Part shown: positions 1-64,000 of the stretch, piece after piece
Numbering within the stretch: position 1 is the first letter of the stretch
How the letters are laid out: the number at the start of each line of letters is the position of its first letter
NCBI GenBank assembly: GCA_963839475.1
Contig: CAWIVH010000001.1
Span: forward strand, 844,627-908,626
Source: an uncultured Acidobacteriota bacterium
GTDB lineage: Bacteria > Acidobacteriota > UBA6911
Direction: 5' to 3'
DNA: 64,000 bases
The notes under the pieces: generated by a model
Seen by the model: the letters and a program-made list of their open reading frames with translations, nothing else
Databases searched by the model: none
Told to the model about the DNA's origin: nothing
Made by a program: the position numbers and the translations under genes

Positions 1-410
1 AAAGCCATGATGAACGCCGGCCGATGATTCGAGGGCCTGATCATTGGAGCACCTGTGCTCATATCCAGCCGACTATACTGCAAAAGGACCTTTTGTTTAA
101 CCGCCAACCTTCTCAAAAACCGTGGCACCGCCGCGGCAAGGCAGGCCGGCACCTTCTTCGTTTTGGGGGGCGCCATTGGCGGTAAATTGCGGGACATGCG
201 GGAGCGCACCCTTGCCTCCCAGAGCCACGATGTTCCCGGGCATGCTTCCGCATGCTCATACTCCACATCAGTTTTGGGATTGGCCGCAACCCGAGACGGC
301 GTTGTGGTCTCCGTGGCTTTCGCTGCGAGAATTTTTTGAAGCATGGCGGGAACAATGATAGGATCGCTCTCTTTGGCGCAGCTAATATTATCTTCGGTAT
401 CTTAGAACCT

Positions 411-1439
411 ATGCCAGAATTAAGACATGATCCGATCCAGAAACGATGGGTGATTATTGCCTCTGAGAGGGGACGCCGGCCGGACGACTTTCTCATCAAA
501 AACGAGCCTCATCCCGAAGGGTTTTGCCCCTTCTGTGAAGGCAACGAAAGCAAGACGCCGCCGGAGATCACCGCATTCCGCACAAATTTCAGCTATCCGA
601 ACCAGCCCGGCTGGCAGGTGCGGGTGGTGCCGAACAAGTTCCCGGCCCTGAGGATCGAAGGGAATCTCGACCGCAAAGGGATCGGGATGTATGACAAGAT
701 GAACGGTGTCGGCGCCCATGAGGTCATCATTGAAACGCCTCAGCATGATCTCGACCTGGCTGATGCGCCTATCGATCACATTAAAAGAGTCCTCACCATG
801 TATCGGGAGAGGCTCGTGGATTTGCTGCGCGATTACCGGTTCAAGTACATCCTGATCTTCCGAAACCACGGCGCGGCAGCCGGCGCCTCCCTGTCTCATC
901 CACACACGCAGATCATAGCCACACCCGTGACACCCCTGACGCTTTCCGAGGAGCTCATTTCAGCGAAAGAGCATTATCAAAACAAGGAGCGCTGCCTTTT
1001 CTGCGACGTGATCCAGCAGGAAATCGATTCGGGCGAGCGGATCGTCATGGCAAACGATCATTTTGTGGCCCTGGCCCCATTCGCCTCGCGCTTTCCTTTC
1101 GAGCTGTTCCTGGCGCCGAGAAATCACCATCACAGTTTCGCCGAAATCGGCGACGACATGATCCACCACCTGGCGGTGATTCTCAAAGAGGTCCTTCTGC
1201 GCAGCAAAAAGTGCCTGAACGATCCCCCGTACAATTTTATCATCCACACGATTCCCAACGTTAAGGCCCGTTCCAGAAGGAGGGATTACTGGGACACCAT
1301 TGAAGTGGATTTCCACTGGCATATCGAGTTGATGCCGCGGCTGACGCGCATTGCGGGCTTCGAATGGGGCACCGGTTTCTATATTAATCCGACAGCTCCG
1401 GAGGAAGCAGCCAAATACCTCCGTGAGGTCGAGCTCTAA
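411..1439 (+). CDS. Galactose-1-phosphate uridylyltransferase (GalT/HIT-like) family protein; possibly an ADP-glucose- or UDP-hexose-type nucleotidyl phosphorylase
   Basis: The ORF at 252-1439 was trimmed to the Met at 411 (MPELRHDPIQKRWVII). It has a GalT-like zinc motif FCPFCEGNE and the HIT-like nucleotidyl-transfer motif SLSHPHTQI. The stop at 1437-1439 is followed by AAGGGGG and the glgA ATG at 1450. Confidence 0.75.
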   Translation: MPELRHDPIQKRWVIIASERGRRPDDFLIKNEPHPEGFCPFCEGNESKTPPEITAFRTNFSYPNQPGWQVRVVPNKFPALRIEGNLDRKGIGMYDKMNGVGAHEVIIETPQHDLDLADAPIDHIKRVLTMYRERLVDLLRDYRFKYILIFRNHGAAAGASLSHPHTQIIATPVTPLTLSEELISAKEHYQNKERCLFCDVIQQEIDSGERIVMANDHFVALAPFASRFPFELFLAPRNHHHSFAEIGDDMIHHLAVILKEVLLRSKKCLNDPPYNFIIHTIPNVKARSRRRDYWDTIEVDFHWHIELMPRLTRIAGFEWGTGFYINPTAPEEAAKYLREVEL

Positions 1440-1449
1440 AGGGGGATGC

Positions 1450-2955
1450 ATGGGACAGAAACCCTGGACCATTGCAATGCTCGCCGCGGAATCGGTCCCC
1501 TATGCCAAGGTGGGAGGCTTGGGCGATGTGGTTGGAGCCCTTCCTCAATACCTGGAAAAACTCGGGGCGCACCCGATCATCATCATCCCCGCCTATCGCG
1601 ATATTCATCACGAAAACCACGGCATCGTGCCCTATTCCGCAATCCCTTGGCTGGACGTGCAGTTCGGCCCGGGTCAGATCCGGGCCGAGATTTTCCATAC
1701 CCGGATGAAGGGCACCAGCATAGAGGTTTACCTCGTGGGATGTCCGCAGTTTTTCTATCGCCACGGAATCTATGACGATCCAATGTCGGGGGAAGGCTTC
1801 CACGATAATATGGAGCGGTACTTTTTTTTCGTGAAGGCCTCGCTCGAATTCTTGAAGCGCAACGGCCAGCCGATCGACATTATCCACTGTCATGATTCCC
1901 ACACAGCCCTTGCCCCCGGGCTTCTGCGCGCGAATCTGGATCACGATCCTTTTTTTTCCCGTACCGGCAGCCTCTATACCATTCACAATCTGGCCTACCA
2001 GGGGATCTATCCCAGAGAGGCGCTTTCACTGGCCGGAGTCGATTACCGGTTTCACTACCCGGCTTCGCCTTTCGAATTCTGGGGCAAACTCAACATGATG
2101 AAAGTCGGGATAGAATGCGCTGACCTGGTGAACACGGTCAGTGAAACCTATGCCCATGAAATTCAGTCGTCCCCCGAGTACGGATATGGCTTGGAAGGTG
2201 TGCTGCGCGGTCGAAGCCAGGAGCTTTTCGGCATCGTCAACGGCATCGACTACAAGGAGTGGAGCCCGTCCATCGATCCGCTGATTCCCGCCCGTTACTC
2301 GGCCCGCAACCTTGCAGGCAAGGCCAAATGCAAGTCGGAGGTCTTGAAGCAATTCGGATTCCGCCATGCCGAGGACGGACTGCCCCTGATCGGGATGGTC
2401 TCAAGACTCGCGGACCAGAAAGGATTCGACCTCGTCGCGGACGCGATGAAGGATATTGCCCACCTGCCGCTGCGGCTGATGGTGCTCGGACAGGGGCAGC
2501 AGCGATATCAGGACCTCCTCCGGCATTTTGCGCATCGTCACCCTCACAGGATTGCCGTCAAGATTGGGTTCGATAACCGTCTGGCGCACGAGATCTACGC
2601 AGGCTCCGACATGTTCCTGATGCCCTCGCGCTTTGAGCCCTGTGGCCTGAACCAGCTGATCAGCCTGCGCTACGGTACTGTTCCTGTCGTTCGTTCGACG
2701 GGGGGGCTTGTCGACACCGTCGAGGACTACAGCGAGACCACAGGGGCGGGAACCGGCTTCCGTTTCCAGCATTATTCATCCTGGGACATGGTCAATGCCC
2801 TGCGTCGCGCCCTCGTCCTGTTCGACGACCGGCCGAGATGGCTGGAACTGATGCGCCAGGCTATGGAGCGGAACTGGTCCTGGGAAGAATCTGCCCGGCG
2901 GTACATGAACCTGTACGAAAGAATCTTTCATAAAAAGAATCCCGACTGGGATTAG
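1450..2955 (+). CDS. glgA: Glycogen (starch) synthase, ADP-glucose type
   Basis: The N-terminus MGQKPWTIAMLAAESVPYAKVGGLGDVVGALP carries the classic K-x-GGL-GDV motif, and the C-terminal half is GT-B-like (MPSRFEPCGLNQL). An AAGGGGG SD lies 6 nt upstream of the ATG. Confidence 0.9.
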   Translation: MGQKPWTIAMLAAESVPYAKVGGLGDVVGALPQYLEKLGAHPIIIIPAYRDIHHENHGIVPYSAIPWLDVQFGPGQIRAEIFHTRMKGTSIEVYLVGCPQFFYRHGIYDDPMSGEGFHDNMERYFFFVKASLEFLKRNGQPIDIIHCHDSHTALAPGLLRANLDHDPFFSRTGSLYTIHNLAYQGIYPREALSLAGVDYRFHYPASPFEFWGKLNMMKVGIECADLVNTVSETYAHEIQSSPEYGYGLEGVLRGRSQELFGIVNGIDYKEWSPSIDPLIPARYSARNLAGKAKCKSEVLKQFGFRHAEDGLPLIGMVSRLADQKGFDLVADAMKDIAHLPLRLMVLGQGQQRYQDLLRHFAHRHPHRIAVKIGFDNRLAHEIYAGSDMFLMPSRFEPCGLNQLISLRYGTVPVVRSTGGLVDTVEDYSETTGAGTGFRFQHYSSWDMVNALRRALVLFDDRPRWLELMRQAMERNWSWEESARRYMNLYERIFHKKNPDWD

Positions 2956-2966
2956 CCAGGAGCCTT

Positions 2967-4385
2967 ATGGCCTTCCGGCATTCGCATGAAAGATCTGGCG
3001 AAGAAAACTCGCGTGAGCGGAGAATTGCCGACCTGACTATCCTCAGCGTGGTCAGCCGCGCGCTGCAGGAATGCCGTGAGGAAACCGACGCGCTCCGGAT
3101 CATTCTTACCGGATTGACCCACGGGCGTGGGTTGGGATTCACCCGGGCTTTCGTCCTGCTGATCGATCCCCGAAATGAAATCCTCGAAGGACGCCTTGCA
3201 GTCGGACCATCCACCTTGGAAGAAGCCAGGAACAAATGGCAGGAAATGAGGCGGAAGCATCAAACCCTCGAGGAAATCCTGTCTGAGATCCCGGGAAAAA
3301 CTCATGGCGACATAGGCGCACAGGACGTGGCAGAGCGCATCCGCCTCCCTCTCTCCAGCCGGAACGAGGGCCTCATCCGCATCCTGGATTCTCGGCGGGG
3401 CTGTCTGGCGGTCGGAGGCATTTTCCAGCCCCTCGGGCTCCAGCTCGACCCATGGATCGAAGAAACCTTCGGACCGGACCACTTTGCACTCGCTCCTATT
3501 CACAACGCAGGCCGGGTTTTGGGCATGCTGATCGCCGACAACTCGGTTACCCGGCAAGCCATCGCTGCCGAGGCCTTGAATCTGCTCCAAATCTATGCGC
3601 AGGCGGCAGGAGCCGCAATCCAGAACATCCGCTACTGCCGTGAACTCGTTGAGAAAATCGCCGAGGGGGAAGACGCCAACCGCAAGCTGAAAGATAGCCA
3701 ACAGCACCTCCTCCAGGCAGAAAGGCTGGCTACTATCGGGAAAATGGCCGCACTGCTGGCACATGAGATCCGCACACCGCTGGTGTCCATAGGCGGCTTT
3801 GCACGGCGCATTCTCAAGCGGACAACGGACGAAGACCCCAGAAAAGAAGAAATGCAGATCATTGTTTCACAGGTATCTCACCTCGAGCGCATGGTGGAGG
3901 AAGTGCTCGGCTTCACGCGCATCTCCAAACCGGATTTCGAATCGGTCGACATCAACGAACTCATTCGCAGCGTAGTCCTGGCCATGAGCGATATGATGGA
4001 TCAGAACCCTATCCGGATGGTTCTCGAACTGCAGCCTGATCTCCCCCGGGCTCGTGTCGATCGCGTCCAAATTCGCCAAGTCCTCATGAATCTGATCGGG
4101 AACGCCGTCGAGGCCATGCCGGAAGGGGGGATCCTGACCATCACTTCGACCGGTGAGCGAGGCTACCTCGAAATCGGGGTGTTCGATACGGGCGCCGGAA
4201 TTGCACGGGAACACTGGGGTAAACTCTTCTCGCCATTTTTCACCACTAAACCTGCCGGAACAGGCCTGGGGTTGGCGGTCGTCTCGCAAATCATCGAAAA
4301 TCACGGGGGCTCGCTTGGATTTGAGAGTGACCCTGGCAAGGGAACCCGTTTCCATATCCGGCTGGCTTTCGAGCCGCGGCAGTAG
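2967..4385 (+). CDS. Cytoplasmic GAF-domain sensor histidine kinase
   Basis: It has an N-terminal GAF-like region, the H-box LLAHEIRTPL, the N-box VLMNLIGNAVEAM and the G-box GTGLGLAVV. No transmembrane segments are apparent. An AGGAG SD lies 4 nt upstream of the ATG. Confidence 0.85.
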   Translation: MAFRHSHERSGEENSRERRIADLTILSVVSRALQECREETDALRIILTGLTHGRGLGFTRAFVLLIDPRNEILEGRLAVGPSTLEEARNKWQEMRRKHQTLEEILSEIPGKTHGDIGAQDVAERIRLPLSSRNEGLIRILDSRRGCLAVGGIFQPLGLQLDPWIEETFGPDHFALAPIHNAGRVLGMLIADNSVTRQAIAAEALNLLQIYAQAAGAAIQNIRYCRELVEKIAEGEDANRKLKDSQQHLLQAERLATIGKMAALLAHEIRTPLVSIGGFARRILKRTTDEDPRKEEMQIIVSQVSHLERMVEEVLGFTRISKPDFESVDINELIRSVVLAMSDMMDQNPIRMVLELQPDLPRARVDRVQIRQVLMNLIGNAVEAMPEGGILTITSTGERGYLEIGVFDTGAGIAREHWGKLFSPFFTTKPAGTGLGLAVVSQIIENHGGSLGFESDPGKGTRFHIRLAFEPRQ

Positions 4386-4603
4386 GACGGTGTCCGCGAT
4401 GCATTCCAGGCGAGCCCACCAGCAGACGTTATCGTAATTGCGAATATGAGTACTTAGTGCCTCTTGCAATGAAGGGTGGTTTAGGCGGACAATTGTTCAA
4501 GCAAGGGATCACCGCAGATATTCGCCGATTCTCGGGACGAATTGTCGAATACAGATGGAACGGAATCCGTGATTTCTCGTACCAACTGTCGGGGGGTGAT
4601 GTC

Positions 4604-4981
4604 ATGTCAACCATCCTCATTGCGGACGACGACAGGAATTTGCGCCGTCTTTACAAGGAAGAACTCGAAGCGGAAGGTTATCGCACTCTTTTGGCCGTCA
4701 ACGGTATTCAAGCTCTCGAAATGGCCGAAAATGAGAAGCCCGATCTGGTAGTCATGGATATCCGGATGCCGGAAATGGACGGGCTGGAAGCGATGACACG
4801 AATACTGCACGACCGCGGAAGCATCCCGGTGATTCTAAATACGGCTTACTCCAGCTATCAGGAAAGTTTTCTGACCTGGGCCGCCGACGGTTACGTCATT
4901 AAGTCTTCGGACCTTGATCCGTTGAAAACCAAAATCCGGGAGGTCCTGCGAAATCGCGCCATGGCCTGCGCCGATTCTTGA
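4604..4981 (+). CDS. Single-domain response regulator (CheY-like receiver)
   Basis: MSTILIADDDRNLRRLYKEELEAEGYRTLLAVNG...DLVVMDIRMPEMDGLEAM is a receiver domain with acidic-pocket D residues and the phospho-accepting D in VVMDIRMP. The ORF was trimmed to the Met at 4604, which is preceded by a GGGGGTGA SD. Confidence 0.8.
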   Translation: MSTILIADDDRNLRRLYKEELEAEGYRTLLAVNGIQALEMAENEKPDLVVMDIRMPEMDGLEAMTRILHDRGSIPVILNTAYSSYQESFLTWAADGYVIKSSDLDPLKTKIREVLRNRAMACADS

Positions 4982-5035
4982 TCCCGTCCCGCCGGAATGT
5001 ATAGCTTTAAAAATCAAATCTAGAGAGGAGTTCGC

Positions 5036-6022
<987 letters not shown>

Positions 6023-6028
6023 AAAATC

Positions 6029-6066
6029 CTCCCGGGACAGGCGCTAGATCGCGCTTGTCCCGGGAG
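6029..6066. terminator. Bidirectional stem-loop between convergent genes (AKR + strand, zinc-ribbon gene - strand)
   Basis: CTCCCGGGACAGGCGC-tagatc-GCGCTTGTCCCGGGAG forms a 16-bp stem with one mismatch and a 6-nt loop. It is followed by CCTTTCTC on the + strand. Confidence 0.6.
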
Positions 6067-6072
6067 CCTTTC

Positions 6073-6393
6073 TCAATCAAACAGGTCGCCCAGCCAGGAT
6101 TTCCTTCTCTTATAGTGGTCCCGGCCATGGTGATCGTCGTGGCCATAATGTTCACCACGGTGCCCGTCGCCATAATAAGCATTGGGAGGATTTTCCCGGA
6201 TTCTGTCCGGGTAATGGGGCGGTACGGCCGGAGGAGGCGGCTGGACGGCATTCTCGTTCATTGACTTTTCGATGATTTTGTCCAGCTCTCCACGGTCCAG
6301 CCAGACACCTCGGCAAGCCGGGCAGTAATCGATTTCGACACCCTGACGTTCCGACATCAGAAGATCGATTTCCTTGCACACAGGACATTTCAT
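6073..6393 (-). CDS. zf-TFIIB-type zinc-ribbon protein with His-rich C-terminal tail
   Basis: MKCPVCKEIDLLMSERQGVEIDYCPACRGVWLDRGELDKI matches the PF13453-type Cys4 ribbon pattern (CPxC...CPxCxGxWLD). The C-terminus is His/Asp/Gly-rich (HRGEHYGHDDHHGRDHYKRRKSWLGDLFD). Confidence 0.7.
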   Translation of the reverse strand: MKCPVCKEIDLLMSERQGVEIDYCPACRGVWLDRGELDKIIEKSMNENAVQPPPPAVPPHYPDRIRENPPNAYYGDGHRGEHYGHDDHHGRDHYKRRKSWLGDLFD

Positions 6394-6531
6394 TCCCAGT
6401 TCCTTTCGAATTCAAAGAGACTCAAATCCAACGGACAGTCAGCGCCATCCCCACCACCAGGGAAGGGGAATGGCTCTTTGACACCATCCGATACATGCGG
6501 CTAAAGGGATTTCAAAACCGGAAGGTAGAAA

Positions 6532-6828
6532 TCAGATTCGGAAGACACAATGCAGAAGGAGCAACGAGGCCGACGCGGGAGTGAGAATCCTCGACTGGCG
6601 GGCCGCCCATGCGCGACCGTCTGTGGACAGGTCCGCTTCGCTGAAAGAGGGTACAGGATCCTTGCGGGCGGGAGCCAATCGGGCAGATTGAAATACCGCG
6701 TACTTTTCACACCCGGGGCAGCGTTCGGTTTCCTGGCCGGCTAAATCGGGACAGAGCCCCGCCTCCCCGCAAACTGCGAGAACGAAAAACACAAAGCCAA
6801 CGGCCAGCCGGCGTTTGATCATGTTCAA
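6532..6828 (-). CDS. Hypothetical small secreted Cys-containing protein
   Basis: MNMIKRRLAVGFVFFVLAVCG looks like a signal peptide and is followed by CPDLAGQETERCPGCEKY. There is no similarity I can assign, and it could be a spurious ORF. Confidence 0.25.
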   Translation of the reverse strand: MNMIKRRLAVGFVFFVLAVCGEAGLCPDLAGQETERCPGCEKYAVFQSARLAPARKDPVPSFSEADLSTDGRAWAARQSRILTPASASLLLLHCVFRI

Positions 6829-6926
6829 AGTATATCCAATCTCGATCCAAGAAACAAAAATGCCACCCCGGGCAGGGCCTTTGTCTTTAACAGTCGTAGT
6901 TCAGGCAGCTCTGAGGCCGAGGGATA

Positions 6927-8096
6927 TTATTTAAAGGCACTAAGTCCCGTAATGGCCTCACCCAGGATCAGCATGTGGATGTCGTGGGTGCCCTCGTAGG
7001 TTTTCACCGATTCCAGATTGCACATGTGTCGGATGACCGGAAATTCGAGACTGATCCCGTTGGCCCCCAGAATGTCTCGTGACAACCTGGCGGTCTCCAG
7101 TGCTATCGCCACGTTATTGCGCTTCGCCAGAGAGGTCTGGGTATGGTGCAGTTTCGCGGCATCTTTCAGCCTGCCCAGCTGAAGGGCGAGTAGCTGGCCC
7201 TTGGTGATTTCGGTCAGCATGTAAACCAGTTTCTCCTGGACCAGCTGGAAGCCTCCGATGGGGCGGCCGAACTGGACTCGGGTCTTGGCATACTCCACGG
7301 CCTGGTGATAGCAGGCCATGGCGGCGCCAAGCACTCCCCAGGCGATTCCGTAGCGCGCCTGGTTCAGGCACATCAGGGGCGACTTGAGCCCGCGTGTGCC
7401 CGGCAGCTCATTGGCCGCGGGGATCTCGCAGTCTTCAAACAGGAGCTGCGATGTAACCGAGGCGCGAAGGGACATTTTGTGCTTGATTTCGGGAGCTGAA
7501 AAACCGGGTGTTCCTTTTTCGACCAGGAATCCTTTGACCTCGTCTCCGGCCCTGGCCCAAACCACTGCCACGTCCGCAATGCTGCCGTTGGTGATCCAGG
7601 ATTTCGCCCCGTTCAGCAGCCACCGGTCCCCCTTTTTTTCAGCTCGGGTTATCATTCCCCCGGGGTCCGAGCCGTGATCCGGCTCGGTCAGGCCGAAGCA
7701 ACCGATCGCCTGGCCCGCAGCAAGTAGTGGAAGCCAGCGCTGCTTCTGATCTTCGGATCCGAAGGCAAACACGGGGTACATGACCAAAGCGCCCTGCACA
7801 GAAGCAAAGCTGCGCAGGCCGCTGTCACCCCGCTCCAGTTCCTGCATCACGAGCCCGTAAGCAACATTGTTCATCCCCGCGCAGCCGTACTCTTCCGGGA
7901 GGTTGGCTCCGAAAAGTCCCAGCCGCGCCATTTCGGGGATGAGCTCAGTCGGGAAGGTCGCCTCCTCAAAGTGGCGGGCGGCGGAAGGCAGAACCCGATC
8001 TTCCACAAACATGCGAACGGTATCGCGCACCATCCGTTCTTCTTCGGAGAGCAGCTCGTCCACCCGGTAGAAATCGACCCCTTTGAAGTCACTCAT
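6927..8096 (-). CDS. gcdH: Glutaryl-CoA dehydrogenase (acyl-CoA dehydrogenase family)
   Basis: GCFGLTEPDHGSDPGGMITRAEKKGDRWLLNGAKSWITNGSIADVAVVWAR closely parallels the GCDH active-site region. The full ACAD N-terminal, middle and C-terminal domains are present. Confidence 0.8.
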   Translation of the reverse strand: MSDFKGVDFYRVDELLSEEERMVRDTVRMFVEDRVLPSAARHFEEATFPTELIPEMARLGLFGANLPEEYGCAGMNNVAYGLVMQELERGDSGLRSFASVQGALVMYPVFAFGSEDQKQRWLPLLAAGQAIGCFGLTEPDHGSDPGGMITRAEKKGDRWLLNGAKSWITNGSIADVAVVWARAGDEVKGFLVEKGTPGFSAPEIKHKMSLRASVTSQLLFEDCEIPAANELPGTRGLKSPLMCLNQARYGIAWGVLGAAMACYHQAVEYAKTRVQFGRPIGGFQLVQEKLVYMLTEITKGQLLALQLGRLKDAAKLHHTQTSLAKRNNVAIALETARLSRDILGANGISLEFPVIRHMCNLESVKTYEGTHDIHMLILGEAITGLSAFK

Positions 8097-8139
8097 ATTC
8101 CTGCCCCTGCAAAAAAAGCTATCGAATGGCCGTCGTGAG

Positions 8140-8172
8140 CTTCACTTCCCGGCGGCCCACGCTGATATAATC
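8140..8172 (+). promoter_or_regulatory. Extended -10 sigma70-type promoter for the serine-hydrolase gene
   Basis: TGaTATAAT lies at 8163-8171, with an AT-rich upstream region. A GGGGGAG SD sits just before the start at 8205/8208. Confidence 0.4.
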
Positions 8173-8207
8173 GCACAGATGGAATTATCCAGAACAGGGG
8201 GAGACTC

Positions 8208-9455
8208 GTGATGATCTCGCACAAGGTTCAAAAATGGCTTCTCACCCCGGCGATTCTGATCCTCTTTGCCTTGGGCACCGCGGCCGAGCCCCCTGCCACC
8301 TCCCCACCCAAGACACCGGCCAGGAGTGCGCTCGATCCGCAGACGGTTCGGAACATCGACGCCGCGGTCGCGGCGGCTGTGGAGGCTAAAGAAGTTCCCG
8401 GCGCCGTTGTGCTGGTGGGGAAGGACGGGGCCGTTGTCTTCCAGAAAGCCTACGGCAACCGTTCACTCGTGCCGTCGCGCGAAACCATGACCCTGGATAC
8501 GATATTTGACATGGCTTCCCTGACCAAGGTCATGGCGACGGCACCCTGCGTCATGACCCTGGTCGATCGCGGGCTGATCCGCCTCGATGATAGGGTCAGG
8601 CGCTACCTCCCCGGTTTCAGCAGCGGAGGGCTCGAGGCGATTACAGTCCGGCAGCTGCTGACCCATTACTCCGGCCTGCGGCCCGATTTCGACTTATCGG
8701 TCCCTTGGGAGGGCTACGATTCCGCAATCCAGCTGCTTTTCAAGGAAACGACGCAAAGGGAACCTGGCAAAGAGTTCGTGTACAGCGACCTGAATTTTAT
8801 CGCGCTCGGCGAAATCGTTCGGGTCGTGAGCGGAAAAACGCTGGACCAGTATGCCGCCGAGACCATCTACCGGCCGCTGGGAATGAGTAGGACGACCTTC
8901 AATCCCCCTGCCGCATGGCGCGACCGCATGGCGCCGACCGAGTCGCGTCATCGGTCGATAGCCTATTTGAAGGGGAGCGGATCGGAGGCGCAAAGGGAGG
9001 GGGTCCTTCGGGGCGAGGTTCATGACCCGACGGCGTGGCGTATGGGTGGCGTCGCCGGCCATGCCGGCCTTTTCTCCACCGCTCGCGATGTGGCCACCTA
9101 TGCCTCGATGCTCCTGGCTGGAGGGCGGGGCGCCGGCGGCCGTCGAATTCTTTCCGCGCTCGCGGTTCAGGCTATGACTACGCCTCAGTCTCCGCGAAAT
9201 TCCATTTCCCTTCGCGGGCTGGGCTGGGATATCGAAACCAGCTATTCCTCACCGAGGGGGGATCTTTTCCCGGGCGGTTACGGTCATACCGGCTTTACCG
9301 GCACTTCGCTGTGGATCTGCTCGCCGGCGCGGTCATTTGTCGTGATTCTGAGCAATCGGGTTCACCCGGACGGCAAAGGCGACGCCACGCACTTGCGGGG
9401 AGTTATCGCAAACGTGGTCGCGTCAGCCGTGGGCAATTCCGTTTCAGGAAGGTAG
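8208..9455 (+). CDS. Secreted serine hydrolase of the beta-lactamase / penicillin-binding (class C-like) family
   Basis: It has a signal peptide (MMISHKVQKWLLTPAILILFALGTAA), the S-x-x-K active-site motif in FDMASLTKVMAT, and a YSD/YxN-like region. Confidence 0.8.
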   Translation: MMISHKVQKWLLTPAILILFALGTAAEPPATSPPKTPARSALDPQTVRNIDAAVAAAVEAKEVPGAVVLVGKDGAVVFQKAYGNRSLVPSRETMTLDTIFDMASLTKVMATAPCVMTLVDRGLIRLDDRVRRYLPGFSSGGLEAITVRQLLTHYSGLRPDFDLSVPWEGYDSAIQLLFKETTQREPGKEFVYSDLNFIALGEIVRVVSGKTLDQYAAETIYRPLGMSRTTFNPPAAWRDRMAPTESRHRSIAYLKGSGSEAQREGVLRGEVHDPTAWRMGGVAGHAGLFSTARDVATYASMLLAGGRGAGGRRILSALAVQAMTTPQSPRNSISLRGLGWDIETSYSSPRGDLFPGGYGHTGFTGTSLWICSPARSFVVILSNRVHPDGKGDATHLRGVIANVVASAVGNSVSGR

Positions 9456-9563
9456 CCCGGCACGGCTGATTCATGATTTGCGCAACCGTCGTCCGGAGAC
9501 TTCGCGGAACAGCCCGTGAAATTGATGAGGGCTCAACGCGTCAAGCGTGGCAAAATGGTAAGG

Positions 9564-9761
9564 CTATTTCGGATCGAAGGAGTAGCAGGCGCGCCGGAAG
9601 CGCAAAAAGGCGTGCGAGTGGTGATGGCAAGTGCCCCAGTTGCTCTGCACCTGCACAAACTGCTCTTCCGAAATGAAGAGCTTGCAGTCCGCGCAGATGT
9701 GCTGCTTTTCGTCGATTTTGTGATCGCAAGCTTCTTTGAAGCTCGAGAATTTGTTTTCCAT
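9564..9761 (-). CDS. Small Cys/His-rich putative metal-binding protein (65 aa)
   Basis: Trimmed to the Met at 9761, which has a GGGGGA SD 4 nt upstream. The protein reads MENKFSSFKEACDHKIDEKQHICADCKLF...WGTCHHHSHAF, with 5 Cys and 8 His. Confidence 0.4.
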   Translation of the reverse strand: MENKFSSFKEACDHKIDEKQHICADCKLFISEEQFVQVQSNWGTCHHHSHAFLRFRRACYSFDPK

Positions 9762-9899
9762 GAAATCCCCCAGTGCCGGCAGAGGCTTCATAATGCATGG
9801 CGCTGAGGGGACTGTCAATCGGCAGTTGGCGGAGTGCACCATTTCGCCGGTGATGGTGACCTGCGGTCAAAACCGGACTATGATTTCGAGGGCTTATCC

Positions 9900-10940
9900 A
9901 TGAACCCGAATAAGACTTCGCTGCTCATCGTGGACGACGAGATCTACATCCAGGAGATTTTAAAGAGCACCCTGGAGGAAGCCGGCTTCGAATGCACGGC
10001 CGTCGGCAGCGCGGAATCGGCCGAAGCCGAACTCGCGATAAAAAACTATTCCATCGTATTTTGTGACGTCGTCATGCCGGGAAAATCGGGCGTCGATTTC
10101 CTCCGGTCGATCCGCGCCCGTTATCCTCAAATGATTGTGGTGATGATCACGGCATTGGATACCGCCAGCAGTGCCATGGAAACCATTCGCATGGGCGCCT
10201 ACGACTATATCGTGAAGCCTTTCAACCTGGAGCTCGTGATCTCGGTTGCCAACCGGGCCAAAGATAAGCTGAGGCTCGAGGCATCCAACCGCGAGTACCA
10301 GGCATACCTTCAGCAGGTGGCCGATGATCGGGCGGCCGAAACCCGGCGTCTTTTTTATTCGATGACGCAGGTCTTGATAGGGCTTCTGGAGCTCAAAGAG
10401 CCGTTCAAGGCGGGCTACCTGAAACGCATCGCGGAAATGTCCCGCTATGTCGCTCGTGAGCTGAAAATGACCGAAGACGGGGTTCGAAAAGTATACCTCG
10501 CGGCTCTCCTGCACGACATCGGGATGATCAGCGTCGAAGACATGCTCCTCACCAAGCGCGGGACATTGACCGACAAGGAAACCGACCACATCCGCGAGCA
10601 CACCTCCGTCGCCGAATCGGTGCTGAAGCCAATCCTCACCGACGACGAGGTTCTGAAATATATCCGGCATCACCACGAGCGCTATGACGGTACGGGTTAT
10701 CCCGACGGTTTGCGGGGAAATATCATTCCCCTCGGGGCGCGGATCATTTCGGTGGTTGCCGCCTTCGTCGCCATGCAGTGGTCCAGGCCATACCGGAAGG
10801 CCTTGTCGCCGGAGGAGGCGATTGCCGAGCTCCAGCGCTGCACCCCTTCCCAATTCGACCATAACGTGGTGACGGTCTTCGCTTCCCTTTATGACCGCAT
10901 ATTCCGCACCATGGATAATTCCCAAATGGGGCAGCCATGA
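9900..10940 (+). CDS. Response regulator with HD-GYP domain (putative c-di-GMP phosphodiesterase)
   Basis: The REC domain includes LLIVDDEIYIQEIL...FCDVVMPG. The HD motif is LLHDIG and the GYP motif is HHERYDGTGYPDGL. Start is at 9900, trimmed from the ORF at 9834. Confidence 0.85.
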   Translation: MNPNKTSLLIVDDEIYIQEILKSTLEEAGFECTAVGSAESAEAELAIKNYSIVFCDVVMPGKSGVDFLRSIRARYPQMIVVMITALDTASSAMETIRMGAYDYIVKPFNLELVISVANRAKDKLRLEASNREYQAYLQQVADDRAAETRRLFYSMTQVLIGLLELKEPFKAGYLKRIAEMSRYVARELKMTEDGVRKVYLAALLHDIGMISVEDMLLTKRGTLTDKETDHIREHTSVAESVLKPILTDDEVLKYIRHHHERYDGTGYPDGLRGNIIPLGARIISVVAAFVAMQWSRPYRKALSPEEAIAELQRCTPSQFDHNVVTVFASLYDRIFRTMDNSQMGQP

Positions 10941-12277
10941 ATGCGCTGCGTCAGCTCCGCAGGGACGCGTCTCAGATCTGGGGTGCCGCGCTTCATGCCG
11001 TGGATCCGGAGATCGCGGTCAGGAACTGCCTTCGCATTGACGGCACACGGCTGCTGCTTGTGAGCCGGGTCATCGGCCGGGTGCCGGGCCGTGACATCTG
11101 GGTGATTGGCGTCGGAAAAGCTTCGGCCCCTATGGCGAGGGCGCTGGAGAAGATACTCGGGAAACGGCTGTCGGGCGGAATCCTGGTCACCAAATACGGG
11201 CACGGCCTCGCTTTGAAGCGAATCCAGGTTTTGGAAGCGGGCCATCCACTCCCCGATTCCAACGGGCTGGCCGCAGCGGAGCAAATCCGGGAATTCGCGG
11301 AGCACCGGATCAAGCCAAACGACCTGGTGCTGTGTCTCCTGTCCGGAGGCGGATCCGCACTGTTGGTCTCCCCGGCACCGGGCATTTCTCTTGAAGACAA
11401 GCTCGAATGCACACGCCTGCTTCTGCGCTCCGGCGCGACCATTCACGAGATGAATGCCATCCGCAAACACCTCTCGACCCTGAAGGGGGGCGGCATGGCC
11501 CGCCTGCTGTCGCGGGCACATGTTGTATCGTTGATTCTGTCGGATGTTGTCGGCGACTCGCTGGATACGATCGCTTCAGGACCGATGGTTCCCGATTCGA
11601 CCACTTTCAGGGATTGCATCGAGATTCTGAAAAAACTGAATTGCCTGGATTCGGTTCCGGTGAAAGTCAGAGCCCGGCTGGAAGCCGGGGCGGCGGGCGC
11701 CATCCCGGAGACACCCAAACCCGGCGACCCGGTCTTTCAGCTCAAGGAAAACAAAATAGTCGGGAGCAACGCTCAGGCTTGCGCGGCAGCTGCCAAAGCT
11801 GCCCGGAAACTCGGCTATCGCACTCTGGTACTTAGCACACGCATGGAAGGGGACACGAAGGAAGCCGCCGGCTTTCACATGAGCATCGCGGAGGAAATTG
11901 CCTACGGCGGTCAGCCGCTCCGCAGGCCGGCTTGCGTGCTGAGCGGTGGAGAAACCACCGTCCGGTTGACCGGAAACGGAAAAGGCGGAAGAAACCAGGA
12001 ATTCGTGCTCCAGTGTGTCGCCAGGCTTGCGGGATTGAAGGCGCCTTGCGTCGTGGCAAGCGTGGGCACCGACGGGACCGACGGCCCGACGGACGCGGCC
12101 GGAGCCGTCGCGGACAATGCTTCGCTGGAGCGTTCAAAGCGGATCGATCCGCGCTTTCTCGCCGATGCCATCCATCAAAACAACTCGTACGAGTTTTTCA
12201 AGCGCCTGGGAGACCTTATCCTGACGGGCCCCACCCGGACCAACGTGATGGACCTTCGAATCTTTCTGATCTGTTGA
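10937..12277 (+). CDS. Glycerate 2-kinase (MOFRL/DUF4147 family, GckA/TtuD-like)
   Basis: Family-typical regions are GVGKASAPMA...LLSGGGSALL...ILSDVVGDSLDTIASGP...VGTDGTDGP. It overlaps the upstream stop (ATGA). Confidence 0.8.
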   Translation: MNALRQLRRDASQIWGAALHAVDPEIAVRNCLRIDGTRLLLVSRVIGRVPGRDIWVIGVGKASAPMARALEKILGKRLSGGILVTKYGHGLALKRIQVLEAGHPLPDSNGLAAAEQIREFAEHRIKPNDLVLCLLSGGGSALLVSPAPGISLEDKLECTRLLLRSGATIHEMNAIRKHLSTLKGGGMARLLSRAHVVSLILSDVVGDSLDTIASGPMVPDSTTFRDCIEILKKLNCLDSVPVKVRARLEAGAAGAIPETPKPGDPVFQLKENKIVGSNAQACAAAAKAARKLGYRTLVLSTRMEGDTKEAAGFHMSIAEEIAYGGQPLRRPACVLSGGETTVRLTGNGKGGRNQEFVLQCVARLAGLKAPCVVASVGTDGTDGPTDAAGAVADNASLERSKRIDPRFLADAIHQNNSYEFFKRLGDLILTGPTRTNVMDLRIFLIC

Positions 12278-12411
12278 GGGCTTCCGGGAACCCATTCCCG
12301 GAGCCGCGGGCCGTGTGAGGTACCTCTCCAATTCCGGAGCTACAACAGAATCGCACATTCGATTTCGGAAGCCACCCCGATCCCGACCCGAGTGGCGTGT
12401 GGATAAAATCT

Positions 12412-13128
12412 TCAAATGGGACCATGGAAGGGTCCGGCAGGAAAGCCCAGGGATGGGGCCTTCTCTTCGGAATTGCAGGTTTCAGCCAGCGGGCACTCGC
12501 CGCACAGCGGTTTGCGCGCTTTGCAGACCCGCCTCCCGTGATGAATCAATTGATGTGAAAAACGGATCCAGTTTTCCCTTGGAATCAGCTTCAGCAGATC
12601 CGCCTCTATTTTCCCAGCGTCCTCCTCGGAGCTGAGTTCGAGTCTCCTCGAAAGCCGGGTTACATGGGTATCGACTACAATTCCCTCCGCTTTCCCGAAC
12701 ACCACCCCCAGCACTACGTTCGCGGTCTTTCGCGCGACGCCAGGGAGCTCCAATAGTGATTCCATCGTGTCGGGCACCTTGCCGCCGAAACGCTCCAGAA
12801 TCATGCGGCATGCTCCTTGGAGGCTCCTGGCCTTGTTACGGAAAAAGCCGGTGGAGCGGATGTCGGACTCAAGTTCTTCAGGAGAAACGCCTGCGTAGTC
12901 TTTGGGAGTGCGGTACTTTCGGAAAAGACCGCGCGTGACCAGGTTGACCCGTTCATCGGTGCATTGGGCCGACAGGATCGTTGCGACCAGGAGCTCCAGG
13001 GCATTGCGATGCTCGAGCGCGCATTGAGCATCCGGATAGCTCTTGTCCAGTGCAGCCAGGATGGATCGAACCCGCTCGGACTGCTGTTCCTTGGTGTATC
13101 TTTTTTTGGGGGTCATGATACCGAGCAT
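12412..13128 (-). CDS. nth: Endonuclease III (DNA glycosylase / AP lyase)
   Basis: It has the HhH-GPD region and the [4Fe-4S] motif CKARKPLCGECPLAETC. The start is ambiguous between 13128 and 13116. Confidence 0.85.
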   Translation of the reverse strand: MLGIMTPKKRYTKEQQSERVRSILAALDKSYPDAQCALEHRNALELLVATILSAQCTDERVNLVTRGLFRKYRTPKDYAGVSPEELESDIRSTGFFRNKARSLQGACRMILERFGGKVPDTMESLLELPGVARKTANVVLGVVFGKAEGIVVDTHVTRLSRRLELSSEEDAGKIEADLLKLIPRENWIRFSHQLIHHGRRVCKARKPLCGECPLAETCNSEEKAPSLGFPAGPFHGPI

Positions 13129-13195
13129 TATAACAGGCGAACCCGAATCCGCGCGCCATCCGGACAGGGGTTTCGGCAAGGCGGATCAATTGGGT

Positions 13196-13224
13196 TTGAC
13201 ATTTGAAATACCAAGTAGTAAATA
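13196..13224 (+). promoter_or_regulatory. Sigma70-like promoter (TTGACA-N17-TAAATA) upstream of the ytxH-like gene
   Basis: TTGACA lies at 13196-13201 and TAAATA at 13219-13224, in an AT-rich island. A strong AAGAGGAG SD precedes the ATG at 13264. Confidence 0.5.
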
Positions 13225-13263
13225 GTTGCTTTACAAAGGTTTGCTAGAAAAGAGGAGATACAC

Positions 13264-13566
13264 ATGAGCGACGATACCGGAACTGGCGAGAAAGCACTCT
13301 ATTTCGTCCTGGGCGCATTTATCGGTGCGGCAACAGCGTTGTTGCTGGCCCCGCGAAGCGGCGAGGAAACACGGAGAATCATAGCTTCAAAGGCGCGCGA
13401 AGGTGCGGACCTGGTGGCAAACAAAACCCGTACGGTTGCCGACAAGACTTCATCTTATATCGAACGAGGAAAAGGCATCCTTCAGGCACAGCGAGATCAA
13501 TTGGCTGCGGCGCTTGAGGCGGGCAAGCAGGCATATTCCGAAGAAAAGGATAAGGCAAAAACTTAG
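13264..13566 (+). CDS. YtxH-domain general-stress-type protein
   Basis: ALYFVLGAFIGAATALLLAPRSGEETRRIIASKA is the characteristic YtxH N-terminus (LAPKSGKETR-like). It is followed by a coiled-coil / Ala/Lys-rich tail. Confidence 0.75.
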   Translation: MSDDTGTGEKALYFVLGAFIGAATALLLAPRSGEETRRIIASKAREGADLVANKTRTVADKTSSYIERGKGILQAQRDQLAAALEAGKQAYSEEKDKAKT

Positions 13567-13580
13567 GGGCGGACTGAGCG

Positions 13581-14093
13581 ATGGAAATCCTGATTGCAGT
13601 CTTCACGGGGATTGTGGCGGTATCCCTGCTCATTCAAAGTCTTGCACTTTGGGGAATCTATCGCTCGATTCGCAGCATCTCGATCCGGATGGATGTTTTG
13701 AGCAAGGAGATTCAGCAGTCGACTAAAAACATCTCGACGAGAATGGATGGACTGCTTATAACCATTGCCGACATCGCAGCGGGTTTCAAGGGAATGCAGG
13801 AGAACCTTACGGCAGTCACAGCCGTGGTTCATCGCCGCGTCGTCGAACTGGATGCCTTTCTCGAGGAAACCACCGATGCGGCGCGGAAACAGATTTCGCG
13901 GTTGCAGGAAACTGTTGACAACACAACCAGGGTGGTCGAAGAGACTTTCGACCAGCTTCATGATCGAGTTCTTGCCCCAATCCATGAGATCTCAGCCATT
14001 CTCACTGGTATCAAAGTCGGGCTGGAGGTTCTCACCAGGCGCCGTGGCCGCCCGGTGAATACCTCGCGTCAGGACGAGGAAATGTTTATCTGA
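13581..14093 (+). CDS. DUF948-like membrane-anchored coiled-coil protein (YtxG-like)
   Basis: It has one N-terminal TM helix (ILIAVFTGIVAVSLLIQSLALWGIY) followed by long helical repeats. Adjacency to YtxH mirrors the ytxG-ytxH pair in Bacillus. Confidence 0.55.
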   Translation: MEILIAVFTGIVAVSLLIQSLALWGIYRSIRSISIRMDVLSKEIQQSTKNISTRMDGLLITIADIAAGFKGMQENLTAVTAVVHRRVVELDAFLEETTDAARKQISRLQETVDNTTRVVEETFDQLHDRVLAPIHEISAILTGIKVGLEVLTRRRGRPVNTSRQDEEMFI

Positions 14094-14273
14094 TCCGGCA
14101 GTGCGGGATTCCCCCCTCCCCGCAGCAGGATTTCGCAAGGAAGTCTGGTCTGCGCAGGCGCGCCCGGCAGGTTCATAGAGGGGGAACCACCCAATGTGGA
14201 CATTATTACCGACATGATCGCGGCAACCGCCCGGCCTGGCCCGGAATGCGGGTAGCCGCCGGGCGGGCTGCCA

Positions 14274-15320
14274 ATGATCACGCTGTACCTGCTCGGATTC
14301 CTGCTGCTCCCTGTTCTGCTGGTCGGCGGGGGAATGGCGCTGTTTTGGAAATCAAGGCGCCGCCGGATCCTGACCTGGTCAGCCTTCTCCTATCTGCTTC
14401 TGATCCTCGCCGTCATTTTCGGCATCGGCCCCTACGTCGCAGCGTACAGCCTGCTCCACTCAGGCTCCAGACCAATGGACCGGCAGTTGAAAGATACGCC
14501 GGCCGACTTTCAGGTTCCCTACGAAGACGTGGTTTTCGAGGCGCGCGACGCCGTCCAGCTGAGCGGCTGGTTCGTCCCCCCGAAATCTAAAAGAGTCATT
14601 TTGATAGGCACACACGGCCTCTTCCGGAATCGAGTGGAACTGCTTTCGCGAACGATGAACCTGGCTCGCGACGGGTATGGGGCGCTTCTCTATGATTCAC
14701 GCTCCCACGGAACCAGCGGCAAGGCACTGGTCTCCTTCGGCTATTATGAAAAGAACGACGTCCTCGGAGCGTTGCAGTACCTCAGGAGACGCTACCAAGA
14801 CACGCCGGAGCCGCCGTGTTTCGTATTGATGGGAGTATCGATGGGAGCCGTGGCCAGCCTCGAAGCCGCGGCGGAGACCAAGGGATTTGGCGCAATCATT
14901 CTCGACAGCCCCTTTCTCAGCCTGCCCGAAACGGTGGCCCATCACACATGGCTTTACTTCAAACTCCCCCGTTATACTTTCCCGCCCATCTTCCTCTTCT
15001 GGTTTGAACGCCTGGCAGGATTCAACCCTGACCGCCTCGATTGCCGCAAGGCTCTCCAAAAGATCGAGCCGGTGCCTATCCTGATCATCGCCAGCGAAGG
15101 CGATCAGCGCATGGGTCCGGGAGTAGCCCGCGAACTTTACGGCCTTTCTACATCATCAGGGAAAAAGCTAAAGATTTTCGGCAAAGAGGTCGGTCACGGG
15201 GCTGCCGCCAGGCTCCACCCCGACGAGTACCATGCCTTGCTGAAGGATTTCCTTGAACAGGCCCTTGAAATGCCCGCGCACGCTACATCGCCCAGCGAAG
15301 GAGCAGGCTCCCCGAAGTGA
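14274..15320 (+). CDS. Membrane-anchored alpha/beta-fold hydrolase
   Basis: It has two N-terminal TM helices and the nucleophile elbow GVSMGAVAS (G-x-S-x-G). Acid and His candidates lie near the C-terminus. Confidence 0.7.
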   Translation: MITLYLLGFLLLPVLLVGGGMALFWKSRRRRILTWSAFSYLLLILAVIFGIGPYVAAYSLLHSGSRPMDRQLKDTPADFQVPYEDVVFEARDAVQLSGWFVPPKSKRVILIGTHGLFRNRVELLSRTMNLARDGYGALLYDSRSHGTSGKALVSFGYYEKNDVLGALQYLRRRYQDTPEPPCFVLMGVSMGAVASLEAAAETKGFGAIILDSPFLSLPETVAHHTWLYFKLPRYTFPPIFLFWFERLAGFNPDRLDCRKALQKIEPVPILIIASEGDQRMGPGVARELYGLSTSSGKKLKIFGKEVGHGAAARLHPDEYHALLKDFLEQALEMPAHATSPSEGAGSPK

Positions 15321-16272
15321 ATCCGGCGCCAAATGTCGCCATGAGCACATAGTCGCCCTTTCGAAGACGCTTATTTTCATAAGCTTCAGCCAGGCCGATG
15401 GGGATGGTGGCAGCGGTGGTGTTGGCAAAGCGGTCAATATTGCAAACCACCTTCTCGCGGGGTATACCCATGCGCTCGACGGCAGCATCAATAATGCGGA
15501 TATTGGCTTGGTGGGGAATGAAAAGCGCGATTTCGGAAGATTTGATTCTGTTGCGTTTGAGAACCTCGGCGGAAACTTCCGCCATGCCCTGCACCGCGAA
15601 TTTGAATACCGCCCTTCCGTCCTGGTGAACAAAATGCATTTTTTTCGCAACGGTTTTCTGGCTTGTAGGGTGAAGGCTGCCTCCGCCCGGCATGTTGAGA
15701 TACCTGCCTCCGGAACCATCCGAGCGCAGAACAAAATCGATGATCCCTTCTTCCCTCGCCCGCGTCGGCTCCAACAGAACCGCCCCCGCACCATCGCCAA
15801 ACAGGACAAAACTATTCCGGTCTTCCGGATTCACAATCGTGCTCATGATATCAGCGCCGACCACCAGGACTTTTTTGTGGGCGCCGGAGTGGACAAACTG
15901 GCTGCCTGTCGCCAAGGCATAAACGAAGCCGGAACATGCCCCGGAAAGGTCGAAACCCCAGGCGTTGACTGCTCCGATTTTGTCCTGGAGCAGGCAGGCG
16001 GTGGAAGGGAAACGCATATCAGGCGTAACGGTCGCGACAATGATGCAGTCGATTTCGGAAGCGTGAATCCCGCGCTTCTGCAGCAGCCGGTTCACAGCTT
16101 CAACGGCGAGGTCGGAAGTACCCTGGCCCCTCCCGGCCATATGCCGTTCCCGAATTCCGGTCCTCGTTCGAATCCACTCGTCCGTGGTATCGAGCATCGA
16201 CTCAAGGTCAAAATTGGTGACGACACGTGGAGGCACATGAAAAGCAAAAGCAGTGATTTTCGCGTTATACAC
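15283..16272 (-). CDS. fabH: 3-oxoacyl-[ACP] synthase III (KAS III)
   Basis: MYNAKITAFAFHVPPRVVTNFDLE, the active-site SGACSG, and PHQANIRI...FANTTAATIP make up the Cys-His-Asn triad regions. Confidence 0.85.
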   Translation of the reverse strand: MYNAKITAFAFHVPPRVVTNFDLESMLDTTDEWIRTRTGIRERHMAGRGQGTSDLAVEAVNRLLQKRGIHASEIDCIIVATVTPDMRFPSTACLLQDKIGAVNAWGFDLSGACSGFVYALATGSQFVHSGAHKKVLVVGADIMSTIVNPEDRNSFVLFGDGAGAVLLEPTRAREEGIIDFVLRSDGSGGRYLNMPGGGSLHPTSQKTVAKKMHFVHQDGRAVFKFAVQGMAEVSAEVLKRNRIKSSEIALFIPHQANIRIIDAAVERMGIPREKVVCNIDRFANTTAATIPIGLAEAYENKRLRKGDYVLMATFGAGFTSGSLLLRWAM

Positions 16273-16824
16273 TCCGACGCCTCCGCTTATGTCCGTCTGG
16301 ATTATGGGGCTGAATATCCTGTATCTACTTGAGGGATAAAATCTTACTCCGTCATAGGGCTCGAGTCAAGGCACTGCCTGAATGCGAGCACGTTCGGGAT
16401 CACTACAAGGATTCGCCAGGAGCTTTGCGGGGGTCGTTACCCAAACCAGGTTCCCTCGATAGATTGAATGGCGGTTGTATGTAAACCATGAAGGCTCCAA
16501 AAAAACGGCAACATTTGTGATGCCAATTATTCCGGGGTGACTTCTTGCCAGGACAGATGATCGCCTATCTGCAACTCGTGGTTCCTTCCTTTTTTCCTTC
16601 TGACATATCTTTTTCTTGTCTCTTTTTGCTTCTTGTTTCTTTTCTGTTCGCGAAGGCGTATGATCGGCGGCGAGATTTTTCAGCTTCAATCGAAGCTGAG
16701 GCGCAAGGGTGCATTCGCCAGCGCGGCCTGCTGCCGCGTATTCGCCAGGAAAGGTGCAACGGTTCCCTGCCGTCAGGTGGCAGGCAGCCGGCCGATCAAC
16801 GAAAGAATTCACGGGAGAAATACA

Positions 16825-18108
16825 ATGGATGAAAGTAAGGGAAAAGGGTTTTCACGTCGTGATTTCCTGGCTGCGGGAACAGCCGCCGGGATCTCCGGCT
16901 TCCCTTTGCTCAAAACGGCAAAAGCCCAGGCAGCCAAGCCGGTTCGCGTCGGCGTCCTGGGGACCGGGGGAAGGGGAATCGGAGCTTGTGCCGACGCACT
17001 GGGCGCCGATCCCAACGTGGAGATTGTCGCCATGGCGGATCTTGCCCCTGATCGCATTGAATTAGCCCTCCAGTCGCTCAGCCGAAATAATGCCCTGGCC
17101 GGCGACGGAGCCCGTCGGATCAAAGTAACCGACAAGACCAAGTTTTCCGGCTGGGATTGCCACGAAAAACTGCTGGCGACGGATATCGACTATGTGATTC
17201 TTTCCAATCCTCCGGCTTTCCGGCCGCGCGATTTTGCCCTGGCAGTGGAGAGGGGCAAACACATATTTGCCGAAAAGCCGCTGGCGACTGATCCGGTTGG
17301 CGTGCGCAAGATCAGGGACTCGGCCCGGCTGGCAAAGCAAAAGGGGCTTTCTGTCGTAGTTGGACTCAACGCGCGCCACAGCAAGAAAACGATGGAGACA
17401 GTCAAACGGGTCCGGGACGGACAAATTGGACAAATAAGCAGTGGCTACATCCACCGCCTTGCCGGCGGACTCTGGCACCGCGGCTCCAATCCGGCATGGA
17501 CCGAGATGGAGTATCAGTGCCGCAATTGGTATTACTTCTACTGGCTGAGCGGCGACCAAATCGTGGAGATGGTGATTCACCAGATCGACACGATGAACTG
17601 GCTTATGGGTGCCCACCCCGTCAGCGCCCTGGCGAGCGGCGGGCGACAGGTGCGCGTCGATCCCAAATACGGGAACATTTATGATCACATGGATGTCGAC
17701 TTCGAATATCCAGGCGGCGTTCATGTTTTTTGCATGCTGCGCCAGTGGGACGGCTGCGCCAACAAGATATCCTCCGTAGTGATCGGGCCAAACGGTGCGA
17801 GTGACAGCAAGGAAATCACCGGGAAGAATCCCTGGAAGGGTGAGGATGATGTTATCAGCACCCTTAACTACGAGCACTGGGAGCTGATGGACAGCATGCG
17901 CAAGGGACAGGCGCGCAATGATATTCTGGACTTCGGCGCCGACAGCACCCTGACGTGCATCATGGGCCGCGAAGCCGCCTACACCGGGAAACTGGTGACT
18001 TGGGACGAAATGTTGAATTCCAGTCTGGATCTGTTTCCGAAGGAAGCGAAACTCGGGCCGGCCCCTCAGCATCCCATTCCAATGCCGGGCCAGCCCAGAA
18101 ATATCTAG
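16825..18108 (+). CDS. Tat-exported Gfo/Idh/MocA-family NAD-dependent oxidoreductase (GH109-like)
   Basis: Trimmed to the Met at 16825, which has a GGGAGA SD upstream. The twin-arginine signal is SRRDFLAAGTAAG and the Rossmann motif is VGVLGTGGRGIGA. Confidence 0.75.
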   Translation: MDESKGKGFSRRDFLAAGTAAGISGFPLLKTAKAQAAKPVRVGVLGTGGRGIGACADALGADPNVEIVAMADLAPDRIELALQSLSRNNALAGDGARRIKVTDKTKFSGWDCHEKLLATDIDYVILSNPPAFRPRDFALAVERGKHIFAEKPLATDPVGVRKIRDSARLAKQKGLSVVVGLNARHSKKTMETVKRVRDGQIGQISSGYIHRLAGGLWHRGSNPAWTEMEYQCRNWYYFYWLSGDQIVEMVIHQIDTMNWLMGAHPVSALASGGRQVRVDPKYGNIYDHMDVDFEYPGGVHVFCMLRQWDGCANKISSVVIGPNGASDSKEITGKNPWKGEDDVISTLNYEHWELMDSMRKGQARNDILDFGADSTLTCIMGREAAYTGKLVTWDEMLNSSLDLFPKEAKLGPAPQHPIPMPGQPRNI

Positions 18109-18210
18109 GAGAAAATAAAAGCGCGAAGACTTCTCTGAGACCGCCGAGTCCATCGGAAGGTACGATTATTTTTCCTTCCCGAGCTTGGTGGTCTTGGAGG
18201 CCTTTGCGGT

Positions 18211-19725
18211 TCAGAGCATCAAGCGGTCGATTTTCGAAACCAGTTCCTGGCCTTCCAGAGCGATTTGGGCGGCCTCGTTGCGGCAGGCATTGGCAAAACC
18301 GTCATCTTTCAAGCCGGGGAGGTTGATCAGCACATTGTACTGAGCGCCTTTGATCGCGGCGAATGCAAGCTGGCCGCCCACGGCAGCATCGCTGCGCGCA
18401 TTCGGGTTCCCGATCCCGGCCAGGATCTCGACGCAGCCCAGGACGGCGCGCGCGGCGCGCATGGTTTTCAACGGAACTTCGGTGGCGAAACGCGTGGCCG
18501 ATTGAATGGCCGCGCTTCGCGCCGCTTTTTCTGCCTCGCTTTCCTTGGGCAACTTGAAAGCCGCCATCACCCTGCTGTAAGCGGATGCGTCCTCCTGAAC
18601 CAGCTGCTGCAACTCGGCGCGCAACCCGCTCAGGTGACGATGCAATTCGTGGACCTGGGCCTCGACCCCTTCGAATTTCTTTTTCCCCTCGGTCAGGCCA
18701 GCCACCATCTCCCCCAAAGCTGCCGCCAGCCCGGCCGACAGCGCTGCCACGCTGCCGCCTCCAGGCACGGGCTCCGCGGAGGCAACGCTGGAGACAAACT
18801 CATCCAGCCTTTGCCCCTTGCCGAGTGCTGCGGCAAGCCGGTTCTCCAGTATCTGGCTCTCGGAAAAATGCTCCAGGCGCAGGTAGTATTCGGCCCCGGC
18901 ATTGAGCGCCTTCTGGGGAACGAGTCCGACAATTTCGCTCGAGGTCGCTGAGACTCCGAAGCGCGCTGCTTCCCGCACCACCATCTCGAACGCCCGGTGA
19001 ATCGGGGTCCCCTCGAAATGGGTGAGGTTCATGGAAACCTGGACCTGGTTCCGCTCCTTGATTTCGAATCCCAGCGCTTTTACGTAGCGCAGCCCACCGC
19101 TGGAATAGCGAACTGCTTTGGCGGCGGCCTGGGCTACTTTCAGATCGGAGGTGTCGAGATAAACATTGTAGGCGACCAGCGGAAAGCGGGCGCCCACCGC
19201 CGTTGCGCCGGCCGACGGATGGACCTCGCAGGGGCCGTAATCCGGCTTCCTGGCAGGATCCTGCCGGATGGCCTCGCGAATCCCTTCGAATTCCCCTTTG
19301 CGCACGTAGGCCAAATCGCGCCTGGCCTCCACTCGCGCGGATTGTTCGTAAAGATACACGGGAATCCGGTGGCGGACAGAAATCTCCTCCGCGACGCGGA
19401 CAGAGAGTTGAATGCATTCCTCCATCGTGATCCCCGAAATGGGGATGAATGGAATCACGTCAACGGCCCCCATCCGCGGGTGTTCGCCCTTGTGGTCTCG
19501 CAGGTCTATCAACTCTACGGCCTTGGCCACACCGGCAATCACCCCGGATGACACCGCTTCCGGTTCGCCGGCAATCGTGATCACGCAACGGTTGTGGGCG
19601 GCATCCATTTCCGAATCGAGAAGAGCCGCGCCAGGCACTCCGGTTAATGCGGCAGCAATGGCCTCCACCACTTCCTTTCTTCGGCCCTCGGAAAAATTGG
19701 GGACGCACTCGACAATCCTGTTCAC
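18211..19725 (-). CDS. ftcD: Bifunctional glutamate formimidoyltransferase / formimidoyl-THF cyclodeaminase
   Basis: The N-terminus VNRIVECVPNFSEGRRKEVVE is a formiminotransferase signature, and the C-terminal ~200 aa are cyclodeaminase-like and helical. The likely GTG start at 19725 has GGAG 5 nt upstream. It overlaps the hutI stop (GTGA). Confidence 0.75.
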   Translation of the reverse strand: MNRIVECVPNFSEGRRKEVVEAIAAALTGVPGAALLDSEMDAAHNRCVITIAGEPEAVSSGVIAGVAKAVELIDLRDHKGEHPRMGAVDVIPFIPISGITMEECIQLSVRVAEEISVRHRIPVYLYEQSARVEARRDLAYVRKGEFEGIREAIRQDPARKPDYGPCEVHPSAGATAVGARFPLVAYNVYLDTSDLKVAQAAAKAVRYSSGGLRYVKALGFEIKERNQVQVSMNLTHFEGTPIHRAFEMVVREAARFGVSATSSEIVGLVPQKALNAGAEYYLRLEHFSESQILENRLAAALGKGQRLDEFVSSVASAEPVPGGGSVAALSAGLAAALGEMVAGLTEGKKKFEGVEAQVHELHRHLSGLRAELQQLVQEDASAYSRVMAAFKLPKESEAEKAARSAAIQSATRFATEVPLKTMRAARAVLGCVEILAGIGNPNARSDAAVGGQLAFAAIKGAQYNVLINLPGLKDDGFANACRNEAAQIALEGQELVSKIDRLML

Positions 19726-20987
19726 GCGTTCTCCAGTCTGTTGATCACCACCTGCCCTTTTTTGATGGTGACAACGCAATGATTGATCCCGAAGAAATAG
19801 GGGAGCTCGCGATAATCCCCGACATCCATCAAGACGATATCGGCCTGTTTCCCGGCTTCGATGCTGCCCAGGCGGTCGGCCGCACGGAGAGAATGGGCTG
19901 CGTTCAGGGTTGCCGCGGTGATCGCTTCAGCCGGAGTCATCCGCATCTGGCTGCAGGCTATCGCAAGGACGAGCTGCATATTGAGGCAAAAGCACGATCC
20001 GGGGTTGAAGTCGGTGGCCAGGGCAACGGGAACACCGGCGCTAATCAGTTTTCGGGCAGGCGGATATCGGGTGAGCCCCAGGTTGAAAGCCGTCCCCGGC
20101 AAGAGCGTTGCCACGGTGCCGGATTTCTTCAGGAGTTCGATGCCTTCGTCGTCCAGCCACTCCAGATGGTCCGCGCTGCACGCGCCGAGTTCCGCCGCCA
20201 ATCGAGCTCCACCGCTCGGGGCCAGCTCTTCGGCATGAATCCTGAGCCCCAATCCATGTTTCCGGGCAGCCAGAAGAATGTCTCTCGCCTCCTCAACCGT
20301 GAAGTATCCTTCATCGCAGAAAACGTCGCAGAATTGGGCCAACCCTTCCGCTGCCACTTGCGGAATGAGCTTTTCCACCAGGATGCGGACATACTCCTCA
20401 CGCCGGTCCCGGAATTCATCGGGAATATCGTGGGCGCCCAAGAAGGTTGGGAACACCTCCAGGCGACTGCGACTGCGAACCTGGGAGAGAGCTTTCAGAC
20501 TTTTCAATTCGTCTTCCACGCTCAATCCATAGCCGCTTTTGGCCTCGATGGTCGTGGTTCCGTGGGCAAGGAACTGGTAGAAAAATCGCTCCGCCCCTTC
20601 CACAAGCTGGCTCTGGGCCGCGGCGCGAAGCTGCCGGACGCTGGCGCGGATGCCGCCTCCCGCTGCGGCGATCTCCTGGTAGGTACGCCCGTGGGCCCGC
20701 ATGTCGTACTCGCTCGCCCGGGTGCCCGCGAAGATCGGGTGAGTGTGACAGTCCACAAATCCGGGAAGGGCCGTCAAATTCAGACCAAGGCAGTCTATGG
20801 TTTCGCAGTCGGTGTTCAGATCCCGGTGGGAAAGCTCGCGGGTCGGACCAACCCAATCAATGTGCTCGGCGCGGACGGCAATGGCGCCGTTTTCGATGAT
20901 TTCCAGATCGGCCATTTCTTGGCCGCAGCGCGGCGCGGGTTTGCCCCGGAGGGTCACAACCTGGGCAATATTCTTCAGAACCAGCAT
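19722..20987 (-). CDS. hutI: Imidazolonepropionase
   Basis: It is an amidohydrolase with GFVDCHTHPIFAG...RIHAEELAPSGGARLAAELGACSADHL, which is the typical HutI metal-binding pattern. Confidence 0.85.
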   Translation of the reverse strand: MLVLKNIAQVVTLRGKPAPRCGQEMADLEIIENGAIAVRAEHIDWVGPTRELSHRDLNTDCETIDCLGLNLTALPGFVDCHTHPIFAGTRASEYDMRAHGRTYQEIAAAGGGIRASVRQLRAAAQSQLVEGAERFFYQFLAHGTTTIEAKSGYGLSVEDELKSLKALSQVRSRSRLEVFPTFLGAHDIPDEFRDRREEYVRILVEKLIPQVAAEGLAQFCDVFCDEGYFTVEEARDILLAARKHGLGLRIHAEELAPSGGARLAAELGACSADHLEWLDDEGIELLKKSGTVATLLPGTAFNLGLTRYPPARKLISAGVPVALATDFNPGSCFCLNMQLVLAIACSQMRMTPAEAITAATLNAAHSLRAADRLGSIEAGKQADIVLMDVGDYRELPYFFGINHCVVTIKKGQVVINRLENA

Positions 20988-21000
20988 GCAGCTCCTTGTC

Positions 21001-22149
21001 CTATTCCAACCTTCTCAGGGCGAGAATCGTGACGTCGTCAGTCACCTCGCCGCTGACAGTATAATCGGCAATCCTCTGGTAAAGGCTGCGAACAAATTGC
21101 GCCGTACTTTCATGGCAATGATGCCGGATCGCCTCGGCAAACCGGCGCTGGTCGAATATCTCGTCATCAGGTCCGACGGCATCGGTTGAACCATCGCTGG
21201 CCAGGATCAAGGTGTCGCCTTTCTCCATCTGGATGGCAACCTGATCATAGCAGGACTCCTCGAGCAGACCGAGGGGAACGCCGGATACTGAAATTTGGCT
21301 GACTTCGCCGCCGCGGATCAAAGTCGGATAGGGCATGCCGCCGTTGGAGTACCACCCCGCCCCGGTTTCAAGATGGATGCGGAGATAAGCCACGGCAATA
21401 TAATTCTGAACCTGGTATCGGCCGAGCAGGTTCCGGTTCAACAGTCCGAGAGTTTCGGCCGGCGACATCGAATTTCCGAACAGGGAGCGGATCTGGCCGC
21501 TGAAAACGGCGCCGTAAAGAGCCGCGGGTATAGATTTTCCTGATACATCTCCTATGATCACCGACAATTCGCGGGTCGCCGGATCGTAGTCAAAATCATA
21601 AAGGTCGCCGCCCACTTCGCGCGCCGGGTGATAGGCAACGGCCAGCTCGAAGCCGTCCAGGTTCGGGCATGTGGGAGGCAGGATGTATCGCTGGATGTCC
21701 CGGGCGATCTCCAGTTCACGCGCCAATCTCTCCCGCCGGATCAACTCCTTCCGGAAACGGGCGTTTTCCAGCGTCAGGCGGCGGCTTTCCAGGCCGCGCT
21801 CCACCGTCATCAGGAGATCCGGCGGATCCCAGGGCTTAACGATATACCGGAACACCTTGCAGCTGTTGATCGCCTCCACCAGGACGTCCACATCCGTATA
21901 TCCGGTCAGAATGACACGGATGGCATCCGGCATCACGTCGATCGTGTGCCTCAGGAATTCTATGCCCGTCATATCCGGCATCCGCTGGTCGGCAATGATG
22001 CATGCAATATCCTCGTTCGCTTTCACCAGCTGGAGCGCCTCATGACCGCTGCTGGCCGCGAGGACCGGATAGCGGTTCACGAAGGTGCGGCGAAGCTTCT
22101 GCAGGTTGGCGATCTCGTCGTCAACAACGAGGATTTTGTCTGCTTCCAT
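21001..22149 (-). CDS. Response regulator with PP2C-type Ser/Thr phosphatase output (RsbU-like)
   Basis: The REC domain is ILVVDDEIANL...IIADQRMPDMTGIEFL. The C-terminal PPM/SpoIIE-like domain includes GDVSGKSIPAAL...ILASDGSTDAVGPDDEIF. Confidence 0.8.
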   Translation of the reverse strand: MEADKILVVDDEIANLQKLRRTFVNRYPVLAASSGHEALQLVKANEDIACIIADQRMPDMTGIEFLRHTIDVMPDAIRVILTGYTDVDVLVEAINSCKVFRYIVKPWDPPDLLMTVERGLESRRLTLENARFRKELIRRERLARELEIARDIQRYILPPTCPNLDGFELAVAYHPAREVGGDLYDFDYDPATRELSVIIGDVSGKSIPAALYGAVFSGQIRSLFGNSMSPAETLGLLNRNLLGRYQVQNYIAVAYLRIHLETGAGWYSNGGMPYPTLIRGGEVSQISVSGVPLGLLEESCYDQVAIQMEKGDTLILASDGSTDAVGPDDEIFDQRRFAEAIRHHCHESTAQFVRSLYQRIADYTVSGEVTDDVTILALRRLE

Positions 22150-22210
22150 ATCGGTCCCGGCCTATTGGGCAGTGTTCCCGTTACTTTAATCCGCTCGGCC
22201 CGCCCACGCC

Positions 22211-23440
22211 TCAGAAAAGAGCCAGGGCGGCGTAGGTGACTGCGGCTCCGGACTCGAAATCGGTCCACTGCCGGTATTGCAAAAGTTCACCCCGGCATGT
22301 CCGCAAGGTGCGCATAGCCATATAAATCGGGGGGAATCCGCAGATGCGGCGGCTGTCGCCGTCGGCGGCAATGACTCGGAAGAGACCTTCCGCATCCCCG
22401 CCCGTAATCAAGTTCAGGAACTCCAGGTCTTCGCGTTCGACCCTCTTCATCGAAACTTCCGATGGACCCGATGCATCCCCGAACCGGCGGCCTACATGGG
22501 CAAGATCCGCACCGGCCAGGACGAACGTTTTCCCGCCGCTTTCCCCGATCGAATCGTGGACAGCCCGGATGAAAGCCTCGATTTCTTCGTTCTCCGCCCC
22601 GGTCTTCCCATTCTCACAGATGTCGTGGAATGAACCCACGAGGATGGGAACGATTTTGAAGTCCTGCGGCTCTGCAAGCACATATTTCAGCATGACCGCC
22701 TGGAACTCGAGCGAATGCTCGCCGCGATGCGAGATTTCGTCGAGGAAATAGTCTCCCGGAAGTTTCGCGGCCAGCCGATCCACAAATTCGGCATCGACTG
22801 CGGCAACGCCCAAAGGTGTTTCGAAATCTTTCCGGGTCAGCGCAAACCGCTGCCGCATGGGGGTATGGCAGGTTCCGAACAGGATAAAGCGGTCCGCGCC
22901 GGCCGCCTGGCCGAGGGTCTTGTAGGCCTGGGCATAGGTAGGCCCGCCGCGGCGAAAGTCGATGTGGGGAGCGATCAGCCCCCTGAGGTCTTTCCGCCCG
23001 TCATTGCCCGGGGCTGAACCCGGGCCGTCAGGATGATCGAAAAAACCGTTGATCTGGCTGCGCAGCTCATCGGGGTCCAGTGCATAGGCTGATCCTGCGT
23101 GGTGAGCCGGGCGGACTGCCGAGGAGAGAAACTCCGCATCCTGCTTTTGCCGCAGGCTGCGGTACCTTTCACTATCCAGAAAACCCATTTCGTCGAGCTG
23201 TTCAACCAGGCCTTCAAGCTGCTCCGAGGGAATGATCTCCCCGGAGGCTCGGAAAAAGTCGGCCTGGATGTCACGCAGGGTATTCGCCCCATCCATGCGT
23301 GAGACCAGGAATACGCCGGTCTGATTGAGAAAAACGGGCTGGCCGGCAAATCCCTCCGGGTCGCGAAGACAAATCAGCTGCTCGCCTTCGCCCTGGACCG
23401 GAAAGGCCTCCACAGCACGCAGTTTGGGGCAATCTGTCAT
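22211..23440 (-). CDS. MEMO1-family protein with N-terminal PqqD-like (RRE-type) domain
   Basis: From about aa 110 it aligns with MEMO1 landmarks (PAHHAGSAYA; IAPHIDFRRGGPTYAQAYK; DEISHRGEHSLEF; CGFPPIYMAM; AAVTYAALAL). The N-terminal ~100 aa (ICLRDPEG..FLNQTGVFLVSRMDGANTLRDIQADF..IIPSEQLEGLVEQLDEMGFL) fit the PqqD winged-helix pattern. Its ATG overlaps the upstream stop (ATGA). Confidence 0.7.
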   Translation of the reverse strand: MTDCPKLRAVEAFPVQGEGEQLICLRDPEGFAGQPVFLNQTGVFLVSRMDGANTLRDIQADFFRASGEIIPSEQLEGLVEQLDEMGFLDSERYRSLRQKQDAEFLSSAVRPAHHAGSAYALDPDELRSQINGFFDHPDGPGSAPGNDGRKDLRGLIAPHIDFRRGGPTYAQAYKTLGQAAGADRFILFGTCHTPMRQRFALTRKDFETPLGVAAVDAEFVDRLAAKLPGDYFLDEISHRGEHSLEFQAVMLKYVLAEPQDFKIVPILVGSFHDICENGKTGAENEEIEAFIRAVHDSIGESGGKTFVLAGADLAHVGRRFGDASGPSEVSMKRVEREDLEFLNLITGGDAEGLFRVIAADGDSRRICGFPPIYMAMRTLRTCRGELLQYRQWTDFESGAAVTYAALALF

Positions 23441-24405
23441 GGGTTTGAAGATCCGCCCCGAAGCTCGCGGGCGATTTCCTTGGCGATTTCACGCGTCCGC
23501 GGAAGATCCTGTGGCTGAAAGGAAATGGCTCCTACCACCGGGTGCCCTCCGCCGCCGTATCTTTCGCAGACAGCAGCCAGGTTGATCGTGCGGGGAATCA
23601 CGCTCCAGGGATTCGAACCCACCGAGATCTTGGACCGGAAACTCGAGCGGCTTACGCCGACGCAGTAATTGGCTTGGGGAAAAAGATAGTAAGGCACGAA
23701 CTTGTTGTAGCCCTCCATCTCGTAGTCGCTGATATCGAAATAAACGGTCCCGTCGGCGTAATGGGAGTGTTTGCGGATAATCTCGATGGAATTAAGATGC
23801 CTCTCATACAGGGGAAGGAAAACCTTCTGCACCCAATCCTCTGCCATGATTTCCGCGAGGCTTTTTTCCTGGAATTCCTTGATGAAACGGCGGCTCAGCG
23901 CCCGATCTCGAATCCCTTCGATTGCCATCATGAGCTGCATGGCCGGTTCGCGCACTTCCACCGCCGATTTTGCGTCGTCGAACAAAGCCCCATCGATCAC
24001 ATCAGCCCAGTGGAACAGCTCGCTCAATCGGCTGGGATCGTAATTGAAATGCTTCCGCACCATCGCGACAATGAAATTGGTGCAGGACCGGAAGGTGGGA
24101 TCGTGGAACTTTTTGCCGCTGCTGTCGGCGCGGAAGTGGGCTTCATCTTCCCGGCTCAAAAATGCGCTCTGGTGATGGTCAAACCACCAGGTGAGCCGCG
24201 AATCGCTGGAGTATTTGAAATCTACGATGGCATTCGCATCGCCGTCAAACTGAACATCCAGGAAAAGCTCCCCCGCGCGGTGAGCCAGACCTTCGTAGTC
24301 GAATTCGGCCGCGGCATCGATCGCGTTGCGATAAAAATCGGTGAAAGTCGCGGCGGACGCCAGCCCGTCGAAGCAATTGTCATGAAAATATACTTTCACC
24401 CTCAT
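23437..24405 (-). CDS. DHH/DHHA1-family phosphoesterase
   Basis: It has the N-terminal YFHDNCFDGLASA (DHH motif I/II-like), WFDHHQS (the DHH motif) and the C-terminal GGGH motif (RYGGGGHPVVGAI) typical of DHHA1. Confidence 0.65.
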   Translation of the reverse strand: MRVKVYFHDNCFDGLASAATFTDFYRNAIDAAAEFDYEGLAHRAGELFLDVQFDGDANAIVDFKYSSDSRLTWWFDHHQSAFLSREDEAHFRADSSGKKFHDPTFRSCTNFIVAMVRKHFNYDPSRLSELFHWADVIDGALFDDAKSAVEVREPAMQLMMAIEGIRDRALSRRFIKEFQEKSLAEIMAEDWVQKVFLPLYERHLNSIEIIRKHSHYADGTVYFDISDYEMEGYNKFVPYYLFPQANYCVGVSRSSFRSKISVGSNPWSVIPRTINLAAVCERYGGGGHPVVGAISFQPQDLPRTREIAKEIARELRGGSSNP

Positions 24406-24639
24406 AGCACGATTTCACGCCGGCCACAGATTGAGATTCAGGTTTTAGCCCAATAGGCAACAGCCATTCCGGATTTACCGCTGAGGCCGCAAAGAACAAA
24501 AAACACTATCACAAGGGCCCTGGACGCGCAAGTTGCACGCTTGCTTCGCAAAGATTGAAGGCGACGCCTGTGCGTTGTGCTATTCTCACGCGCGTTGCAG
24601 GGTTCATGAGGCGGTCTTAGTCCTTTGCGGTTCAGACAA

Positions 24640-26790
24640 ATGAAATCAGGATATAGGCTTCTCCTTATCTTCGGTGCCTTTGGACTCTACTTCTTCTTCT
24701 CGCTGGTCTACCTGGATCTTCCCGGCCTCTATTTCGATGAGGTGCTGTTTGTAAACGGAGCCTTCGGGAACCTCGATGGAAGTTTTGTTTCATGGTGGAT
24801 TCCCCTTTTTGGCCGGAAAATCCCGCTCATGCTGATGGAGTATATCGGCGCCTTGAAAGCCTGGATATACGCCCCACTTTATGCCTGGCTCGGCACTACA
24901 GCAGCCGTCACGCGCATACCCGTGATCCTCGTTGGATCAGCTACCCTTGCCCTGGTTTATTCGCTGGTCCGGAAAGTTTTTTCACCGGGCGCCGCGACCT
25001 GGTGCCTGCTTCTGATCGCCACCGATCCCACTTTCATATTCGCCAACAAGCTGGACTGGGGACCAGCATCGTTGATGCTGTTCCTCCAGTCCGCTTCGCT
25101 TTACCTGGTCTTCCGCTGGCTGACAGGTTCGGGCGAGCGCTTCCTCTTTGGCGCTGCCTTCCTTGCGGGCCTCGGTCTTTTCAACAAGCTGATTTTTGTC
25201 TGGTACCTCGGATCGCTCCTGATTGCCTTCCCGGTTTGCTTCGGTCCCGAAATCAGGAGACGGCTGAAGCTCAAAACGCTCGGAACCGCGATTGGAGCTT
25301 TCCTCATCGGCTGCCTGCCCCTGTTGGCATTCAACGTGGTTCAGCCGCTTGCGACATTCTCCCACCGGTCGACGATCACCAAAGATCTGCGCGAGGCGCT
25401 GCGGCAGCGCTTGGACCTCTTTAGAACCACCCTGGATGGAAGCGCCATCTATAGCATGGTCAACCAGGCGAGCATTGCGGACCCGGAGGATCCTTCGGCC
25501 ACTGCCCGCGCCAAGAGCGCCGGCGTGATTGGGCAAGGGCTGGCTTCGCTCCCGGCCAAACCCGGACTTATGCCCTACGCCTTCCTTGCAGCTCTTCTTG
25601 TGATTCCCTTGCTTTATTGGAGAAAGGCCTTCCACCATTCGCGGGCGGTGGGCTTTTTTGCGTTGCAGTTGCTGTTGATGGCATTACTAATCGTCTTGAG
25701 TAATGAGGCGGGCGGGCCGCACCATGCCATCGCGGTTTATCCGCTTCCTCACATCCTGACTGGCTACGCAATATCCGCTCTGCCTGCGGCATTCGGCCGC
25801 GGTCGCAGCTTTGGGATTAAAATGAGCGCGACCCTGGCGACTCTGTGCGGACTCGCCGTGGTGATATCCCATTTATCATTGGATTCCAGGTATGTGAGCT
25901 CTTTCGCTGCCCGCGGGGGTGTGGGCAACTGGTCCGATGCCATATACGACCTCGCGGCATTTGCGAAGCAGCATCCGGACAAATCCTTCGTCCTGATGGA
26001 CTGGGGTTTCAACAGTCAGCTGCTGCTGCTGTCGGGCGGGCAGATCAAGAAGGACGAAGCCTTCGTTCGCTTCCGCGATCTCCCGCTTGACCGGAAGCTG
26101 GAATTTCTAAAGGCCGAAGCTGTTCCCTCCGATTCCTATTTCGTTTTCCATACTCCCCCGTTCGAGACGAGCCCTTCCTTCTCAATGTTTAAAAATGCAA
26201 TTAAGAAGGCGGGATGGAAGGAATCCAGGATCCGGACTTTTTTCCAGCGTGACAGCAGGCCGGTTTACGCCATCCTGCAGGTCGTGCGCGCTCCTGAACA
26301 GGACAGCACCGAAACTCCCATCCATGAATACCGCGAGGCTGAAGAATGCGATTCGAGATCGGGTGGAGGGATCGACCCGAAGGGCGGAGCCACCCGCGGC
26401 ACGGCTCTGGGCAATTTCTGGGGACGCTGGCCATCCGATTTTGCCGCCTATCGATTCGCAGCGGCGGCGAATCCTGGCAATGCGTGGCTGCATATCCGTT
26501 ATGCTTTGGGAGGCAACGATGCCAAGCAGTTGTTCGTGCTGCTGGATGGCGAGGTCCTGGATGTTGTCACGCTGCCGCCGACCGGCGGATACGGTTACTC
26601 CGGCGATCAGTGGAGCTATGTTTCCTGCGACCTGGGCAGCTTCGGCGAAGGCGAGCATGAAATCAGGCTGTCCCCGGCCTTCGAGGATCAGGTTGTGAAC
26701 CTGGATTGCATCCTCATCTCTTCCCTGAAAAATCCCCCGCGCGATGAGAAGTGGAATCGCCAGCCCGTGTCTCAGATTCCGGAGCACTGA
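24640..26790 (+). CDS. GT-C-fold membrane glycosyltransferase (PMT/ArnT-like, GT39/83-type) with C-terminal beta-sandwich domain
   Basis: About 11 predicted TM helices are present, with the first-loop acidic motif LYFDEVLF. The periplasmic C-terminal ~300 aa are non-membrane. The ATG at 24640 is preferred over the TTG at 24625. Confidence 0.65.
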   Translation: MKSGYRLLLIFGAFGLYFFFSLVYLDLPGLYFDEVLFVNGAFGNLDGSFVSWWIPLFGRKIPLMLMEYIGALKAWIYAPLYAWLGTTAAVTRIPVILVGSATLALVYSLVRKVFSPGAATWCLLLIATDPTFIFANKLDWGPASLMLFLQSASLYLVFRWLTGSGERFLFGAAFLAGLGLFNKLIFVWYLGSLLIAFPVCFGPEIRRRLKLKTLGTAIGAFLIGCLPLLAFNVVQPLATFSHRSTITKDLREALRQRLDLFRTTLDGSAIYSMVNQASIADPEDPSATARAKSAGVIGQGLASLPAKPGLMPYAFLAALLVIPLLYWRKAFHHSRAVGFFALQLLLMALLIVLSNEAGGPHHAIAVYPLPHILTGYAISALPAAFGRGRSFGIKMSATLATLCGLAVVISHLSLDSRYVSSFAARGGVGNWSDAIYDLAAFAKQHPDKSFVLMDWGFNSQLLLLSGGQIKKDEAFVRFRDLPLDRKLEFLKAEAVPSDSYFVFHTPPFETSPSFSMFKNAIKKAGWKESRIRTFFQRDSRPVYAILQVVRAPEQDSTETPIHEYREAEECDSRSGGGIDPKGGATRGTALGNFWGRWPSDFAAYRFAAAANPGNAWLHIRYALGGNDAKQLFVLLDGEVLDVVTLPPTGGYGYSGDQWSYVSCDLGSFGEGEHEIRLSPAFEDQVVNLDCILISSLKNPPRDEKWNRQPVSQIPEH

Positions 26791-26870
26791 CCCGTCTTAC
26801 TTCTCCATTGCAAGGGTGCCTTTGGTAATCGACAGGGTCCGGGCTGAATTGTATTGCTGCAAGGTGGTTG

Positions 26871-27953
26871 TCAGCGCCCTCCTCCGGCGCGTATTTCTCG
26901 GAAAAGTTCCCTGAAGGTTAGAACTGCTTCGATGGCTGTCGTATTCGACGCTTTGTCGCCAAAATAGGCTTTCACGAACGGGCCCATTCCCGTCCAGGAT
27001 GTATGAAGAACACCCAGGACCCGCCCTCCGATTTCAGGCGAGGATGACTTGCGGGCCTGCCGGATCAGTTCGAGCTGACCCAGAGCAGCGGCCGGCCGGC
27101 GCCATGCGCTCGATACGACCGGGAATCCCTCGACGGCAAAATGCAGCGCGGTTGGCGGTGCGGCCTCGTAATGCCAGTCGCAGATCACGATATCTTTGGG
27201 AATCATGCGAATCGCCGGCTCGGTTCCGTTCGTCGCAGCCTCCCATTTTCCCAGCCCTGTAATCGCTCCATCCAGCAGGCGGTCCCCCCATATCCACAGG
27301 GTCTTGCCGGTTTTCGCCAGGTGGTCCCGGACCAGCTTGATCTCACCCGCCAGCAGTTCTGCCCGGTTTTTCCCGCGACAACGCGGGCAGTCCTCTTCTC
27401 CCAACAGGAAAACCTCATCCAGACCGCCGTGGAACGCGTTGGATTGGCAGGCTTCGGTCAGCTCGTCGATTAGATCAAATATCACCTCGTGCACACCGGG
27501 ATGCAGGGGGCAATAGCTGCGACAATAGATGTCTTTGTTGCCGGGGTACTTCCCTGGCGTTTCGTCGAATTCGGGGTGCGAGCGGAGAAGGCCGAACGTG
27601 GTCGCCGCCCACGACTGGTGCCCCAGGAGGTTGATCCCTGGGATGAGGCGGACTCCCGCGGCCCGGCAGGCTTCGACAAGAGCATTCACATCCGCTTTGG
27701 AAAGGGATTCACTGTCAACGACCTCAGGATGCCGGGAATAGGCATAGCGATAGTTGAACTCGACGACAAGCAGGTTGACACCTTCGCGGGGAAGCGACTC
27801 GCGGATAAAACGCAAACAGTCCGCCATTTCGGCCGGCTTGGGAGCAGCCACATGAAGACCGCGAACGGGCAAAGGGGATACTTCGGAACCAAAACCCGCC
27901 ATGCCGGCGGCCAGGAACAGCGGGATGAGTAAGAAGCAAAACAGATATCGCAT
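26871..27953 (-). CDS. Secreted glycoside hydrolase family 20-like (beta-N-acetylhexosaminidase catalytic domain)
   Basis: Trimmed to MRYLFCFLLIPLFLAAG (a signal peptide with a GGGAGG SD). The catalytic motif HGGLDEV (H-x-G-G-D-E) sits inside a TIM-barrel-like region. Confidence 0.65.
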   Translation of the reverse strand: MRYLFCFLLIPLFLAAGMAGFGSEVSPLPVRGLHVAAPKPAEMADCLRFIRESLPREGVNLLVVEFNYRYAYSRHPEVVDSESLSKADVNALVEACRAAGVRLIPGINLLGHQSWAATTFGLLRSHPEFDETPGKYPGNKDIYCRSYCPLHPGVHEVIFDLIDELTEACQSNAFHGGLDEVFLLGEEDCPRCRGKNRAELLAGEIKLVRDHLAKTGKTLWIWGDRLLDGAITGLGKWEAATNGTEPAIRMIPKDIVICDWHYEAAPPTALHFAVEGFPVVSSAWRRPAAALGQLELIRQARKSSSPEIGGRVLGVLHTSWTGMGPFVKAYFGDKASNTTAIEAVLTFRELFREIRAGGGR

Positions 27954-28042
27954 GGGTGCCTCCCGGATCGGACTTTTCCGCCCCATAATGACATGGTCGG
28001 GAGGGGAAACGCCACGCGATTGAACGACCCGTCTCGAGGGCT

Positions 28043-29221
28043 TCACTCCGCCAGGATCAGCTTGGCAATGGTCTGCAGCTGCATATTCGAAGTGCCTTCG
28101 TAGATTTTCCCGATTTTGGCGTCGCGGAAATACTTCTCGGCAGGATATTCCCGCGTGTACCCGTAGCCGCCGAAAATTTCCAGACTTTGGCTGGCCACCT
28201 TCTCGGCCACTTCCGATGCGAAGTATTTCGCAATGGCCGCCTCTTTGACAAAGGAGCGTCCCGCCATCTTGAGCCGCGCGGCGTTGTAAACCAGGAGACG
28301 AGCCGCCTCCACTCCAACGGCCATTTCCGCCAGCTGGAATTGCAGCCCCTGGAACTCGGAAATCAGACGTCCGAATTGCTTCCGTTCCCTGGAATAGCGG
28401 ATGGCGCAATCCAGAGCCCCCTGAGCCACCCCGACCATCTGGGCTCCGATGCCGATCCGGCCCTCGTTCAGCGTCTCGATCGAGATCTTGTATCCTTTAC
28501 CAGGCTCGCCAAGAACCTGTTCGCGAGCCACGAATACATCCTCTAAAATCAATTCGCAGGTGGAACTTGCCCTGATCCCGAGTTTGTCCTCTTTTTTTCC
28601 GAGGGTGAATCCCTGCGTTTCGCTCTCCAGCAGAAAGGCGGTAATGCCCCGGTAGCCGGCTTCCGGGTTGATGGTCGCGAATATAATAAAAATGCCGGCC
28701 TCCGCTGCGTTGGTGATCCACAGCTTGCGGCCATTGAGGCGGAATCCCCCGTCACACTCGACCGCCCGTGTCGTCAGCCCGAAGGCGTCGCTTCCCGAAC
28801 CCGACTCGGACAGCGCGTAAGAGCCGATCGCATCGGCGCACAGCCGGGGCAGGTATTTCTGTTTTTGCTCGGCGGTACCCCATTTCAGGATCGCGTTGTT
28901 GACCAGCGTGTTCTGAACATCGACGACAACGGCGGCGGAAGCGTCCACACGCGCCAGTTCCTCAACCGCCTGGATGGCGTTGAAAAAGGTCCCACCGGCG
29001 CCGCCGTAGGATTCGGGAATCTCCAGCCCCAACAGGCCTAGGGAAAAAAAGTCGCGAATCACTGCCGGATCCATTTTCCCATCTCTGTCCATTTGAGCGG
29101 AAATGGGGCGAAGTTTCTCCTCAGCATAGTCTCGGATGCTGCTGCGAAACATTGCCTCTTCTTCACTCAAGACGGTCAATGGCGATACAGTCATAGCGGG
29201 AAAATCCTGCGCCGAGGTCAT
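28043..29221 (-). CDS. Acyl-CoA dehydrogenase (short/branched-chain type)
   Basis: ACAD domains are present (YALSESGSGSDAFGLTTRA...; C-terminal EIFGGYGYTREYPAEKYFRDAKIGKIYEGTSNMQ). An AAGGAGG SD lies upstream. Confidence 0.85.
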   Translation of the reverse strand: MTSAQDFPAMTVSPLTVLSEEEAMFRSSIRDYAEEKLRPISAQMDRDGKMDPAVIRDFFSLGLLGLEIPESYGGAGGTFFNAIQAVEELARVDASAAVVVDVQNTLVNNAILKWGTAEQKQKYLPRLCADAIGSYALSESGSGSDAFGLTTRAVECDGGFRLNGRKLWITNAAEAGIFIIFATINPEAGYRGITAFLLESETQGFTLGKKEDKLGIRASSTCELILEDVFVAREQVLGEPGKGYKISIETLNEGRIGIGAQMVGVAQGALDCAIRYSRERKQFGRLISEFQGLQFQLAEMAVGVEAARLLVYNAARLKMAGRSFVKEAAIAKYFASEVAEKVASQSLEIFGGYGYTREYPAEKYFRDAKIGKIYEGTSNMQLQTIAKLILAE

Positions 29222-29407
29222 GGGTGCCTCCTTGTTTGACTTCCTGAAAAGTCGATGGAAAGATGCATTTCCTTTATACCACGAAGATAGTGGATGGGCA
29301 CTCCGGCCGGCCGGGCTCGCCCTGTGTCAAATGCAATCTGGGATTAAAAAGGTTGGCGTCCCCATTTGTGACGAATATATTCTGTGGCAGCAGAAAGGAG
29401 CACTCCC

Positions 29408-30460
29408 GTGAAAGCAGCCATTCTTTACAACGATCGAGATATACGTGCAGGGACCGCGCCCGATCCCGTCCCCGGGCCGGACGAGGTTCTGGTGGAACCG
29501 TCCTTTGCCGGAATTTGCGGCACCGACCTGCATATCTATCGGGGCGAATTCAAAGGCCGGGTCCAGTACCCGGCCATCCAGGGGCATGAATTCGGCGGGA
29601 CCATCGTTGAACTCGGAAAAAATGTGCGCCACTTAAAGACCGGCGAACGTGTGGTCGTGGATCCAATCATTTCCTGCCACGCCTGCCGGACCTGCCTGAC
29701 CGGCCATATCAATGCGTGCCAGTCGCTGAAGCTTATCGGCGTTGACCTCAACGGCGGTTTTGGCCAGCGCGTCGCGGTTCCGGCCAGCCACATTCTGCAC
29801 CTGCCCGATGCCATACCCATGGTGTATGCGCCGATGGTGGAGCTTTATGGCATCGCACACCATGTCTTGCGCCGAGGCCAAGTGCAGCTGGGTGAAACCG
29901 TGGTCATTCTTGGCTCGGGAAAAGTGGGCCTGTCGATCATCGATGTGTTGTCCCATGGCAGCAAAACCAACCTCATGATTTGTACCGACCGGCACGATTT
30001 CCGGCTGGATACTGCCCAGAAACTGGGCGCCGACTATCCCGTGAATATCATGCGGCAGGATCCTGTTGCCCTGGTCAGGGAAATCACCGGCGGCGTCGGA
30101 GCCGACTGCGTGATTGAGGCCGTGGGGCATTATTGTCTCGCCCCCGGTCAGCCCGCGCCGCTCGAACAGGCGGTGCAGATGATCAGGAACGGCGGCCGGA
30201 TCGTGACTCTGGGATTGGGGGACCATCCTTCCACGGTGAACTTCAAAACGCTGGTCATGAAGGAAGCGCAACTGATTGCTTCGAGAGTTACTTTGGGAGA
30301 GTTCACCCAGGCGGCAAGATTGATGGAAAAGCAGCTGTTGCACCCCGAGATCCTGATCACCCGGAAAATGGCCCTGGGCGAAGTGAGAGCAGCCTTCGAA
30401 GAGGTCGATCGGGAAAGTGGAGAAACTCTCAAGATTGTCCTCGACGTCCAGGCGGGCTAA
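29408..30460 (+). CDS. Zn-dependent medium-chain alcohol/polyol dehydrogenase (threonine/sorbitol DH-like)
   Basis: The catalytic zinc motif is GICGTDLHIY...GHEFGG, the structural zinc cysteines are CHACRTCLTGHINAC, and the Rossmann motif is GSGKVGL. The likely GTG start at 29408 has AAAGGAG upstream. Confidence 0.8.
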   Translation: MKAAILYNDRDIRAGTAPDPVPGPDEVLVEPSFAGICGTDLHIYRGEFKGRVQYPAIQGHEFGGTIVELGKNVRHLKTGERVVVDPIISCHACRTCLTGHINACQSLKLIGVDLNGGFGQRVAVPASHILHLPDAIPMVYAPMVELYGIAHHVLRRGQVQLGETVVILGSGKVGLSIIDVLSHGSKTNLMICTDRHDFRLDTAQKLGADYPVNIMRQDPVALVREITGGVGADCVIEAVGHYCLAPGQPAPLEQAVQMIRNGGRIVTLGLGDHPSTVNFKTLVMKEAQLIASRVTLGEFTQAARLMEKQLLHPEILITRKMALGEVRAAFEEVDRESGETLKIVLDVQAG

Positions 30461-30475
30461 AGGAACGAACCGTAT

Positions 30476-31810
30476 ATGAGCGTTTATGATCCGGCTCCAG
30501 GACAGCAGGTTTTCGGAGAAACCCTTCCCAGCTACGATGAATTGCAGGGTTGCATCCGCTGCGGGCGATGCCTCCCGGTTTGTCCGACCTACCAGGTCAC
30601 CCAGCTCGAGACCTACTCCCCCCGGGGCCGTTTGAGCCTTCTGCGCGCGGTGGAGGATGGCCACCTGGAAATATCTGCCGGGGTGGAGGCTCATCTCTAT
30701 CACTGCCTCGACTGCCGCGCCTGCAACACGGTCTGCCCGCCCGGAGTGCGCATTGGCGAACTTATCCTGCGAGGCAGGGTGGCGGCCGAAGAGAAGCATC
30801 CGCGCCCCTGGTGGATGAAATTCGTCCTGAAAAATGTACTCACCGGAGCGGCGCGCGCCGAACTGATGTCCGCCCCAATGCGCCTGGTAAGCAAGCTGCG
30901 GATCGACCGGGCCGCTGTCGGGCTGTTGGGCTGGATTCCGGGATTCGGCTCACGGATTCGCGAACTGGTGGACCTCGCCCCGTTTTTCGGCAAACCGATT
31001 CGCGGCGAACTCGCTGCGGTAACCCCGACGGCCGGTGAAAAGCAGCACAGGGTTGCGTTTTTCCTCGGCTGCATGATGAATGTCGCCATGCCCGAAGTGA
31101 GCCGTGCCACATTGCGGGTACTCACGCGTGCGGGTTGCGAGGTCGTGACCCCGCCCAACCCGATGTGCTGTGGGGCTCCACACGACGACCAGGGGATGCT
31201 CGAGCTTTCCCGTGAAATGGCCAGAAAGAATATCGCGATTTTTGAGCCGATCCTGGACGAGATCGATGCTGTGGTTACCGATTGCGCCGGATGCAGCGGA
31301 GCATTGAAGGAATATGCAGAGTGGCTCCATGATGACCCGGACTGGGCTGAGCGCGCCGGGAAATTCAGCGCCAAAGTGCGTGATATCACCGAGTGGCTGG
31401 ACCGCATCTGGCCTGCGGATTTGAAACTGGAGCACGAGCCCGTGCGAGCCACTTACCATGATCCCTGCCACCTGGCCAATGTGCAGGGTGTTAAAAAAGA
31501 GCCGCGCAATTTGCTGGCTCGCATCAGCGGGCTGGAAATGGTCCCGCTGCCCGACGGGCCGCCGACCCGGTGTTGCGGGAGTGCAGGTGTTTACAACGTT
31601 ACCCATGCTCCCATGTCATTGGAACTGCTAAAACGCAAAATGGAGGACGTCGCCTCGACGGGAGCCGACGTCGTAATAAGCGCCAATCCGGGCTGCCTGC
31701 TGCAGTTGGAGTGGGGCAACCGCCGCAGCGACCGGAAAACTGCCGTGAAACATGTGGTGCAGATGCTGGACGAGAGCATGAACGGCACGTCGCCTTCGAA
31801 GCGTCAATAA
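30476..31810 (+). CDS. Fe-S oxidoreductase, GlcF/LutA/HdrD-like (2x[4Fe-4S] + two CCG domains)
   Basis: It carries CIRCGRCLPVCP and CLDCRACNTVCPPGV ferredoxin motifs, plus two cysteine-rich CCG domains (PMCCGAPHD; RCCGSAGVY). Confidence 0.8.
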   Translation: MSVYDPAPGQQVFGETLPSYDELQGCIRCGRCLPVCPTYQVTQLETYSPRGRLSLLRAVEDGHLEISAGVEAHLYHCLDCRACNTVCPPGVRIGELILRGRVAAEEKHPRPWWMKFVLKNVLTGAARAELMSAPMRLVSKLRIDRAAVGLLGWIPGFGSRIRELVDLAPFFGKPIRGELAAVTPTAGEKQHRVAFFLGCMMNVAMPEVSRATLRVLTRAGCEVVTPPNPMCCGAPHDDQGMLELSREMARKNIAIFEPILDEIDAVVTDCAGCSGALKEYAEWLHDDPDWAERAGKFSAKVRDITEWLDRIWPADLKLEHEPVRATYHDPCHLANVQGVKKEPRNLLARISGLEMVPLPDGPPTRCCGSAGVYNVTHAPMSLELLKRKMEDVASTGADVVISANPGCLLQLEWGNRRSDRKTAVKHVVQMLDESMNGTSPSKRQ

Positions 31811-31834
31811 TCATCCGTAGAGATGGAGGCATCC

Positions 31835-33226
31835 ATGGATCCCAGGATCATCAGCGAAATCAGGCGGGAGATCGGCGAAGAACGGGTCGGCACGCAGCCC
31901 GAAGACCTGGCGGCGTACGCCTACGACGGGACTTGGTCGGAGAACCGACCCGATATCGTGGTACATCCTGAAGAAACGGTTCATGTTGCCGCGGTCCTGA
32001 AAATCGCCCAGGCCCACCGCATCCCCGTCGTGCCGCGCGGTTCGGGGACCGGTTTGGCCGGCGGGTCCCTTCCCGTCCCCGGTTCCATTTGCCTGAATTT
32101 CGCGCGCATGAACCGGATTCTCGAAATATCAGCCGCCGACACCCTGGCCGTCGTTCAGCCCGGCGTCATCACTTTCGACCTTCAAAAAGCGGTGGAGCGA
32201 CACGGCTTCTTTTATCCCCCTGATCCTGCAAGTGTCTATCAATGCTCTATCGGCGGGAACGTTGCAACAAACGCCGGCGGGCCCCGCTGTCTTAAATACG
32301 GGGTCACCGGCGACTATGTTCTCGGACTCGAGGTCGTGCTGGCCGGCGGACAAGTCCTTCGGCTCGGGGGCAGGACCATCAAAGATGTCGCCGCCTATAA
32401 TCTCAAACAGGTTTTCATTGGCTCGGAAGGGACGCTCGGGGCAGTGACGGAAGTGACGGTTCGCCTAATCCCGAAGCCGGCAGCCCAGCGCACCGCGCTG
32501 GCAGCCTTCCCAAGGCTGGGAGATGCCTGTAGTGCGGTTGGCAGCATCCTGCAGGCGGGGATCGTTCCGCTCGTCACCGAACTGATGGACCAGGCGACCA
32601 CCCGGGCCGTGGACGAGTTCAAGCACCTCGGATTGCCGACAGACGTCGAGGCCTTGCTCCTGGTGGCGGTGGACGGCGATAGTGATCTGGTGCAAAAGGA
32701 AATCCTCCAGGTTGCCGACATTCTTAAAAAGTCGGGTGCCCGGGACGTTCGCCACGCTCAATCGGCTCAGGAGTCCGAAGCTCTTTGGGAAGCCCGGCGC
32801 AGCATCAGTCCGGCGATTGCGCGCCTGGCCAGGAACAAGCTGGGCGAGGATATCACCGTGCCTCGAAGCAAGATCCCTCAAATGGTGGCGCGACTGCAGG
32901 AAATCGGACGGGAACATGATCTTAAAATGGTGGTCTATGGGCACATTGGCGACGGCAACCTCCATCCTACAATTCTTTGTGATCGCCGGGACGCCGCGAT
33001 GATGCACAGAGTGGAAATAGCTGCAGCTGCAGTACTTAAAGCTTCCATCGAACTCGGGGGCACTTTGACGGGAGAACATGGCATCGGCATTTTCAAGCGC
33101 GATTATGTGGCCGCCGGCGTCAATCCCGGCGCCCTGGGATGGATGAAAGAACTCAAGCGGCTCTTCGACCCCCAGGACATCATGAATCCCGGCAAAAAAC
33201 TTCCGCCCGATCCATCCTCCCGCTGA
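31835..33226 (+). CDS. FAD-linked oxidase, GlcD/D-lactate dehydrogenase family
   Basis: The FAD-binding PCMH domain includes VVPRGSGTGLAGGS and the C-terminal is FAD-oxidase_C (GGTLTGEHGIG). Trimmed to the ATG at 31835, which has a GGAGG SD upstream. Confidence 0.8.
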   Translation: MDPRIISEIRREIGEERVGTQPEDLAAYAYDGTWSENRPDIVVHPEETVHVAAVLKIAQAHRIPVVPRGSGTGLAGGSLPVPGSICLNFARMNRILEISAADTLAVVQPGVITFDLQKAVERHGFFYPPDPASVYQCSIGGNVATNAGGPRCLKYGVTGDYVLGLEVVLAGGQVLRLGGRTIKDVAAYNLKQVFIGSEGTLGAVTEVTVRLIPKPAAQRTALAAFPRLGDACSAVGSILQAGIVPLVTELMDQATTRAVDEFKHLGLPTDVEALLLVAVDGDSDLVQKEILQVADILKKSGARDVRHAQSAQESEALWEARRSISPAIARLARNKLGEDITVPRSKIPQMVARLQEIGREHDLKMVVYGHIGDGNLHPTILCDRRDAAMMHRVEIAAAAVLKASIELGGTLTGEHGIGIFKRDYVAAGVNPGALGWMKELKRLFDPQDIMNPGKKLPPDPSSR

Positions 33227-33438
33227 ACCACGATGACCGCCATGGGAGTACGTCGCCACATCAATCCGCTAAACCATAAGCTCTAAACAGTTTCCGGCTA
33301 CAAGCGGCTTCGGGCTCCTTCCCTTCCCGTAATAGTCGGAAAGTCGCGACGTATATATGAGTGGCCCTGGAGAACTCGGGTGCGGGGCAAAATTCACCGG
33401 GCCATTGAAAGTCGCCCCGCAAAGGGGAGTGATGAACC

Positions 33439-34914
33439 ATGGCGGCAAAGCGTTGGTACCAAAGCAAATACCTATGGATAGTTGTGTTTCTCCTCTCGGC
33501 CTCCGGCAGCGTTGGGGCTTGGCGCGTCTTTACCGTGAAAGCCGACAAACCAGCTTACCTGTTCGCACCTATTGACAAAGGCGATATCGTGCTGCAAGTT
33601 GCAGCCAACGGCACTCTTGCCGCTGTAACGACGGTAATGGTCGGGACCCAGGTTAGCGGGATCATCGATGAGCTTTACGCCGACTTCAATTCCGAGGTTA
33701 AAAAAGGCCAGCTGCTGGCCAAGCTGAATCCGGACCTTTTCGAGGCTCAGGTGCAGCAGGCCGAAGCCAGCGTCCGCGCGGCCGAAGCCACTCTGAACGA
33801 CGATTTGGCTAGCATTGCCAGCGCCAAGGCGAACCTTGAAAAAGCCAAGGTCGATGTTCTCGACAAGGGAAGGAAAATCAAACGGCAGAAAGAGCTTTTC
33901 GATCAAAACCTGATAGCCCGCGACGATCTGGATACAGCCCAGGCAGCAAACGATGCTGCCGTGGCGACACAAAACGCCGCCGAAGCCCAGTTGGAATCTG
34001 CGCAAGCGCGGTTCAAGGCCGATCAGTCAAGGCTGCAGCAAGCTCAGGCTAATCTCGAAACCAGCAAGGTCAACCTCGAGCACACCATCATCACCAGCCC
34101 CATCTCAGGCACCATCATTTCCCGCAGCGTGGATCGCGGCCAGACTGTAGCTGCAAGTTTCTCCTCTCCGACACTTTTTACGATCGGGGAAGATCTCACC
34201 AAAATGCAGGTCAACACCAACATCGACGAGGCGGATGTGGGCCGGATCAAGACCGGAATGGAGGCCGCCTTCACAGTAGATGCTTACCCCGGAGAAACCT
34301 TCTCCGGCACCATCAGCCAGATCCGGCTAGCCGCCACAACGGTGCAGAATGTCGTCACCTACAATGCGATTATCGATGTCCCCAACCCACAGCTGAAGTT
34401 AAAACCGGGCATGACAGCCAACGTCAAGATTCTGATTGAAAAGGCTGAGAAGGTCCTGAAGTTCCCGAATTCGGCCTTGCGCTTCAAGCCCAGCCTCTCT
34501 GATTTAGAAATGGAGGCGGCTTTCAAACGATCGGGTGAGGAGAAGTATTACCAATACCTAAAATCCGTAGCCCCCGCCGGATCGACTCGGGCGGTCCGCC
34601 AATCGAGCAACGGATTCCGGCCCGGCGGCGGAGGTGGCCCCGCCGGGTCCGGGCAGGCCCCGGCTGTGCGTCCTTCGAACCGTGGAAGACGCATTCCCCT
34701 CTGGATCCTGGGAGATGACAAACAGATCCGGCCAGTGTTGGTTCGGATTGGCCTCAGCGATGGTGTTTCGACCGAGATCTCAGAAGGAAAGCTGAAGGAA
34801 GGCGACAAGATCATCGTTGGTCTCGAGGTCGACCCCAATCGCATGTCGGCCACCACGATGCGCCCGCCCGGGCTCGGCGGAATGATGGGAGGCATGGGAG
34901 GACTGCGTCGCTAA
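33439..34914 (+). CDS. HlyD/MacA-family periplasmic adaptor (membrane fusion protein) with Gly/Met-rich C-terminal tail
   Basis: It has an N-terminal TM anchor, a biotinyl/lipoyl-like barrel (VSGIIDELYADFNSEVKKGQLLAKL), a long coiled-coil hairpin, and the tail PPGLGGMMGGMGGLRR. Confidence 0.8.
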   Translation: MAAKRWYQSKYLWIVVFLLSASGSVGAWRVFTVKADKPAYLFAPIDKGDIVLQVAANGTLAAVTTVMVGTQVSGIIDELYADFNSEVKKGQLLAKLNPDLFEAQVQQAEASVRAAEATLNDDLASIASAKANLEKAKVDVLDKGRKIKRQKELFDQNLIARDDLDTAQAANDAAVATQNAAEAQLESAQARFKADQSRLQQAQANLETSKVNLEHTIITSPISGTIISRSVDRGQTVAASFSSPTLFTIGEDLTKMQVNTNIDEADVGRIKTGMEAAFTVDAYPGETFSGTISQIRLAATTVQNVVTYNAIIDVPNPQLKLKPGMTANVKILIEKAEKVLKFPNSALRFKPSLSDLEMEAAFKRSGEEKYYQYLKSVAPAGSTRAVRQSSNGFRPGGGGGPAGSGQAPAVRPSNRGRRIPLWILGDDKQIRPVLVRIGLSDGVSTEISEGKLKEGDKIIVGLEVDPNRMSATTMRPPGLGGMMGGMGGLRR

Positions 34915-35038
34915 TGGAAGGCGGATTTATCCGCCGGACCGGTGAAATGGGACCGGCGGATTCTTCCACCTAAAGGCGAATTGATAGCGCCCTTTAAAGC
35001 CATCCGAGTGGCTAAAGGGTAGCCGGGGAGGATTGGCG

Positions 35039-36256
35039 ATGTTCCTTTTTACGATAATTCACATTGCCCTCGAGGCGCTTGCGCGCAACAAGATGCGATC
35101 AATCCTGACGATGCTGGGGATCATCATCGGCGTAAGTGCCGTAATCGCCATGGTCAGCATCGGTCAGGGAGCCCAGGCTACCATCCAGGAACAGATCGCC
35201 AGCGCCGGCAGCAACATGCTATTCGTTTCAGCCGGTTCCTGGAACCACGGCGGGGTTCGCAGCGGGGCCGGGACTTCCAGCACCCTCACAGTCGAAGACT
35301 ACCAGGCTATCGTCAGAGAATGCCCTGCGGTTAAATCGGCTTCGCCGGTGGTACGTGCGAACGGCCCCATCGTATTTGGCAACCAGAACTGGGCTACCAA
35401 TATCCAGGGGGTGAATACATCTTTCCCCCAGATCAAATTGTGGGATGTCAGCCGGGGAGAGTTTTTTACCAGCCAGGATGAAAACTCCGCACAACGGGTC
35501 TGCCTGCTCGGTCAAACCGTTGTCGACAATCTCTTTGCAGGCCAGGATCCAGTCGGTCAGGAAATCCGGATCCGCAACTCCCCCTGGAGGGTGATCGGCG
35601 TTCTGAAAGCCAAGGGGCAAAGCGGCATGGGGCAGGATCAGGATGACACGATCGTCGCTCCCTATACCACCGTTCAAAAGAAAATGCTGGGTATCACGTA
35701 TATCCATGCCATTATGGTATCAGCGATCACGCAGGCATCGACTTCGACAGCCGAATCACAAATCACCGATTTGTTGAGACAGCGCCATCACATTCCGCCA
35801 AGCGAGGACCCTGATTTCTTCGTCCGCAACCTCTCGGACATTGCCGAACTGGCCAACAATTCGAACAAGGTCATGACGCTGCTCCTGGGCAGCATCGCTT
35901 TTGTGAGCCTGATTGTGGGTGGTATCGGCGTGATGAACATCATGCTGGTCTCGGTAACGGAAAGGACGCGCGAGATCGGGATCCGGATGGCAGTAGGTGC
36001 AACCGGAGGCGACATCCAATTCCAATTTTTAACGGAAGCCATAGTTCTGGCCGTCTTGGGCGGACTCCTTGGAATTGCCATGGGACTGGCAAGTTCCCAT
36101 GTGATTTCTGATTTCCTGGGCTGGCCGACCCTGGTTTCAACAGCCGCTATAGGAATGGCGTTTTCGTTTGCCGGGGCCATTGGGGTCAGTGCCGGGTGGT
36201 ATCCGGCGCGCAAGGCTTCCCGGCTCGATCCCATCGACGCGTTGCGGTTCGAGTAG
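35039..36256 (+). CDS. ABC-transporter permease, MacB/FtsX family (no fused ATPase)
   Basis: It has TM1, a large periplasmic MacB-type core domain, and three C-terminal TMs (FtsX fold). The ATG at 35039 has a GGGGAGG SD 7 nt upstream. Confidence 0.8.
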   Translation: MFLFTIIHIALEALARNKMRSILTMLGIIIGVSAVIAMVSIGQGAQATIQEQIASAGSNMLFVSAGSWNHGGVRSGAGTSSTLTVEDYQAIVRECPAVKSASPVVRANGPIVFGNQNWATNIQGVNTSFPQIKLWDVSRGEFFTSQDENSAQRVCLLGQTVVDNLFAGQDPVGQEIRIRNSPWRVIGVLKAKGQSGMGQDQDDTIVAPYTTVQKKMLGITYIHAIMVSAITQASTSTAESQITDLLRQRHHIPPSEDPDFFVRNLSDIAELANNSNKVMTLLLGSIAFVSLIVGGIGVMNIMLVSVTERTREIGIRMAVGATGGDIQFQFLTEAIVLAVLGGLLGIAMGLASSHVISDFLGWPTLVSTAAIGMAFSFAGAIGVSAGWYPARKASRLDPIDALRFE

Positions 36257-36421
36257 CTTGTTCCTGTAGGAATTAGGGGCTGTCTTTGGAGGCTATTCCG
36301 GAACTTGGACATGCTGAAATATGGATCGGGCTTTCGGCCCTCTTCTTCGTTCCAGAGGATTCCTGGGATTAGCCCCTAGGCGGTCTGGAATGAGCATTCG
36401 CGGGCAATCTTAAGCAGTGGT

Positions 36422-36450
36422 TTGACACCCCTGAGGCTACCGCCTATACT
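36422..36450 (+). promoter_or_regulatory. Near-consensus sigma70 promoter TTGACA-N17-TATACT for the GWxTD gene
   Basis: TTGACA is at 36422-36427 and TATACT at 36445-36450. A GGAG SD precedes the ATG at 36488. Confidence 0.55.
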
Positions 36451-36487
36451 TTGGGGGTAGTTTAAGCTTTCCCAGCGGAGTGGCATT

Positions 36488-38173
36488 ATGCGCACCAAAA
36501 GATATCTGTCTATTCTTATTCTCGCTTTTGGCCTGAGCTCGGCATGGAGTCAGTCGAACCCTCAGGCGCCAAAGGAAACCTCCAAGAGCTCTTCGAAAAA
36601 GGAAAAGGCCAAAAAGGGCTCGATAGAGGGTTCGCGAGCTGCCTACTACAAAAAGTGGCTCGACGAAGATGTGATTTACATCATCAGCGAGGAGGAGAAA
36701 AAGGTATTCAAGGATCTCCAGTCCGACGAAGAGCGGGAGAGCTTCATCGAGCAGTTCTGGCTGCGAAGGGACACCGACCCGCGGACGCCCGACAATGAAT
36801 TCAAGGAAGAACACTATCGCCGGATCGCCTACTCCAACGAACGCTACGCTTCCGGCATCCCGGGGTGGAAAACGGACCGGGGCAGAATCTACATCATGTA
36901 CGGGCAGCCGGCCGAGATCGATTCACACCCGTCGGGAGGCACCTACAACCGGGAAATCTATGAGGGCGGCGGAACTACGTCAACCTTTCCCTTTGAGCGC
37001 TGGCGTTACCGGCATATCGACGGCATCGGAGATGATATTGAAATCGAGTTCGTCGACAGGTCCATGACCGGCGAATATAGAATCGCCATGAGCCCGGACG
37101 AAAAGGACGCCCTGATGTTCGTTCCGGGAGCCGGCTTGACCCTTAACGAAGAAATGGGCCTGAGCAAGAAGGAAGACCGGCCATTCTTCAATCCGTCGGC
37201 GTACAACGATCCGTCCCAGGGCGGATATATGCGTGCCAAAGACCAGCCCTTCGAGCGCATGGCGCAGTACTTCAACCTGCAGCGGCCGCCCACGATCAAG
37301 TTCGAGGACCTGCGGAGCGTGGTGACTACCCATGTCACCTACAGCAACCTCCCTTATGAAGTCAGGACCGACTATATCCGGCTTTCCACCGACAAGGTCC
37401 TGGTCCCGATTACAATTGAACTCCAGAACAAGACGCTCGAGTTCAAGAAGGAGCTTGATTTCAATCGGGCTGGCGTCAATGTTTACGGTATCGTTACAAG
37501 TCTAACAGGGAGGATCCAGGCTGAGTTTGAGCATGTGATCTCGGCCGAATTTGTGGACGCCCAATTTGAAGTAGGCAAACAGTCGCGTTCCATTTACCAG
37601 AAAATCGTGGCTTTGCCCCCGGGCCAGCGCTTCAAGCTGGACCTCGTGCTCAAGGATGTCAACAGCAACAACACAGGCGTCGTCAGCCGGGGCTTGGTGG
37701 TTCCAAAGTATGACGCGGAAACTCTCCAGGCAAGCAGTGTCATCCTGGCCAACAAAGTCGAACCCGTGGCCACGAATTCCGACCAGTTAGAGCAGTTCGT
37801 GATCGGCGACCTGAAGGTCCAGCCCAATGTCAAAGCGGAGTACAGGCTGGGGCAGAATCTGATTCCTTACCTGCAGATCTACAACGCCACCATGGATCAG
37901 ACCAGCCTCAAACCCTCGCTGGAAATCAGCTACACCATTAAATCGGGGGGCAAGGTCGTCCGTGAATTGAAAGACAATGCCGGAAATTCGATCCAGTTTT
38001 TCTCCGGTGTGCGCATCGTTGTCCTGGGAACAATCCCCATCCAGGACCTTGCGCCGGGCAAATATACGCTTTCGATCGGCATCAAGGACCTGATCGCCAA
38101 CCGGGAGGTTCAATCCGACGCCGACTTCAAGGTGGTGGAAAGCCCCGCGACGGCAGTAGCAGTCTCGAAATAG
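36488..38173 (+). CDS. GWxTD-domain secreted protein
   Basis: It has a signal peptide (MRTKRYLSILILAFGLSSAWSQ) and the family-defining GIPGWKTDRGRIYIMYGQP motif. This family is typical of Acidobacteria and Bacteroidetes and has no known function. Confidence 0.75.
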   Translation: MRTKRYLSILILAFGLSSAWSQSNPQAPKETSKSSSKKEKAKKGSIEGSRAAYYKKWLDEDVIYIISEEEKKVFKDLQSDEERESFIEQFWLRRDTDPRTPDNEFKEEHYRRIAYSNERYASGIPGWKTDRGRIYIMYGQPAEIDSHPSGGTYNREIYEGGGTTSTFPFERWRYRHIDGIGDDIEIEFVDRSMTGEYRIAMSPDEKDALMFVPGAGLTLNEEMGLSKKEDRPFFNPSAYNDPSQGGYMRAKDQPFERMAQYFNLQRPPTIKFEDLRSVVTTHVTYSNLPYEVRTDYIRLSTDKVLVPITIELQNKTLEFKKELDFNRAGVNVYGIVTSLTGRIQAEFEHVISAEFVDAQFEVGKQSRSIYQKIVALPPGQRFKLDLVLKDVNSNNTGVVSRGLVVPKYDAETLQASSVILANKVEPVATNSDQLEQFVIGDLKVQPNVKAEYRLGQNLIPYLQIYNATMDQTSLKPSLEISYTIKSGGKVVRELKDNAGNSIQFFSGVRIVVLGTIPIQDLAPGKYTLSIGIKDLIANREVQSDADFKVVESPATAVAVSK

Positions 38174-38209
38174 GGAAAGAACCCAACCGCGAAGACCGCG
38201 AAAAACATT

Positions 38210-39277
38210 ATGCCGCACTGCCAGGGGCCAGCCGTGGAAGTATCCATCGTAATTCCGACCTGGCGGGGTCGACAGTTGCTAGAAGCCTACCTGCCGTCAG
38301 TCATTGCCGCAGCGGAAACCTTTCAAAACATCAGTGAAAAGCAGACGGAGATCGTAATCGTTGAAGATGCCGGCGGAGACGACACGGCCGAGTGGATTCG
38401 GAGGACATGGCCGGATCGCATCCGATTGATTGTCCACGGGAAAAACCTCGGCTTCTGCGCCGCCTGCCAGACCGGCTTTGAAGAGAGCCGCGGCCGGTTG
38501 ATACTGCTGCTGAATAACGATGTGCGTTTGAATCCAGACTGCATCAGCCCCCTGGTGGAACATTTCCGCGATCCCGCTGTCTTCGCGGTAACCGGCAAGC
38601 TGCTCAGCCAGAAAGGTGATCAGTTCTGTAACGGAGGCAAAGTTGCACGCTTTCGCCGGGGAATGTGGAGCACGTACGAAAATTACGATCTCAAAATGGC
38701 GAGCGAAGCCGGACAGCCTCTCTTTTCGTTTACGGCGATCGGCGCCTTTTCGATCTACGACCGCTCCAAGCTGCTGGAGACCGGCGGCTTCGATCCTCTC
38801 ACCGCCATGGTGGAGGATGTGGAGCTTTCGTATCGCGGCTGGAAAAGAGGGTGGGTCATCCTGTATGAACCCAGGAGCGTAGCCTACCACGATGCCAGCC
38901 AAACCATGGACCGCCGCTATAAGCGAAAAGCCCTGGACAAAATATCCCGGCGCAGCCGCATTCTGATGCACTGGATGCTGCTCCATGATCCGGAGATGTT
39001 CGCAAGGCATTTGACTTCGATTGCAGGCCGATTCCTGGTCAGCTGGCTTATACTGGACTGGCGCTTTTATTGGTCCATTTTCACCGGCCTGCAAAACCTG
39101 TCGACCATCCGGCGGAAGCGGAGCGAAACCCGCCGCACAATGAAGCGGAAGGATGGCGAAATCATGCGAATACTGGAATCCTTTTATCGCACCGCACCGA
39201 TCGAGGTCCGAAGGCCCTGGAGCCCGGTGCGCCCCGAAGAGATGGCTCTGCAGCAGCCGGTTCATGAAGGCCGCTGA
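38210..39277 (+). CDS. Glycosyltransferase family 2
   Basis: VSIVIPTWRGRQLLEAYLPSV...VIVEDAGGDDT...LLNNDV are GT-A DxD-type motifs. Confidence 0.8.
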   Translation: MPHCQGPAVEVSIVIPTWRGRQLLEAYLPSVIAAAETFQNISEKQTEIVIVEDAGGDDTAEWIRRTWPDRIRLIVHGKNLGFCAACQTGFEESRGRLILLLNNDVRLNPDCISPLVEHFRDPAVFAVTGKLLSQKGDQFCNGGKVARFRRGMWSTYENYDLKMASEAGQPLFSFTAIGAFSIYDRSKLLETGGFDPLTAMVEDVELSYRGWKRGWVILYEPRSVAYHDASQTMDRRYKRKALDKISRRSRILMHWMLLHDPEMFARHLTSIAGRFLVSWLILDWRFYWSIFTGLQNLSTIRRKRSETRRTMKRKDGEIMRILESFYRTAPIEVRRPWSPVRPEEMALQQPVHEGR

Positions 39278-39289
39278 GTCTGGACCGCC

Positions 39290-40043
39290 ATGGAAGCAAT
39301 TTCGGCAGTACTGATCACCTATAACGAAGAGAGAAATATCCGCGAGGCTTTGGAGTCGGTGCAGTGGGCCGATGAAATCGTCGTGGTGGATTCAGGAAGC
39401 AACGACGGGACGCTTGAGATCTGCTCCCGCTTCACGAGCCGGATTTTTCACCGCGAGTGGACTGGATTCGTCGACCAGAAGAACTACGCCCTGGACCAGG
39501 CGACCCACGCCTGGGTGTTGTCGCTGGATGCCGACGAACGTCTCAGCCCCGAACTGCTGGCGGAGATTCAGCAGCTTAGGCAATCAGGCTTTGCCGCGGA
39601 TGGCTATCGCATCCCGCGGGTCGCTTTTTTCATGGGGCGCTGGATCCGGCACGGGGACTGGTACCCCGACTTCCAACTGAGGCTTTTCGACAGGCGCCGG
39701 GGACGCTGGCAGGGGCGGCCAGGTGCACGAATCCGTGAAGATCGCCGGCATGCCCGGGTTGCTCAAGGGAGAAATTCTGCACTACACCTATCGGGAATTG
39801 TCTGACTATTTGAAAAGGCTGGAGAAATATTCCAGGCTCGCCGCGCTGGATTACCAGGCTCGCGGAAAAGTCTCCAGCGGCTGGAAGATGTTTTCAAACC
39901 CGATAGCAACCTTCATCAAAGCCTACTTACTAAAGCGCGGATTCCTCGACGGAATTCCCGGTTTCATGGTTGCTGTGATGGGAGCTGTGTCGGTGTTTTT
40001 CAAATATGCCAGTCTCTACGAGCTGCAAAGAAACAAAGGATGA
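39290..40043 (+). pseudogene. Glycosyltransferase family 2 (WaaE/KdtX-like) interrupted by a +1 frameshift near 39722
   Basis: Frame A gives MEAISAVLITYNEERNIREALESVQWADEIVVVDSGSNDGT...LFDRRRGRWQGRP. After a 1-nt offset at 39722, frame B gives VHESVKIAG.PGLLKGEILHYTYRELSDYLKRLEKYSRLAA..FLDGIPGF, the conserved C-terminus of this GT2 subfamily. Confidence 0.6.
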
Positions 40044-40337
40044 CGACCCGAAGCACACCCTCACTTCGATGATGTTTTTATTGGCTCCGTTATCAATCCG
40101 CGCCTGGTCCTCGGCCTGGAATTGAACCCGGACGAAAACCTCTCTCCCCTTTCGATAGAATCTTCAAATCGCCGGAGGATAGCCCGGGTCCGAATCCAGG
40201 ACCCGGATAAAGCCCAAGTCGGGCGGCCGGCCCAGGTATACTATGAATAAGGAGGCTGGATAGCGCTTTCGGGGCCGGGGCCGGCCTATGGTATATTAAC
40301 GGCCGCCCACATCCTGCATCAGGAAAGGAAAAACAAA

Positions 40338-41366
40338 TTGCGATTACTGGTCACCGGCGGCGCCGGATTCATAGGATCCAATTTCGTTCGACTCATGCTC
40401 GAACGCCACCCCGGCTGCGAGATCTTCAACCTTGATAAATTGACTTATGCCGGGAATCTGGAAAACCTGGCGGGGCTGGAGAACGACTCGCGTCATCACT
40501 TCGTGCACGGCGATATTTGTGACTCCGGCATCGTGCAGAAGCTTCTCGAGCGCGGATTGGACGCCGTCGTGAATTTCGCGGCGGAATCGCATGTGGACCG
40601 CAGCATCCTCGACTCTTCCGAGTTTGTCCGCACCAACATCCAGGGAACACAGAACCTGCTGGACGCCGCCCGCCGCCACAAAGTGGCCCGCTTCCTCCAG
40701 GTTTCCACGGATGAAGTCTACGGCAGCCTCGGCAGCGCAGGCTTTTTTACGGAGCTTACCCCGTTGGCGCCCAACAGCCCCTACGCCGCAAGCAAGGCGT
40801 CGGCTGACCTGATGGTGCGGAGCTATCACCACACCCACGGCTTCCCGGCGCTCATCACCCGGTGCTCCAACAATTATGGACCTTACCAGTTCCCCGAAAA
40901 ACTGATCCCTCTAATGATCACCAATGCCATAAGGGACATCCCGCTCCCGATCTACGGCGACGGGCTTTATGTACGTGACTGGATTCACGTCCGCGATCAT
41001 TCGGCGGCCATCGACAAAGTCCTGCATGAAGGCAGGCCCGGCGAGGTCTACAACATCGGCTCCCGGCAGGAAATGCCCAATATCGAGATAGTTCGTCTCG
41101 TTCTGAAGGCGCTGGGAAAAGGCGACGACCTGATCACCTATGTCAAGGACCGGCCCGGCCATGACCGGCGCTACGCCATCGATCCATCCAAAATCGAAAA
41201 GGAACTCGGCTGGAGGCCGGAGATCCCATTTCCCGACGGCATGAAGGAAACCATTGCATGGTACCTGCAAAACACGGGCTGGGTGGAAAACGTTCGCAGC
41301 GGGCAGTACATGAACTACTATCGGACCATGTATCAAGAACGCCAGCGCACCTTGTCGGAGCTTTGA
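40338..41366 (+). CDS. rfbB: dTDP-glucose 4,6-dehydratase
   Basis: It has LLVTGGAGFIGSNF and the YAASKASADLMVRSY catalytic Y-xxx-K. A TTG start is likely, with an AGGAAAGGA SD. Confidence 0.9.
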   Translation: MRLLVTGGAGFIGSNFVRLMLERHPGCEIFNLDKLTYAGNLENLAGLENDSRHHFVHGDICDSGIVQKLLERGLDAVVNFAAESHVDRSILDSSEFVRTNIQGTQNLLDAARRHKVARFLQVSTDEVYGSLGSAGFFTELTPLAPNSPYAASKASADLMVRSYHHTHGFPALITRCSNNYGPYQFPEKLIPLMITNAIRDIPLPIYGDGLYVRDWIHVRDHSAAIDKVLHEGRPGEVYNIGSRQEMPNIEIVRLVLKALGKGDDLITYVKDRPGHDRRYAIDPSKIEKELGWRPEIPFPDGMKETIAWYLQNTGWVENVRSGQYMNYYRTMYQERQRTLSEL

Positions 41367-42214
41367 TGAAGAGCTTGATTGTGGGCAATCGAGGGATGCT
41401 CGGAACCGAGCTCATGACGGTATTCGCCGCTGCCGGACCGGTCACCGGAGTCGACATTGCCGAACTGGACATCACCGATGCCGGGCAATGCCATGAATGC
41501 GTAAGCCGGCTCCGCCCTGATGTAATTATCAACGCCGCGGCGCTCACGGCGGTCGATTACTGCGAATCGCATGAAGAGGAGGCGAATCGCATTAACGGAG
41601 AAGGCCCCGGAAATCTTGCCCAGGCGGCGTCGGAGACGGGTGCGCTGTTCGTCCACTACAGCACCGATTACGTCTTTGATGGGCTGAAAACAGCTCCCTA
41701 CAGCGAAGGGGACCCTCCCTGCCCTCGCAGCGCTTACGGCCGCTCCAAGCTGCTGGGCGAAAACAAAGTGCAGGCTTGCGGCTCGGGCCACCTGATCCTG
41801 CGAACTGCGTGGCTGTTCGGCTGTCATGGGAAAAATTTCATCCGGACCATTTTGAGGGCAGCGCGCTCGGGACAGCCGCTCCGGGTTGTGGACGATCAAC
41901 GCGGAAGCCCGACCAGCGCCCGCGATCTGGCAGTCCACACGCGCAGGCTGGTAGAATCTGGTTGCCGGGGCATTTTTCACGTTGCCAACAGCGGCGAATG
42001 CACCTGGTTTGAGCTCGCCAGGCATTCCATCGAATGGGCCGGCATAGTGGGCGTGAGCCTTTCCCCGTGCTCTACCGCCGACTATCCTCTGCCTGCGCCG
42101 AGGCCGGCCAACTCTGTGCTTGCCGCGGCACGCCTGGAAAACAGCGGGATCGGGGCCATGCGTCCCTGGCAGGAAGCTGTCCGGGACTATATCCAAGAGT
42201 GCGGGAATGTCTGA
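41366..42214 (+). CDS. rfbD: dTDP-4-dehydrorhamnose reductase
   Basis: MKSLIVGNRGMLGTELM...YSTDYVFDG...YGRSKLLGE are RmlD signatures. The ATG overlaps the rfbB stop (TGATG). Confidence 0.85.
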   Translation: MKSLIVGNRGMLGTELMTVFAAAGPVTGVDIAELDITDAGQCHECVSRLRPDVIINAAALTAVDYCESHEEEANRINGEGPGNLAQAASETGALFVHYSTDYVFDGLKTAPYSEGDPPCPRSAYGRSKLLGENKVQACGSGHLILRTAWLFGCHGKNFIRTILRAARSGQPLRVVDDQRGSPTSARDLAVHTRRLVESGCRGIFHVANSGECTWFELARHSIEWAGIVGVSLSPCSTADYPLPAPRPANSVLAAARLENSGIGAMRPWQEAVRDYIQECGNV

Positions 42215-42680
42215 CAAGAAGGATTCGGGCGAAAAACAGGTTGCATCCAACCGGAAGGCGTTCCACGAGTATTTCATCCTCGACAAACTCGAGGCCGGCA
42301 TCTCCCTGCTGGGCACCGAGGTAAAATCCATTCGAGACGGTAAGGTGAATCTCAAAGAAAGCTTTGCGGCGATCAAAAACGGCGAAGCTTTTTTATACGA
42401 TTGTCATATCAGCCCCTATTCGCATGGCAACCGCGAAAACCACGATCCTACCCGGCCGCGAAAGCTGCTGCTCCATCACCAGGAGATCAGGAAACTTATC
42501 GGCAAAACCCAGGAAAAGGGCCTCACTCTGGTCCCGCTGCGCATGTACCTGAAGCGCGGAAGAATAAAGATCGAACTGGGTGTGGCAAAAGGAAAAAAGC
42601 TGTTCGACAAACGGGAATCGGAACGCCACAAAGAGATGGACCGGGAGGCGCGGATCGCAATCAAATCCCGCCGCGACTAG
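42207..42680 (+). CDS. smpB: SsrA-binding protein
   Basis: NRKAFHEYFILDKLEAGISLLGTEVKSIRDGKVNLKESFA...KLLLHHQEIRKL is the canonical SmpB sequence. Confidence 0.9.
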   Translation: MSDKKDSGEKQVASNRKAFHEYFILDKLEAGISLLGTEVKSIRDGKVNLKESFAAIKNGEAFLYDCHISPYSHGNRENHDPTRPRKLLLHHQEIRKLIGKTQEKGLTLVPLRMYLKRGRIKIELGVAKGKKLFDKRESERHKEMDREARIAIKSRRD

Positions 42681-42698
42681 GGATTCAGGAGGATAGCA

Positions 42699-44198
42699 AT
42701 GCAGATCGGATTCCGTAAGGGAAACTGCCGTGAAGTCGCCTGCGACCTTCTTGGCTGCATCGTTTTTGAAGAGGAAACCGCAGGATCATCCGCCCTCCGG
42801 GCTCTCGGTCCGGACATTCAGGCCGCGGTGGCATCGGCGCTGACCAGCGGAGAATTCAAAGCGGAACTGCATCGGAGCTTTCTCCTGCACAAACCGAAAG
42901 GCCTCAAGGCCGCGAAGCTCCTGCTCATTGGGGCTGGAAGGGAATCCGAATTCACGCCCGCACGGCAGCGCGATCTTGCCGGCACCCTGATCCGTCGCGC
43001 CAAAGTGGTCAAGGCAAGATCGGTGGCGCTCGCCGTCCGCGCCATTTATGATCGGGCGCAAGCCGCGCGGATCGTCACCGAAGGGGTGCTTTATGGGAAT
43101 TATGAATCGGATGTCTATAAGACCCGGGATCGGGAAGGTGATTGCGTCGAGCATTTTTCCATCCTGGTAGGCCGCGGAATTGATGCCGGCTCTGTCCTTG
43201 AAGGTATAAGGCGCGGCACCGCCGTTGGCGAAGCGACCAACTTCATCCGAACCTTGTCCAATGAACCTTCCAACGTCCTGACCCCATCGGAGTTTGCCGA
43301 GCGCGCGACTGCTGAGGGAAAGCGAGCAGGTTTGTCCGTAGAAGTGCTCGAGCGGGAGGAGATGCAGAAACTGGGGATGAATGCGCTGCTGGCGGTTGCC
43401 CGGGGTAGTGACGAGCCGCCCAAAATGGTAATCCTGAGATGGGAACCGCGGAAAACAAAGCCGGGGAGGAAGCCTTTCTTACGCGCCCTGGTGGGCAAGG
43501 GCGTCACTTTCGACAGCGGCGGCATATCGATCAAACCGGCGGACAAGATGGAAGATATGAAAGCCGACATGTCGGGCGGGGCTGCGGTGCTGGGAGCCAT
43601 GCTGGCGCTGGCAAGGCTGAATCACCCGGAACCGGTCCTCGGCCTCATCCCCCTCGTGGAAAATCTTCCCAGCGGCAAAGCCATGCGGCCGGGGGATGTC
43701 GTCAAATCCTACCTGGGCAAAACGGTGGAAATCATCAATACCGATGCCGAAGGCCGGCTGATACTGGCCGATGCCCTGGCTTATGCAAGAACCTTGGGTG
43801 CCACCAGCATCATCGATCTTGCGACCCTGACCGGGGCGTGTGTCGTAGCCCTGGGGCACGTGAACGCGGGCATGATGGGAACAGACCAGGCAACCATGGA
43901 TCGCCTTCGAGCCAACTGTGCTGTCACCGGCGAAAAGCTCTGGCAGCTCCCGCTTGACGACGAATATCGGAAGCTGATCCGCAGCGAAATCGCGGATATG
44001 AAAAACATCGGCAACCGCTGGGGCGGCGCCATCACCGCTGCGAAATTCCTGCAGGAGTTCGTGGAGGAAACCCCATGGGTGCACCTGGACATCGCCGGCG
44101 TCGACCTGGACCACGACGGGCGCCCGTTCGCGGCCAAAGGGGCGACCGGATTCGGCGTTCGCACCCTGGTGCAGTTGCTAAGTCCTGTCCATGAATAA
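42699..44198 (+). CDS. pepA: Leucyl aminopeptidase (M17)
   Basis: The metal-binding signature is VGKGVTFDSGGISIKP...NTDAEGRLILADALAYA. An AGGAGG SD lies upstream. Confidence 0.9.
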   Translation: MQIGFRKGNCREVACDLLGCIVFEEETAGSSALRALGPDIQAAVASALTSGEFKAELHRSFLLHKPKGLKAAKLLLIGAGRESEFTPARQRDLAGTLIRRAKVVKARSVALAVRAIYDRAQAARIVTEGVLYGNYESDVYKTRDREGDCVEHFSILVGRGIDAGSVLEGIRRGTAVGEATNFIRTLSNEPSNVLTPSEFAERATAEGKRAGLSVEVLEREEMQKLGMNALLAVARGSDEPPKMVILRWEPRKTKPGRKPFLRALVGKGVTFDSGGISIKPADKMEDMKADMSGGAAVLGAMLALARLNHPEPVLGLIPLVENLPSGKAMRPGDVVKSYLGKTVEIINTDAEGRLILADALAYARTLGATSIIDLATLTGACVVALGHVNAGMMGTDQATMDRLRANCAVTGEKLWQLPLDDEYRKLIRSEIADMKNIGNRWGGAITAAKFLQEFVEETPWVHLDIAGVDLDHDGRPFAAKGATGFGVRTLVQLLSPVHE

Positions 44199-44494
44199 CG
44201 TTTGCACTTTGCTGCTGGCCCGCTGGCGCGGTTTCGCGCGGGCATCTGCTTCGATGCCGCTCCTCGATGTGACGGGCGGATCAGCCGTGACGCCCAAAAT
44301 CGATGTCCGGCATTTGCATCCTGGCCGCTTTGCCGGAGGTGCCGCCCATGAATTAGACCGGCGTCATACCCGCGATTACCGCTAGTTTCATTCCGCGCTG
44401 GTGTCCGGACCATGCCGTCTTCGATCACCACCTCCCATAGCTTGAACATTTCGGAGCCTGTACTCGTATTCCGGATCAGGAGGTCGGAGATGCC

Positions 44495-46882
44495 ATGTCC
44501 GGCGATGAGCTTCTGCGAAACTTTTGGCTGGCAGTGAGACTTCTCCGCCAGCGTCCGGCCTTCGCGGCAACGTGCCTGGCAACTCTGATTCTGGGAATTT
44601 CCCTCAACACCATTGCTTTCGGCATCGTCAATGCGCTGTGGTTTCGGCCGCTCCCTTTTCCGGATGGCAGCCGGATGGTGGTTCTCTTCGAGCAGAATCT
44701 CCGGTCCGGCAACCGCGCCTTTGCATCGTATGCCACCTACTGCGGGTGGCGAGATCAGGCCCAAAGTTTCGTTTCCACAGCCGCAGTTCTCGAACGCTCA
44801 TGCAATGTTTTTCCGGATGCATCCATGCATGGGGTGCCGGAAGCAGCAGGCGCGGCATTGGTATCCGCGGGAGCGATCGAATTCATGGGTTTTCGGCCGA
44901 TCAAGGGTAGAAGCTTCATCCCCGGGGAGGAAAACGGCACCGTCCGGGCAGTATTGATCGGGGAACGGTACTGGAGGGAACGGTTTTCATCTGATCCGGA
45001 AATCCTCAGCCGCAGGCTGATCGTTGACGGAGAGCCGTCAGCGATCATCGGAGTTCTCCCTCGTGAATTTCAAATTCTCTATGGAGGCTATCAGGTGGTT
45101 GGGCTTCTCGATCACAAGGCCGAGAGCTCTGACCGCACGGAACGAATGCTTCAGGTCATCGCCAGACTCAAACCCGGAATCAGCCTGGATCAGGCGCGGG
45201 CCGAAATGAAGGTCATATCTGCCCGGATTTCATTGCTGTCTCCGGCGAGTAATCGGGAATGGGAAGCGAGGGTGGCTGATTACCGCAAGTTTCTTTTTGC
45301 AACGGCCATCCGGATGTACCCGCTGCTCCTGGCCGGGTCCGTGTTTGTTTTGCTCATCGTCTGTGCAAATATCTCCAACCTTTACCTGGCCCTGTCCATC
45401 GCGAGGCGCAAAGAAATCGCCGTCAGGGCGGCCCTCGGCGCCACCCGGTGGCAGATCGTCCGGCAGATGCTGGCCGAAGGTTTGGTTCTTTCTATCGGTG
45501 GAGGCCTGATTGCTTTTACACTCGTGGTGTGGGCCCGCTATCTGCTTGTTGCCGGTTACCCAGAGCTCTCGAATCTGAAGGTCGATATTCGTGTGTTTTC
45601 CTACACGATGCTGGTTTCCTTCGCCGCCGGGATGGCCTTCGGATTGACTCCTGCCCTCACGGCTTCGAAGCCCGATATCAGCGAGGTGCTGAAAAGCAGC
45701 GGCCGCAGCGGGCAGGCCCGGTCCACCCTCAGATTACGCCGGCTGCTGGTTGCATCCGAACTGGCTCTTTCGCTCATTCTATTGACAGCCACAGGCCTCC
45801 TGGTCCGGACGGCAATTAAAATGCGTGTGGCGGAACCGGGATTCAAACCCGCCCGCCTCTTGACTGCGCATCTGACCCTTCGAGGGAATCGATACTCCAG
45901 CGCTGCCGACAAGGCACGCTTCACTCGATACCTGCAAGAGCAGGTTGCCGGCATGCCCGGCATCGAAGGGGCGACACTCATGGGACGCCTGCCTTTGCTG
46001 GGCGGCGATCCGACATCGCGGCTGGAAGTTTCTGATGCTGACGGATGGTCCTGCCAGGTTATCGTGCGGCCCGTGGACTCGGAGTTTCACGGGGTATTGT
46101 CCAACCGCATGTTGGCCGGACGTAGATTCCTTCCTGCGGATGCTGAAGATTCGGAGCCGACAGCTATCCTTAATGAAAAGCTCGCGGGGAGCATATCACC
46201 TGGGAATCCGGCGGGCGCACTCGATCACCGCATCCGCATCGATGACGGGTCCTGGCGGAGAGTCGTAGGCATATCCGCCGATGTCCGTCAGTTGCTGACT
46301 CAGCCGGCCGGTGCTGAAGTGCTGGTTCCGCTTGCTCAACAGCCTTCGTCGAATATCTGGATAGCCGTCCTGGCGCGCGGCGACCCGGATTCCATCGCCA
46401 ATTCGCTGCGGAAAAAAGTAGCGGGCATGGATCCGGCACTTCCGGTCGGCGCGCTGCAGACAATGTCGGACATTGTCGACGGCTATTTTCCTCGAGTCAT
46501 GATGGCCGGATTAGCCTGTTTTTCGATCGTTGCGCTGAGTATCGCGGCGCTTGGCCTCTACGGGGTGGTGGCTTCGACGGTTCTGGAGCGCACGCAAGAA
46601 ATCGGTGTCCGGATGGCACTTGGCGCAAACCGGAGGACCATTCTGCAAAATATAATCAGCGATGGAATCCGACTGGCAGCCTGGGGTGCTGTCTCAGGGC
46701 TTCTTGGGGCATTCGCCCTCGGCCGGGTAATGGCGGGATTTCTTTTTGACGTCAGTCCGGCTGACCCGGTCGTGTTCACCGTCATTCCAGTCCTCCTCAT
46801 GCTCGTGGTGGTGTGCGCGGCCTACGTCCCGTCCCGTCGCGCTTCGCGTCTCGATCCTGTGGTTGCGCTGCGGGAGGAATAG
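44495..46882 (+). CDS. ADOP-family duplicated MacB-like ABC permease
   Basis: At 795 aa it has two FtsX-type permease modules, each preceded by a MacB periplasmic core domain. The N-terminus is LAVRLLRQRPAFAATCLATLILGIS. Confidence 0.8.
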   Translation: MSGDELLRNFWLAVRLLRQRPAFAATCLATLILGISLNTIAFGIVNALWFRPLPFPDGSRMVVLFEQNLRSGNRAFASYATYCGWRDQAQSFVSTAAVLERSCNVFPDASMHGVPEAAGAALVSAGAIEFMGFRPIKGRSFIPGEENGTVRAVLIGERYWRERFSSDPEILSRRLIVDGEPSAIIGVLPREFQILYGGYQVVGLLDHKAESSDRTERMLQVIARLKPGISLDQARAEMKVISARISLLSPASNREWEARVADYRKFLFATAIRMYPLLLAGSVFVLLIVCANISNLYLALSIARRKEIAVRAALGATRWQIVRQMLAEGLVLSIGGGLIAFTLVVWARYLLVAGYPELSNLKVDIRVFSYTMLVSFAAGMAFGLTPALTASKPDISEVLKSSGRSGQARSTLRLRRLLVASELALSLILLTATGLLVRTAIKMRVAEPGFKPARLLTAHLTLRGNRYSSAADKARFTRYLQEQVAGMPGIEGATLMGRLPLLGGDPTSRLEVSDADGWSCQVIVRPVDSEFHGVLSNRMLAGRRFLPADAEDSEPTAILNEKLAGSISPGNPAGALDHRIRIDDGSWRRVVGISADVRQLLTQPAGAEVLVPLAQQPSSNIWIAVLARGDPDSIANSLRKKVAGMDPALPVGALQTMSDIVDGYFPRVMMAGLACFSIVALSIAALGLYGVVASTVLERTQEIGVRMALGANRRTILQNIISDGIRLAAWGAVSGLLGAFALGRVMAGFLFDVSPADPVVFTVIPVLLMLVVVCAAYVPSRRASRLDPVVALREE

Positions 46883-46953
46883 CACCTGGAATCGCCCGGC
46901 GATTCGCAGCCCCCTATTAGACGGACGGCTGCCCATGTCGTCGAGGTTTCTTC

Positions 46954-46980
46954 TTGACTTCAGTGATTACATATGTAATC
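46954..46980 (+). promoter_or_regulatory. BlaI/MecI-type operator (perfect 16-bp palindrome GATTACATATGTAATC) overlapping a TTGACT -35 element
   Basis: The palindrome at 46965-46980 matches the TTACA-N-TGTAA dyad of BlaI/MecI boxes. TTGACT lies at 46954-46959, and the site is 36 bp upstream of the blaI ATG. Confidence 0.65.
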
Positions 46981-47015
46981 TAAATGAAAACGTATGTGAT
47001 CGAGGAAAAGCCGTC

Positions 47016-47384
47016 ATGCCTGCCATACCCAAGATAGCCGATTCCGAATGGAAGGTCATGAAAGTGCTCTGGGCGCGGTCCGAACCCATGCCCGCGTACG
47101 ACATCATTCAGGAACTCGCCGCCGCTGAACGATGGCAGCCGAAAACGATCAAAACCCTGCTCGGCCGGCTGGTGAAGAAAGGCGCGTTGAGTTTCCGGAG
47201 GTACAAGAACCTCTACCTGTATTTCCCAAAGGTCAGTGAATCCGAATGTCTCAAAGCGGAAGGCGAGTCCTTTTTGCAAAGGTGCTTCAACGGATCGCTC
47301 CAGCCAATGCTGGCACACTTTGTGGAACACCGCCGACTTACACCAAAGGAGATCCAGGAGCTGAAACGGATTTTGGAATCCTAG
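47016..47384 (+). CDS. BlaI/MecI/CopY-family transcriptional repressor
   Basis: MPAIPKIADSEWKVMKVLWARSEPMPAYDIIQELAAAERWQPKTIKTLLGRLVKKGAL is a winged-helix penicillinase-repressor fold, and a C-terminal dimerisation helix is present. Confidence 0.85.
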   Translation: MPAIPKIADSEWKVMKVLWARSEPMPAYDIIQELAAAERWQPKTIKTLLGRLVKKGALSFRRYKNLYLYFPKVSESECLKAEGESFLQRCFNGSLQPMLAHFVEHRRLTPKEIQELKRILES

Positions 47385-47424
47385 CCCGAGTTTACCGCCC
47401 GAATGCGGCAGAACTCCGCTTTGG

Positions 47425-47667
47425 ATGTCGGCCAAGGCTAAGAGTGAAGAAGCCGGAAAGTATCTCCGCGATCGCTTGAACTTCCCGGTCCTGTTCGCTG
47501 CCGATGGTTCCTACCGGATTGAGGATGTTCCGGCGGGAACCTATTGGCTCAGGCTTCCTATTCCTGGATTACCCCATAACACCTTTTTTCGTGAAGTTAC
47601 AGTTCCCGAGATTTCCAGCGGCTGGCACGACACTCCCCTCGATGTGGGGACCATAACCATCCGGTGA
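47425..47667 (+). pseudogene. Remnant ORF encoding only the C-terminal half of a carboxypeptidase-regulatory-like domain (possible relic of the BlaR1-like partner)
   Basis: DGSYRIEDVPAGTYWLRL...FREVTVPE resembles strands 4-7 of CarbopepD_reg domains. There is no upstream in-frame continuation because of a stop at 47422. Confidence 0.3.
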
Positions 47668-47822
47668 GCGCTTCTTGTCGCATCACTTAAACGAAAAGGG
47701 GAAATTCAGTAGTTCACCCCATCCCAAGGCTCGCTTAAGCTCATGGATGAATTGTTCCGTGCTGCGGTTCCGGCCCGGGGGAAACACTCCATAATCACAA
47801 AAAGTCAGACAAGCTGTTGGCT

Positions 47823-48818
47823 TCAATGGGCCGGGCGAATCAGCCGCCGCGCCCAGCGCAGCGCTGAAATCATACTCTCGGGGCGCGCCACGCCCTTGCC
47901 CGCAATGTCGAAGGCCGTGCCATGATCGACCGAGGTTCGGACGAAGGGCAGGCCCAGTGTCACGTTGACCGCTTCTCCGAATCCGATCAATTTGATAGGG
48001 CTGAGACCCTGATCATGGAGCAGGGCCAGCACTACGTCGAATTCGCCTGACGCCGCCCTGTAGAAAAGCGTATCGGCCGGCAGTGGCCCGTGGATCTCAA
48101 TCCCGGGATTTTCCTTCCGAAACCGGCGAAGCGCCGGCTCGATCACTTCCCGCTCCTCCGTGCCCATGATACCGTTTTCGCCGGCATGCGGATTCAATGC
48201 GGCTACCGCTACCCTGCGGCAAGGCAGATTGAGGCGGGGAAATTCACGCAGGATAATTCGCAGCTTGTCCTGAATCAGCTCGGCGGTAATGAGGTCGATG
48301 GCACTGCGCAGCGACAGATGGATTGTTGCCAGAACCACCTTCAGTTTTTCGGTCAGGAAGGCCATCGCAACATCATGGACACCGGCAAGATACGCCAGGA
48401 ATTCCGTGTGGCCTGGAAAGTCGTATCCTGCCAAATGAAGATATTTCTTGTTGAGCGGAGCGGTGACGATGGCGTCCAGAGCTCCCTGCAAACATGCCGC
48501 AGCGCATAGCTCAATATTTTTCGCCGCGGCTTCACCGCTGGCGGCCGAACCGGATCCGGGTTGGATTTCGCCGCATCGCGCGGGAATGTGAACGAAGCCG
48601 CGTGCAGGGAGCTCGATGTCAGGCAGCAACTCGGTCGCTGCAACACGATCATAATCGAAGCTGATCCCCAGCTTCCCAGCCTGCGCCCGCAAAATCTGCT
48701 CATCACCAAAGAGGGTTATTATGCAGTCCCCGAACAGGCGCGGATCACGCAAGGCGCGCAGCGATATTTCCGGGCCTATGCCGGCCGGATCGCCGGTGGT
48801 GACTCCAATCCTGAGCAT
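47823..48818 (-). CDS. pdxA: 4-hydroxythreonine-4-phosphate dehydrogenase
   Basis: MLRIGVTTGDPAGIGPEISLRAL...GHTEFLA...DHGTAFDIAGKG are PdxA signatures. Confidence 0.9.
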   Translation of the reverse strand: MLRIGVTTGDPAGIGPEISLRALRDPRLFGDCIITLFGDEQILRAQAGKLGISFDYDRVAATELLPDIELPARGFVHIPARCGEIQPGSGSAASGEAAAKNIELCAAACLQGALDAIVTAPLNKKYLHLAGYDFPGHTEFLAYLAGVHDVAMAFLTEKLKVVLATIHLSLRSAIDLITAELIQDKLRIILREFPRLNLPCRRVAVAALNPHAGENGIMGTEEREVIEPALRRFRKENPGIEIHGPLPADTLFYRAASGEFDVVLALLHDQGLSPIKLIGFGEAVNVTLGLPFVRTSVDHGTAFDIAGKGVARPESMISALRWARRLIRPAH

Positions 48819-48919
48819 GAGGATCTCTCGTGGGGCGGCCGAATATCATCCGCGGGCTTCACCAGTGGCAATACCCGCGGATTTTCCAGGGGGCCAATGA
48901 GCATCGATTCGCAGAAAAA

Positions 48920-49246
48920 CTACTCGAGGTCAACCTCGTCCGGCTCCTGATCTTCGTTCTGCTTGTACATGTACTTGATGAAATGCTTCAAGATCAGAAG
49001 GTTGGGACCGTCCTGCCGGTGGACTTTGATGCAGTTCTTGTCATACCATTCCAGTACTCCGCGAATCTCCTCATCGTCCACCAGTTTGACCACCATTGGC
49101 GTTTTGGCGGCCATTTGTTTTATGTAATAGTAGTTTTCCGCGTTTGTGACGTCGGGCGGCACCCGTTTACGCGGAGCCGCTCCATATCTCGGCATCTGAT
49201 CCTTGATATCCGAAAGGCTTGGTCGGATCAGTTTACGATTAACCAT
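48920..49246 (-). CDS. Hfq-like Sm-fold RNA-binding protein (N-terminally extended)
   Basis: TPMVVKLVDDEEIRGVLEWYDKNCIKV parallels the Hfq Sm1 motif ([27 protein letters not shown]), and LLILKHFIKYMY parallels the Sm2 motif (MVYKHAIS). A GGGAGGGAG SD lies 6 nt upstream of the ATG. Confidence 0.45.
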   Translation of the reverse strand: MVNRKLIRPSLSDIKDQMPRYGAAPRKRVPPDVTNAENYYYIKQMAAKTPMVVKLVDDEEIRGVLEWYDKNCIKVHRQDGPNLLILKHFIKYMYKQNEDQEPDEVDLE

Positions 49247-49509
49247 GAAGACTCCCTCCCGAGGAGGCTGTATACGTAGGGTATTTGATTAAACGAAGTT
49301 CCCCCGGCAATGTGCCGGAAAATTAACTATATATATATGTTGAGGGCGATTGGATCGTCCGACAATTTCTATTAAGGCGATATTACTCCGGTGACCCTTT
49401 TTTGACAAGAAGAAAGTATTCCGCTAAATTTCTATATGCACATGACTTATAAAGTCGGGCGCGGCTCTCAGGAGCATGCCCGGCAGCCTGGGGAGCTTGT
49501 TTTTCAGCC

Positions 49510-49932
49510 ATGAAGAAAACCTTGTGCTGGTTCATTGTTACAGCCTGTTCAGCTGTTGTTTTCTCCTTCCCGCAGTCTCGTCCGGGGAGGCCCGCTTTGA
49601 TCCGGGATACCGACACCGCGGAGGGGAAAGAAGCGCCAGACGTTGAAAAAGAAAAACCATACGATCCGCTGATGGCGGAAAAAAGCATAAAAATAGGCGA
49701 TTTCTATCTCAAAAAGAAAAATTATACTGCCGCGATTGAAAGGTACCTCGAAGCGCTGCAATACCAACCGGACCGGTGGGAGGCTTTTGACGCGCTTGGG
49801 CGCACCTATGAAAAGAACGGGGAGCCGGCGAAGGCTGGCGCGATCTACCAGGAGTATATCAACAAGAACCCGGAGTCGCCGAAGGTGCCGGAAGTTCGTT
49901 CCCGACTGGCCAAGCTGGAAAAACGGCAGTAA
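49510..49932 (+). CDS. Small secreted/lipoprotein-type TPR-repeat protein
   Basis: It has a signal peptide (MKKTLCWFIVTACSAVVF) and TPR helices (YTAAIERYLEALQYQPDRWEAFDALGRTYEKNGEPAKAGAIYQEYI). Confidence 0.6.
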   Translation: MKKTLCWFIVTACSAVVFSFPQSRPGRPALIRDTDTAEGKEAPDVEKEKPYDPLMAEKSIKIGDFYLKKKNYTAAIERYLEALQYQPDRWEAFDALGRTYEKNGEPAKAGAIYQEYINKNPESPKVPEVRSRLAKLEKRQ

Positions 49933-49941
49933 CTGCGTTCT

Positions 49942-51036
49942 TCACCGGAGGCAGGAAGCCAGGAATATCGCTTCGATTCCCATCTGACGGTTGATGTTAC
50001 CCTTGAGAGCGCGCCTGAACTTCTTGAAGGCCTCAATGCCGGCCACGATGTCGTCTCGGGTTGCCCTCGTCGCCAGCCAGGCCAGTTCCTTCTGCAAATC
50101 GAGCTGACGGACGCGTTCCGGCGCCACGCCCGCAAAGTAGGCGTCCTGCAGAATCGTCTCGACAGCTTCCAGCCACATATCGAATCGGGCTTTATCCTTA
50201 TCCTTCACCAGGGCCGAGATCATGACGCTGGCCTCATGGAAACTCCCACGCGCGAGAAGCAGACCGGCAAAACGAAGCGCCTGGCTTCGAATCTCGCCGA
50301 AATCGCCCGTGTCAAAACTCAGCGCGGCTTCCAGGCTGCCGTGGCTGAAAATCGCGGCCAGCCTGGCATCGGCGGGATTGGCCTTCCTCGTCCGCACCAG
50401 GAAATCTTCAATCTGGTGCGGGGGAATTCCGCCGAGATTGAGCAGCCGGGACCTGGAGCGGATGGTTTGCAGCAGCAGATAGGGATTCGCGGTTACCAGC
50501 ATGAGAATGGTCCGGCTGGGGGGTTCTTCAAGGGTCTTGAGCAGGCTATTCTGGGCTTCTCCCCGCATGAGTTCGGCCGGGTCCAGGACGAACACCCGGA
50601 ATTTCGCCTCAAACGGCTGATACGAAATCTCCGTGATCAGTTCCCTCACCTGCTCGATACTGATGGTCGATTTTTCCGGCCCGATCAAGCGGACATCAGG
50701 ATGCTGATCTGCCCTCGTTCGGCAGGCGGCACAGCCGCCGCACGCCTGGTCTGCTTTCGGAGATATGCACTGGCAATATCTCGACTGCAGCACGGCCATA
50801 ATCTTCCGGCACAGCGAGCACGATCCGCAGGCCCCTTCCGGCCTAGGCGACAGGCAGTTGAGCTCCCGGGCCAGGAGGATCGCCAGCGTGCTTTTGCCGA
50901 TGCCCGGTGGGCCGGCCAGAATCAATGCGTGGGGAAACCGATCCTGCGCAATCGCGCGCCGCAGCACATCGACTACATGCCCATTTCCGATAAATTCAGA
51001 CAAGCCTGTCGGCAATGTCATTTTTTCAGCGGGCAT
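49942..51036 (-). CDS. holB: DNA polymerase III subunit delta'
   Basis: HALILAGPPGIGKSTLA is the AAA+ Walker A motif, and the Zn module is CGSCSLCRKI...CGGCAACR. Confidence 0.85.
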   Translation of the reverse strand: MPAEKMTLPTGLSEFIGNGHVVDVLRRAIAQDRFPHALILAGPPGIGKSTLAILLARELNCLSPRPEGACGSCSLCRKIMAVLQSRYCQCISPKADQACGGCAACRTRADQHPDVRLIGPEKSTISIEQVRELITEISYQPFEAKFRVFVLDPAELMRGEAQNSLLKTLEEPPSRTILMLVTANPYLLLQTIRSRSRLLNLGGIPPHQIEDFLVRTRKANPADARLAAIFSHGSLEAALSFDTGDFGEIRSQALRFAGLLLARGSFHEASVMISALVKDKDKARFDMWLEAVETILQDAYFAGVAPERVRQLDLQKELAWLATRATRDDIVAGIEAFKKFRRALKGNINRQMGIEAIFLASCLR

Positions 51037-51661
51037 GGATTACCTGCTCGAGCTGAGGCACGATGTGCGAGAAAACTTCCTCAGGGGTACCATCCGCAGG
51101 AATGATCCGGAACCGGCCAGGCGACCTGCGGGCCAAGGAGAGATAGGCTTCCCGCACCGCCCTGTGAAAGCTGATTTCCTCATCTTCGAAGCGTCCCTCC
51201 GCCGCAGCTGCGGAGTCGGCGGCATTGCGGCTGCGGGCCCGCATCAGTCCGATGGCCGGATCGAGGTCGAAAAGGAAGGTCAGGTCCGGCTCCGGAATCC
51301 CCAGAATCCCGGCAAGCCGGTCGATCGTTTCGACAGGGATCCCGCGGGCGGCTCCCTGGTATGCCAGCGTAGCATCGTGGTAGCGGTCCGATAGCACCGT
51401 TACGCCCTTCTTCACCGCGGGCTCGATGATCTCATGCAAATGCTGGTTTCGGTCGGCAAGATAAAGCAGCAGCTCGCTCATCGGCTCGCGCCGAGCCCCG
51501 CCGGTGCCCAGCAGGATCTGGCGCACCGATACACCAAAGGCGGTTCCGCCCGGTTCCCGGGTAACCAGGCAACGAACACCATGCCCCGAGAGATACTTTT
51601 CAGCGCGGCTGATCTGCAAGGATTTGCCCGATCCTTCGACACCTTCGAAAGTGATGAACAT
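51026..51661 (-). CDS. tmk: Thymidylate kinase
   Basis: MFITFEGVEGSGKS is the P-loop, followed by TREPGGT and the LID region. It overlaps holB by 11 nt. Confidence 0.9.
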   Translation of the reverse strand: MFITFEGVEGSGKSLQISRAEKYLSGHGVRCLVTREPGGTAFGVSVRQILLGTGGARREPMSELLLYLADRNQHLHEIIEPAVKKGVTVLSDRYHDATLAYQGAARGIPVETIDRLAGILGIPEPDLTFLFDLDPAIGLMRARSRNAADSAAAAEGRFEDEEISFHRAVREAYLSLARRSPGRFRIIPADGTPEEVFSHIVPQLEQVIHAR

Positions 51662-51762
51662 GTCGCCGTCCTTGCTTGAACCCGTGAAGATCTTTAGAAT
51701 TCCGGTGGGAGAGTAACAAACAGGCAACCTCAACTCAACGCCGATTTGGCCCAGAGCGATAA

Positions 51763-52464
51763 ATGTCAGCCATTCTTCAGAATATCTGTGAAATCAAGCA
51801 GGGCATCGCCGCCGCAGCCGTCGCGGCCGGACGGAGACCGGAGGACATCAAGCTCCTGGCAGTCAGCAAAACCTTTGCTGTCGACGCCATTCGGGAAGCC
51901 GTCGCAGCAGGGCAGACATGTTTCGGCGAAAACCGGGTGCAGGAAGCGGAAGCCAAAATCCTCGGCTTAAAAAACCAACCCGGAATGGAATGGCACCTGA
52001 TCGGCCACCTTCAGTCCAACAAGGCACGGCGTGCGGCAGACCTTTTCCACGTGATCCACTCCGTCGACAGCGTCAAGCTGGCAGAGCGGCTGAACCAGGC
52101 CTGCATTGAGACCGGGAAGCTTCTTTCCATCCTGATCCAGGTCGACTTGGGGCTGGAGGAAACCAAGTTCGGCGCCGGAGCCGGGCAGGTTCGTGAGATC
52201 GCCGCTGCGGTGGCGGAAATGCGCGGGTTGCGGCTGAACGGGCTGATGACCCTACCGCCGTTTTTCGAGGATCCGGAACAGGCGGCTCCCTTTTTCCGCA
52301 AGCTTCGCGAAATCCGTGATGAGCTCGAACTGGAAACGCCCGGCTGTATGGGCGAACGCCACCTTTCAATGGGCATGACCCACGATTTCGCAGTCGCCAT
52401 CCGCGAAGGGGCCACCATCGTCCGCATTGGCACGGCAATTTTCGGGGAGCGGTCTCATGCCTGA
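51763..52464 (+). CDS. yggS: YggS-family pyridoxal-phosphate homeostasis protein
   Basis: LLAVSKTFAVDAIREAVAAGQTCFGENRVQE (PLP-Lys) and HLIGHLQSNKAR are signatures of the alanine-racemase N-domain fold. Confidence 0.85.
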   Translation: MSAILQNICEIKQGIAAAAVAAGRRPEDIKLLAVSKTFAVDAIREAVAAGQTCFGENRVQEAEAKILGLKNQPGMEWHLIGHLQSNKARRAADLFHVIHSVDSVKLAERLNQACIETGKLLSILIQVDLGLEETKFGAGAGQVREIAAAVAEMRGLRLNGLMTLPPFFEDPEQAAPFFRKLREIRDELELETPGCMGERHLSMGMTHDFAVAIREGATIVRIGTAIFGERSHA

Positions 52465-52765
52465 ACCGTCACTGCAGGTCAGAGAATCGGGAGAATCGCT
52501 GGAAATCACCCTGCATGTCCAGCCCCGGGCCAGGCGCACCGAAATTGCCGGCCAGTTCAACGGGGCATTGAAGCTCAAGGTGATGGCACCTCCGGTTGAC
52601 GACGCCGCGAACAAAGCCGTCATTCAATTTTTCGCTTCTTTTCTGTCGATTCCGAGATCACGAATCGAAATCATCTCAGGTGAAAAGTCGCGAGAAAAGA
52701 AAATCCGGATCGGCGGGGTCAAGCTGGCGGACTTTGAGGCCCGGATCGCTCAACCCCGGAGATAA
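52457..52765 (+). CDS. yggU: DUF167 (YggU-like) protein
   Basis: LEITLHVQPRARRTEIAGQFNGALKLKVMAPPVDDAANKAVIQFFA is the typical DUF167 sequence. It overlaps the yggS end. Confidence 0.75.
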   Translation: MPEPSLQVRESGESLEITLHVQPRARRTEIAGQFNGALKLKVMAPPVDDAANKAVIQFFASFLSIPRSRIEIISGEKSREKKIRIGGVKLADFEARIAQPRR

Positions 52766-52941
52766 AATTGTATTTCGATGGCTTCAAAGATCGCCCTCGG
52801 GGACCGCGAGCCTGTGCAAAAGCTGTGAAAAAGATTGAGACTGCCGCCCCTAAGATTCAATGATCATTAAAGATAGTCTGTTTCCAGGATTTTTCCACTT
52901 CTGTGGAAAACTTCCCTGGATCATTGCGCCCGCCGGGACGA

Positions 52942-53646
52942 TCAGTCAATTCGGATCGGCCCCCCTGACTGCGGCGGCACGGGTGGTGGAACAATGGGCG
53001 GCACGGGTGGCGGAACCATTTGTTGATCTCCAAAAATCATATAGAAGGCCACCACGGAAGCGCAAAACGATACCGGGATGGACAGGACCAGTCCCACCAG
53101 GCATGCCAGCGCCCCAAGAATGTTGATGCCGATCATGACCAGAGCAAAAATAATCATCGTCGGCAGATTCTCGGTGACCGCCCGACGGCTGGTTTCGAGA
53201 GCTTGCCAGAAATCCAATTTATAGGTGACCACGACGAAGCTGGCGAACATGTAGCCCAATGCGAGGTAAAGCCCAGGGATGATGCAGAGTAGCGTCCCGA
53301 CAAACATTAAAATGCCGCCAACCAATCCCACAAGGAAGAGAGGCCCCGTGTATTGGAATCCCTCGAAGAAGTCCTGAAAAACGGCGGGCTCATTGCGGAT
53401 CCTTTTCCGAATGTAGGTAAAATACCCTGCCGACATTGCCGGACTTATGACCCAGCTGACGATCCAGCCCAGGATCGGGATGGCCGCCAGGCCAAGGGAA
53501 ATGACCAGGACAAGAAGCGTATAGCCGATAAATGGACCCAGGTTTTGCATCGCCAGATCCCATCCGCGTTGCACGCATTCGCCGACGGGAATATCCACCT
53601 TCCGGAACGAAATCTCTCTTTCGGGTATGCCTTGAGTAGCGTACAT
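52942..53646 (-). CDS. Hypothetical polytopic membrane protein with Pro-rich C-terminal tail
   Basis: It has 5-6 hydrophobic helices and the C-terminal PPPVPPIVPPPVPPQSGGP. The start is chosen at MYATQGIPE. Confidence 0.5.
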   Translation of the reverse strand: MYATQGIPEREISFRKVDIPVGECVQRGWDLAMQNLGPFIGYTLLVLVISLGLAAIPILGWIVSWVISPAMSAGYFTYIRKRIRNEPAVFQDFFEGFQYTGPLFLVGLVGGILMFVGTLLCIIPGLYLALGYMFASFVVVTYKLDFWQALETSRRAVTENLPTMIIFALVMIGINILGALACLVGLVLSIPVSFCASVVAFYMIFGDQQMVPPPVPPIVPPPVPPQSGGPIRID

Positions 53647-53690
53647 CACAACCTCCACAGCCAGATTAGATCATCACAGTTGCCGTCCAG

Positions 53691-53975
53691 CTAATCTTGC
53701 CCGTCTTCCACCTCCACCAGCCGCAGAGATGCCTCAGAACGCCTGTGATCCGCCAGCACGCGGCGGGCGTCCTCTGCCAGAAACGCCGGCACATAGATGC
53801 GGATTTCGGCGACGCCTTTGGCTGAAAGGGGATAAATCCGATGGGGCAGCTCCGCCATATAGTGGCAGGGGATGCTGTAGCTTTCGAGAAGACTCTTGAT
53901 AACCGAGGCTTCGCTGTTCATCCATGTTCGCGCGACCACGACAGGCTCGCTATTATCCATGAACTCCGCTGTCAT
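53691..53975 (-). CDS. DUF2007-family (putative signal-transducing, PII-like) protein
   Basis: EPVVVARTWMNSEASVIKSLLESYSIPCHYM...IYVPAFLAEDARRVL matches the DUF2007 pattern. Confidence 0.55.
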   Translation of the reverse strand: MTAEFMDNSEPVVVARTWMNSEASVIKSLLESYSIPCHYMAELPHRIYPLSAKGVAEIRIYVPAFLAEDARRVLADHRRSEASLRLVEVEDGQD

Positions 53976-54820
53976 TTGTGGAATGCCTTGAACTCGTAAG
54001 TGATACCCATCACCACTCCGGTATCGGGATCGTAGCTGTGCAGGCCGGCTACACCCGCCAGATCCCATCGCAAGCCGGCAGCCCTGAATTGGACGCCAAG
54101 ACGCGCCTGCCCCTGGCTCTCGTTGCCGGTCTTTTCCTGGGCCGTTGCTTCGCGGCCGTTGACTTCCGCCACGAGATTGACTTTCGCGTGAACCGGGAGG
54201 ATGAACGCGGCGCCGTAGGTGAGGAGGTCGGCCTGGCCGGATCCGACGGGATTCCCCAGGATGGCCATGCCCAGGTTCCCAAGCAACCGCGCCCGGCCGA
54301 TGCGCTTGGACGCCAGCATTGTGGCGTAGAATTGGGTTTCATCATTGCCAAGCCCGGTCGTCTGGCTGGCGTTGGGAAGCTGGACTCCGAACTTGAAGGC
54401 CAATGCCGGCCTCGCCCCTTTCTCGGGGGCCAGTTTCAACTTCGCTGCCAGCAAAATATCGCCGAAATCGTTGGTCGAATTTCCCGTGACATCAGGGGGA
54501 CGCGCAGCAGGATACCGCTGCTTGATGGACAGGTAATCCTGCAACACACCTGACATCTGGAATTCGGCATATTCGCCGACGCCTACCTGCAGTCCCATGA
54601 CTCCCAGGCGAGCCAGGTCGCCTTCCAATCCGGATAAAGAGAAGCGCTGGTTTTGGAGAAATTCCAACCCGAGTTCGGTCCGGACTTTCCCCAGGTCCAG
54701 CAGTTCCGCATCATCGGTCCGGAGCGGGCGCTGCTGCGCCGAAATCGGTGCCGCCGCCACGAGGAAGGCGACTGCAATCCATCCCAACTTATTCACGAAT
54801 GCCCCCATAGGATATTGCAT
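53972..54820 (-). CDS. Putative outer-membrane beta-barrel protein
   Basis: It has a signal peptide (KLGWIAVAFLVAAAPISAQQ), amphipathic beta-strand periodicity, and a C-terminal aromatic terminus (YEFKAFHK). Confidence 0.5.
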   Translation of the reverse strand: MQYPMGAFVNKLGWIAVAFLVAAAPISAQQRPLRTDDAELLDLGKVRTELGLEFLQNQRFSLSGLEGDLARLGVMGLQVGVGEYAEFQMSGVLQDYLSIKQRYPAARPPDVTGNSTNDFGDILLAAKLKLAPEKGARPALAFKFGVQLPNASQTTGLGNDETQFYATMLASKRIGRARLLGNLGMAILGNPVGSGQADLLTYGAAFILPVHAKVNLVAEVNGREATAQEKTGNESQGQARLGVQFRAAGLRWDLAGVAGLHSYDPDTGVVMGITYEFKAFHK

Positions 54821-54925
54821 ATTTCAGGCCGTTGAAAACGCGCCTGGCCACAGATCTCATCTTAACACCATATTGGTCTTCATCGAGGTCTTTGCGGCGT
54901 TGGCGGTGCGATTTTCTTACCAGGA

Positions 54926-55645
54926 CTACCAATTCTGCACTAGAACCATCGCGGCAATGGCGGCTGTTTCGGCACGGAGTATACGGGGCCCAAGACCAAA
55001 GATCCGATACCCGCATTTCCCGGCTGCCCTGAGTTCATCGCCATGCCATCCGCCTTCGGGTCCGATGCAGAGAATTGTCCCGGGAGATGCTGCGGCGGGT
55101 TTCACCCATGGATCCTCAGCATTCTCGTAGAGCAGCAGACGTGCGTATTCGGACGGATAGGAAATTTCCAGAAAGTGATCGAACTCCTCAGGCCGGCGCA
55201 CTGAAGGCACGGTCCAGCGGCGGCACTGCTTGGATGCTTCGCGAACGATCCGGTTCCACCGCTCCATACGTGAATCGAGCTTCTCCGGATGCAGGTGGAT
55301 TTCGCAATAGCGGGTTTGCAGGGGAACGATTTCATGAATCCCGAGTTCGGTCGCCTTCTGCAGCACCCACTCGAACTTATCCGACTTGAGGAGTGATTGG
55401 GCAAGAATGAGGCGCGGATGGAAGCCGGCGTCCGTCTCCAATCGAACAAGCTCGATTACGCTGACATGGTCTTCGTAATATTTCACGATACCGGAAAAAC
55501 CGTTTCCTTGGCCATCAAGAATCTGCACGGTTTCGCCGGCTTTGAGTCTGAGGACATGTCGGAGATGGTGAGCCTCATCGGGCGGCAGGAGAGCGGTTCT
55601 GTCGCGGATGCAATCAGGGGAAATGAAAAATCGCCGTCGCGACAT
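54926..55645 (-). CDS. rsmE: 16S rRNA (uracil1498-N3)-methyltransferase
   Basis: MSRRRFFISPD...EAHHLRHVLRLKAGETVQILDGQG is the RsmE N-terminal PUA-like region, followed by the SPOUT core. Confidence 0.85.
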   Translation of the reverse strand: MSRRRFFISPDCIRDRTALLPPDEAHHLRHVLRLKAGETVQILDGQGNGFSGIVKYYEDHVSVIELVRLETDAGFHPRLILAQSLLKSDKFEWVLQKATELGIHEIVPLQTRYCEIHLHPEKLDSRMERWNRIVREASKQCRRWTVPSVRRPEEFDHFLEISYPSEYARLLLYENAEDPWVKPAAASPGTILCIGPEGGWHGDELRAAGKCGYRIFGLGPRILRAETAAIAAMVLVQNW

Positions 55646-55715
55646 GGGCGCCCGCAGCAGAGAATCCGGCACTCCGCGCCGGGTGTCCGGCATATGGCGC
55701 CGGCACCCGGGCGGC

Positions 55716-56828
55716 CTAGCCGAAGATGTCCTTCACCTTGTCGAAAAGGTTGCGCTCCTGGTCGATCTCGTCTTCCTTGCTGACCTTGCTGAGCGACTCC
55801 CAGAGCTGTCGCTGCTCCTTGGTGAGCTTGGTTGGAATGGCTACATTCACCGTGACGAACTGATCGCCGCGCCCCCGTTCCCCGAGGCTGACGATCCCTT
55901 TGTTGCGCAGCCGGAAGGAAGTGCCGCTCTGGGTCCCTTCCGGTATTTTGAGCTTTTCTTCACCTTCCAGGGTTGGAACAGTGATTTCGGCTCCGAGCAC
56001 CGCCTGGATGACACCCACGGGAATCTGGCAGTAAATGTTGTTTCCCTGCCGCTGGAAAAAGGGATGTTCCTCGACATAAATCACGACGTAGAGATCACCG
56101 GAGGGTCCGCCGCGCGTTCCGGCTTCACCCTCGCTCTGGATGCGCAGACGGGCGCCATTGTCGACTCCGGCCGGAATCTTGATCTCGAGAACCTTTTCCT
56201 TGTTGACGCGGCCGCGCCCCTGACAGGTTTCGCAGGGATCGCGAATGATTTTGCCGGCACCGTTGCACTGACCGCAGGTGCGGCTGATGGAGAAAAATCC
56301 TTGCTGATAGCGCACCTGACCCTGTCCGTGGCAGGCATTGCAGGTTACCGGGCTTTTCCCTTTGGCCGTGCCTCGTCCCTCGCAGGAGCTGCAGGTATCC
56401 TGCCGGGGAATTTTGATCTTGGTTTTTAGGCCGAAGGCCGCCTCGCGAAATGAAATCTTGAGATCATAGCGCAGATCGGAGCCTCTTTCCGGTCCGCTGC
56501 CCCGGCGACGGCCCCCGAACACGTCGCCAAAACCAAAAAACTCGCCGAGAATGTCCCCGAAATCGCCAAAGGTTGCCGGATCAAAACCCGAGAACCCGCC
56601 TTGCATGCCATTATGCCCGAACCGGTCATAGCGCGCGCGCTTTTCGGGATCGCTGAGCACGCTGTATGCTTCGGCAGCCTCTTTGAATTTTTCTTCCGCG
56701 GCTTTGTCGTGAGGGTTTTTGTCGGGATGGTACTTCAGCGCCAGCTTGCGATAGGAACTCTTGATTTCCTGATCGCTCGCTCCCTGCTGAATCCCAAGCA
56801 CTTCATAGTAATCGCGTTTCTGGCTCAA
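55716..56828 (-). CDS. dnaJ: Chaperone DnaJ
   Basis: It has the J-domain with HPD (YHPDKNP), a G/F region, four CxxCxGxG zinc repeats and a C-terminal domain. Confidence 0.95.
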
Positions 56829-56846
56829 TGCACAACTCCGGCTTTG

Positions 56847-58766
56847 CTAAGGCTTTTTCGGGTGAATATCATCCAAAGCCGATCGCAACAGGCTGTTAAA
56901 GTCATCCTCCGGCCTTCCCCGCCCTGAATCAGATTCAGCACCAGGCAAGCCGGCCGCTCCGGGGCGCGACATCATAGCATCGGCCAGCTTCGACCCGCAT
57001 GCTTCCAAGCTTGCCACTAACTCTAGCAAATAGGATAACTTAGATTCGTCTTCGGACATGGCCCGGGCTTTTTGGAGGCATTCTTTTACCATCTCCTGAT
57101 CGGCCGAGTCAAGCAGCCAGCCGAACTCGGAATAGCTCCGCGTAACCACGGAAATATTCCCTTTGATCCTGTTCCTGAGCTCTACGATTTCCTTTAACTG
57201 CCTGTCAGCTGCGGCAAATTGCTTTGCCTCGATGATCATGCAGTCGATTTCGTTTTTGCTCAAACCAGTGGATGGAGTAATCCGGATCGCCTGCTCTTTC
57301 CCCGAGACTTTGTCTTTAGCGGAAACGCTGACGATCCCGTTGGCGTCGATGTCGAATGTCACTTCGATCTGAGGTGCTCCCCGCGGGGCGGGAGAAATGC
57401 CCACCAAATCAAACTTGGCCAGCGACCGGTTGAACTTGGCGAGTTCGCGCTCGCCCTGAAGAACGTGCACCTCCACCACGGACTGGTTGTCTGCCACCGT
57501 TGTGAAGATCGTCGTTTTCTTCAGCGGAATGGTGGAGTTGTGCTCGATGATGCGGGTGAACAGACCGCCCATCGTCTCGACTCCAAGGGACAACGGCAGC
57601 ACATCCAGGAGCACAATCTCCTTCAGTTCGCCGCGCATCACCCCTCCCTGAAGCGCAGCGCCGACCGCAACGACTTCGTCCGGGTTGACTTCGGAGGAAG
57701 GGGGCTTTCCAAAGATCTTTTCCACATGCCTCTGAACTGCCGGCGTCCGAGTCTGGCCGCCCACCAGGATGACTTTGTCAATCTGCGCGGGGCTGAGTTT
57801 GGCGTCCGTCAGCGATTTCTGGCAGTAGGCGGTGGTCCGGTCGATCAGGTCCTTCACCAGGTCTTCGAACTGGGCTCGGGTCAGGACTTTGTCAAAGTGC
57901 TTGGGTCCCCTGGCGTCCGAAGCGATGAAGGGGAGGCTGATTTTCGCTTCCGTGGCGACCGACAGCTCGCATTTGGCCTTCTCGGCCGTTTCTTTGAGCC
58001 GCTGACGCGCCAGGACATCGCTTTCCAGGCTGATTCCGGTGTCCTTCTTGAATTCGGAAACCATCCAGTCGATGATGCGCTGATCGAAATCCTCTCCACC
58101 GAGAAAGCAGTCACCGCAGGTCGACAGCACCTCGAATACGCCGTTATTCAATTCCAGGATGGAAATGTCGAAGGTGCCTCCGCCCAAATCGAATATTGCA
58201 ACCTGCTCCCGGTCTTTTTTCCCGAGTCCGTACGCAAGCGCAGCGGCGGTCGGCTCGTTGATGATGCGACGGACCTCCAACCCGGCGATTTTGCCCGCAT
58301 CCTTGGTAGCCTGCCTCTGGCTATCGTCAAAGTAGGCCGGAACGGTGATGATGGCCTCCGTCACTTCCTCTCCCAGGAAATCTTCAGCGCTGGTTTTGAG
58401 GTACTGCAGCAGCATGGCCGAAATTTCCGGCGGACTGTTCTCCTTTTCACCCACCCGGATACGAACATCGCCTTTGTCCGATGCAGCCAGGGAGTAGCTC
58501 AGATATTTCTGCACCCGTTGTACTTCGGCAGAGTCATACCTGCGTCCCATGAGACGCTTGACGGAATAGATGGTGTTGGCCGCGTTGGTGACCATTTGAC
58601 GCTTGGCAATTTGGCCTATCAGGCGGTCGCCCTTCTCGGTGAATGCGACAATGGAGGGGGTGGTCCGGCCGCCCAATGAATTGGGAATGATCTGTACGGA
58701 GGTGCCTTCAAGAACCGCCACACAAGAGTTCGTCGTCCCAAGATCGATTCCGACAATTTTGCTCAT
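56847..58766 (-). CDS. dnaK: Chaperone DnaK (Hsp70)
   Basis: [23 protein letters not shown] and the rest are full Hsp70 signatures. Confidence 0.97.
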
Positions 58767-58769
58767 AGG

Positions 58770-59381
58770 CTATGTTTCCGAGGTTTCTTTCTGTGGGGGG
58801 CCGGCCGACACCCGAACCTGAGAAGCGCGAAGGAGCCTGTCCTTGAACATATAACCTCGCCGCAGTTCTTCAATGACGACGTTATCTTCGTAGTCGTGGC
58901 TGACTTCGCGGGTGATGGCCTCATGGAGGTGGGGATCAAAAGACTTGCCCTGAGCGTCGATGGGTGCCACTCCGAGCCGGTTCAGAATATCGTGGATCTG
59001 TTTGTACAGGAGGCGGACACCCTCCCGGTATTGATCCAGCCCATCCGTCCCCTGCGAACCTTTAAAGCTTTCAAGGGCGCGGTCGCAAGCGTCGGCCACC
59101 GGCAGCATCTCCAGGAGCACCGAGCTTTTGGCCATTTGAGCGGTTTCATTTCGTTCCCGCTCCATCCTTTTCCGGAAGTTTTCGAATTCAGCGGCTTTGC
59201 GCAGAAAACGATCCTGGCATTGAGCGAGCTCCGATTTGAGCGACTCGATCTCAGCATTGATCTGCGCAACGGGATCCTCCACCGGGGCAGTTTCTTCAGC
59301 CCCGGCCGTTCCGGCAGCGTTTGTTTCCTCAGGCACCGAATCATTCGACTCGGCAGATCGCCGATAAATCTTCCAGGTCAT
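58770..59381 (-). CDS. grpE: Nucleotide exchange factor GrpE
   Basis: RKAAEFENFRKRMERE is the GrpE signature. It has a long N-terminal helix and sits between dnaK and hrcA. Confidence 0.9.
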   Translation of the reverse strand: MTWKIYRRSAESNDSVPEETNAAGTAGAEETAPVEDPVAQINAEIESLKSELAQCQDRFLRKAAEFENFRKRMERERNETAQMAKSSVLLEMLPVADACDRALESFKGSQGTDGLDQYREGVRLLYKQIHDILNRLGVAPIDAQGKSFDPHLHEAITREVSHDYEDNVVIEELRRGYMFKDRLLRASQVRVSAGPPQKETSET

Positions 59382-60445
59382 GATTGTCTTCCCGCTCCCA
59401 GAACTGTTCCAAACAGTCTGGCAACATAATCCACGAGTGAGATCGCCCTCCCGTATTCCATCCGGGTGGGTCCGAGTATTCCCAGGGACCCCTGAGTCTT
59501 TTCGTCAACGATATATCTCGAAGTGATCAGCGTACAATCTTCGATGCCGGCCAGAGTATTCTCGGCGCCGATGGTGATCCGGACCTCTCCCGAGTCTTCC
59601 AGGATGCACTGGCTGAGAAGAACGGCCAGGCGGTTCTTTTGATCCATGGTCTCAAGAAGGTGCCGCAACCTGTTGATATCAGAAAACTCCGGGTTTTTTA
59701 TCAGGTTCGCAGCCCCGCCGAGATAGACTTCCGCCTGCACATCGTCCCCCATGCCGGCGAAAGTATGGGTGCTCAAATTGATGACGCGCTTCATGAAGTT
59801 GTCATAGATCGCTCGTTCCTGCTGGATCATCTGAAGCAGCGCGGCCTTTATCTCCAGAAGGCTCTTGCCCTTGAAGCATTCCGACACATAGCTGCCGGCC
59901 TGATCCAGTTCGGTTTGAGAATAATCCCCGTCATTGCGGATGATCCGGTTTTGCACGATACCCGCCCGCGAGACCAGGATCACCAGGATCCGGTTATCCG
60001 AGAGCCGGACAAACTGAATATGCTGCAAGGCGACGCTGCTGAGCGGCGGGGAAACCACGATACCGATGTTCTGTGAGACCTGTGACAGGATCTGACTGGT
60101 CCTCAGCATGAGGTGATCCGCACTATCCTCGATCCGCATGGTCCGGTCCACCATTTCACGGTCACGAGGGGAGATCTCCTTCCGCTTGAGCATGAAATCG
60201 ACAAAAAAGCGGTACCCTTTGTCGGTGGGAACCCGCCCGGCCGAAGGGTGGGGCTGCTTCAGGTACCCCATTTCCTCAAGATCGGCCATGATGTTCCGGA
60301 CTGTCGCTGCGCTTAGGAACTCGCTGCTTTTCTTGGCCACCTTGCGCGATCCTACCGGCTTTCCAGTCGTGACATAGGTGGAAATAGCCCAATGCAGGAT
60401 TTCCCTGGATCTTTCGTCGAGCTCAAATCCCTTATTCAAGCGCAT
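59378..60445 (-). CDS. hrcA: Heat-inducible transcription repressor HrcA
   Basis: ELDERSREILHWAISTYVTTGKPVGSRKVAKKSSEFLSAATVRNIMADLEEMGYL is the HrcA N-terminal wHTH. It overlaps the grpE start. Confidence 0.85.
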   Translation of the reverse strand: MRLNKGFELDERSREILHWAISTYVTTGKPVGSRKVAKKSSEFLSAATVRNIMADLEEMGYLKQPHPSAGRVPTDKGYRFFVDFMLKRKEISPRDREMVDRTMRIEDSADHLMLRTSQILSQVSQNIGIVVSPPLSSVALQHIQFVRLSDNRILVILVSRAGIVQNRIIRNDGDYSQTELDQAGSYVSECFKGKSLLEIKAALLQMIQQERAIYDNFMKRVINLSTHTFAGMGDDVQAEVYLGGAANLIKNPEFSDINRLRHLLETMDQKNRLAVLLSQCILEDSGEVRITIGAENTLAGIEDCTLITSRYIVDEKTQGSLGILGPTRMEYGRAISLVDYVARLFGTVLGAGRQS

Positions 60446-60687
60446 TTTACAGGCCTGTTCCCGAAACTTCCCTCGCCCCGTGCGATGATATCCCGGAATA
60501 AACGAATCCATCATCTCAAACAGCCTTATCGAATATAATATCCGATCCGCCGGAATCAACCAAACTCTTGCAGCCCAAGGGTACGCCGCGACATAGGTGT
60601 GGCGACCATCACGTCTGTCAACTTCATGGTATAGCGATGTCCCTGAGCTCGCCCCGCACGAGGGTGGCTCGGGGCTATCCGAGGCCT

Positions 60688-61801
60688 CTACAGTAGCGAA
60701 TCCAGGTCAGCATCACGCATCGCCACCGCTTGTGCTACCGGCTTGCAGGTGATGTGCCCGTTATAGGTGTTCACACCCTGCTTCAGCGCAGGATCGCGGC
60801 GGATGGCGTCTCTAAAGCCCAGACCTGCCAGCCTTCGAGCGTAGGGCAGGGTTACGTTGGTCAACGCGAAAGTCGAAGTCCGCGGCACCGCACCCGGCAT
60901 ATTGGCCACGCAATAATGCACAACGCCATCGATGACAAAAGTGGGGTTGCTGTGGGTGGTCGGCTTTGTCGTCTCGATGCACCCGCCCTGATCAACCGCC
61001 ACATCAACGATGACCGCCCCTTTTTTCATGTTGGAAACCATCTTGCGCGTAATCAGCTTGGGAGCCTCCGCCCCGAAGATCAGAACCGCGCCTACCAGCA
61101 AATCTGCTTTGCTGACGGAATCTTCTATGTTGAAAGGATTGGACATCAAGGTTTCGATCTGGCTGAAAAAGATATCATCCAGGTAGCGTAGCCGATCCGC
61201 ATCCAAGTCCAGGATGGTGACCCTCGCCCCAAGGCCGATAGCCATCTTGGCCGCGTTGGTGCCTACGGTTCCGCCGCCGACGATGACCACATTGGCTGGG
61301 GGAACTCCCGGGACGCCCCCCAACAGCTCCCCACGCCCGCCATTAGGTTTCTGCAGGTAATAGGCCCCGACTTGGATGGACATTCGTCCGGCGACTTCGC
61401 TCATGGGGGTCAGCAGCGGAAGCGATCCGTTTGCCAGTCTTATGGTTTCATACGCGATGCCGGTCACCTTTCTGTCGACCAGCATCTGGGTCAGTTCGGG
61501 GGCGGGTGCGAGGTGCAGATACGTGAACAACAGCTGGCCTTCGCGCAGCATGCCGTATTCCGGGCCCACCGGTTCCTTGACTTTAACGATCATTTCAGCT
61601 TTGCCATAGACCTCTGCAGCGGAGCCGACGATTTCTGCACCTGCGGTTTGATATTCGCTGTCGCAGAATCCGCTACCGTCGCCGGCCGACTTCTGAACGA
61701 TCACCTTGTGCCCATCCTGCACCAGTGCATGGACTCCGGACGGCACCAGCCCCACCCTCGATTCGTTATCTTTGATTTCTTTCGGCAATCCAATAAGCAT
61801 G
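60688..61801 (-). CDS. ald: Alanine dehydrogenase
   Basis: [23 protein letters not shown]...[21 protein letters not shown] is the AlaDH/PNT family signature. Trimmed to the Met at 61801. Confidence 0.9.
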
Positions 61802-62052
61802 ATGGCATCCTCCCGTATAATCCCCGGCTCTCCAGCCCCAAAACTCTCAAATAGCAGCCCCAACTCTATGCCTTTCGCGCCGTGATTAAAAGCAGGAACT
61901 GCCGGCCTGCGCTCCCTGGCGAGCCTCGGACTAACGGGCTCAAAAGCGCATGAATCCGGCGCATGGGGTTCGGCAGGCATGTTCCTGAGGAGGGTGTAGA
62001 AGCTCCGAGCGGGGGACGACCCTGTGTCCGTACAAAGTCTCGGAAGCCCGGA

Positions 62053-63261
62053 TCAGAGCTGATCCTTCAACAAATGAAGCAGCATTCCCACATCGGTGAC
62101 TATCCCGACAGTCTGGGAGGATCCGCGATCGGACAGTTTGGTGACGACCGCGGGGTTGATGTCAATACAGATGGTTTTCACCCTGGACGGGATCATGTTT
62201 CCCGCGCCGATCCCGTGGAGCATCGTCCCAAGAATGACCACCAGTTCGGCATCCCGGAGGAGCTCGGCATACCGGGCCTGGGCCTCGATCATGTTGCTGA
62301 TGGTGTCCGGAAGCGGGCCGTCATCCCGAATGCTGCCGGCCAGCGCAAACGGAACGTTGTTCTGCACCAGCTCGTACATGATGCCTGAACGCAATGCCCC
62401 GATAGCCACGGCTCCGGCGATGCTCCCATAATGATTGATGAAATTGATGGCCCTCATGTGATTCCGGTGCCCTTCGTGGGCGGGAATGCCGGTGTCGAGG
62501 TGAACGCCAAGCGATGTCCGGTAGAGAGCATGCTCTATATCATGAACCGCAATGGCATTGCCTCCCAGGAACGCCTGCACATACCCATTGCGGATCATGC
62601 AGCTGAGTGCATCGACACCCCCGGTATGCACGACCACGGGTCCCGCCACGACGACAATGCGGCCGCCCGACTTGCGCGTATAACGAAACAATTCGCCGAG
62701 CTGCCTCACGGCGATTTCGACCCTTCGCTCGGAGGATACGTCGCTTGCCATGAAACTGAATTCCTTCCGTTCGCGGTCCTTGAATTCCGGAAGTACTTTG
62801 ATGCCGACATGGCCGCATATCACCTTATCCCCTTTACGCACGTCGCGCAGCTTGACGCAATGAGCCCCGCCGGCATCGATGCGGATGACGGCATCCATGC
62901 GCTGGGAAGCGACGGGGAGCCATTCGCCGTTGTGCCTTACGACGGTCCGGTGGTTGGTGGAAGAATAAAAATCGTCGGGCACTTCCGCGTCGCCCGGAGC
63001 CGGCACCAGGCGGGCATCCTCCTCCTTCGTCAGGTAGCAGCCGAGCGGCACCAGTACATCGAGGAGCTCGTCGAGGACATTCTGGTTGTCCGACATGACC
63101 CGGATCAGAGTGGTGGACTGGTCTTCATTGGTTTCGCCGACAGTGAACCGCTCGATTCGGAAGGTGCATTTGCCCTCGATGATCCGGTCGAGGATATGCG
63201 ACATGATCCCCGAGTCGATCAGATGACCCTTGGCCTCCACTACCTGTTCAAACGTCGCCAT
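62053..63261 (-). CDS. TIGR00300 / LOR-SDH-like family protein (ArgZ/AgrE C-domain-like; possible ornithine cyclodeaminase-type enzyme)
   Basis: The ~400-aa protein has Rossmann-like segments (RIVVVAGPVVVHTGG; VVILGTMLHGIGAG). Overall architecture matches the conserved TIGR00300 family as I recall it; no sequence search was run. Confidence 0.45.
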   Translation of the reverse strand: MATFEQVVEAKGHLIDSGIMSHILDRIIEGKCTFRIERFTVGETNEDQSTTLIRVMSDNQNVLDELLDVLVPLGCYLTKEEDARLVPAPGDAEVPDDFYSSTNHRTVVRHNGEWLPVASQRMDAVIRIDAGGAHCVKLRDVRKGDKVICGHVGIKVLPEFKDRERKEFSFMASDVSSERRVEIAVRQLGELFRYTRKSGGRIVVVAGPVVVHTGGVDALSCMIRNGYVQAFLGGNAIAVHDIEHALYRTSLGVHLDTGIPAHEGHRNHMRAINFINHYGSIAGAVAIGALRSGIMYELVQNNVPFALAGSIRDDGPLPDTISNMIEAQARYAELLRDAELVVILGTMLHGIGAGNMIPSRVKTICIDINPAVVTKLSDRGSSQTVGIVTDVGMLLHLLKDQL

Positions 63262-63353
63262 TGTCTTCCTCCTGCGGGTTCCTTCTCCGCCGGGACGCCG
63301 TCCGGCGGGCCAAAACCCAGACCTTAAGGCTACCGTAAAAACAACTCGAAGAC

Positions 63354-63398
63354 GAAAAAAATCGGGGCGCGGTTTCCCGTGCCCCGATTGCTTTTTGC
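63354..63398 (-). terminator. Rho-independent terminator downstream of the htrA-like gene
   Basis: AAAAAAA-AATCGGGGC-gcggtttcccgt-GCCCCGATT-GCTTTTTGC gives a 9-bp GC-rich stem flanked by A- and T-tracts, so it is symmetric and bidirectional. Confidence 0.7.
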
Positions 63399-63457
63399 AT
63401 CCCGCCGCGCCGGAGAGTTGCAGCCGCGGGTTATGAACTTGTCCGCCTCACCCCTTC

Positions 63458-64000
63458 TTAGGGTTTGGTGATGCTGGTATAGAGGGTTGAAGGAATCAAC
63501 CGGTTTCCGGCTCCGCGCTGAATGCGCAGGAACTTAAGAACCACAGCCTCACCCGTCTTCAGTCCCTTGACGATGTTGAGAAGATCCTGCGCCTGATTGA
63601 TCTTCTTTCCGTTCGCCTCCACGATAATATCGGCGCCGCCGCGATCCTGCCCCACGAGGCCGGCTTCCTCGGCCAGGCTTCCAGCTTTGACCGACAACAC
63701 CAGCGCTCCTCCGGAGACCGGAAGTTCCTGGGCCATGCGGGCAGGAATATTGTCGAACACGAAGCCGATTTCGGGTTTCACTTCTTCCTGTTTCTCTTCG
63801 AAACTGAAGGCGCCCTTGTCGGCCGACTGTCCTTCAAGGGGCGGCCGCTCACCGACCGTCACTTCGAAATTCTTTTCTTCGCCGCGCCGGGATGCTTTTA
63901 CTTTGATCTTGGTGCCCGGGGGAGTGTTGGCGACGGCAAGCCGCAGGTCCTGTACCGAATAGGTTTTCTTCCCGTCAATTTCCACAATCACATCTTCCGG
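63458..64000 (-). CDS. HtrA/DegP-family protease, C-terminal PDZ-domain portion (partial; start lies beyond the window)
   Basis: Two PDZ-like segments are present (GALVLSVKAGSLAEEAGLVGQD...DIIVEANGKKINQAQDLLNIVKGLKTGEAVVLKFLR; IKVKASRRGEEKNFEVTV). The ORF is open to the window edge. Confidence 0.55.
   Translation of the reverse strand, partial: PEDVIVEIDGKKTYSVQDLRLAVANTPPGTKIKVKASRRGEEKNFEVTVGERPPLEGQSADKGAFSFEEKQEEVKPEIGFVFDNIPARMAQELPVSGGALVLSVKAGSLAEEAGLVGQDRGGADIIVEANGKKINQAQDLLNIVKGLKTGEAVVLKFLRIQRGAGNRLIPSTLYTSITKP

Follow-up and report, generated by a model that had tools for sequence, protein, structure and literature searches.

Textbook bacterial glycogen synthesis proceeds through GlgC, GlgA and GlgB, with allosteric control at GlgC, and in E. 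coli the ADP-sugar pyrophosphatase AspP (NudF), a Nudix-fold enzyme, hydrolyses ADP-glucose to AMP and Glc-1-P. In classical glycogen operons such as E. coli glgBXCAP, the gene for an ADP-glucose-type GlgA is grouped with genes for building and breaking down glucan. Within the GalT/HIT superfamily, the plant ADP-glucose phosphorylase At5g18200 (PDB 1Z84, 2H39) reportedly has no GalT activity and a low micromolar Km for ADP-glucose, and its Keq is said to be 5-40 toward ADP and Glc-1-P. The class I Leloir GalTs (E. coli, 1HXP; P. aerophilum, 6K5Z; human) combine PF01087 and PF02744 with a Zn CxxC site and a His-x-His-x-Gln ping-pong nucleophile. In our literature search, no description came up of bacterial glycogen clusters that include a GalT-like/HIT enzyme or a two-component system; McCoy 2006 and Okabe 2021, the latter on Brocadia sinica glycogen, may bear on this. 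Neither GalT/HIT enzymes nor histidine kinases nor two-component systems are mentioned in the accessible part of a 2024 review in Chem Rev on prokaryotic enzymes that act on alpha-glucans.

The acidobacterial locus investigated here lies in a 64-kb window (the whole stretch of DNA that was analysed) and comprises four genes on one strand, encoding a GalT-like HIT enzyme, GlgA, a GAF histidine kinase and a stand-alone receiver. Its features are as follows.

28..410, + strand: upstream non-coding region, presumed operon promoter region
411..1439, + strand: GalT-family class I HIT-like nucleotidyl transferase, At5g18200/ADP-glucose phosphorylase type by Pfam, PDB, tree and signature
1450..2955, + strand: glycogen synthase GlgA, ADP-glucose type, GT5 (PF08323, TIGR02095)
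2967..4385, + strand: cytoplasmic sensor histidine kinase, GAF + HisKA + HATPase_c (Pfam, AF2/Foldseek, orthologues)
4386..4603, no strand: spacer of 218 nt separating the kinase gene from the receiver gene, lineage-specific, no function detected
4604..4981, + strand: single-domain response regulator, receiver only (PF00072, residues, orthologues)

The GalT-like open reading frame runs from an ATG at 411 to a TAA at 1437-1439, and the glgA ATG follows 10 nt later at 1450, with AAGGGGG at 1438-1444. The kinase ATG (2967) lies 11 nt past the glgA stop and is preceded by AGGAG, and the receiver gene begins with an ATG at 4604, giving intergenic gaps of 10, 11 and 218 nt in order. The preliminary description of this DNA had reported the 10-nt spacing, the AAGGGGG Shine-Dalgarno sequence and the CPFCEGNE and HPHTQI motifs of the GalT-like protein, followed by a GAF histidine kinase and a single-domain receiver; all of these coordinates and motifs were reproduced, and Pfam and NCBIfam verified the domains. 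The short spacings of 10 and 11 nt, their Shine-Dalgarno sequences and the lack of terminator-like sites between the genes are compatible with a single transcript, and the arrangement fits co-transcription of the GalT-like, glgA and kinase genes, at least as far as the kinase. Upstream, a + strand open reading frame in frame 1 terminates with KAMMNAGR and a stop at 25-27, and this remnant showed no match to the C-terminal end of the phosphorylase encoded ahead of the GalT-like gene in relatives. A consensus scan detected no significant promoter-like site on the + strand of 28..410, and this region showed no similarity to the related loci.

The GalT-like protein (342 aa) carries CPFCEGNE at residues 39-46, HPHTQI at 163-168 and GFEWGTGFYINP at 316-327. 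A Zn site (C39/C42), a catalytic H163-x-H165-x-Q167 and a second CxxC (195/198) are predicted from its sequence, and the Zn CxxC and H-x-H-x-Q were kept in 46-49 of 49 homologues. Both GalP_UDP_transf halves were present (PF01087, 53.6 bits, cut-off 22.1; PF02744, 45.1 bits, cut-off 29.2), assigning the protein by sequence to the class I GalT family (IPR001937) of the GalT/HIT superfamily. The family numbers 2452 representatives at 50% identity (E <= 1e-30).

Searching PDB with the GalT-like protein returned At5g18200 (1z84) as the top match in a full-length alignment (E 2e-72, 247 bits), with lower scores for the GalTs of P. aerophilum (PaGalT, 135 bits), E. coli (EcGalT, 82 bits) and human (79 bits); identity was 38% to At5g18200, 31% to PaGalT and 24% to EcGalT. 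In a crude neighbour-joining tree with just three reference sequences, At5g18200 was the basal branch of the bacterial clade, and both PaGalT and EcGalT fell outside. N75, P78, H103, W303, F317, G322 and Y-I-N-P 324-327 match At5g18200 in all glycogen-context homologues, whereas PaGalT, EcGalT and the homologues in a coaX/Usp context diverge at most of these sites; E46 is likewise the At5g18200 residue and differs in PaGalT and EcGalT. The bacterial and plant proteins further share the HxHxQ nucleophile motif, both CxxC metal sites and the GFExGTGxYINP sugar-side motif, but they differ at 62% of residues, and the plant enzyme has no operon context comparable to the linkage of bacterial GalT-like genes with glgA, glgC, GH57 genes and the two-component pair. 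These results support the grouping of the GalT-like protein with the plant ADP-glucose phosphorylase and not with the Leloir GalTs. The kinship with At5g18200 suggested in the preliminary description is borne out by PDB ranking, identities, tree and residue signature, which agree, and the phylogenetic placement it had named as a check came out with At5g18200 beside the bacterial clade. The next-closest protein of solved structure, PaGalT (31% identity), is an authentic uridylyltransferase, and homology by itself therefore does not settle the nucleotide specificity.

GlgA (501 aa; PF08323, Glyco_transf_5, 233 bits; KVGGLGDV from residue 20) scored 529.4 bits against TIGR02095 'ADP-glucose type' (cut-off 328.45) and is classed by its sequence as an ADP-glucose-type glycogen/starch synthase of GT5. 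To describe the neighbourhood, we used the fetched flanks of 43 genome loci with a GalT-like gene, from many phyla, in which glgC, alpha-glucan phosphorylase and GH57 branching enzyme were verified with NCBIfam and Pfam. glgA was present in 17 of the 43 loci, directly downstream of the GalT-like gene in 16, and bona fide glgC (TIGR02091 above cut-off) in 10, several of them directly adjoining the GalT-like gene. Any alpha-glucan gene was found in 25 loci and none in the fetched flanks of the other 18. GH57 enzymes and alpha-glucan phosphorylase were frequent neighbours, and the gene order in the closest relatives was GH57-GlgP-GalTL-GlgA-HK-REC (GalTL, GalT-like; HK, kinase; REC, receiver). 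Fusion proteins joined the GalT-like protein to GlgA (P0165) or GH57 (P0133, P0154), and the adjacency to glgA noted earlier recurs in many phyla. Like classical operons, the related loci add GlgC, branching enzyme and alpha-glucan phosphorylase to an ADP-glucose-type GlgA; unlike them, they have an ADP-glucose phosphorylase-like gene of HIT type directly upstream of glgA, GH57 and not GH13 branching/processing enzymes, and a dedicated GAF kinase and receiver-only regulator within the cluster.

tblastn detected neither glgC nor a GH57 gene in the entire 64-kb window; alpha-glucan phosphorylase was likewise not detected in the window, nor glgC within +/-10 kb in the closest acidobacterial relatives. 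The preliminary description was correct that the window holds no glgC, but the argument it built on this is not supported, as glgC is present in 10 of the 43 related loci; the GalT-like enzyme therefore accompanies GlgC and does not replace it, and the absence from the window carries little weight. Replacement of glgC by the GalT-like gene as a general explanation was rejected on the same co-occurrence. glgABC is present in most Acidobacteriota MAGs (PMC8100337).

At its N-terminus the kinase (472 aa) has a GAF domain that carries a helical insert (residues ~20-245); HisKA (44 bits) and HATPase_c (87 bits) domains follow, and Pfam detected all three. It contains the boxes AHEIRTPL (His266), NLIGNAVEA, DTGAGI and GTGLGL, and no hydrophobic segment was found in its sequence; it is a cytoplasmic two-component sensor histidine kinase of the HisKA class with a GAF sensor. 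AF2 prediction of the sensor region, which used database proteins, gave a model of residues 1-245 with a pLDDT of 84, and Foldseek matched this model to the GAF domains 3oov, 3trc and 5w10 with probability 1.0, suggesting a generic GAF fold and no particular ligand. A homologue search with the sensor domain alone returned two matches, and the full-length query was successful. The receiver (125 aa; PF00072, 87 bits over residues 4-112) has no output domain; it contains D9/D10, phospho-acceptor D52, T80 and K100 and is assigned on this basis as a single-domain, CheY-like response regulator. Phospho-acceptor residues in the receiver and a soluble HisKA kinase are shared with CheY-like regulators that work with cytoplasmic GAF/PAS kinases, but the pair here sits in storage-polysaccharide clusters, and the GAF domain of its kinase contains a helical insert of ~60 residues as well as an invariant motif of its own (GLGFNRAF ... 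GP ... W ... DN). Full-length orthologues of kinase and receiver were present in 15 of the 43 GalT-like loci, where they lie within glucan gene clusters, a conserved synteny that upholds the association of the pair with the GalT-like/glgA module proposed earlier. The receiver orthologues were 43-72% identical and came after the kinase in every locus seen.

We also examined the spacer between the kinase and receiver genes, which had been called unusual. Its length and position are as described, but functionally it is not unusual: Rfam returned no riboswitch or sRNA for 4386-4603 at E <= 1, promoter- and terminator-like sites were at background level in consensus scans, blastn found no match in 48 related loci or the rest of the window, and the folding z-score was +0.20. 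The spacer was accordingly rejected as a riboswitch, sRNA, promoter, terminator, repeat or conserved element. In the closest relatives the two genes overlap by 4 nt or lie ~12 nt apart (-4 to +12), and the spacer is thus confined to the present lineage.

Our main reading, to which we give a probability of about 55%, is that the four genes serve glycogen (alpha-glucan) turnover as one cassette, with an ADP-glucose:phosphate adenylyltransferase that controls or recycles the ADP-glucose pool under the direction of a dedicated two-component pair. The 'GalT' would belong to a bacterial ADP-glucose phosphorylase branch of the GalT/HIT family and would not be a Leloir enzyme. By analogy with At5g18200, His165 would attack the alpha-phosphate of ADP-glucose, releasing Glc-1-P and forming an adenylyl-enzyme, from which phosphate would accept AMP to give ADP, for a net reaction of ADP-Glc + Pi <-> Glc-1-P + ADP. 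Co-transcribed with GlgA, the enzyme may set or recycle GlgA's ADP-glucose pool. The likeliest direction would be phosphorolysis, in which unused ADP-glucose is returned to Glc-1-P and the phosphoanhydride bond is kept as ADP, an energy-saving counterweight to GlgC. AspP would similarly oppose glycogen synthesis by removing ADP-glucose, but it has an unrelated fold and wastes the anhydride bond that a phosphorylase would keep. The cytoplasmic GAF kinase would detect an intracellular ligand and phosphorylate the receiver-only regulator, which, since it has no DNA-binding domain, must act by protein-protein contact or phosphorelay, presumably on the storage-glucan machinery. Co-transcription of an ADP-glucose-destroying enzyme with glgA is an apparent paradox that counts against this explanation, as do the 18 loci without a flanking glucan gene and the narrow passing of the TIGR00209 galT model.

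Other substrates and directions were weighed for the GalT-like enzyme. It might work synthetically (Glc-1-P + ADP -> ADP-Glc + Pi), feeding GlgA without ATP and replacing or supplementing GlgC here; its gene occupies the place of glgC in the classical operon, directly upstream of glgA, no glgC lies nearby in the window or in the closest acidobacterial relatives, a Glc-1-P-making alpha-glucan phosphorylase is directly upstream in relatives, and the GlgA fusion would suit channelling of ADP and ADP-glucose. We consider this unlikely, as bona fide glgC occurs in the same cluster in 10 of 43 loci, in some directly beside the GalT-like gene, and in most Acidobacteriota MAGs. Moreover, the equilibrium reported for the plant enzyme lies 5- to 40-fold toward phosphorolysis, and the enzyme and GlgA together would convert Glc-1-P to glucan and Pi, which is glycogen phosphorylase reversed and would be unfavourable at cellular Pi/Glc-1-P ratios. 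Action on another nucleotide sugar, as a phosphorylase or transferase that proofreads the pool (GDP-glucose, non-glucose ADP-hexoses) in the manner of the animal GDP-glucose phosphorylase, appears improbable. The specificities of the GalT/HIT branch do include ADP-Glc, GDP-L-Gal/GDP-Glc, Ap4A and APS, and the sequence here does not reveal which nucleotide is used, but at the signature positions the protein has the same residues as the ADP-glucose enzyme, and the consistent neighbours make or use ADP-glucose. Least probable of all, at under one chance in ten, is a genuine Leloir GalT whose adjacency to glgA routes galactose-derived Glc-1-P into glycogen. The protein marginally exceeded the cut-off of TIGR00209 (111.8 against 102.1), public annotations call it galactose-1-phosphate uridylyltransferase, and PaGalT is a true GalT at 31% identity; against this, it fell far below the equivalog cut-off of PRK11720 (147.6 against 448), At5g18200 is nearer by score, tree and signature residues, identity to class I Leloir GalTs is only 24-31%, and the GalT-specific residues are absent at the compared sites. 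The neighbours are ADP-glucose enzymes (GlgC, GlgA) and not UDP-sugar enzymes, with no galK or galE nearby. Galactose-pathway neighbours, which the preliminary description had named as evidence against its proposal, did not appear: no galactokinase/GHMP signature (PROSITE-type patterns) was found in 49 records totalling 820 kb (the window and 48 loci), and no GHMP kinase or epimerase was among the called neighbours in loci L044-L048.

The kinase-receiver pair could alternatively be a general-purpose signalling module that travels with glycogen genes without regulating them. Orthologous pairs without nearby glucan genes occur in Calditrichaeota (L050) and KSB1 (L051), and from these the pair may be a broader regulator; the 218-nt spacer before the receiver also separates the copy in the window from the transcript logic of the upstream genes. 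In contrast, the pair is set among glycogen genes in at least nine differently labelled lineages and in several gene orders (GalTL-GlgA-HK-REC; HK-REC-GlgC-GalTL-GlgA; GalTL-BE-HK-REC-GlgC), and a further acidobacterial copy has PFK and a glycogen phosphorylase in its vicinity, which makes travel without regulation rather unlikely.

The GalT-like/glgA/kinase/receiver set recurs in many phyla, which suggests that bacterial glycogen metabolism has a layer of control not described so far. Tentatively, and with more doubt than confidence, many phyla may run glycogen metabolism with two components that the textbook scheme lacks, a HIT-type adenylyltransferase and a GAF kinase/receiver-only regulator; the phyla concerned (among them Acidobacteriota, Nitrospirota, Planctomycetota/Brocadiaceae, Cloacimonadota, Elusimicrobiota, Gemmatimonadota and Glassbacteria) are uncultured or poorly studied. 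Alongside GlgA and GlgC, such an ADP-glucose:phosphate adenylyltransferase would constitute an energy-conserving ADP-glucose cycle: with GlgC, the net reaction would be ATP + Pi <-> ADP + PPi, and with GlgA, the enzyme would act as an ADP-catalysed glucan phosphorylase or synthase. A dedicated metabolite-sensing GAF kinase might then use the phosphorylated receiver as a post-translational switch that turns the enzymes from storage to mobilisation and back. Should the 'GalT' be an ADP-glucose phosphorylase, an enzyme whose substrate is the committed intermediate of glycogen synthesis would have gone unrecognised in thousands of genomes; the plant enzyme, of obscure role so far, would gain a clear physiological context, and a widespread 'GalT' annotation error would be corrected. 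A two-component pair within glycogen clusters would represent a novel type of carbon-storage control, in organisms relevant to soil carbon, wastewater treatment and anammox.

The domains of four plus-strand genes were confirmed by Pfam and NCBIfam:

411-1439, plus strand, GalT-like HIT enzyme (GalTL, 342 aa)
1450-2955, plus strand, glgA
2967-4385, plus strand, GAF histidine kinase
4604-4981, plus strand, receiver-only response regulator

Coordinates and domain searches bear out the single-strand set of GalT-like, glgA, GAF kinase and orphan receiver genes proposed in the preliminary description, as well as its statement that the GalT-like gene ends 10 nt before glgA, with AAGGGGG ahead of the latter. 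The intergenic gaps are 10, 11 and 218 nt, and AGGAG lies 5' of the kinase gene. GlgA scored 529 bits on TIGR02095, the 'ADP-glucose type' model (cut-off 328). The best-supported reading of the four genes is a glycogen-turnover cassette. An aldo/keto reductase gene (5036-6022) follows the receiver gene. Elsewhere in the window, a receiver-HD (HD_5) gene (9834-10940) overlaps a DUF4147/MOFRL (glycerate-kinase-like) gene (10937-12277) by 4 nt, and a receiver-SpoIIE phosphatase gene lies on the minus strand (21001-22149).

Among all PDB sequences, the best match of GalTL was At5g18200, the Arabidopsis ADP-glucose phosphorylase (E 2e-72, 247 bits, full length), with lower scores for Pyrobaculum GalT (135 bits), E. 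coli GalT (82) and human GALT (79). Identity was 38% to At5g18200, 31% to the Pyrobaculum aerophilum enzyme and 24% to that of E. coli. In a crude neighbour-joining tree of 50 bacterial sequences and only these three references, At5g18200 stood at the base of the bacterial clade, Pyrobaculum GalT fell outside and E. coli GalT was the outgroup; GalTL thus groups with At5g18200 in the placement that the preliminary description had called for. GalTL retains the zinc CxxC (C39/C42), the nucleophile motif H163-x-H165-x-Q167 and a second CxxC (C195/C198), all of which At5g18200 also has, and the two proteins further share E46, H103, W303, F317, G322 and Y-I-N-P 324-327, whereas the Pyrobaculum and E. 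coli enzymes differ at these signature positions where they can be aligned. GalTL scored far below the cut-off of the NCBIfam Leloir equivalog PRK11720 (147.6 versus 448) and narrowly passed TIGR00209 (111.8 versus 102.1), which is why public records name these proteins galactose-1-phosphate uridylyltransferase. A nearby galK had been named as evidence against a phosphorylase, and no galactokinase signature was present in the 820 kb examined (window and related loci). From homology and context, we infer ADP-glucose as the probable substrate of GalTL. At 50% identity, the family has 8669 representatives when the limit is E <= 1e-3 and 2452 when it is E <= 1e-30.

We scanned one genome per GTDB species and, on the basis of peptide words in common with the query, picked 43 loci with homologues 40-82% identical, onto which the window proteins and recurring neighbour families were mapped. 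The taxon labels, as given by the MAG submitters, include Acidobacteriota, Nitrospirae, Brocadiaceae, Cloacimonadota, Elusimicrobia, Glassbacteria, WOR-3, Omnitrophota, KSB1, Myxococcia, Gemmatimonadales and others. Of the 43 loci, 25 had one or more alpha-glucan genes, as did 18 of the 29 with at least 3 kb on both sides. glgA was present at 17/43 and immediately downstream of GalTL at 16/43, and at 15/43 the receiver came after an orthologue of the entire kinase. glgC lay within the same cluster at 10/43. TIGR02091 (467 and 449 bits; cut-off 425) confirmed the neighbouring glgC products, TIGR02094 the alpha-glucan phosphorylase and Pfam the GH57 branching enzyme. The preliminary description had cited the lack of glgC in the window when suggesting that the enzyme may make or degrade ADP-glucose; the 64-kb window indeed contains no glgC, nor any GH57 or alpha-glucan phosphorylase gene, but the clustering of glgC with GalTL elsewhere weakens that argument.

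In Acidobacteriota the gene order is GalTL-GlgA-HK-REC (HK, histidine kinase; REC, receiver); Brocadiaceae have GalTL-GlgA-HK-REC-GlgC-GH57 branching enzyme, Cloacimonadota have HK-REC-GlgC-GalTL-GlgA, and Glassbacteria, Gemmatimonadales and a MAG labelled 'archaeon' have GH57-GalTL-branching enzyme-HK-REC-GlgC. This variation by lineage argues for linkage under selection rather than mere inheritance of one block. The 'archaeon'-labelled locus (L014) has a branching enzyme 77-78% identical to those of Glassbacteria L028 and Gemmatimonadales L043, and the likeness makes at least one of these labels doubtful. In the closest relatives (83-85% identical), the order is GH57-alpha-glucan phosphorylase-GalTL-GlgA-HK-REC, followed by genes for a HEAT-repeat protein, a cNMP-binding SpoIIE-type phosphatase and a divergent second GlgA (L044, 14778-19016; L048, 5417-10240), the last scoring 860 bits on NF001905. 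A plus-strand ORF ending at position 27 of the window (1-27, C-terminus KAMMNAGR) is unlike the C-terminus of that phosphorylase, so the upstream neighbour in the window genome may differ. The acidobacterial MAG MFD02979.bin.1.139 carries two GalTL paralogues (L002 and L004, 82% and 73% identical to the window enzyme), the second of which follows GH57 and alpha-glucan phosphorylase genes and has no glgA or kinase gene 3' of it.

Nine Thermodesulfovibrionia-type loci (L021-L023, L026, L027, L032, L035, L039 and L040) form a separate GalTL subgroup in the context coaX-GalTL-Usp-JAB-(FAD oxidoreductase)-TonB, in which no glucan genes were found. This subgroup departs from the glycogen-linked enzymes exactly at signature positions 75-77, 103 and 325-327, indicating that the At5g18200-type signature tracks glycogen context, and it probably acts on a different substrate. 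Three other homologues (L024; L036, 8957-9982; L038, 10001-11014) have lost the nucleophilic histidine (H165 to R or Y), with Q167 changed to H or F in two of the three; one is the upstream member of a tandem GalTL pair in an Omnitrophota MAG. All three are likely to be paralogues that are inactive or have taken on another role.

The kinase has all catalytic boxes and no hydrophobic segment. The receiver keeps D9/D10, D52, T80 and K100 and lacks an output domain. Kinase orthologues align end to end, sensor region included, at 30-57% identity, with T51, G53, F58, R60-A61, G80-P81, W91, P177, G186 and D191-N192 invariant in the sensor region; in some lineages, additional GAF or PAS domains stand at the N-terminus. 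AlphaFold predicts residues 1-245 (pLDDT 84) to adopt a GAF fold that contains a helical insert; Foldseek matched the model to the GAF domains of an MCP, PtsP and the cAMP-binding Lcd1, which pointed to no ligand. At residue 59 (3139-3141), in the GAF domain of the window kinase, the near-invariant motif G-F-N-R-A reads G-F-T-R-A, and Asn is found there in all other aligned orthologues except one; the Thr may alter ligand binding or be neutral. When sampled from the kinase side, the receiver followed the kinase in every case. Copies in Calditrichaeota and KSB1 have no adjoining glucan genes, and another acidobacterial copy lies near PFK and glycogen phosphorylase, so the tie to glycogen is frequent and cross-phylum yet not obligatory.

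The 218-nt spacer between kinase and receiver genes, thought unusual in the preliminary description, turned out to be an unremarkable lineage-specific gap. It has no Rfam family and no similarity to related loci or the rest of the window, its promoter-like and terminator-like sites are at background level, its folding energy is ordinary (z = +0.20), and at most it may hold an internal promoter. Relatives have a 4-nt overlap or a gap of about 12 nt at this junction.

Each protein of the cassette belongs to a known family, and only the assembly was not found described. Leaving aside two possibly relevant papers, McCoy et al. 2006 on the plant enzyme and Okabe 2021 on Brocadia glycogen, we found no account of a bacterial At5g18200-type enzyme tied or fused to glgA, glgC or GH57 genes, nor of glycogen clusters that contain their own pair of GAF kinase and receiver-only regulator. 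GalT, HIT, histidine kinases and two-component systems go unmentioned in 300,000 of the 445,374 characters of a 2024 Chem Rev review of prokaryotic alpha-glucan enzymes. Bacterial members differ from At5g18200 in their links to glgA or GH57 genes and, in some cases, apparent fusions: a GlgA+GalTL protein (P0165, 814 aa) and two GH57+GalTL proteins (P0133 and P0154, about 860-875 aa) among the family representatives are candidates from protein sequences alone, either true fusions or frameshifted gene calls.

In the proposed ping-pong mechanism, GalTL would use His165 to pass adenylyl groups between ADP-glucose and phosphate, and would thereby set the ADP-glucose pool drawn on by the adjoining GlgA. 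The enzyme could run in the synthetic direction as an ATP-independent supply of ADP-glucose, since its gene occupies the usual place of glgC and acidobacterial clusters have no glgC nearby. We consider this a live but less likely alternative. GalTL plus GlgA would amount to the reverse of glycogen phosphorylase, which should be unfavourable at cellular Pi/Glc-1-P ratios. Phosphorolysis is the likelier direction because GalTL co-occurs with GlgC and because the equilibrium of the plant enzyme reportedly lies toward ADP and Glc-1-P, with a micromolar Km for ADP-glucose. The signal for the kinase is presumably an intracellular metabolite, and the receiver, having no DNA-binding domain, would act via protein contacts or relay. 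Phosphorolysis by GalTL would recycle ADP-glucose, conserve energy and provide a counterweight to GlgC.

Follow-up and report, generated by a model that had tools for sequence, protein, structure and literature searches.

A predicted RRE domain fused to a MEMO domain in an Acidobacteriota protein encoded next to a PggH-like DHH/DHHA1 phosphoesterase

The 64-kb stretch of Acidobacteriota DNA analysed here (the window) encodes a 409-aa MEMO protein that carries a predicted N-terminal domain of the RRE/PqqD fold, directly behind the gene for a DHH-like phosphoesterase. The reading that we favour, and hold to be reasonably probable, is that these are two unrelated enzymes, co-transcribed by chance in one small Acidobacteriota lineage, and that the fusion protein docks a peptide or protein substrate.

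An ORF check placed three co-oriented genes on the minus strand: the DHH-like gene (23437..24405, 322 aa), the RRE-MEMO fusion ORF (22211..23440, 409 aa) and a gene for a response-regulator phosphatase with REC and PP2C (SpoIIE) domains (21001..22149, 382 aa; Pfam Response_reg 6e-17, SpoIIE 9e-41). This co-oriented downstream REC-PP2C phosphatase had been anticipated in the original prediction and was recovered by Pfam as such; the spacer in front of it, put at 62 bp at the time, measures 61 nt. The overlap that had been noted for the upstream pair is likewise there and can be read directly in the sequence: in the context AACCCATGACAGAT, the start codon of the 409-aa ORF (ATG) shares bases with the stop codon of the 322-aa ORF (TGA), giving an ATGA stop/start at 23437-23440 on the minus strand. 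Further along the same strand lie genes for a HutI-like amidohydrolase (19722-20987; Pfam Amidohydro_1) and a formiminotransferase-cyclodeaminase (18211-19779; Pfam FTCD_N/FTCD/FTCD_C), which together (18211..20987) form the syntenic tail of the array and are also found in L001, L002, a JGI contig, L084-L087 and L090, the L numbers denoting individual loci used for comparison. Chance ORFs were rejected for these genes, as sequence searches returned homologues of the MEMO and DHH-like genes in the thousands. Promoter and terminator scanning gave signal at background level only, and neither Rfam nor tRNA scanning of the window returned a match.

Within the fusion protein, the predicted RRE/PqqD-fold domain spans residues 1-90 (23171..23440, minus strand) and is joined to the MEMO domain by a linker helix (residues 91-109, 23114..23170, minus strand; helical at 91-106 in both AF2 models). 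The ~100-aa N-terminal extension originally noticed could thus be confirmed, with ~109 aa lying outside the canonical MEMO models of ~270 positions; because these HMMs begin at residue ~110, the extension is, as the prediction required, no shared feature of MEMO proteins at large. The AF2 model of the N-domain (pLDDT 92.3) has the order βββ-ααα (β1 11-17, β2 20-26, β3 36-38, α1 40-47, α2 55-66, α3 72-84), and the model of the full-length fusion (pTM 0.86) repeats the same secondary-structure elements. The predicted domain is structurally similar to experimentally solved RREs, with the highest scores going to RREs whose structures were determined with a leader peptide bound. At the level of sequence, Pfam PqqD (PF05402) matched residues 28-62 with 15.2 bits (cut-off 23.4; E=0.027), NCBIfam models TIGR04248 (E=0.011) and TIGR03859 (E=0.15) were likewise sub-threshold, and a search of PDB sequences with the N-domain profile recovered PaaA alone (E=0.41); the recurrent sub-threshold matches were confined to RRE families. 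The PqqD/RRE-like winged helix that had been proposed is therefore borne out by the βββ-ααα order of the predicted structure but not by the PqqD HMM, and with the PqqD/RRE models of Pfam and NCBIfam all below their curated thresholds, the RRE assignment is one of predicted structure only.

Across homologues, mean pairwise identity is 39.0% in the RRE core, which has strongly conserved motifs, 37.2% in the MEMO domain and 26% in the linker helix, the least conserved segment of the fusion. Such high conservation of the N-domain could also mean an intramolecular interface and not a conserved ligand. Compared with RREs of RiPP pathways (TfuB1/TbiB1 lasso B1, PqqD, the TigE rSAM RRE, LynD and NisB), the domain is just 8-22% identical, stands without a nearby precursor peptide or RiPP tailoring enzyme, and is unusually conserved across phyla.

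The rest of the protein (residues 110-409 plus stop codon, 22211..23113, minus strand) is a MEMO domain of the LigB superfamily. Pfam Memo (PF01875) matched residues 112-406 (E=5e-48; 164 bits, cut-off 27), TIGR04336 (AmmeMemoRadiSam system protein B) matched residues 110-407 (119.8 bits, cut-off 26), and the MEMO family profile aligned with MEMO1 structure 7kq8 at E=1.8e-29. Human MEMO1 (PDB 3bcz, 7kq8, 7l5c) has the same fold (Foldseek TM 0.79 for the MEMO domain) and the same metal ligands, but is only ~21% identical and, unlike the fusion, has no N-terminal RRE. Its metal ligands H49, H81 and C244 (PMC11081632) align with H159, H192 and C367 of the window protein, and its D189/H192 with D312/H315. 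In 82 diverse fusions, H159 and H192 never vary, conservation of C367 is at least 90%, and D312/H315 are, like the triad, invariant or nearly so. Judged by these residues, the metal site is intact, retaining the His/His/Cys of human MEMO1, which binds Fe or Cu there. No MEMO protein has a known enzymatic activity, and no molecular function has been established for MEMO1 either (PMC11081632).

This architecture extends far beyond the window. The N-domain is present in 1,361 clusters at 50% identity, and in the top 150 clusters, every one of the 82 proteins that reach 380 aa and have a MEMO match is a fusion of ~400-440 aa. RRE-MEMO is encoded in at least 596 species genomes, the best 80 of which span more than 12 phyla, with the N-domain present throughout; stand-alone copies were absent from the genome loci, the gene being fused in every locus examined. 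An RRE-MEMO fusion is not, as had been thought, undescribed: an update of RRE-Finder already catalogues Memo-like proteins among RRE fusions, under the HMM 'RREFam044 Memo_RRE', and assigns them no function (mSystems, Nov 2025; PMC12710340). Judged by its architecture, the window protein would belong to this family, with which it shares an RRE fold at the N-terminus ahead of a Memo (PF01875) domain as well as recognition by predicted structure and not by PF05402 (PMC12710340). It departs from the view of the family as a candidate RiPP-related fusion that is taken there, in that the neighbourhood data presented here oppose a local RiPP cluster.

The label of DHH/DHHA1 phosphoesterase originally given to the upstream protein fared unevenly, with Pfam finding no DHH (PF01368) match and DHHA1 (PF02272) only at 13 bits (cut-off 25.9), and NCBIfam no match at all on the 322 aa. 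The label is supported, however, by a collinear alignment of the family profile (A2) with PggH (PDB 7d62; E=1.7e-9, or 6.4e-5 for the single sequence) and by its motifs. Among 49 homologues, D62, D76-H77-H78, D135/D138-G139, R257, K259 and G284-H288 are invariant, including both the catalytic DHH (D76-H77-H78) and the nucleotide-binding GGGH (G284-G-G-G-H288), whose roles have been described (PMC8861645). Motif I of the family is an invariant C11-F12-D13, in which C11 was set by eye against the first Asp of D-x-D. On sequence grounds, the protein is thus best described as a PggH/NrnA-type stand-alone DHH/DHHA1 phosphodiesterase. It resembles the pGpG-specific DHH/DHHA1 phosphodiesterase PggH of Vibrio cholerae (VCA0593, PDB 7d62) in length (322 aa against a 324-residue chain) and in possessing the DHH, the GGGH and the acidic residues of motifs II and IV, NrnA being more distant. 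It differs from PggH in motif I (C-F-D instead of D-x-D) and in motif II, where an Asp takes the place of Asn55, and significant alignment between the two is limited to the C-terminal half. As PggH is reported to be confined to Vibrio, the DHH-like protein belongs to a separate Acidobacteriota family. Its most likely substrates would be pAp or very short oligoribonucleotides with a 5'-phosphate (pGpG or nanoRNA), and their hydrolysis would depend on a divalent metal.

The original prediction treated the DHH/DHHA1 and RRE-MEMO genes as a dedicated two-gene system, in which, for example, the RRE would bind, MEMO modify and the phosphoesterase process a peptide or nucleotide-linked substrate. We compared neighbouring loci over ±10 kb in the best 80 of at least 596 species genomes, using crude longest-ORF gene calls. 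In the clade of the window, seven loci show the adjacency, overlaps or gaps of at most 5 nt are frequent, and 15 further pairs of MEMO and DHH homologues lie on contigs of identical size, all of which speaks for a system. The ATGA overlap of the window (-4) is also found in L006, and L001 and L004 have gaps of +5 nt; the gap in L002 is +162 by the longest-ORF call or +210 by the deposited gene calls. Against this, the DHH-like gene adjoins RRE-MEMO, among 83 RRE-MEMO loci, only in the window and in L001, L002/L003, L004 and L006, which are four distinct loci from close Acidobacteriota relatives. With the HMMER filters switched off and E-values as high as 10 allowed, the ±10 kb around RRE-MEMO still yielded no DHH-like gene in ~75 loci of other phyla, nor in other Acidobacteriota (L007, L041 and L071). 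Seen from the other side, RRE-MEMO follows the DHH-like gene in only 1 of 66 metagenome DHH-like loci, and DHH-like genes 65-71% identical to that of the window directly precede REC-PP2C or hutI without a MEMO gene. The order in close relatives is DHH→REC-PP2C→HutI or DHH→HutI, with MEMO missing; in L084/L085, for instance, REC-PP2C comes directly after the DHH-like gene, with no MEMO between. REC-PP2C itself follows RRE-MEMO in the window's clade only, where it accounts for 4 of the 46 downstream neighbours found on the same strand overall.

The pair being conserved as neighbours only within a narrow clade, these data largely refute a DHH + RRE-MEMO system, and we regard such a system as very improbable. 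A clade-specific functional link between the two genes is possible, because their adjacency is fairly persistent within the window's clade. If the two enzymes are unrelated, as we favour, the ATGA overlap would reflect operon packing in a fluid DHH–(RRE-MEMO)–(REC-PP2C)–hutI–FTCD array, not a functional partnership; translational coupling to the DHH phosphoesterase is an unsafe basis for inferring function. A joint role of the DHH-like and REC-PP2C proteins in c-di-GMP signalling was considered and set aside: their genes are adjacent in L084/L085, but L087/L090 are without REC-PP2C.

Partners of other kinds were equally scarce. Motif and small-ORF screens bore out the original observation that no radical SAM gene or precursor-peptide ORF is found locally: none of the long ORFs of the window contains a CxxxCxxC (radical SAM) or AMMECR1-type motif, and the precursor screen returned no small ORF conserved across phyla or in the window's clade. 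The small-ORF families that did emerge are lineage-restricted, an ~80-aa opposite-strand ORF being one example. De novo clustering of neighbours revealed no universal partner, the commonest family occurring in at most 27 of 83 loci and each being lineage-restricted; the top two neighbour clusters were discarded as antisense shadow ORFs of MEMO itself. The immediate same-strand neighbours of RRE-MEMO are heterogeneous, and the precursor and/or tailoring enzymes that mark a RiPP gene cluster were found nearby neither in the window nor, with any consistency, in the 83 loci.

RRE-MEMO might still be a RiPP-maturation enzyme or a dispersed B component of AmmeMemoRadiSam (TIGR04335/04336/04337), with precursor, radical SAM and AMMECR1 encoded elsewhere in the genome. 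The MEMO domain scores well above the TIGR04336 cut-off, homologues go by the PGAP name 'AmmeMemoRadiSam system protein B', AMMECR1 lies immediately upstream in one locus (L062), and RRE-Finder places the family among RRE fusions. However, the clustering with AMMECR1 and radical SAM that characterises AmmeMemoRadiSam is not seen in the window, and such neighbours almost never occur in the family: AMMECR1 adjoins RRE-MEMO in 1 of 48 loci, while 3 of 83 contain rSAM-type ORFs. Unlike the fusion, the canonical B protein is without an RRE. An always-fused gene with a highly conserved RRE, in housekeeping-type contexts that vary between lineages, is also atypical of RiPP clusters, and taken together we consider this explanation improbable. 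Our literature search found no functional study of AmmeMemoRadiSam or of AMMECR1 + MEMO1 + radical SAM.

A stronger competitor for the N-domain itself, although still an unlikely one in our estimate, is that the RRE fold serves as a non-peptide module (a structural lid, an aid to dimerisation, or a place where a small molecule, a nucleic acid or a partner protein binds), with MEMO acting on a small-molecule substrate. The N-domain is conserved as much as the catalytic domain, which would be expected of a fixed interface, and the pTM of the full-length model suggests a defined interdomain arrangement; in addition, the small-ORF screen found a precursor peptide nowhere, and the neighbours are often small-molecule metabolic enzymes. 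Opposing this are the leader-peptide complexes among the best structural matches and the confinement of sub-threshold sequence matches to RRE families. Human MEMO1, too, has reportedly been described as binding a phosphotyrosine peptide (Qiu et al. 2008), which likewise speaks for peptides. Under the peptide-docking explanation that we favour, the RRE would dock a peptide segment in extended form, as an added β-strand, and may present it to the MEMO metal centre for redox-type modification. The substrate would be encoded elsewhere and would probably be conserved across phyla, as a protein or conserved peptide, and is probably not a locally encoded hypervariable RiPP precursor.

The fusion of a bacterial MEMO to a peptide-docking domain suggests that the family acts on peptides or proteins, which would make bacterial RRE-MEMO a simple system for finding the MEMO substrate. 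One could go further and propose, more tentatively, that RRE-MEMO, which occurs in at least a dozen bacterial phyla, is a peptide- or protein-directed metalloenzyme and that its unusually conserved RRE has a single cellular partner, a housekeeping protein or peptide that is itself conserved and genetically unlinked. If true, the biochemistry of MEMO-family proteins, human MEMO1 among them, would for the first time come within experimental reach, and their function would be to modify a docked peptide segment by means of the metal. The links to peptidases (M20, M19, Lon), which recur but are lineage-specific, could in that case point to peptide or protein turnover. Since the 2025 RRE-Finder catalogue already implies a peptide or protein substrate, the window contributes one more example and no discovery. 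The new results are negative, namely that RRE-MEMO is a stand-alone gene, outside a RiPP cluster or AmmeMemoRadiSam cassette.

Among minor features of the surrounding loci, a γ-glutamyl-cycle theme was noted, with an oxoprolinase-type HyuB and M19 or M20 dipeptidases around RRE-MEMO, each in one lineage only. In Syntrophaceae-like genomes, a lineage-restricted Cys-rich ORF of ~75 aa lies near RRE-MEMO.

Three consecutive genes lie on the minus strand of the window, encoding a DHH/DHHA1-type protein of 322 aa (here DHH-like; 23437-24405), a 409-aa MEMO protein with an RRE (PqqD-fold) N-domain (RRE-MEMO; 22211-23440) and a REC-PP2C protein of 382 aa (21001-22149). ORF calls and the sequence itself confirmed this predicted arrangement, including the ATGA (23437-23440, minus strand) that holds both the stop of the 322-aa ORF and the start of the 409-aa one. 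Since full-length homologues are very numerous for all three proteins, these ORFs are real genes. The MEMO stop lies 61 nt from the REC-PP2C start, beyond which follow, in the same orientation, a HutI-like amidohydrolase and then a formiminotransferase-cyclodeaminase (FTCD).

The Pfam Memo (residues 112-406, E=5e-48) and TIGR04336 (residues 110-407) matches begin at around residue 110, leaving ~109 N-terminal residues outside the canonical MEMO models of ~270 positions. The original prediction likened this extension to PqqD/RRE winged helices, which stood at the level of predicted fold but not of profile search: the PqqD HMM PF05402 remained below significance (15.2 bits against a cut-off of 23.4), as did other RRE-family HMMs (ScmD, E=0.011; ApyI, E=~0.16). 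The weak sequence matches all fall on RRE families, and the best PDB sequence match of a profile of 26 N-domains was to residues 47-95 of PaaA (E=0.41), which we take to be the N-terminal RRE region of that protein. AlphaFold2 modelled residues 1-108 confidently (mean pLDDT 92.3, pTM 0.80), in the order β11-17, β20-26, β36-38, α40-47, α55-66 and α72-84, followed by a linker helix (91-106); this is the βββ-ααα order that serves as the RRE criterion in PMC12710340. The closest structural matches among RiPP proteins were TfuB1 (score 9.6), TbiB1 (9.0), TigE (8.9), PqqD (7.4 and 6.7), PbtF and LynD (6.9 each), ThcOx (6.8) and MibB, NisB, MccB, TbtB and TglI (5.7-6.6), with ordinary winged-helix regulators at ≤5.7; the non-RiPP protein-modifying enzymes PKMT2 (8.7), Rv2067c (7.1) and MINA53 (6.7) also scored highly. 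As modelled, an RRE fold is well supported, and we infer that the domain would bind peptides.

For the MEMO domain, a profile of 82 diverse fusions aligns along the entire human MEMO1 (E=1.8e-29), whose Fe/Cu ligands H49, H81 and C244 (PMC11081632) correspond to H159, H192 and C367 of the window protein, and whose D189 and H192 correspond to D312 and H315; these positions are invariant or ≥90% conserved across the family. When the full-length protein was modelled (pLDDT 89, pTM 0.86), MEMO1 was its best match (TM 0.79), with LigB-type extradiol dioxygenases next. Given these conserved ligand positions and the best model match, the metal centre is intact. No catalytic activity has so far been found for MEMO1 itself (PMC11081632, eLife).

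The fusion has already been catalogued: a recent survey (PMC12710340, mSystems, Nov 2025) includes the HMM RREFam044 "Memo_RRE" and counts "Memo-like proteins (PF01875)" as high-confidence cases of RRE fusion "unprecedented in RiPPs". The gene in the window is therefore a further member of a known, functionally uncharacterised kind. Our literature search returned no other paper linking Memo with PqqD/RRE and none on AmmeMemoRadiSam function. When one genome per species was scanned with a diverse fusion alignment as query, relatives were encoded in at least 596 species genomes. The N-domain was fused to MEMO in all of the best 80 loci of these, which span Acidobacteriota, Methylomirabilota/Rokubacteria, Nitrospinota, Thermodesulfobacteriota and other "Deltaproteobacteria", Verrucomicrobiota, Planctomycetota, Gemmatimonadota, Latescibacterota, Spirochaetes, Ignavibacteriales, Sumerlaeota, Dadabacteria, Poribacteria, Abyssobacteria and Binatia.

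For the upstream protein, Pfam gave only a sub-threshold DHHA1 match, but the sequence matched PggH, a Vibrio cholerae DHH/DHHA1 phosphodiesterase specific for pGpG (PDB 7d62), with E=6e-5 as a single sequence and E=1.7e-9 as a family profile, collinearly across the C-terminal half and with the DHH motif aligned too. With catalytic residues as defined in PMC8861645, D62, D76-H77-H78, D135/D138-G139, R257, K259 and GGGGH288 are invariant in 49/49 sequences. By-eye alignment places an invariant Cys at the usual first Asp of the canonical D-x-D (motif I, C11-F12-D13; window 24373-24381), and motif II carries Asp against Asn55 of PggH; these two substitutions may reflect a different metal preference or chemistry. 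The protein is a divergent, PggH-like stand-alone DHH/DHHA1 enzyme within the known superfamily, likely acting on very short oligoribonucleotides or pAp.

The proposed pairing of DHH-like with RRE-MEMO did not survive comparison across genomes and is not a system. Among the 83 RRE-MEMO loci, searched with a DHH-like HMM, the gene adjoined RRE-MEMO only in the window and its close Acidobacteriota relatives L001, L002/L003, L004 and L006 (MEMO identity to the window's, 56-59%), with gaps of -4, +5, +162, +5 and -4 nt, respectively. It was absent beside RRE-MEMO in other Acidobacteriota (L007, L041, L071) and every other phylum examined, a result unchanged by switching off the HMMER filters and allowing E up to 10. 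Conversely, RRE-MEMO lay downstream in only 1 (L086) of the 66 metagenomic DHH-like loci with enough downstream sequence. Two loci with a 71% identical DHH-like protein (L084, L085) read DHH, REC-PP2C, HutI, FTCD without MEMO, and in L087 and L090 HutI follows DHH directly; homologues at 52-57% identity had no MEMO, REC-PP2C, HutI or FTCD neighbours. Because relatives differ in the genes after DHH, the array is fluid, with RRE-MEMO as a variably present insert. Seven loci show that the adjacency persists within the clade, as shared ancestry of gene order predicts. A comparison of both homologue lists placed 15 further MEMO/DHH pairs on equal-sized contigs. DHH-like keeps hutI (and FTCD) beside it in relatives lacking RRE-MEMO and/or REC-PP2C (L084:4001-6870, L085, L087:4001-6337, L090), so that its stable syntenic partner in this lineage is the histidine-degradation pair, not MEMO.

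Other neighbours were likewise lineage-bound (±10 kb per locus, with crude gene calls and phylogenetically non-independent loci). When all ORFs within ±6 kb were clustered de novo, no family occurred in more than 27/83 loci, and every recurrent one was lineage-restricted. Pfam profiling of immediate same-strand neighbours found, upstream, M20 peptidase (10 loci), Lon protease (4-5), Hydantoinase B (4) and AMMECR1 (1, L062) and, downstream, M19 dipeptidase (5), DUF434/DUF5616 (4), REC-PP2C (4, all in the window's clade), UPF0047 (3) and assorted metabolic enzymes. Radical-SAM-type CxxxCxxC ORFs occurred in 3/83 loci, and no small-ORF family was conserved across phyla or present in the window's clade, in agreement with the prediction of no local radical-SAM or precursor ORF. 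With AMMECR1 and radical-SAM-type ORFs this rare and small ORFs not conserved, the gene lies in neither a RiPP-like cluster nor an AmmeMemoRadiSam cassette, although RRE-MEMO scores above the TIGR04336 cut-off.

Several local arrangements were observed. An M20/ArgE-type peptidase gene adjoins RRE-MEMO upstream, often overlapping by 1-4 nt, in Rokubacteria/Methylomirabilota and one Acidobacteriota (Acidoferrum), for example at L007:8760-9986, L014:4564-5775, L017:8787-10001 and L060:8757-9989; its cluster (C6) covers 19/83 loci (17 Rokubacteria, L007 and one of unknown taxon), more widespread than DHH coupling. A ~113-aa ORF without Pfam match lies just 5' of the M20 gene in 24 loci. In closely related Thermodesulfobacteriota/Dadabacteria, Hydantoinase_B/oxoprolinase (520 aa), RRE-MEMO and M19 membrane dipeptidase (~320 aa) follow each other with gaps of -26 to +13 nt (L016:1343-5101, L019, L022, L033) and may form a peptide or lactam-metabolism operon; an Ignavibacteriales genome also has M19 downstream (L021:11428-12378). 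A RumA/TrmA-type (uracil-5) RNA methyltransferase and a ~93-aa ORF without Pfam match lie 5' of RRE-MEMO on the same strand in 8 loci from Binatia, 'delta-proteobacterial' lineages and one Acidiferrales (L059:7833-9418, L073, L081, L071 and related). Syntrophaceae-like genomes carry a conserved ~80-aa opposite-strand ORF just 3' of RRE-MEMO (L020:11322-11567(-), L039, L043, L054, L063) and a ~75-aa Cys-rich, zinc-ribbon-like ORF 5' of the preceding Lon (L020:6974-7213(+), L043, L054, L063), neither with a Pfam match where tested.

In 82 representatives sharing ≤50% identity, conservation of the RRE core (residues 5-90) was no lower than that of the catalytic domain (mean pairwise identity 39.0% vs 37.2%; linker helix, 26%), with strong motifs PKLRPVEAFPV, LRDP, FDGxHSxxDIQA and LDExxxLD. 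Such conservation is not expected of a domain that tracks hypervariable leader peptides, and together with the obligate fusion and shifting genomic context it favours a conserved ligand encoded elsewhere. On our preferred reading, RRE-MEMO would be a metal-dependent (Fe/Cu) enzyme, in which the RRE would dock a conserved peptide or protein by an extended segment and present this segment to the His/His/Cys site of the MEMO domain. The main rival explanation takes the N-domain for a fixed module with a structural or regulatory role. Several independent lineages have neighbourhoods rich in peptidases, which weakly suggests that the substrate is a peptide or protein, but each of these associations is lineage-bound.

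In one representative, P0254 (986 aa), the N-domain and ~30 initial residues of the MEMO region (…LRLASHAGLSYP…) precede ~850 unrelated residues; the protein has no MEMO-domain HMM match, and either its architecture is different or the gene call is chimeric or frameshifted. Across the whole 64-kb window, neither tRNA nor tmRNA genes were present, and no Rfam family reached gathering threshold. Its longest-ORF call for FTCD (TTG start at 19779) runs 58 nt into the hutI-like gene (19722-19779); as the overlap in L001 is only 4 nt, the true start probably lies further downstream.

Follow-up and report, generated by a model that had tools for sequence, protein, structure and literature searches.

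The closest described systems to the locus reported here are BlaI/BlaR1 and MecI/MecR1 of Staphylococcus aureus and Bacillus licheniformis, in which a repressor gene is accompanied by the gene of an M56 sensor-protease. The staphylococcal gene order is blaR1 followed by blaI. The operator core of the BlaI family is TACANNTGTA, and the OP1blaP operator of B. licheniformis carries the 12-nt core TTACATATGTAA (PMC1935004). For the cop operators, the sites of the CopY repressor, the refined 16-nt consensus is RNYKACANNTGTMRNY (PMC7253601). The cleavage of S. aureus BlaI by BlaR1 takes place at Asn101-Phe102 (PMC9834060). Our search of the literature on orphan BlaI or M56 proteins in Acidobacteria returned nothing specific.

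We analysed a blaI gene that stands without a sensor gene in a 64-kb stretch of DNA (the whole of this stretch is hereafter called the window), and its features are collected in Table 1. The reading that we prefer, with a probability of roughly 0.85, is that a two-gene BlaI/M56 cassette has lost its sensor by deletion, and that an intact promoter, operator and blaI together with a tail of about 70 codons are what remains of it.

Table 1. Features of the blaI locus and its neighbours, in window coordinates
Feature	Position	Strand	Description and basis
ADOP-type MacB_PCD/FtsX permease gene	44495-46882	+	Pfam; slot synteny with L072
Terminator-like hairpin with T-rich tail	46924-46942	+	consensus scan, pattern match only
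-35-like hexamer TTGACT of the blaI promoter	46954-46959	+	read from the sequence
Predicted blaI operator	46965-46980		perfect 16-bp palindrome GATTACATATGTAATC with TACA-NN-TGTA core; unique in the window, kept in relatives
Lone extra half-site-like element in the 5' leader	46993-47001	+	TATGTGATC; read from the sequence
blaI	47016-47384	+	intact 122-aa winged-helix repressor of the BlaI/MecI family; Pfam and PDB matches
Putative deletion scar (junction zone)	47385-47457	+	L068 alignment and identity profile; right breakpoint within this interval
80-aa ORF, relic of the 3' end of an M56-CarboxypepD_reg gene	47425-47667	+	tblastn and blastp against partners
pdxA	47823-48818	-	E = 1.6e-97; converges on blaI and the relic

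The repressor gene and its operator

The product of blaI matches the Pfam family Penicillinase_R (PF03965), which is marked by an N-terminal winged helix and C-terminal dimerisation helices, with a bit score of 114.6 (cutoff 22.6; E = 4.1e-33) and along nearly the whole profile (positions 1-114 of 115), and the crystal structures of MecI (E = 3e-20) and BlaI (E = 5e-16) in the PDB align with it from end to end, so that the BlaI-type repressor recognised in an earlier note on this DNA is confirmed. At E <= 0.001 the protein has 429 homologues. All 30 residues that are invariant in its subfamily are kept, including His101-Phe102, which aligns with the N101-F102 cleavage site in the dimerisation domain of MecI and BlaI and is invariant across 18 subfamily members. 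At this putative cleavage site the P1' Phe is thus retained, and P1 is His instead of Asn. CopY was considered as another identity for the protein and is ruled out: despite an operator that fits the cop consensus, the CxC metal-binding motif is absent from the 122-aa sequence, the C-terminal end of which reads ...KEIQELKRILES. The ORF list and the Pfam annotation of the window contain no cop genes (copA/copZ) near blaI.

The predicted operator ends 35 nt before the ATG of blaI. Within the 64-kb window GATTACATATGTAATC has a single match, even if up to three mismatches are allowed (0.03 expected by chance), and the family core TACANNTGTA also occurs once, at this same palindrome (0.07 expected). 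The identical 16-mer is found about 52 nt before blaI in L001 and L002/L040 (BlaI protein identity to the window 78% for L001/L002), in L068 and in L070 (74%), and a copy with one mismatch is present at the same distance in L003, an Acidobacteriota MAG (72%). Because an exact or one-mismatch palindrome recurs at this position in L001/L002, L003, L068 and L070, we regard the site as more than chance: by these comparisons it is a genuine predicted operator, kept in both sequence and position in four independent relatives. It shares its 12-nt core with OP1blaP, and the palindrome also fits RNYKACANNTGTMRNY. The earlier note had read it as a BlaI/MecI dyad, which agrees with its uniqueness in the window and its conservation upstream of blaI in the relatives. 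The same note had it overlapping the TTGACT hexamer, which is not the case, as the hexamer is followed first by a gap of 5 nt and only then by the palindrome.

The counterparts of this hexamer are TTGACA in L001/L002, TTGA.. in L068 and TTGCGT in L003, each of them likewise 5 nt before the palindrome. In the aligned promoters, TTTCxxTTGAC(A/T) followed by 5 nt and the palindrome is kept amid otherwise diverged DNA, and this module of -35 element, 5-nt gap and palindrome lies about 52 nt 5' of blaI in all close relatives examined. The palindrome probably occupies the spacer of the promoter and covers a candidate -10 element, TAATCT (46976-46981, with a 16-nt spacer), which is weak (3/6 positions); a sigma-70 promoter scan recovered no complete promoter under the criteria of the scan. 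The half-site-like element in the leader is kept in L068 and is weaker in L001 and L003. An Rfam scan of 46800-47900 gave no match.

It was also suggested in the earlier note that the ADOP permease gene directly upstream may be the target of BlaI, a suggestion that the position of the operator makes very improbable. The two genes are adjacent and in the same orientation, and the ADOP of L073 has a PadR regulator beside it that the window ADOP does not have; these points are all that favours such control. However, the operator lies downstream of ADOP, beyond both its stop codon and the terminator-like hairpin that separates it from the blaI promoter (the promoter alignment shows a similar hairpin at the corresponding place in L001). 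With two to three mismatches allowed, no operator-like site was seen in 44199-44494 or elsewhere in the window. Moreover, the relatives show no linkage of the two genes (ADOP adjoins blaI in 0/6), and the one nearby ADOP, that of L073, is 29% identical, encoded on the opposite strand and provided with its own PadR.

The M56 partner and the 80-aa open reading frame

Among the relatives with a BlaI identity of at least 68%, all six carry a Peptidase_M56 gene directly after blaI, and in the close relatives with readable context this gene starts between -4 and +14 nt from the blaI stop, i.e. the repressor gene adjoins or overlaps the protease gene. In a survey of 53 fetched blaI loci for which 1.5 kb or more of downstream sequence was available, the M56 domain is encoded directly downstream of blaI in 48, upstream in three, and in two none is present in the available sequence. 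By contrast with the close relatives, tblastn detects no M56 peptidase domain anywhere in the 64-kb window, and the partner that the earlier note expected after blaI is therefore indeed absent.

The complete partners measure 754-1111 aa and contain CarboxypepD_reg repeats (1111 aa in L001/L073, 1098 aa in L003, 1092 aa in L069 and 754 aa in the P0012 contig), the M56 genes of L070 and L068 being cut by the contig end. Partners of the relatives match PF05569 with E-values of 3e-62 and 4e-57 and possess HExxH. In L001 and L003, Pfam identifies M56 together with four CarboxypepD_reg repeats, and neither a transpeptidase nor a PBP domain; hence the lost ancestral partner was most likely BlaR1-like in its protease domain alone. 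In L073 a gene for a TonB_C protein lies just downstream of the blaI-M56 pair, and it has no counterpart in the window.

Where the partner would be expected, the window has the 80-aa ORF, which the earlier note had likened to the C-terminal half of a carboxypeptidase-regulatory-like domain and taken for a relic. Searched against the whole window with tblastn, the 1111-aa partner of L001 has a sole match, residues 1043-1111 at 47458-47664 (46% identity, E = 6e-12). The reading frame of the ORF is open from 47365, and homology is supported for 47434/47458-47664. When the extended frame was used in blastp, E-values of 1e-16 for L001 (last 77 residues) and 3e-17 for L003 (last 62 residues, 56%) were obtained. 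Only the final 62-77 residues of the partners take part in these alignments, at 43-56% identity, and the relic and the partners share both the C-terminal end ...LGTITIR and the position of the stop. The CarboxypepD_reg profile (PF13620) matches the ORF with 19 bits, below its threshold of 32.3, and at profile positions 35-69 of 82 only, which agrees with the half domain described earlier. It is thus well supported by the alignments that the ORF represents the last 62-77 codons or so, with the native stop, of a Peptidase_M56-CarboxypepD_reg gene for a protein of about 1,100 aa. Being collinear with the extreme C-terminus of the partners, it is a relic as proposed, namely a fragment of the last CarboxypepD_reg repeat of the lost partner.

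With its ATG and its 80 open codons, the ORF could also be taken for a genuine small gene standing on its own, a reading to which we assign next to no probability. No standalone homologue, which the earlier note would have counted against a relic, was found among 5.8 billion proteins; the matches of the ORF are confined to the C-termini of far longer proteins, the domain to which it belongs is missing its first strands, and no Shine-Dalgarno-like sequence precedes its ATG. As a product of the truncated partner gene, the relic is without the protease domain, the membrane segments and the first beta-sandwich strands of its CarboxypepD_reg domain, and for this reason it is very unlikely that the tail is functional.

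The relic shows few signs of age. Over its last 62 residues it is 48-57% identical to the intact partners, as compared with 46% between L001 and L003, and it retains 21 of the 30 columns that are invariant in three intact partners. Its changes are concentrated in the conserved PEMPGGRSD motif, which here reads PEISSGWHD. Neither a frameshift nor an internal stop was found in it. Since the relic is uninterrupted and as similar to the partners as these are to one another, the deletion probably occurred recently.

Breakpoints, genomic setting and origin of the locus

The left breakpoint can be placed by comparison with L068, a 1,384-bp contig from JGI metagenome 3300001213, which is a combined metagenome assembly. 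From codon 5 to the stop, the blaI genes of L068 and the window are identical at 354/357 nt (99.2%), and each of the three remaining positions is a synonymous difference. The similarity breaks off precisely behind the blaI TAG at 47384, and in L068 an ORF (MSAPLEWLNSAFMWMVRATW...) that passes the Pfam threshold for M56 starts 11 nt after the blaI stop; the start of the deletion is therefore placed at 47385. The frame after blaI reads PSLPPEC... in the window, as against MIAPPEW... in the relatives, a suggestive resemblance, and a search of 47385-47454 for surviving 5' codons of the M56 gene was not significant (local DNA alignment scores compared with those of random segments of the window, p = 0.47 for L001, 0.02 for L068 and 0.19 for L070). 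If the ancestor resembled the partners of about 1,100 aa, some 1,000-1,050 codons (about 3 kb) would have been lost. The deletion of the sensor partner put forward in the earlier note is in good agreement with these data, as the relic is collinear with the C-terminus of M56 partners and the near-identical blaI of L068 is still followed by an M56 start. The right breakpoint can be narrowed only to the stretch before about 47457, and a simple deletion is deduced from non-syntenic relatives, as no closely related genome with an intact cassette in the pepA...pdxA context was found.

The flanks of the locus have their counterpart in the syntenic relative L072, with the order epimerase-epimerase-SmpB-PepA, a 214-aa hypothetical protein, and PdxA-Hfq-TPR (identity to the window proteins: Hfq-like 94%, SmpB 79%, PdxA 70% and PepA 66%). 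In the window, the pepA-pdxA slot is occupied by ADOP, blaI and the relic, with pdxA next on the opposite strand as the earlier note had stated. Because L072 shares the flanks but holds the 214-aa hypothetical in the slot, the ADOP-blaI-relic segment is lineage-specific accessory DNA amid housekeeping genes. The nearest PdxA is 78% identical, on a contig that ends at pdxA. Around the blaI locus neither an IS element nor an integrase was detected, and the GC content of the segment shows no anomaly. The only flanking inverted repeat, 46889-46911/47819-47841 (74% complementary), overlaps the coding end of pdxA and is probably due to chance.

The similarity to L068 is a mosaic. It begins at 46947; identity is 77% over the promoter, 58% over codons 1-4 and 99% over the rest of the coding sequence, with no similarity outside, and the upstream neighbour of blaI is an alpha/beta hydrolase in L068 as opposed to ADOP in the window. 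Recombination may thus have shaped the locus in addition to a simple deletion or instead of it. The locus could then never have been intact in this genome, either because it arrived already truncated or because an L068-like donor overwrote blaI, by recombination or gene conversion, after an older deletion. The differing flanks, the lineage-specific filling of the pepA-pdxA slot and the gap between pdxA relatives of at most 78% identity and a 99% DNA match for blaI would all suit such a history, as does the mosaic itself. We nevertheless judge it unlikely, as blaI and the relic keep their original order and orientation, native stop codon included, for which a single internal deletion is the simplest explanation, and as IS elements, integrase genes, convincing terminal repeats and a compositional anomaly are all lacking at the locus. 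L068 could, besides, be chimeric, being a 1.4-kb contig of a combined assembly. The mosaic identity and the distant PdxA do hint that the blaI module was recently recombined or exchanged.

The missing M56 gene could in principle reflect a collapsed or mis-joined contig, the real operon being intact, since repeats may mislead assembly programs and the partner has several CarboxypepD_reg repeats that resemble one another. The left breakpoint, however, is at the blaI stop codon and not within a repeat, the contig of the window spans 1.27 Mb, and no repeat of the junction sequence 47385-47457 occurs in the region; an assembly artefact is accordingly a slim prospect, and a deletion in the genome itself remains the preferred reading.

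By analogy with the described systems and from the intact relatives, the history of the locus may be pictured as follows. The ancestor would have had the promoter and operator followed by blaI and by the gene for a membrane protein of about 1,100 aa, equipped with an N-terminal Peptidase_M56 zinc protease and four or more CarboxypepD_reg beta-sandwich repeats outside the cytoplasm, and lacking a penicillin-binding sensor. A BlaI dimer would bind the palindrome in the spacer and -10 region of its own promoter and keep the operon off, and the activated M56 protease would cut BlaI at the H101-F102 bond, leading to induction. A single deletion of about 3 kb then probably ran from the base after the blaI stop to approximately codon 1020-1040 of the M56 gene, and the remaining out-of-context tail of about 70 codons, which happens to begin with an ATG, would be the 80-aa ORF. 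As the protease gene is gone, BlaI would now be an autorepressor without an inducer encoded in cis. DNA binding, autorepression, the cleavage site and the loss of inducibility are all ascribed to the window BlaI on the strength of the analogy with its described homologues.

On these premises, BlaI would now be either a locked autorepressor heading to decay or a protein on which a paralogous M56 protease acts in trans. Cross-talk of a comparable kind exists in staphylococci between BlaR1 and MecI. The second possibility, in which the orphan BlaI is still inducible through cleavage by the M56 protein of a paralogous cassette and may control operators outside the window, is compatible with the deletion and concerns the present-day function only. 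It would account for a blaI that is fully intact, with all its subfamily-invariant residues kept (H101-F102 among them) and with only synonymous differences from L068 after codon 4 (3/3), and for an intact operator and -35 element; BlaI/M56 pairs are also abundant in this bacterial group. Yet no M56 gene and no second operator exist within the 64 kb, and an intact blaI would be expected equally after a recent deletion, as the undecayed relic suggests, and we therefore consider cleavage in trans doubtful, if the most plausible of the alternatives discussed here. Somewhat more speculative is the idea that the orphan BlaI is a maintained node in trans that integrates signals from CarboxypepD_reg-type envelope sensors in Acidobacteriota, its 99% copy in L068 resulting from a recent exchange between lineages. 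If this were true, BlaI would be cleaved by the M56 proteases of paralogous cassettes and would possibly repress other promoters that bear the operator.

Comparison with known systems

Under the preferred reading of a lost sensor gene, the locus is a case of ordinary pseudogenisation, in an Acidobacteria-like genome, of a known type of accessory regulatory cassette, here one from an uncharacterised non-beta-lactam subfamily in which M56 is fused to CarboxypepD_reg repeats. Its significance is modest: it offers a clean and datable example of the decay of a two-component-like BlaI/M56 cassette, with the sensor lost first and the repressor and operator still intact. It also points to a widespread uncharacterised subfamily that combines a BlaR1-type protease bearing CarboxypepD_reg repeats with the operator core of OP1 of blaP. 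Annotations should mark the 80-aa ORF as a fragment of a pseudogene, and blaI of the window provides no evidence for beta-lactam sensing or for regulation of the neighbouring permease.

The direct relatives of the window cassette are the uncharacterised pairs of BlaI and M56-CarboxypepD_reg proteins in Acidobacteriota and Verrucomicrobiota (for example L001/L073, L003 and L069), with a BlaI identity of 72-78%. They possess an identical or near-identical operator-promoter layout and a partner whose C-terminus is homologous to the relic, but their loci are intact. CopY/CopR belong to the same Pfam family, and the window palindrome fits their operator consensus (PMC7253601); they are, however, characterised by the CxC motif and by linkage to copA/copZ, whereas the window BlaI has no CxC and its relatives are paired with M56.

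With BlaI/BlaR1 and MecI/MecR1 of S. aureus and B. licheniformis, the window shares the repressor family PF03965 and its fold, as well as an operator with the core TACA-NN-TGTA in the promoter of the repressor itself, the 12-nt core being the same as in OP1blaP. The Phe at P1' of the S. aureus BlaI cleavage site (PMC9834060) has its counterpart at the aligned position of the window BlaI, where the residue aligned with P1 is His and not Asn. The M56 gene is present in the bla and mec systems and appears to have been deleted in the window. Furthermore, BlaR1 and MecR1 carry a penicillin-binding sensor, in place of which the intact relatives of the window BlaI have at least four CarboxypepD_reg repeats, and a beta-lactam signal is therefore not expected. 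No beta-lactamase or PBP2a target gene of the kind found in the bla and mec systems is present near the window blaI, and the staphylococcal order of blaR1 before blaI is reversed in the relatives of the window, where blaI precedes the M56 gene.

A partial loss of the sensor gene has a natural parallel in delta-mecR1 of the class B and class C mec complexes of SCCmec, in which the gene of the M56 sensor-protease is partially deleted and a fragment of it is left. These truncations of mecR1 came about via IS1272 or IS431; they usually remove mecI as well, and mecA is derepressed. The window has the partial loss of an M56 sensor-protease gene in common with SCCmec, but it differs in keeping the repressor and in having no IS element, and the expected outcome would be permanent repression instead of derepression.

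The blaI segment and its metagenomic counterpart

Positions 46947-47384 of the window could be aligned with positions 681-1119 of L068, a metagenome contig carrying blaI and the start of an intact M56 gene, and the identity along this alignment forms a mosaic. From codon 5 of blaI to its stop the two sequences are 99.2% identical, while codons 1-4 share 58% and the promoter and leader ~77%; outside the aligned window segment the similarity is nil on both sides. The gene upstream of blaI in L068 encodes an alpha/beta hydrolase, unlike that in the window, and the closest relatives of the window pdxA, a housekeeping gene, reach at most 78% identity. Taken together, the mosaic identity, the different upstream gene and the pdxA values suggest that the blaI module was recently recombined or exchanged, or else that the L068 contig is chimeric.

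A single half-site-like element, TATGTGATC, lies in the interval that separates the operator palindrome from the start of blaI. Compared with the palindrome's right half it has 1 base changed; L068 also keeps the element, which may be either an auxiliary BlaI contact or unrelated. An inverted repeat flanks blaI and the relic ORF downstream of it; because its right arm overlaps pdxA at the 3' end of the coding region, this repeat is probably due to chance.

Features located in the window around blaI and pdxA
Feature	Position	Strand	Details
Half-site-like element	46993-47001		TATGTGATC
Imperfect 23-nt inverted repeat	46889-46911 / 47819-47841		74% complementary; 9-nt exact core TCGCCCGGC
Hfq_1-type (Hfq-related) protein	48920-49246	-	108 aa

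Content of the pepA-pdxA slot

The content of the pepA-pdxA slot varies (window 44199-47822 versus 2187-2976 in the syntenic relative L072): in the window it is filled by the ADOP permease gene, blaI and the relic, and in L072 by a gene for a 214-aa hypothetical protein, whose nearest window homologue lies at 53020-53601 (32% identity). In 44199-46882, which takes in the window ADOP gene and the stretch before it, no PadR-family regulator gene occurs upstream of ADOP, and tblastn found none in the whole window; the ADOP gene of L073 (15488-18187) has a PadR gene (18199-18531) directly before its start.

The Hfq_1-type protein and its orthologue in L072 share 94% identity, compared with 61% for TPR, 66% for PepA, 70% for PdxA and 79% for SmpB among its neighbours, and this small protein is therefore unusually conserved.

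Partners of blaI in other loci

In the nearest intact relative, the M56-CarboxypepD_reg gene is followed on the same strand by a gene for a TonB_C-domain protein (L073 12948-13868, equal to L001 9807-10727), which may represent a third component of intact blaI-M56 cassettes; nothing comparable to this gene is present in the window.

In three Bacillota loci (L008, L035 and L038), an M56 domain is located ~2.3-2.5 kb upstream of the matched blaI on the same strand. This arrangement suggests that the cassettes stand in tandem, or that a complete pair is followed by a second blaI lacking a partner, and hence that the window is not the sole case of a blaI without its partner.
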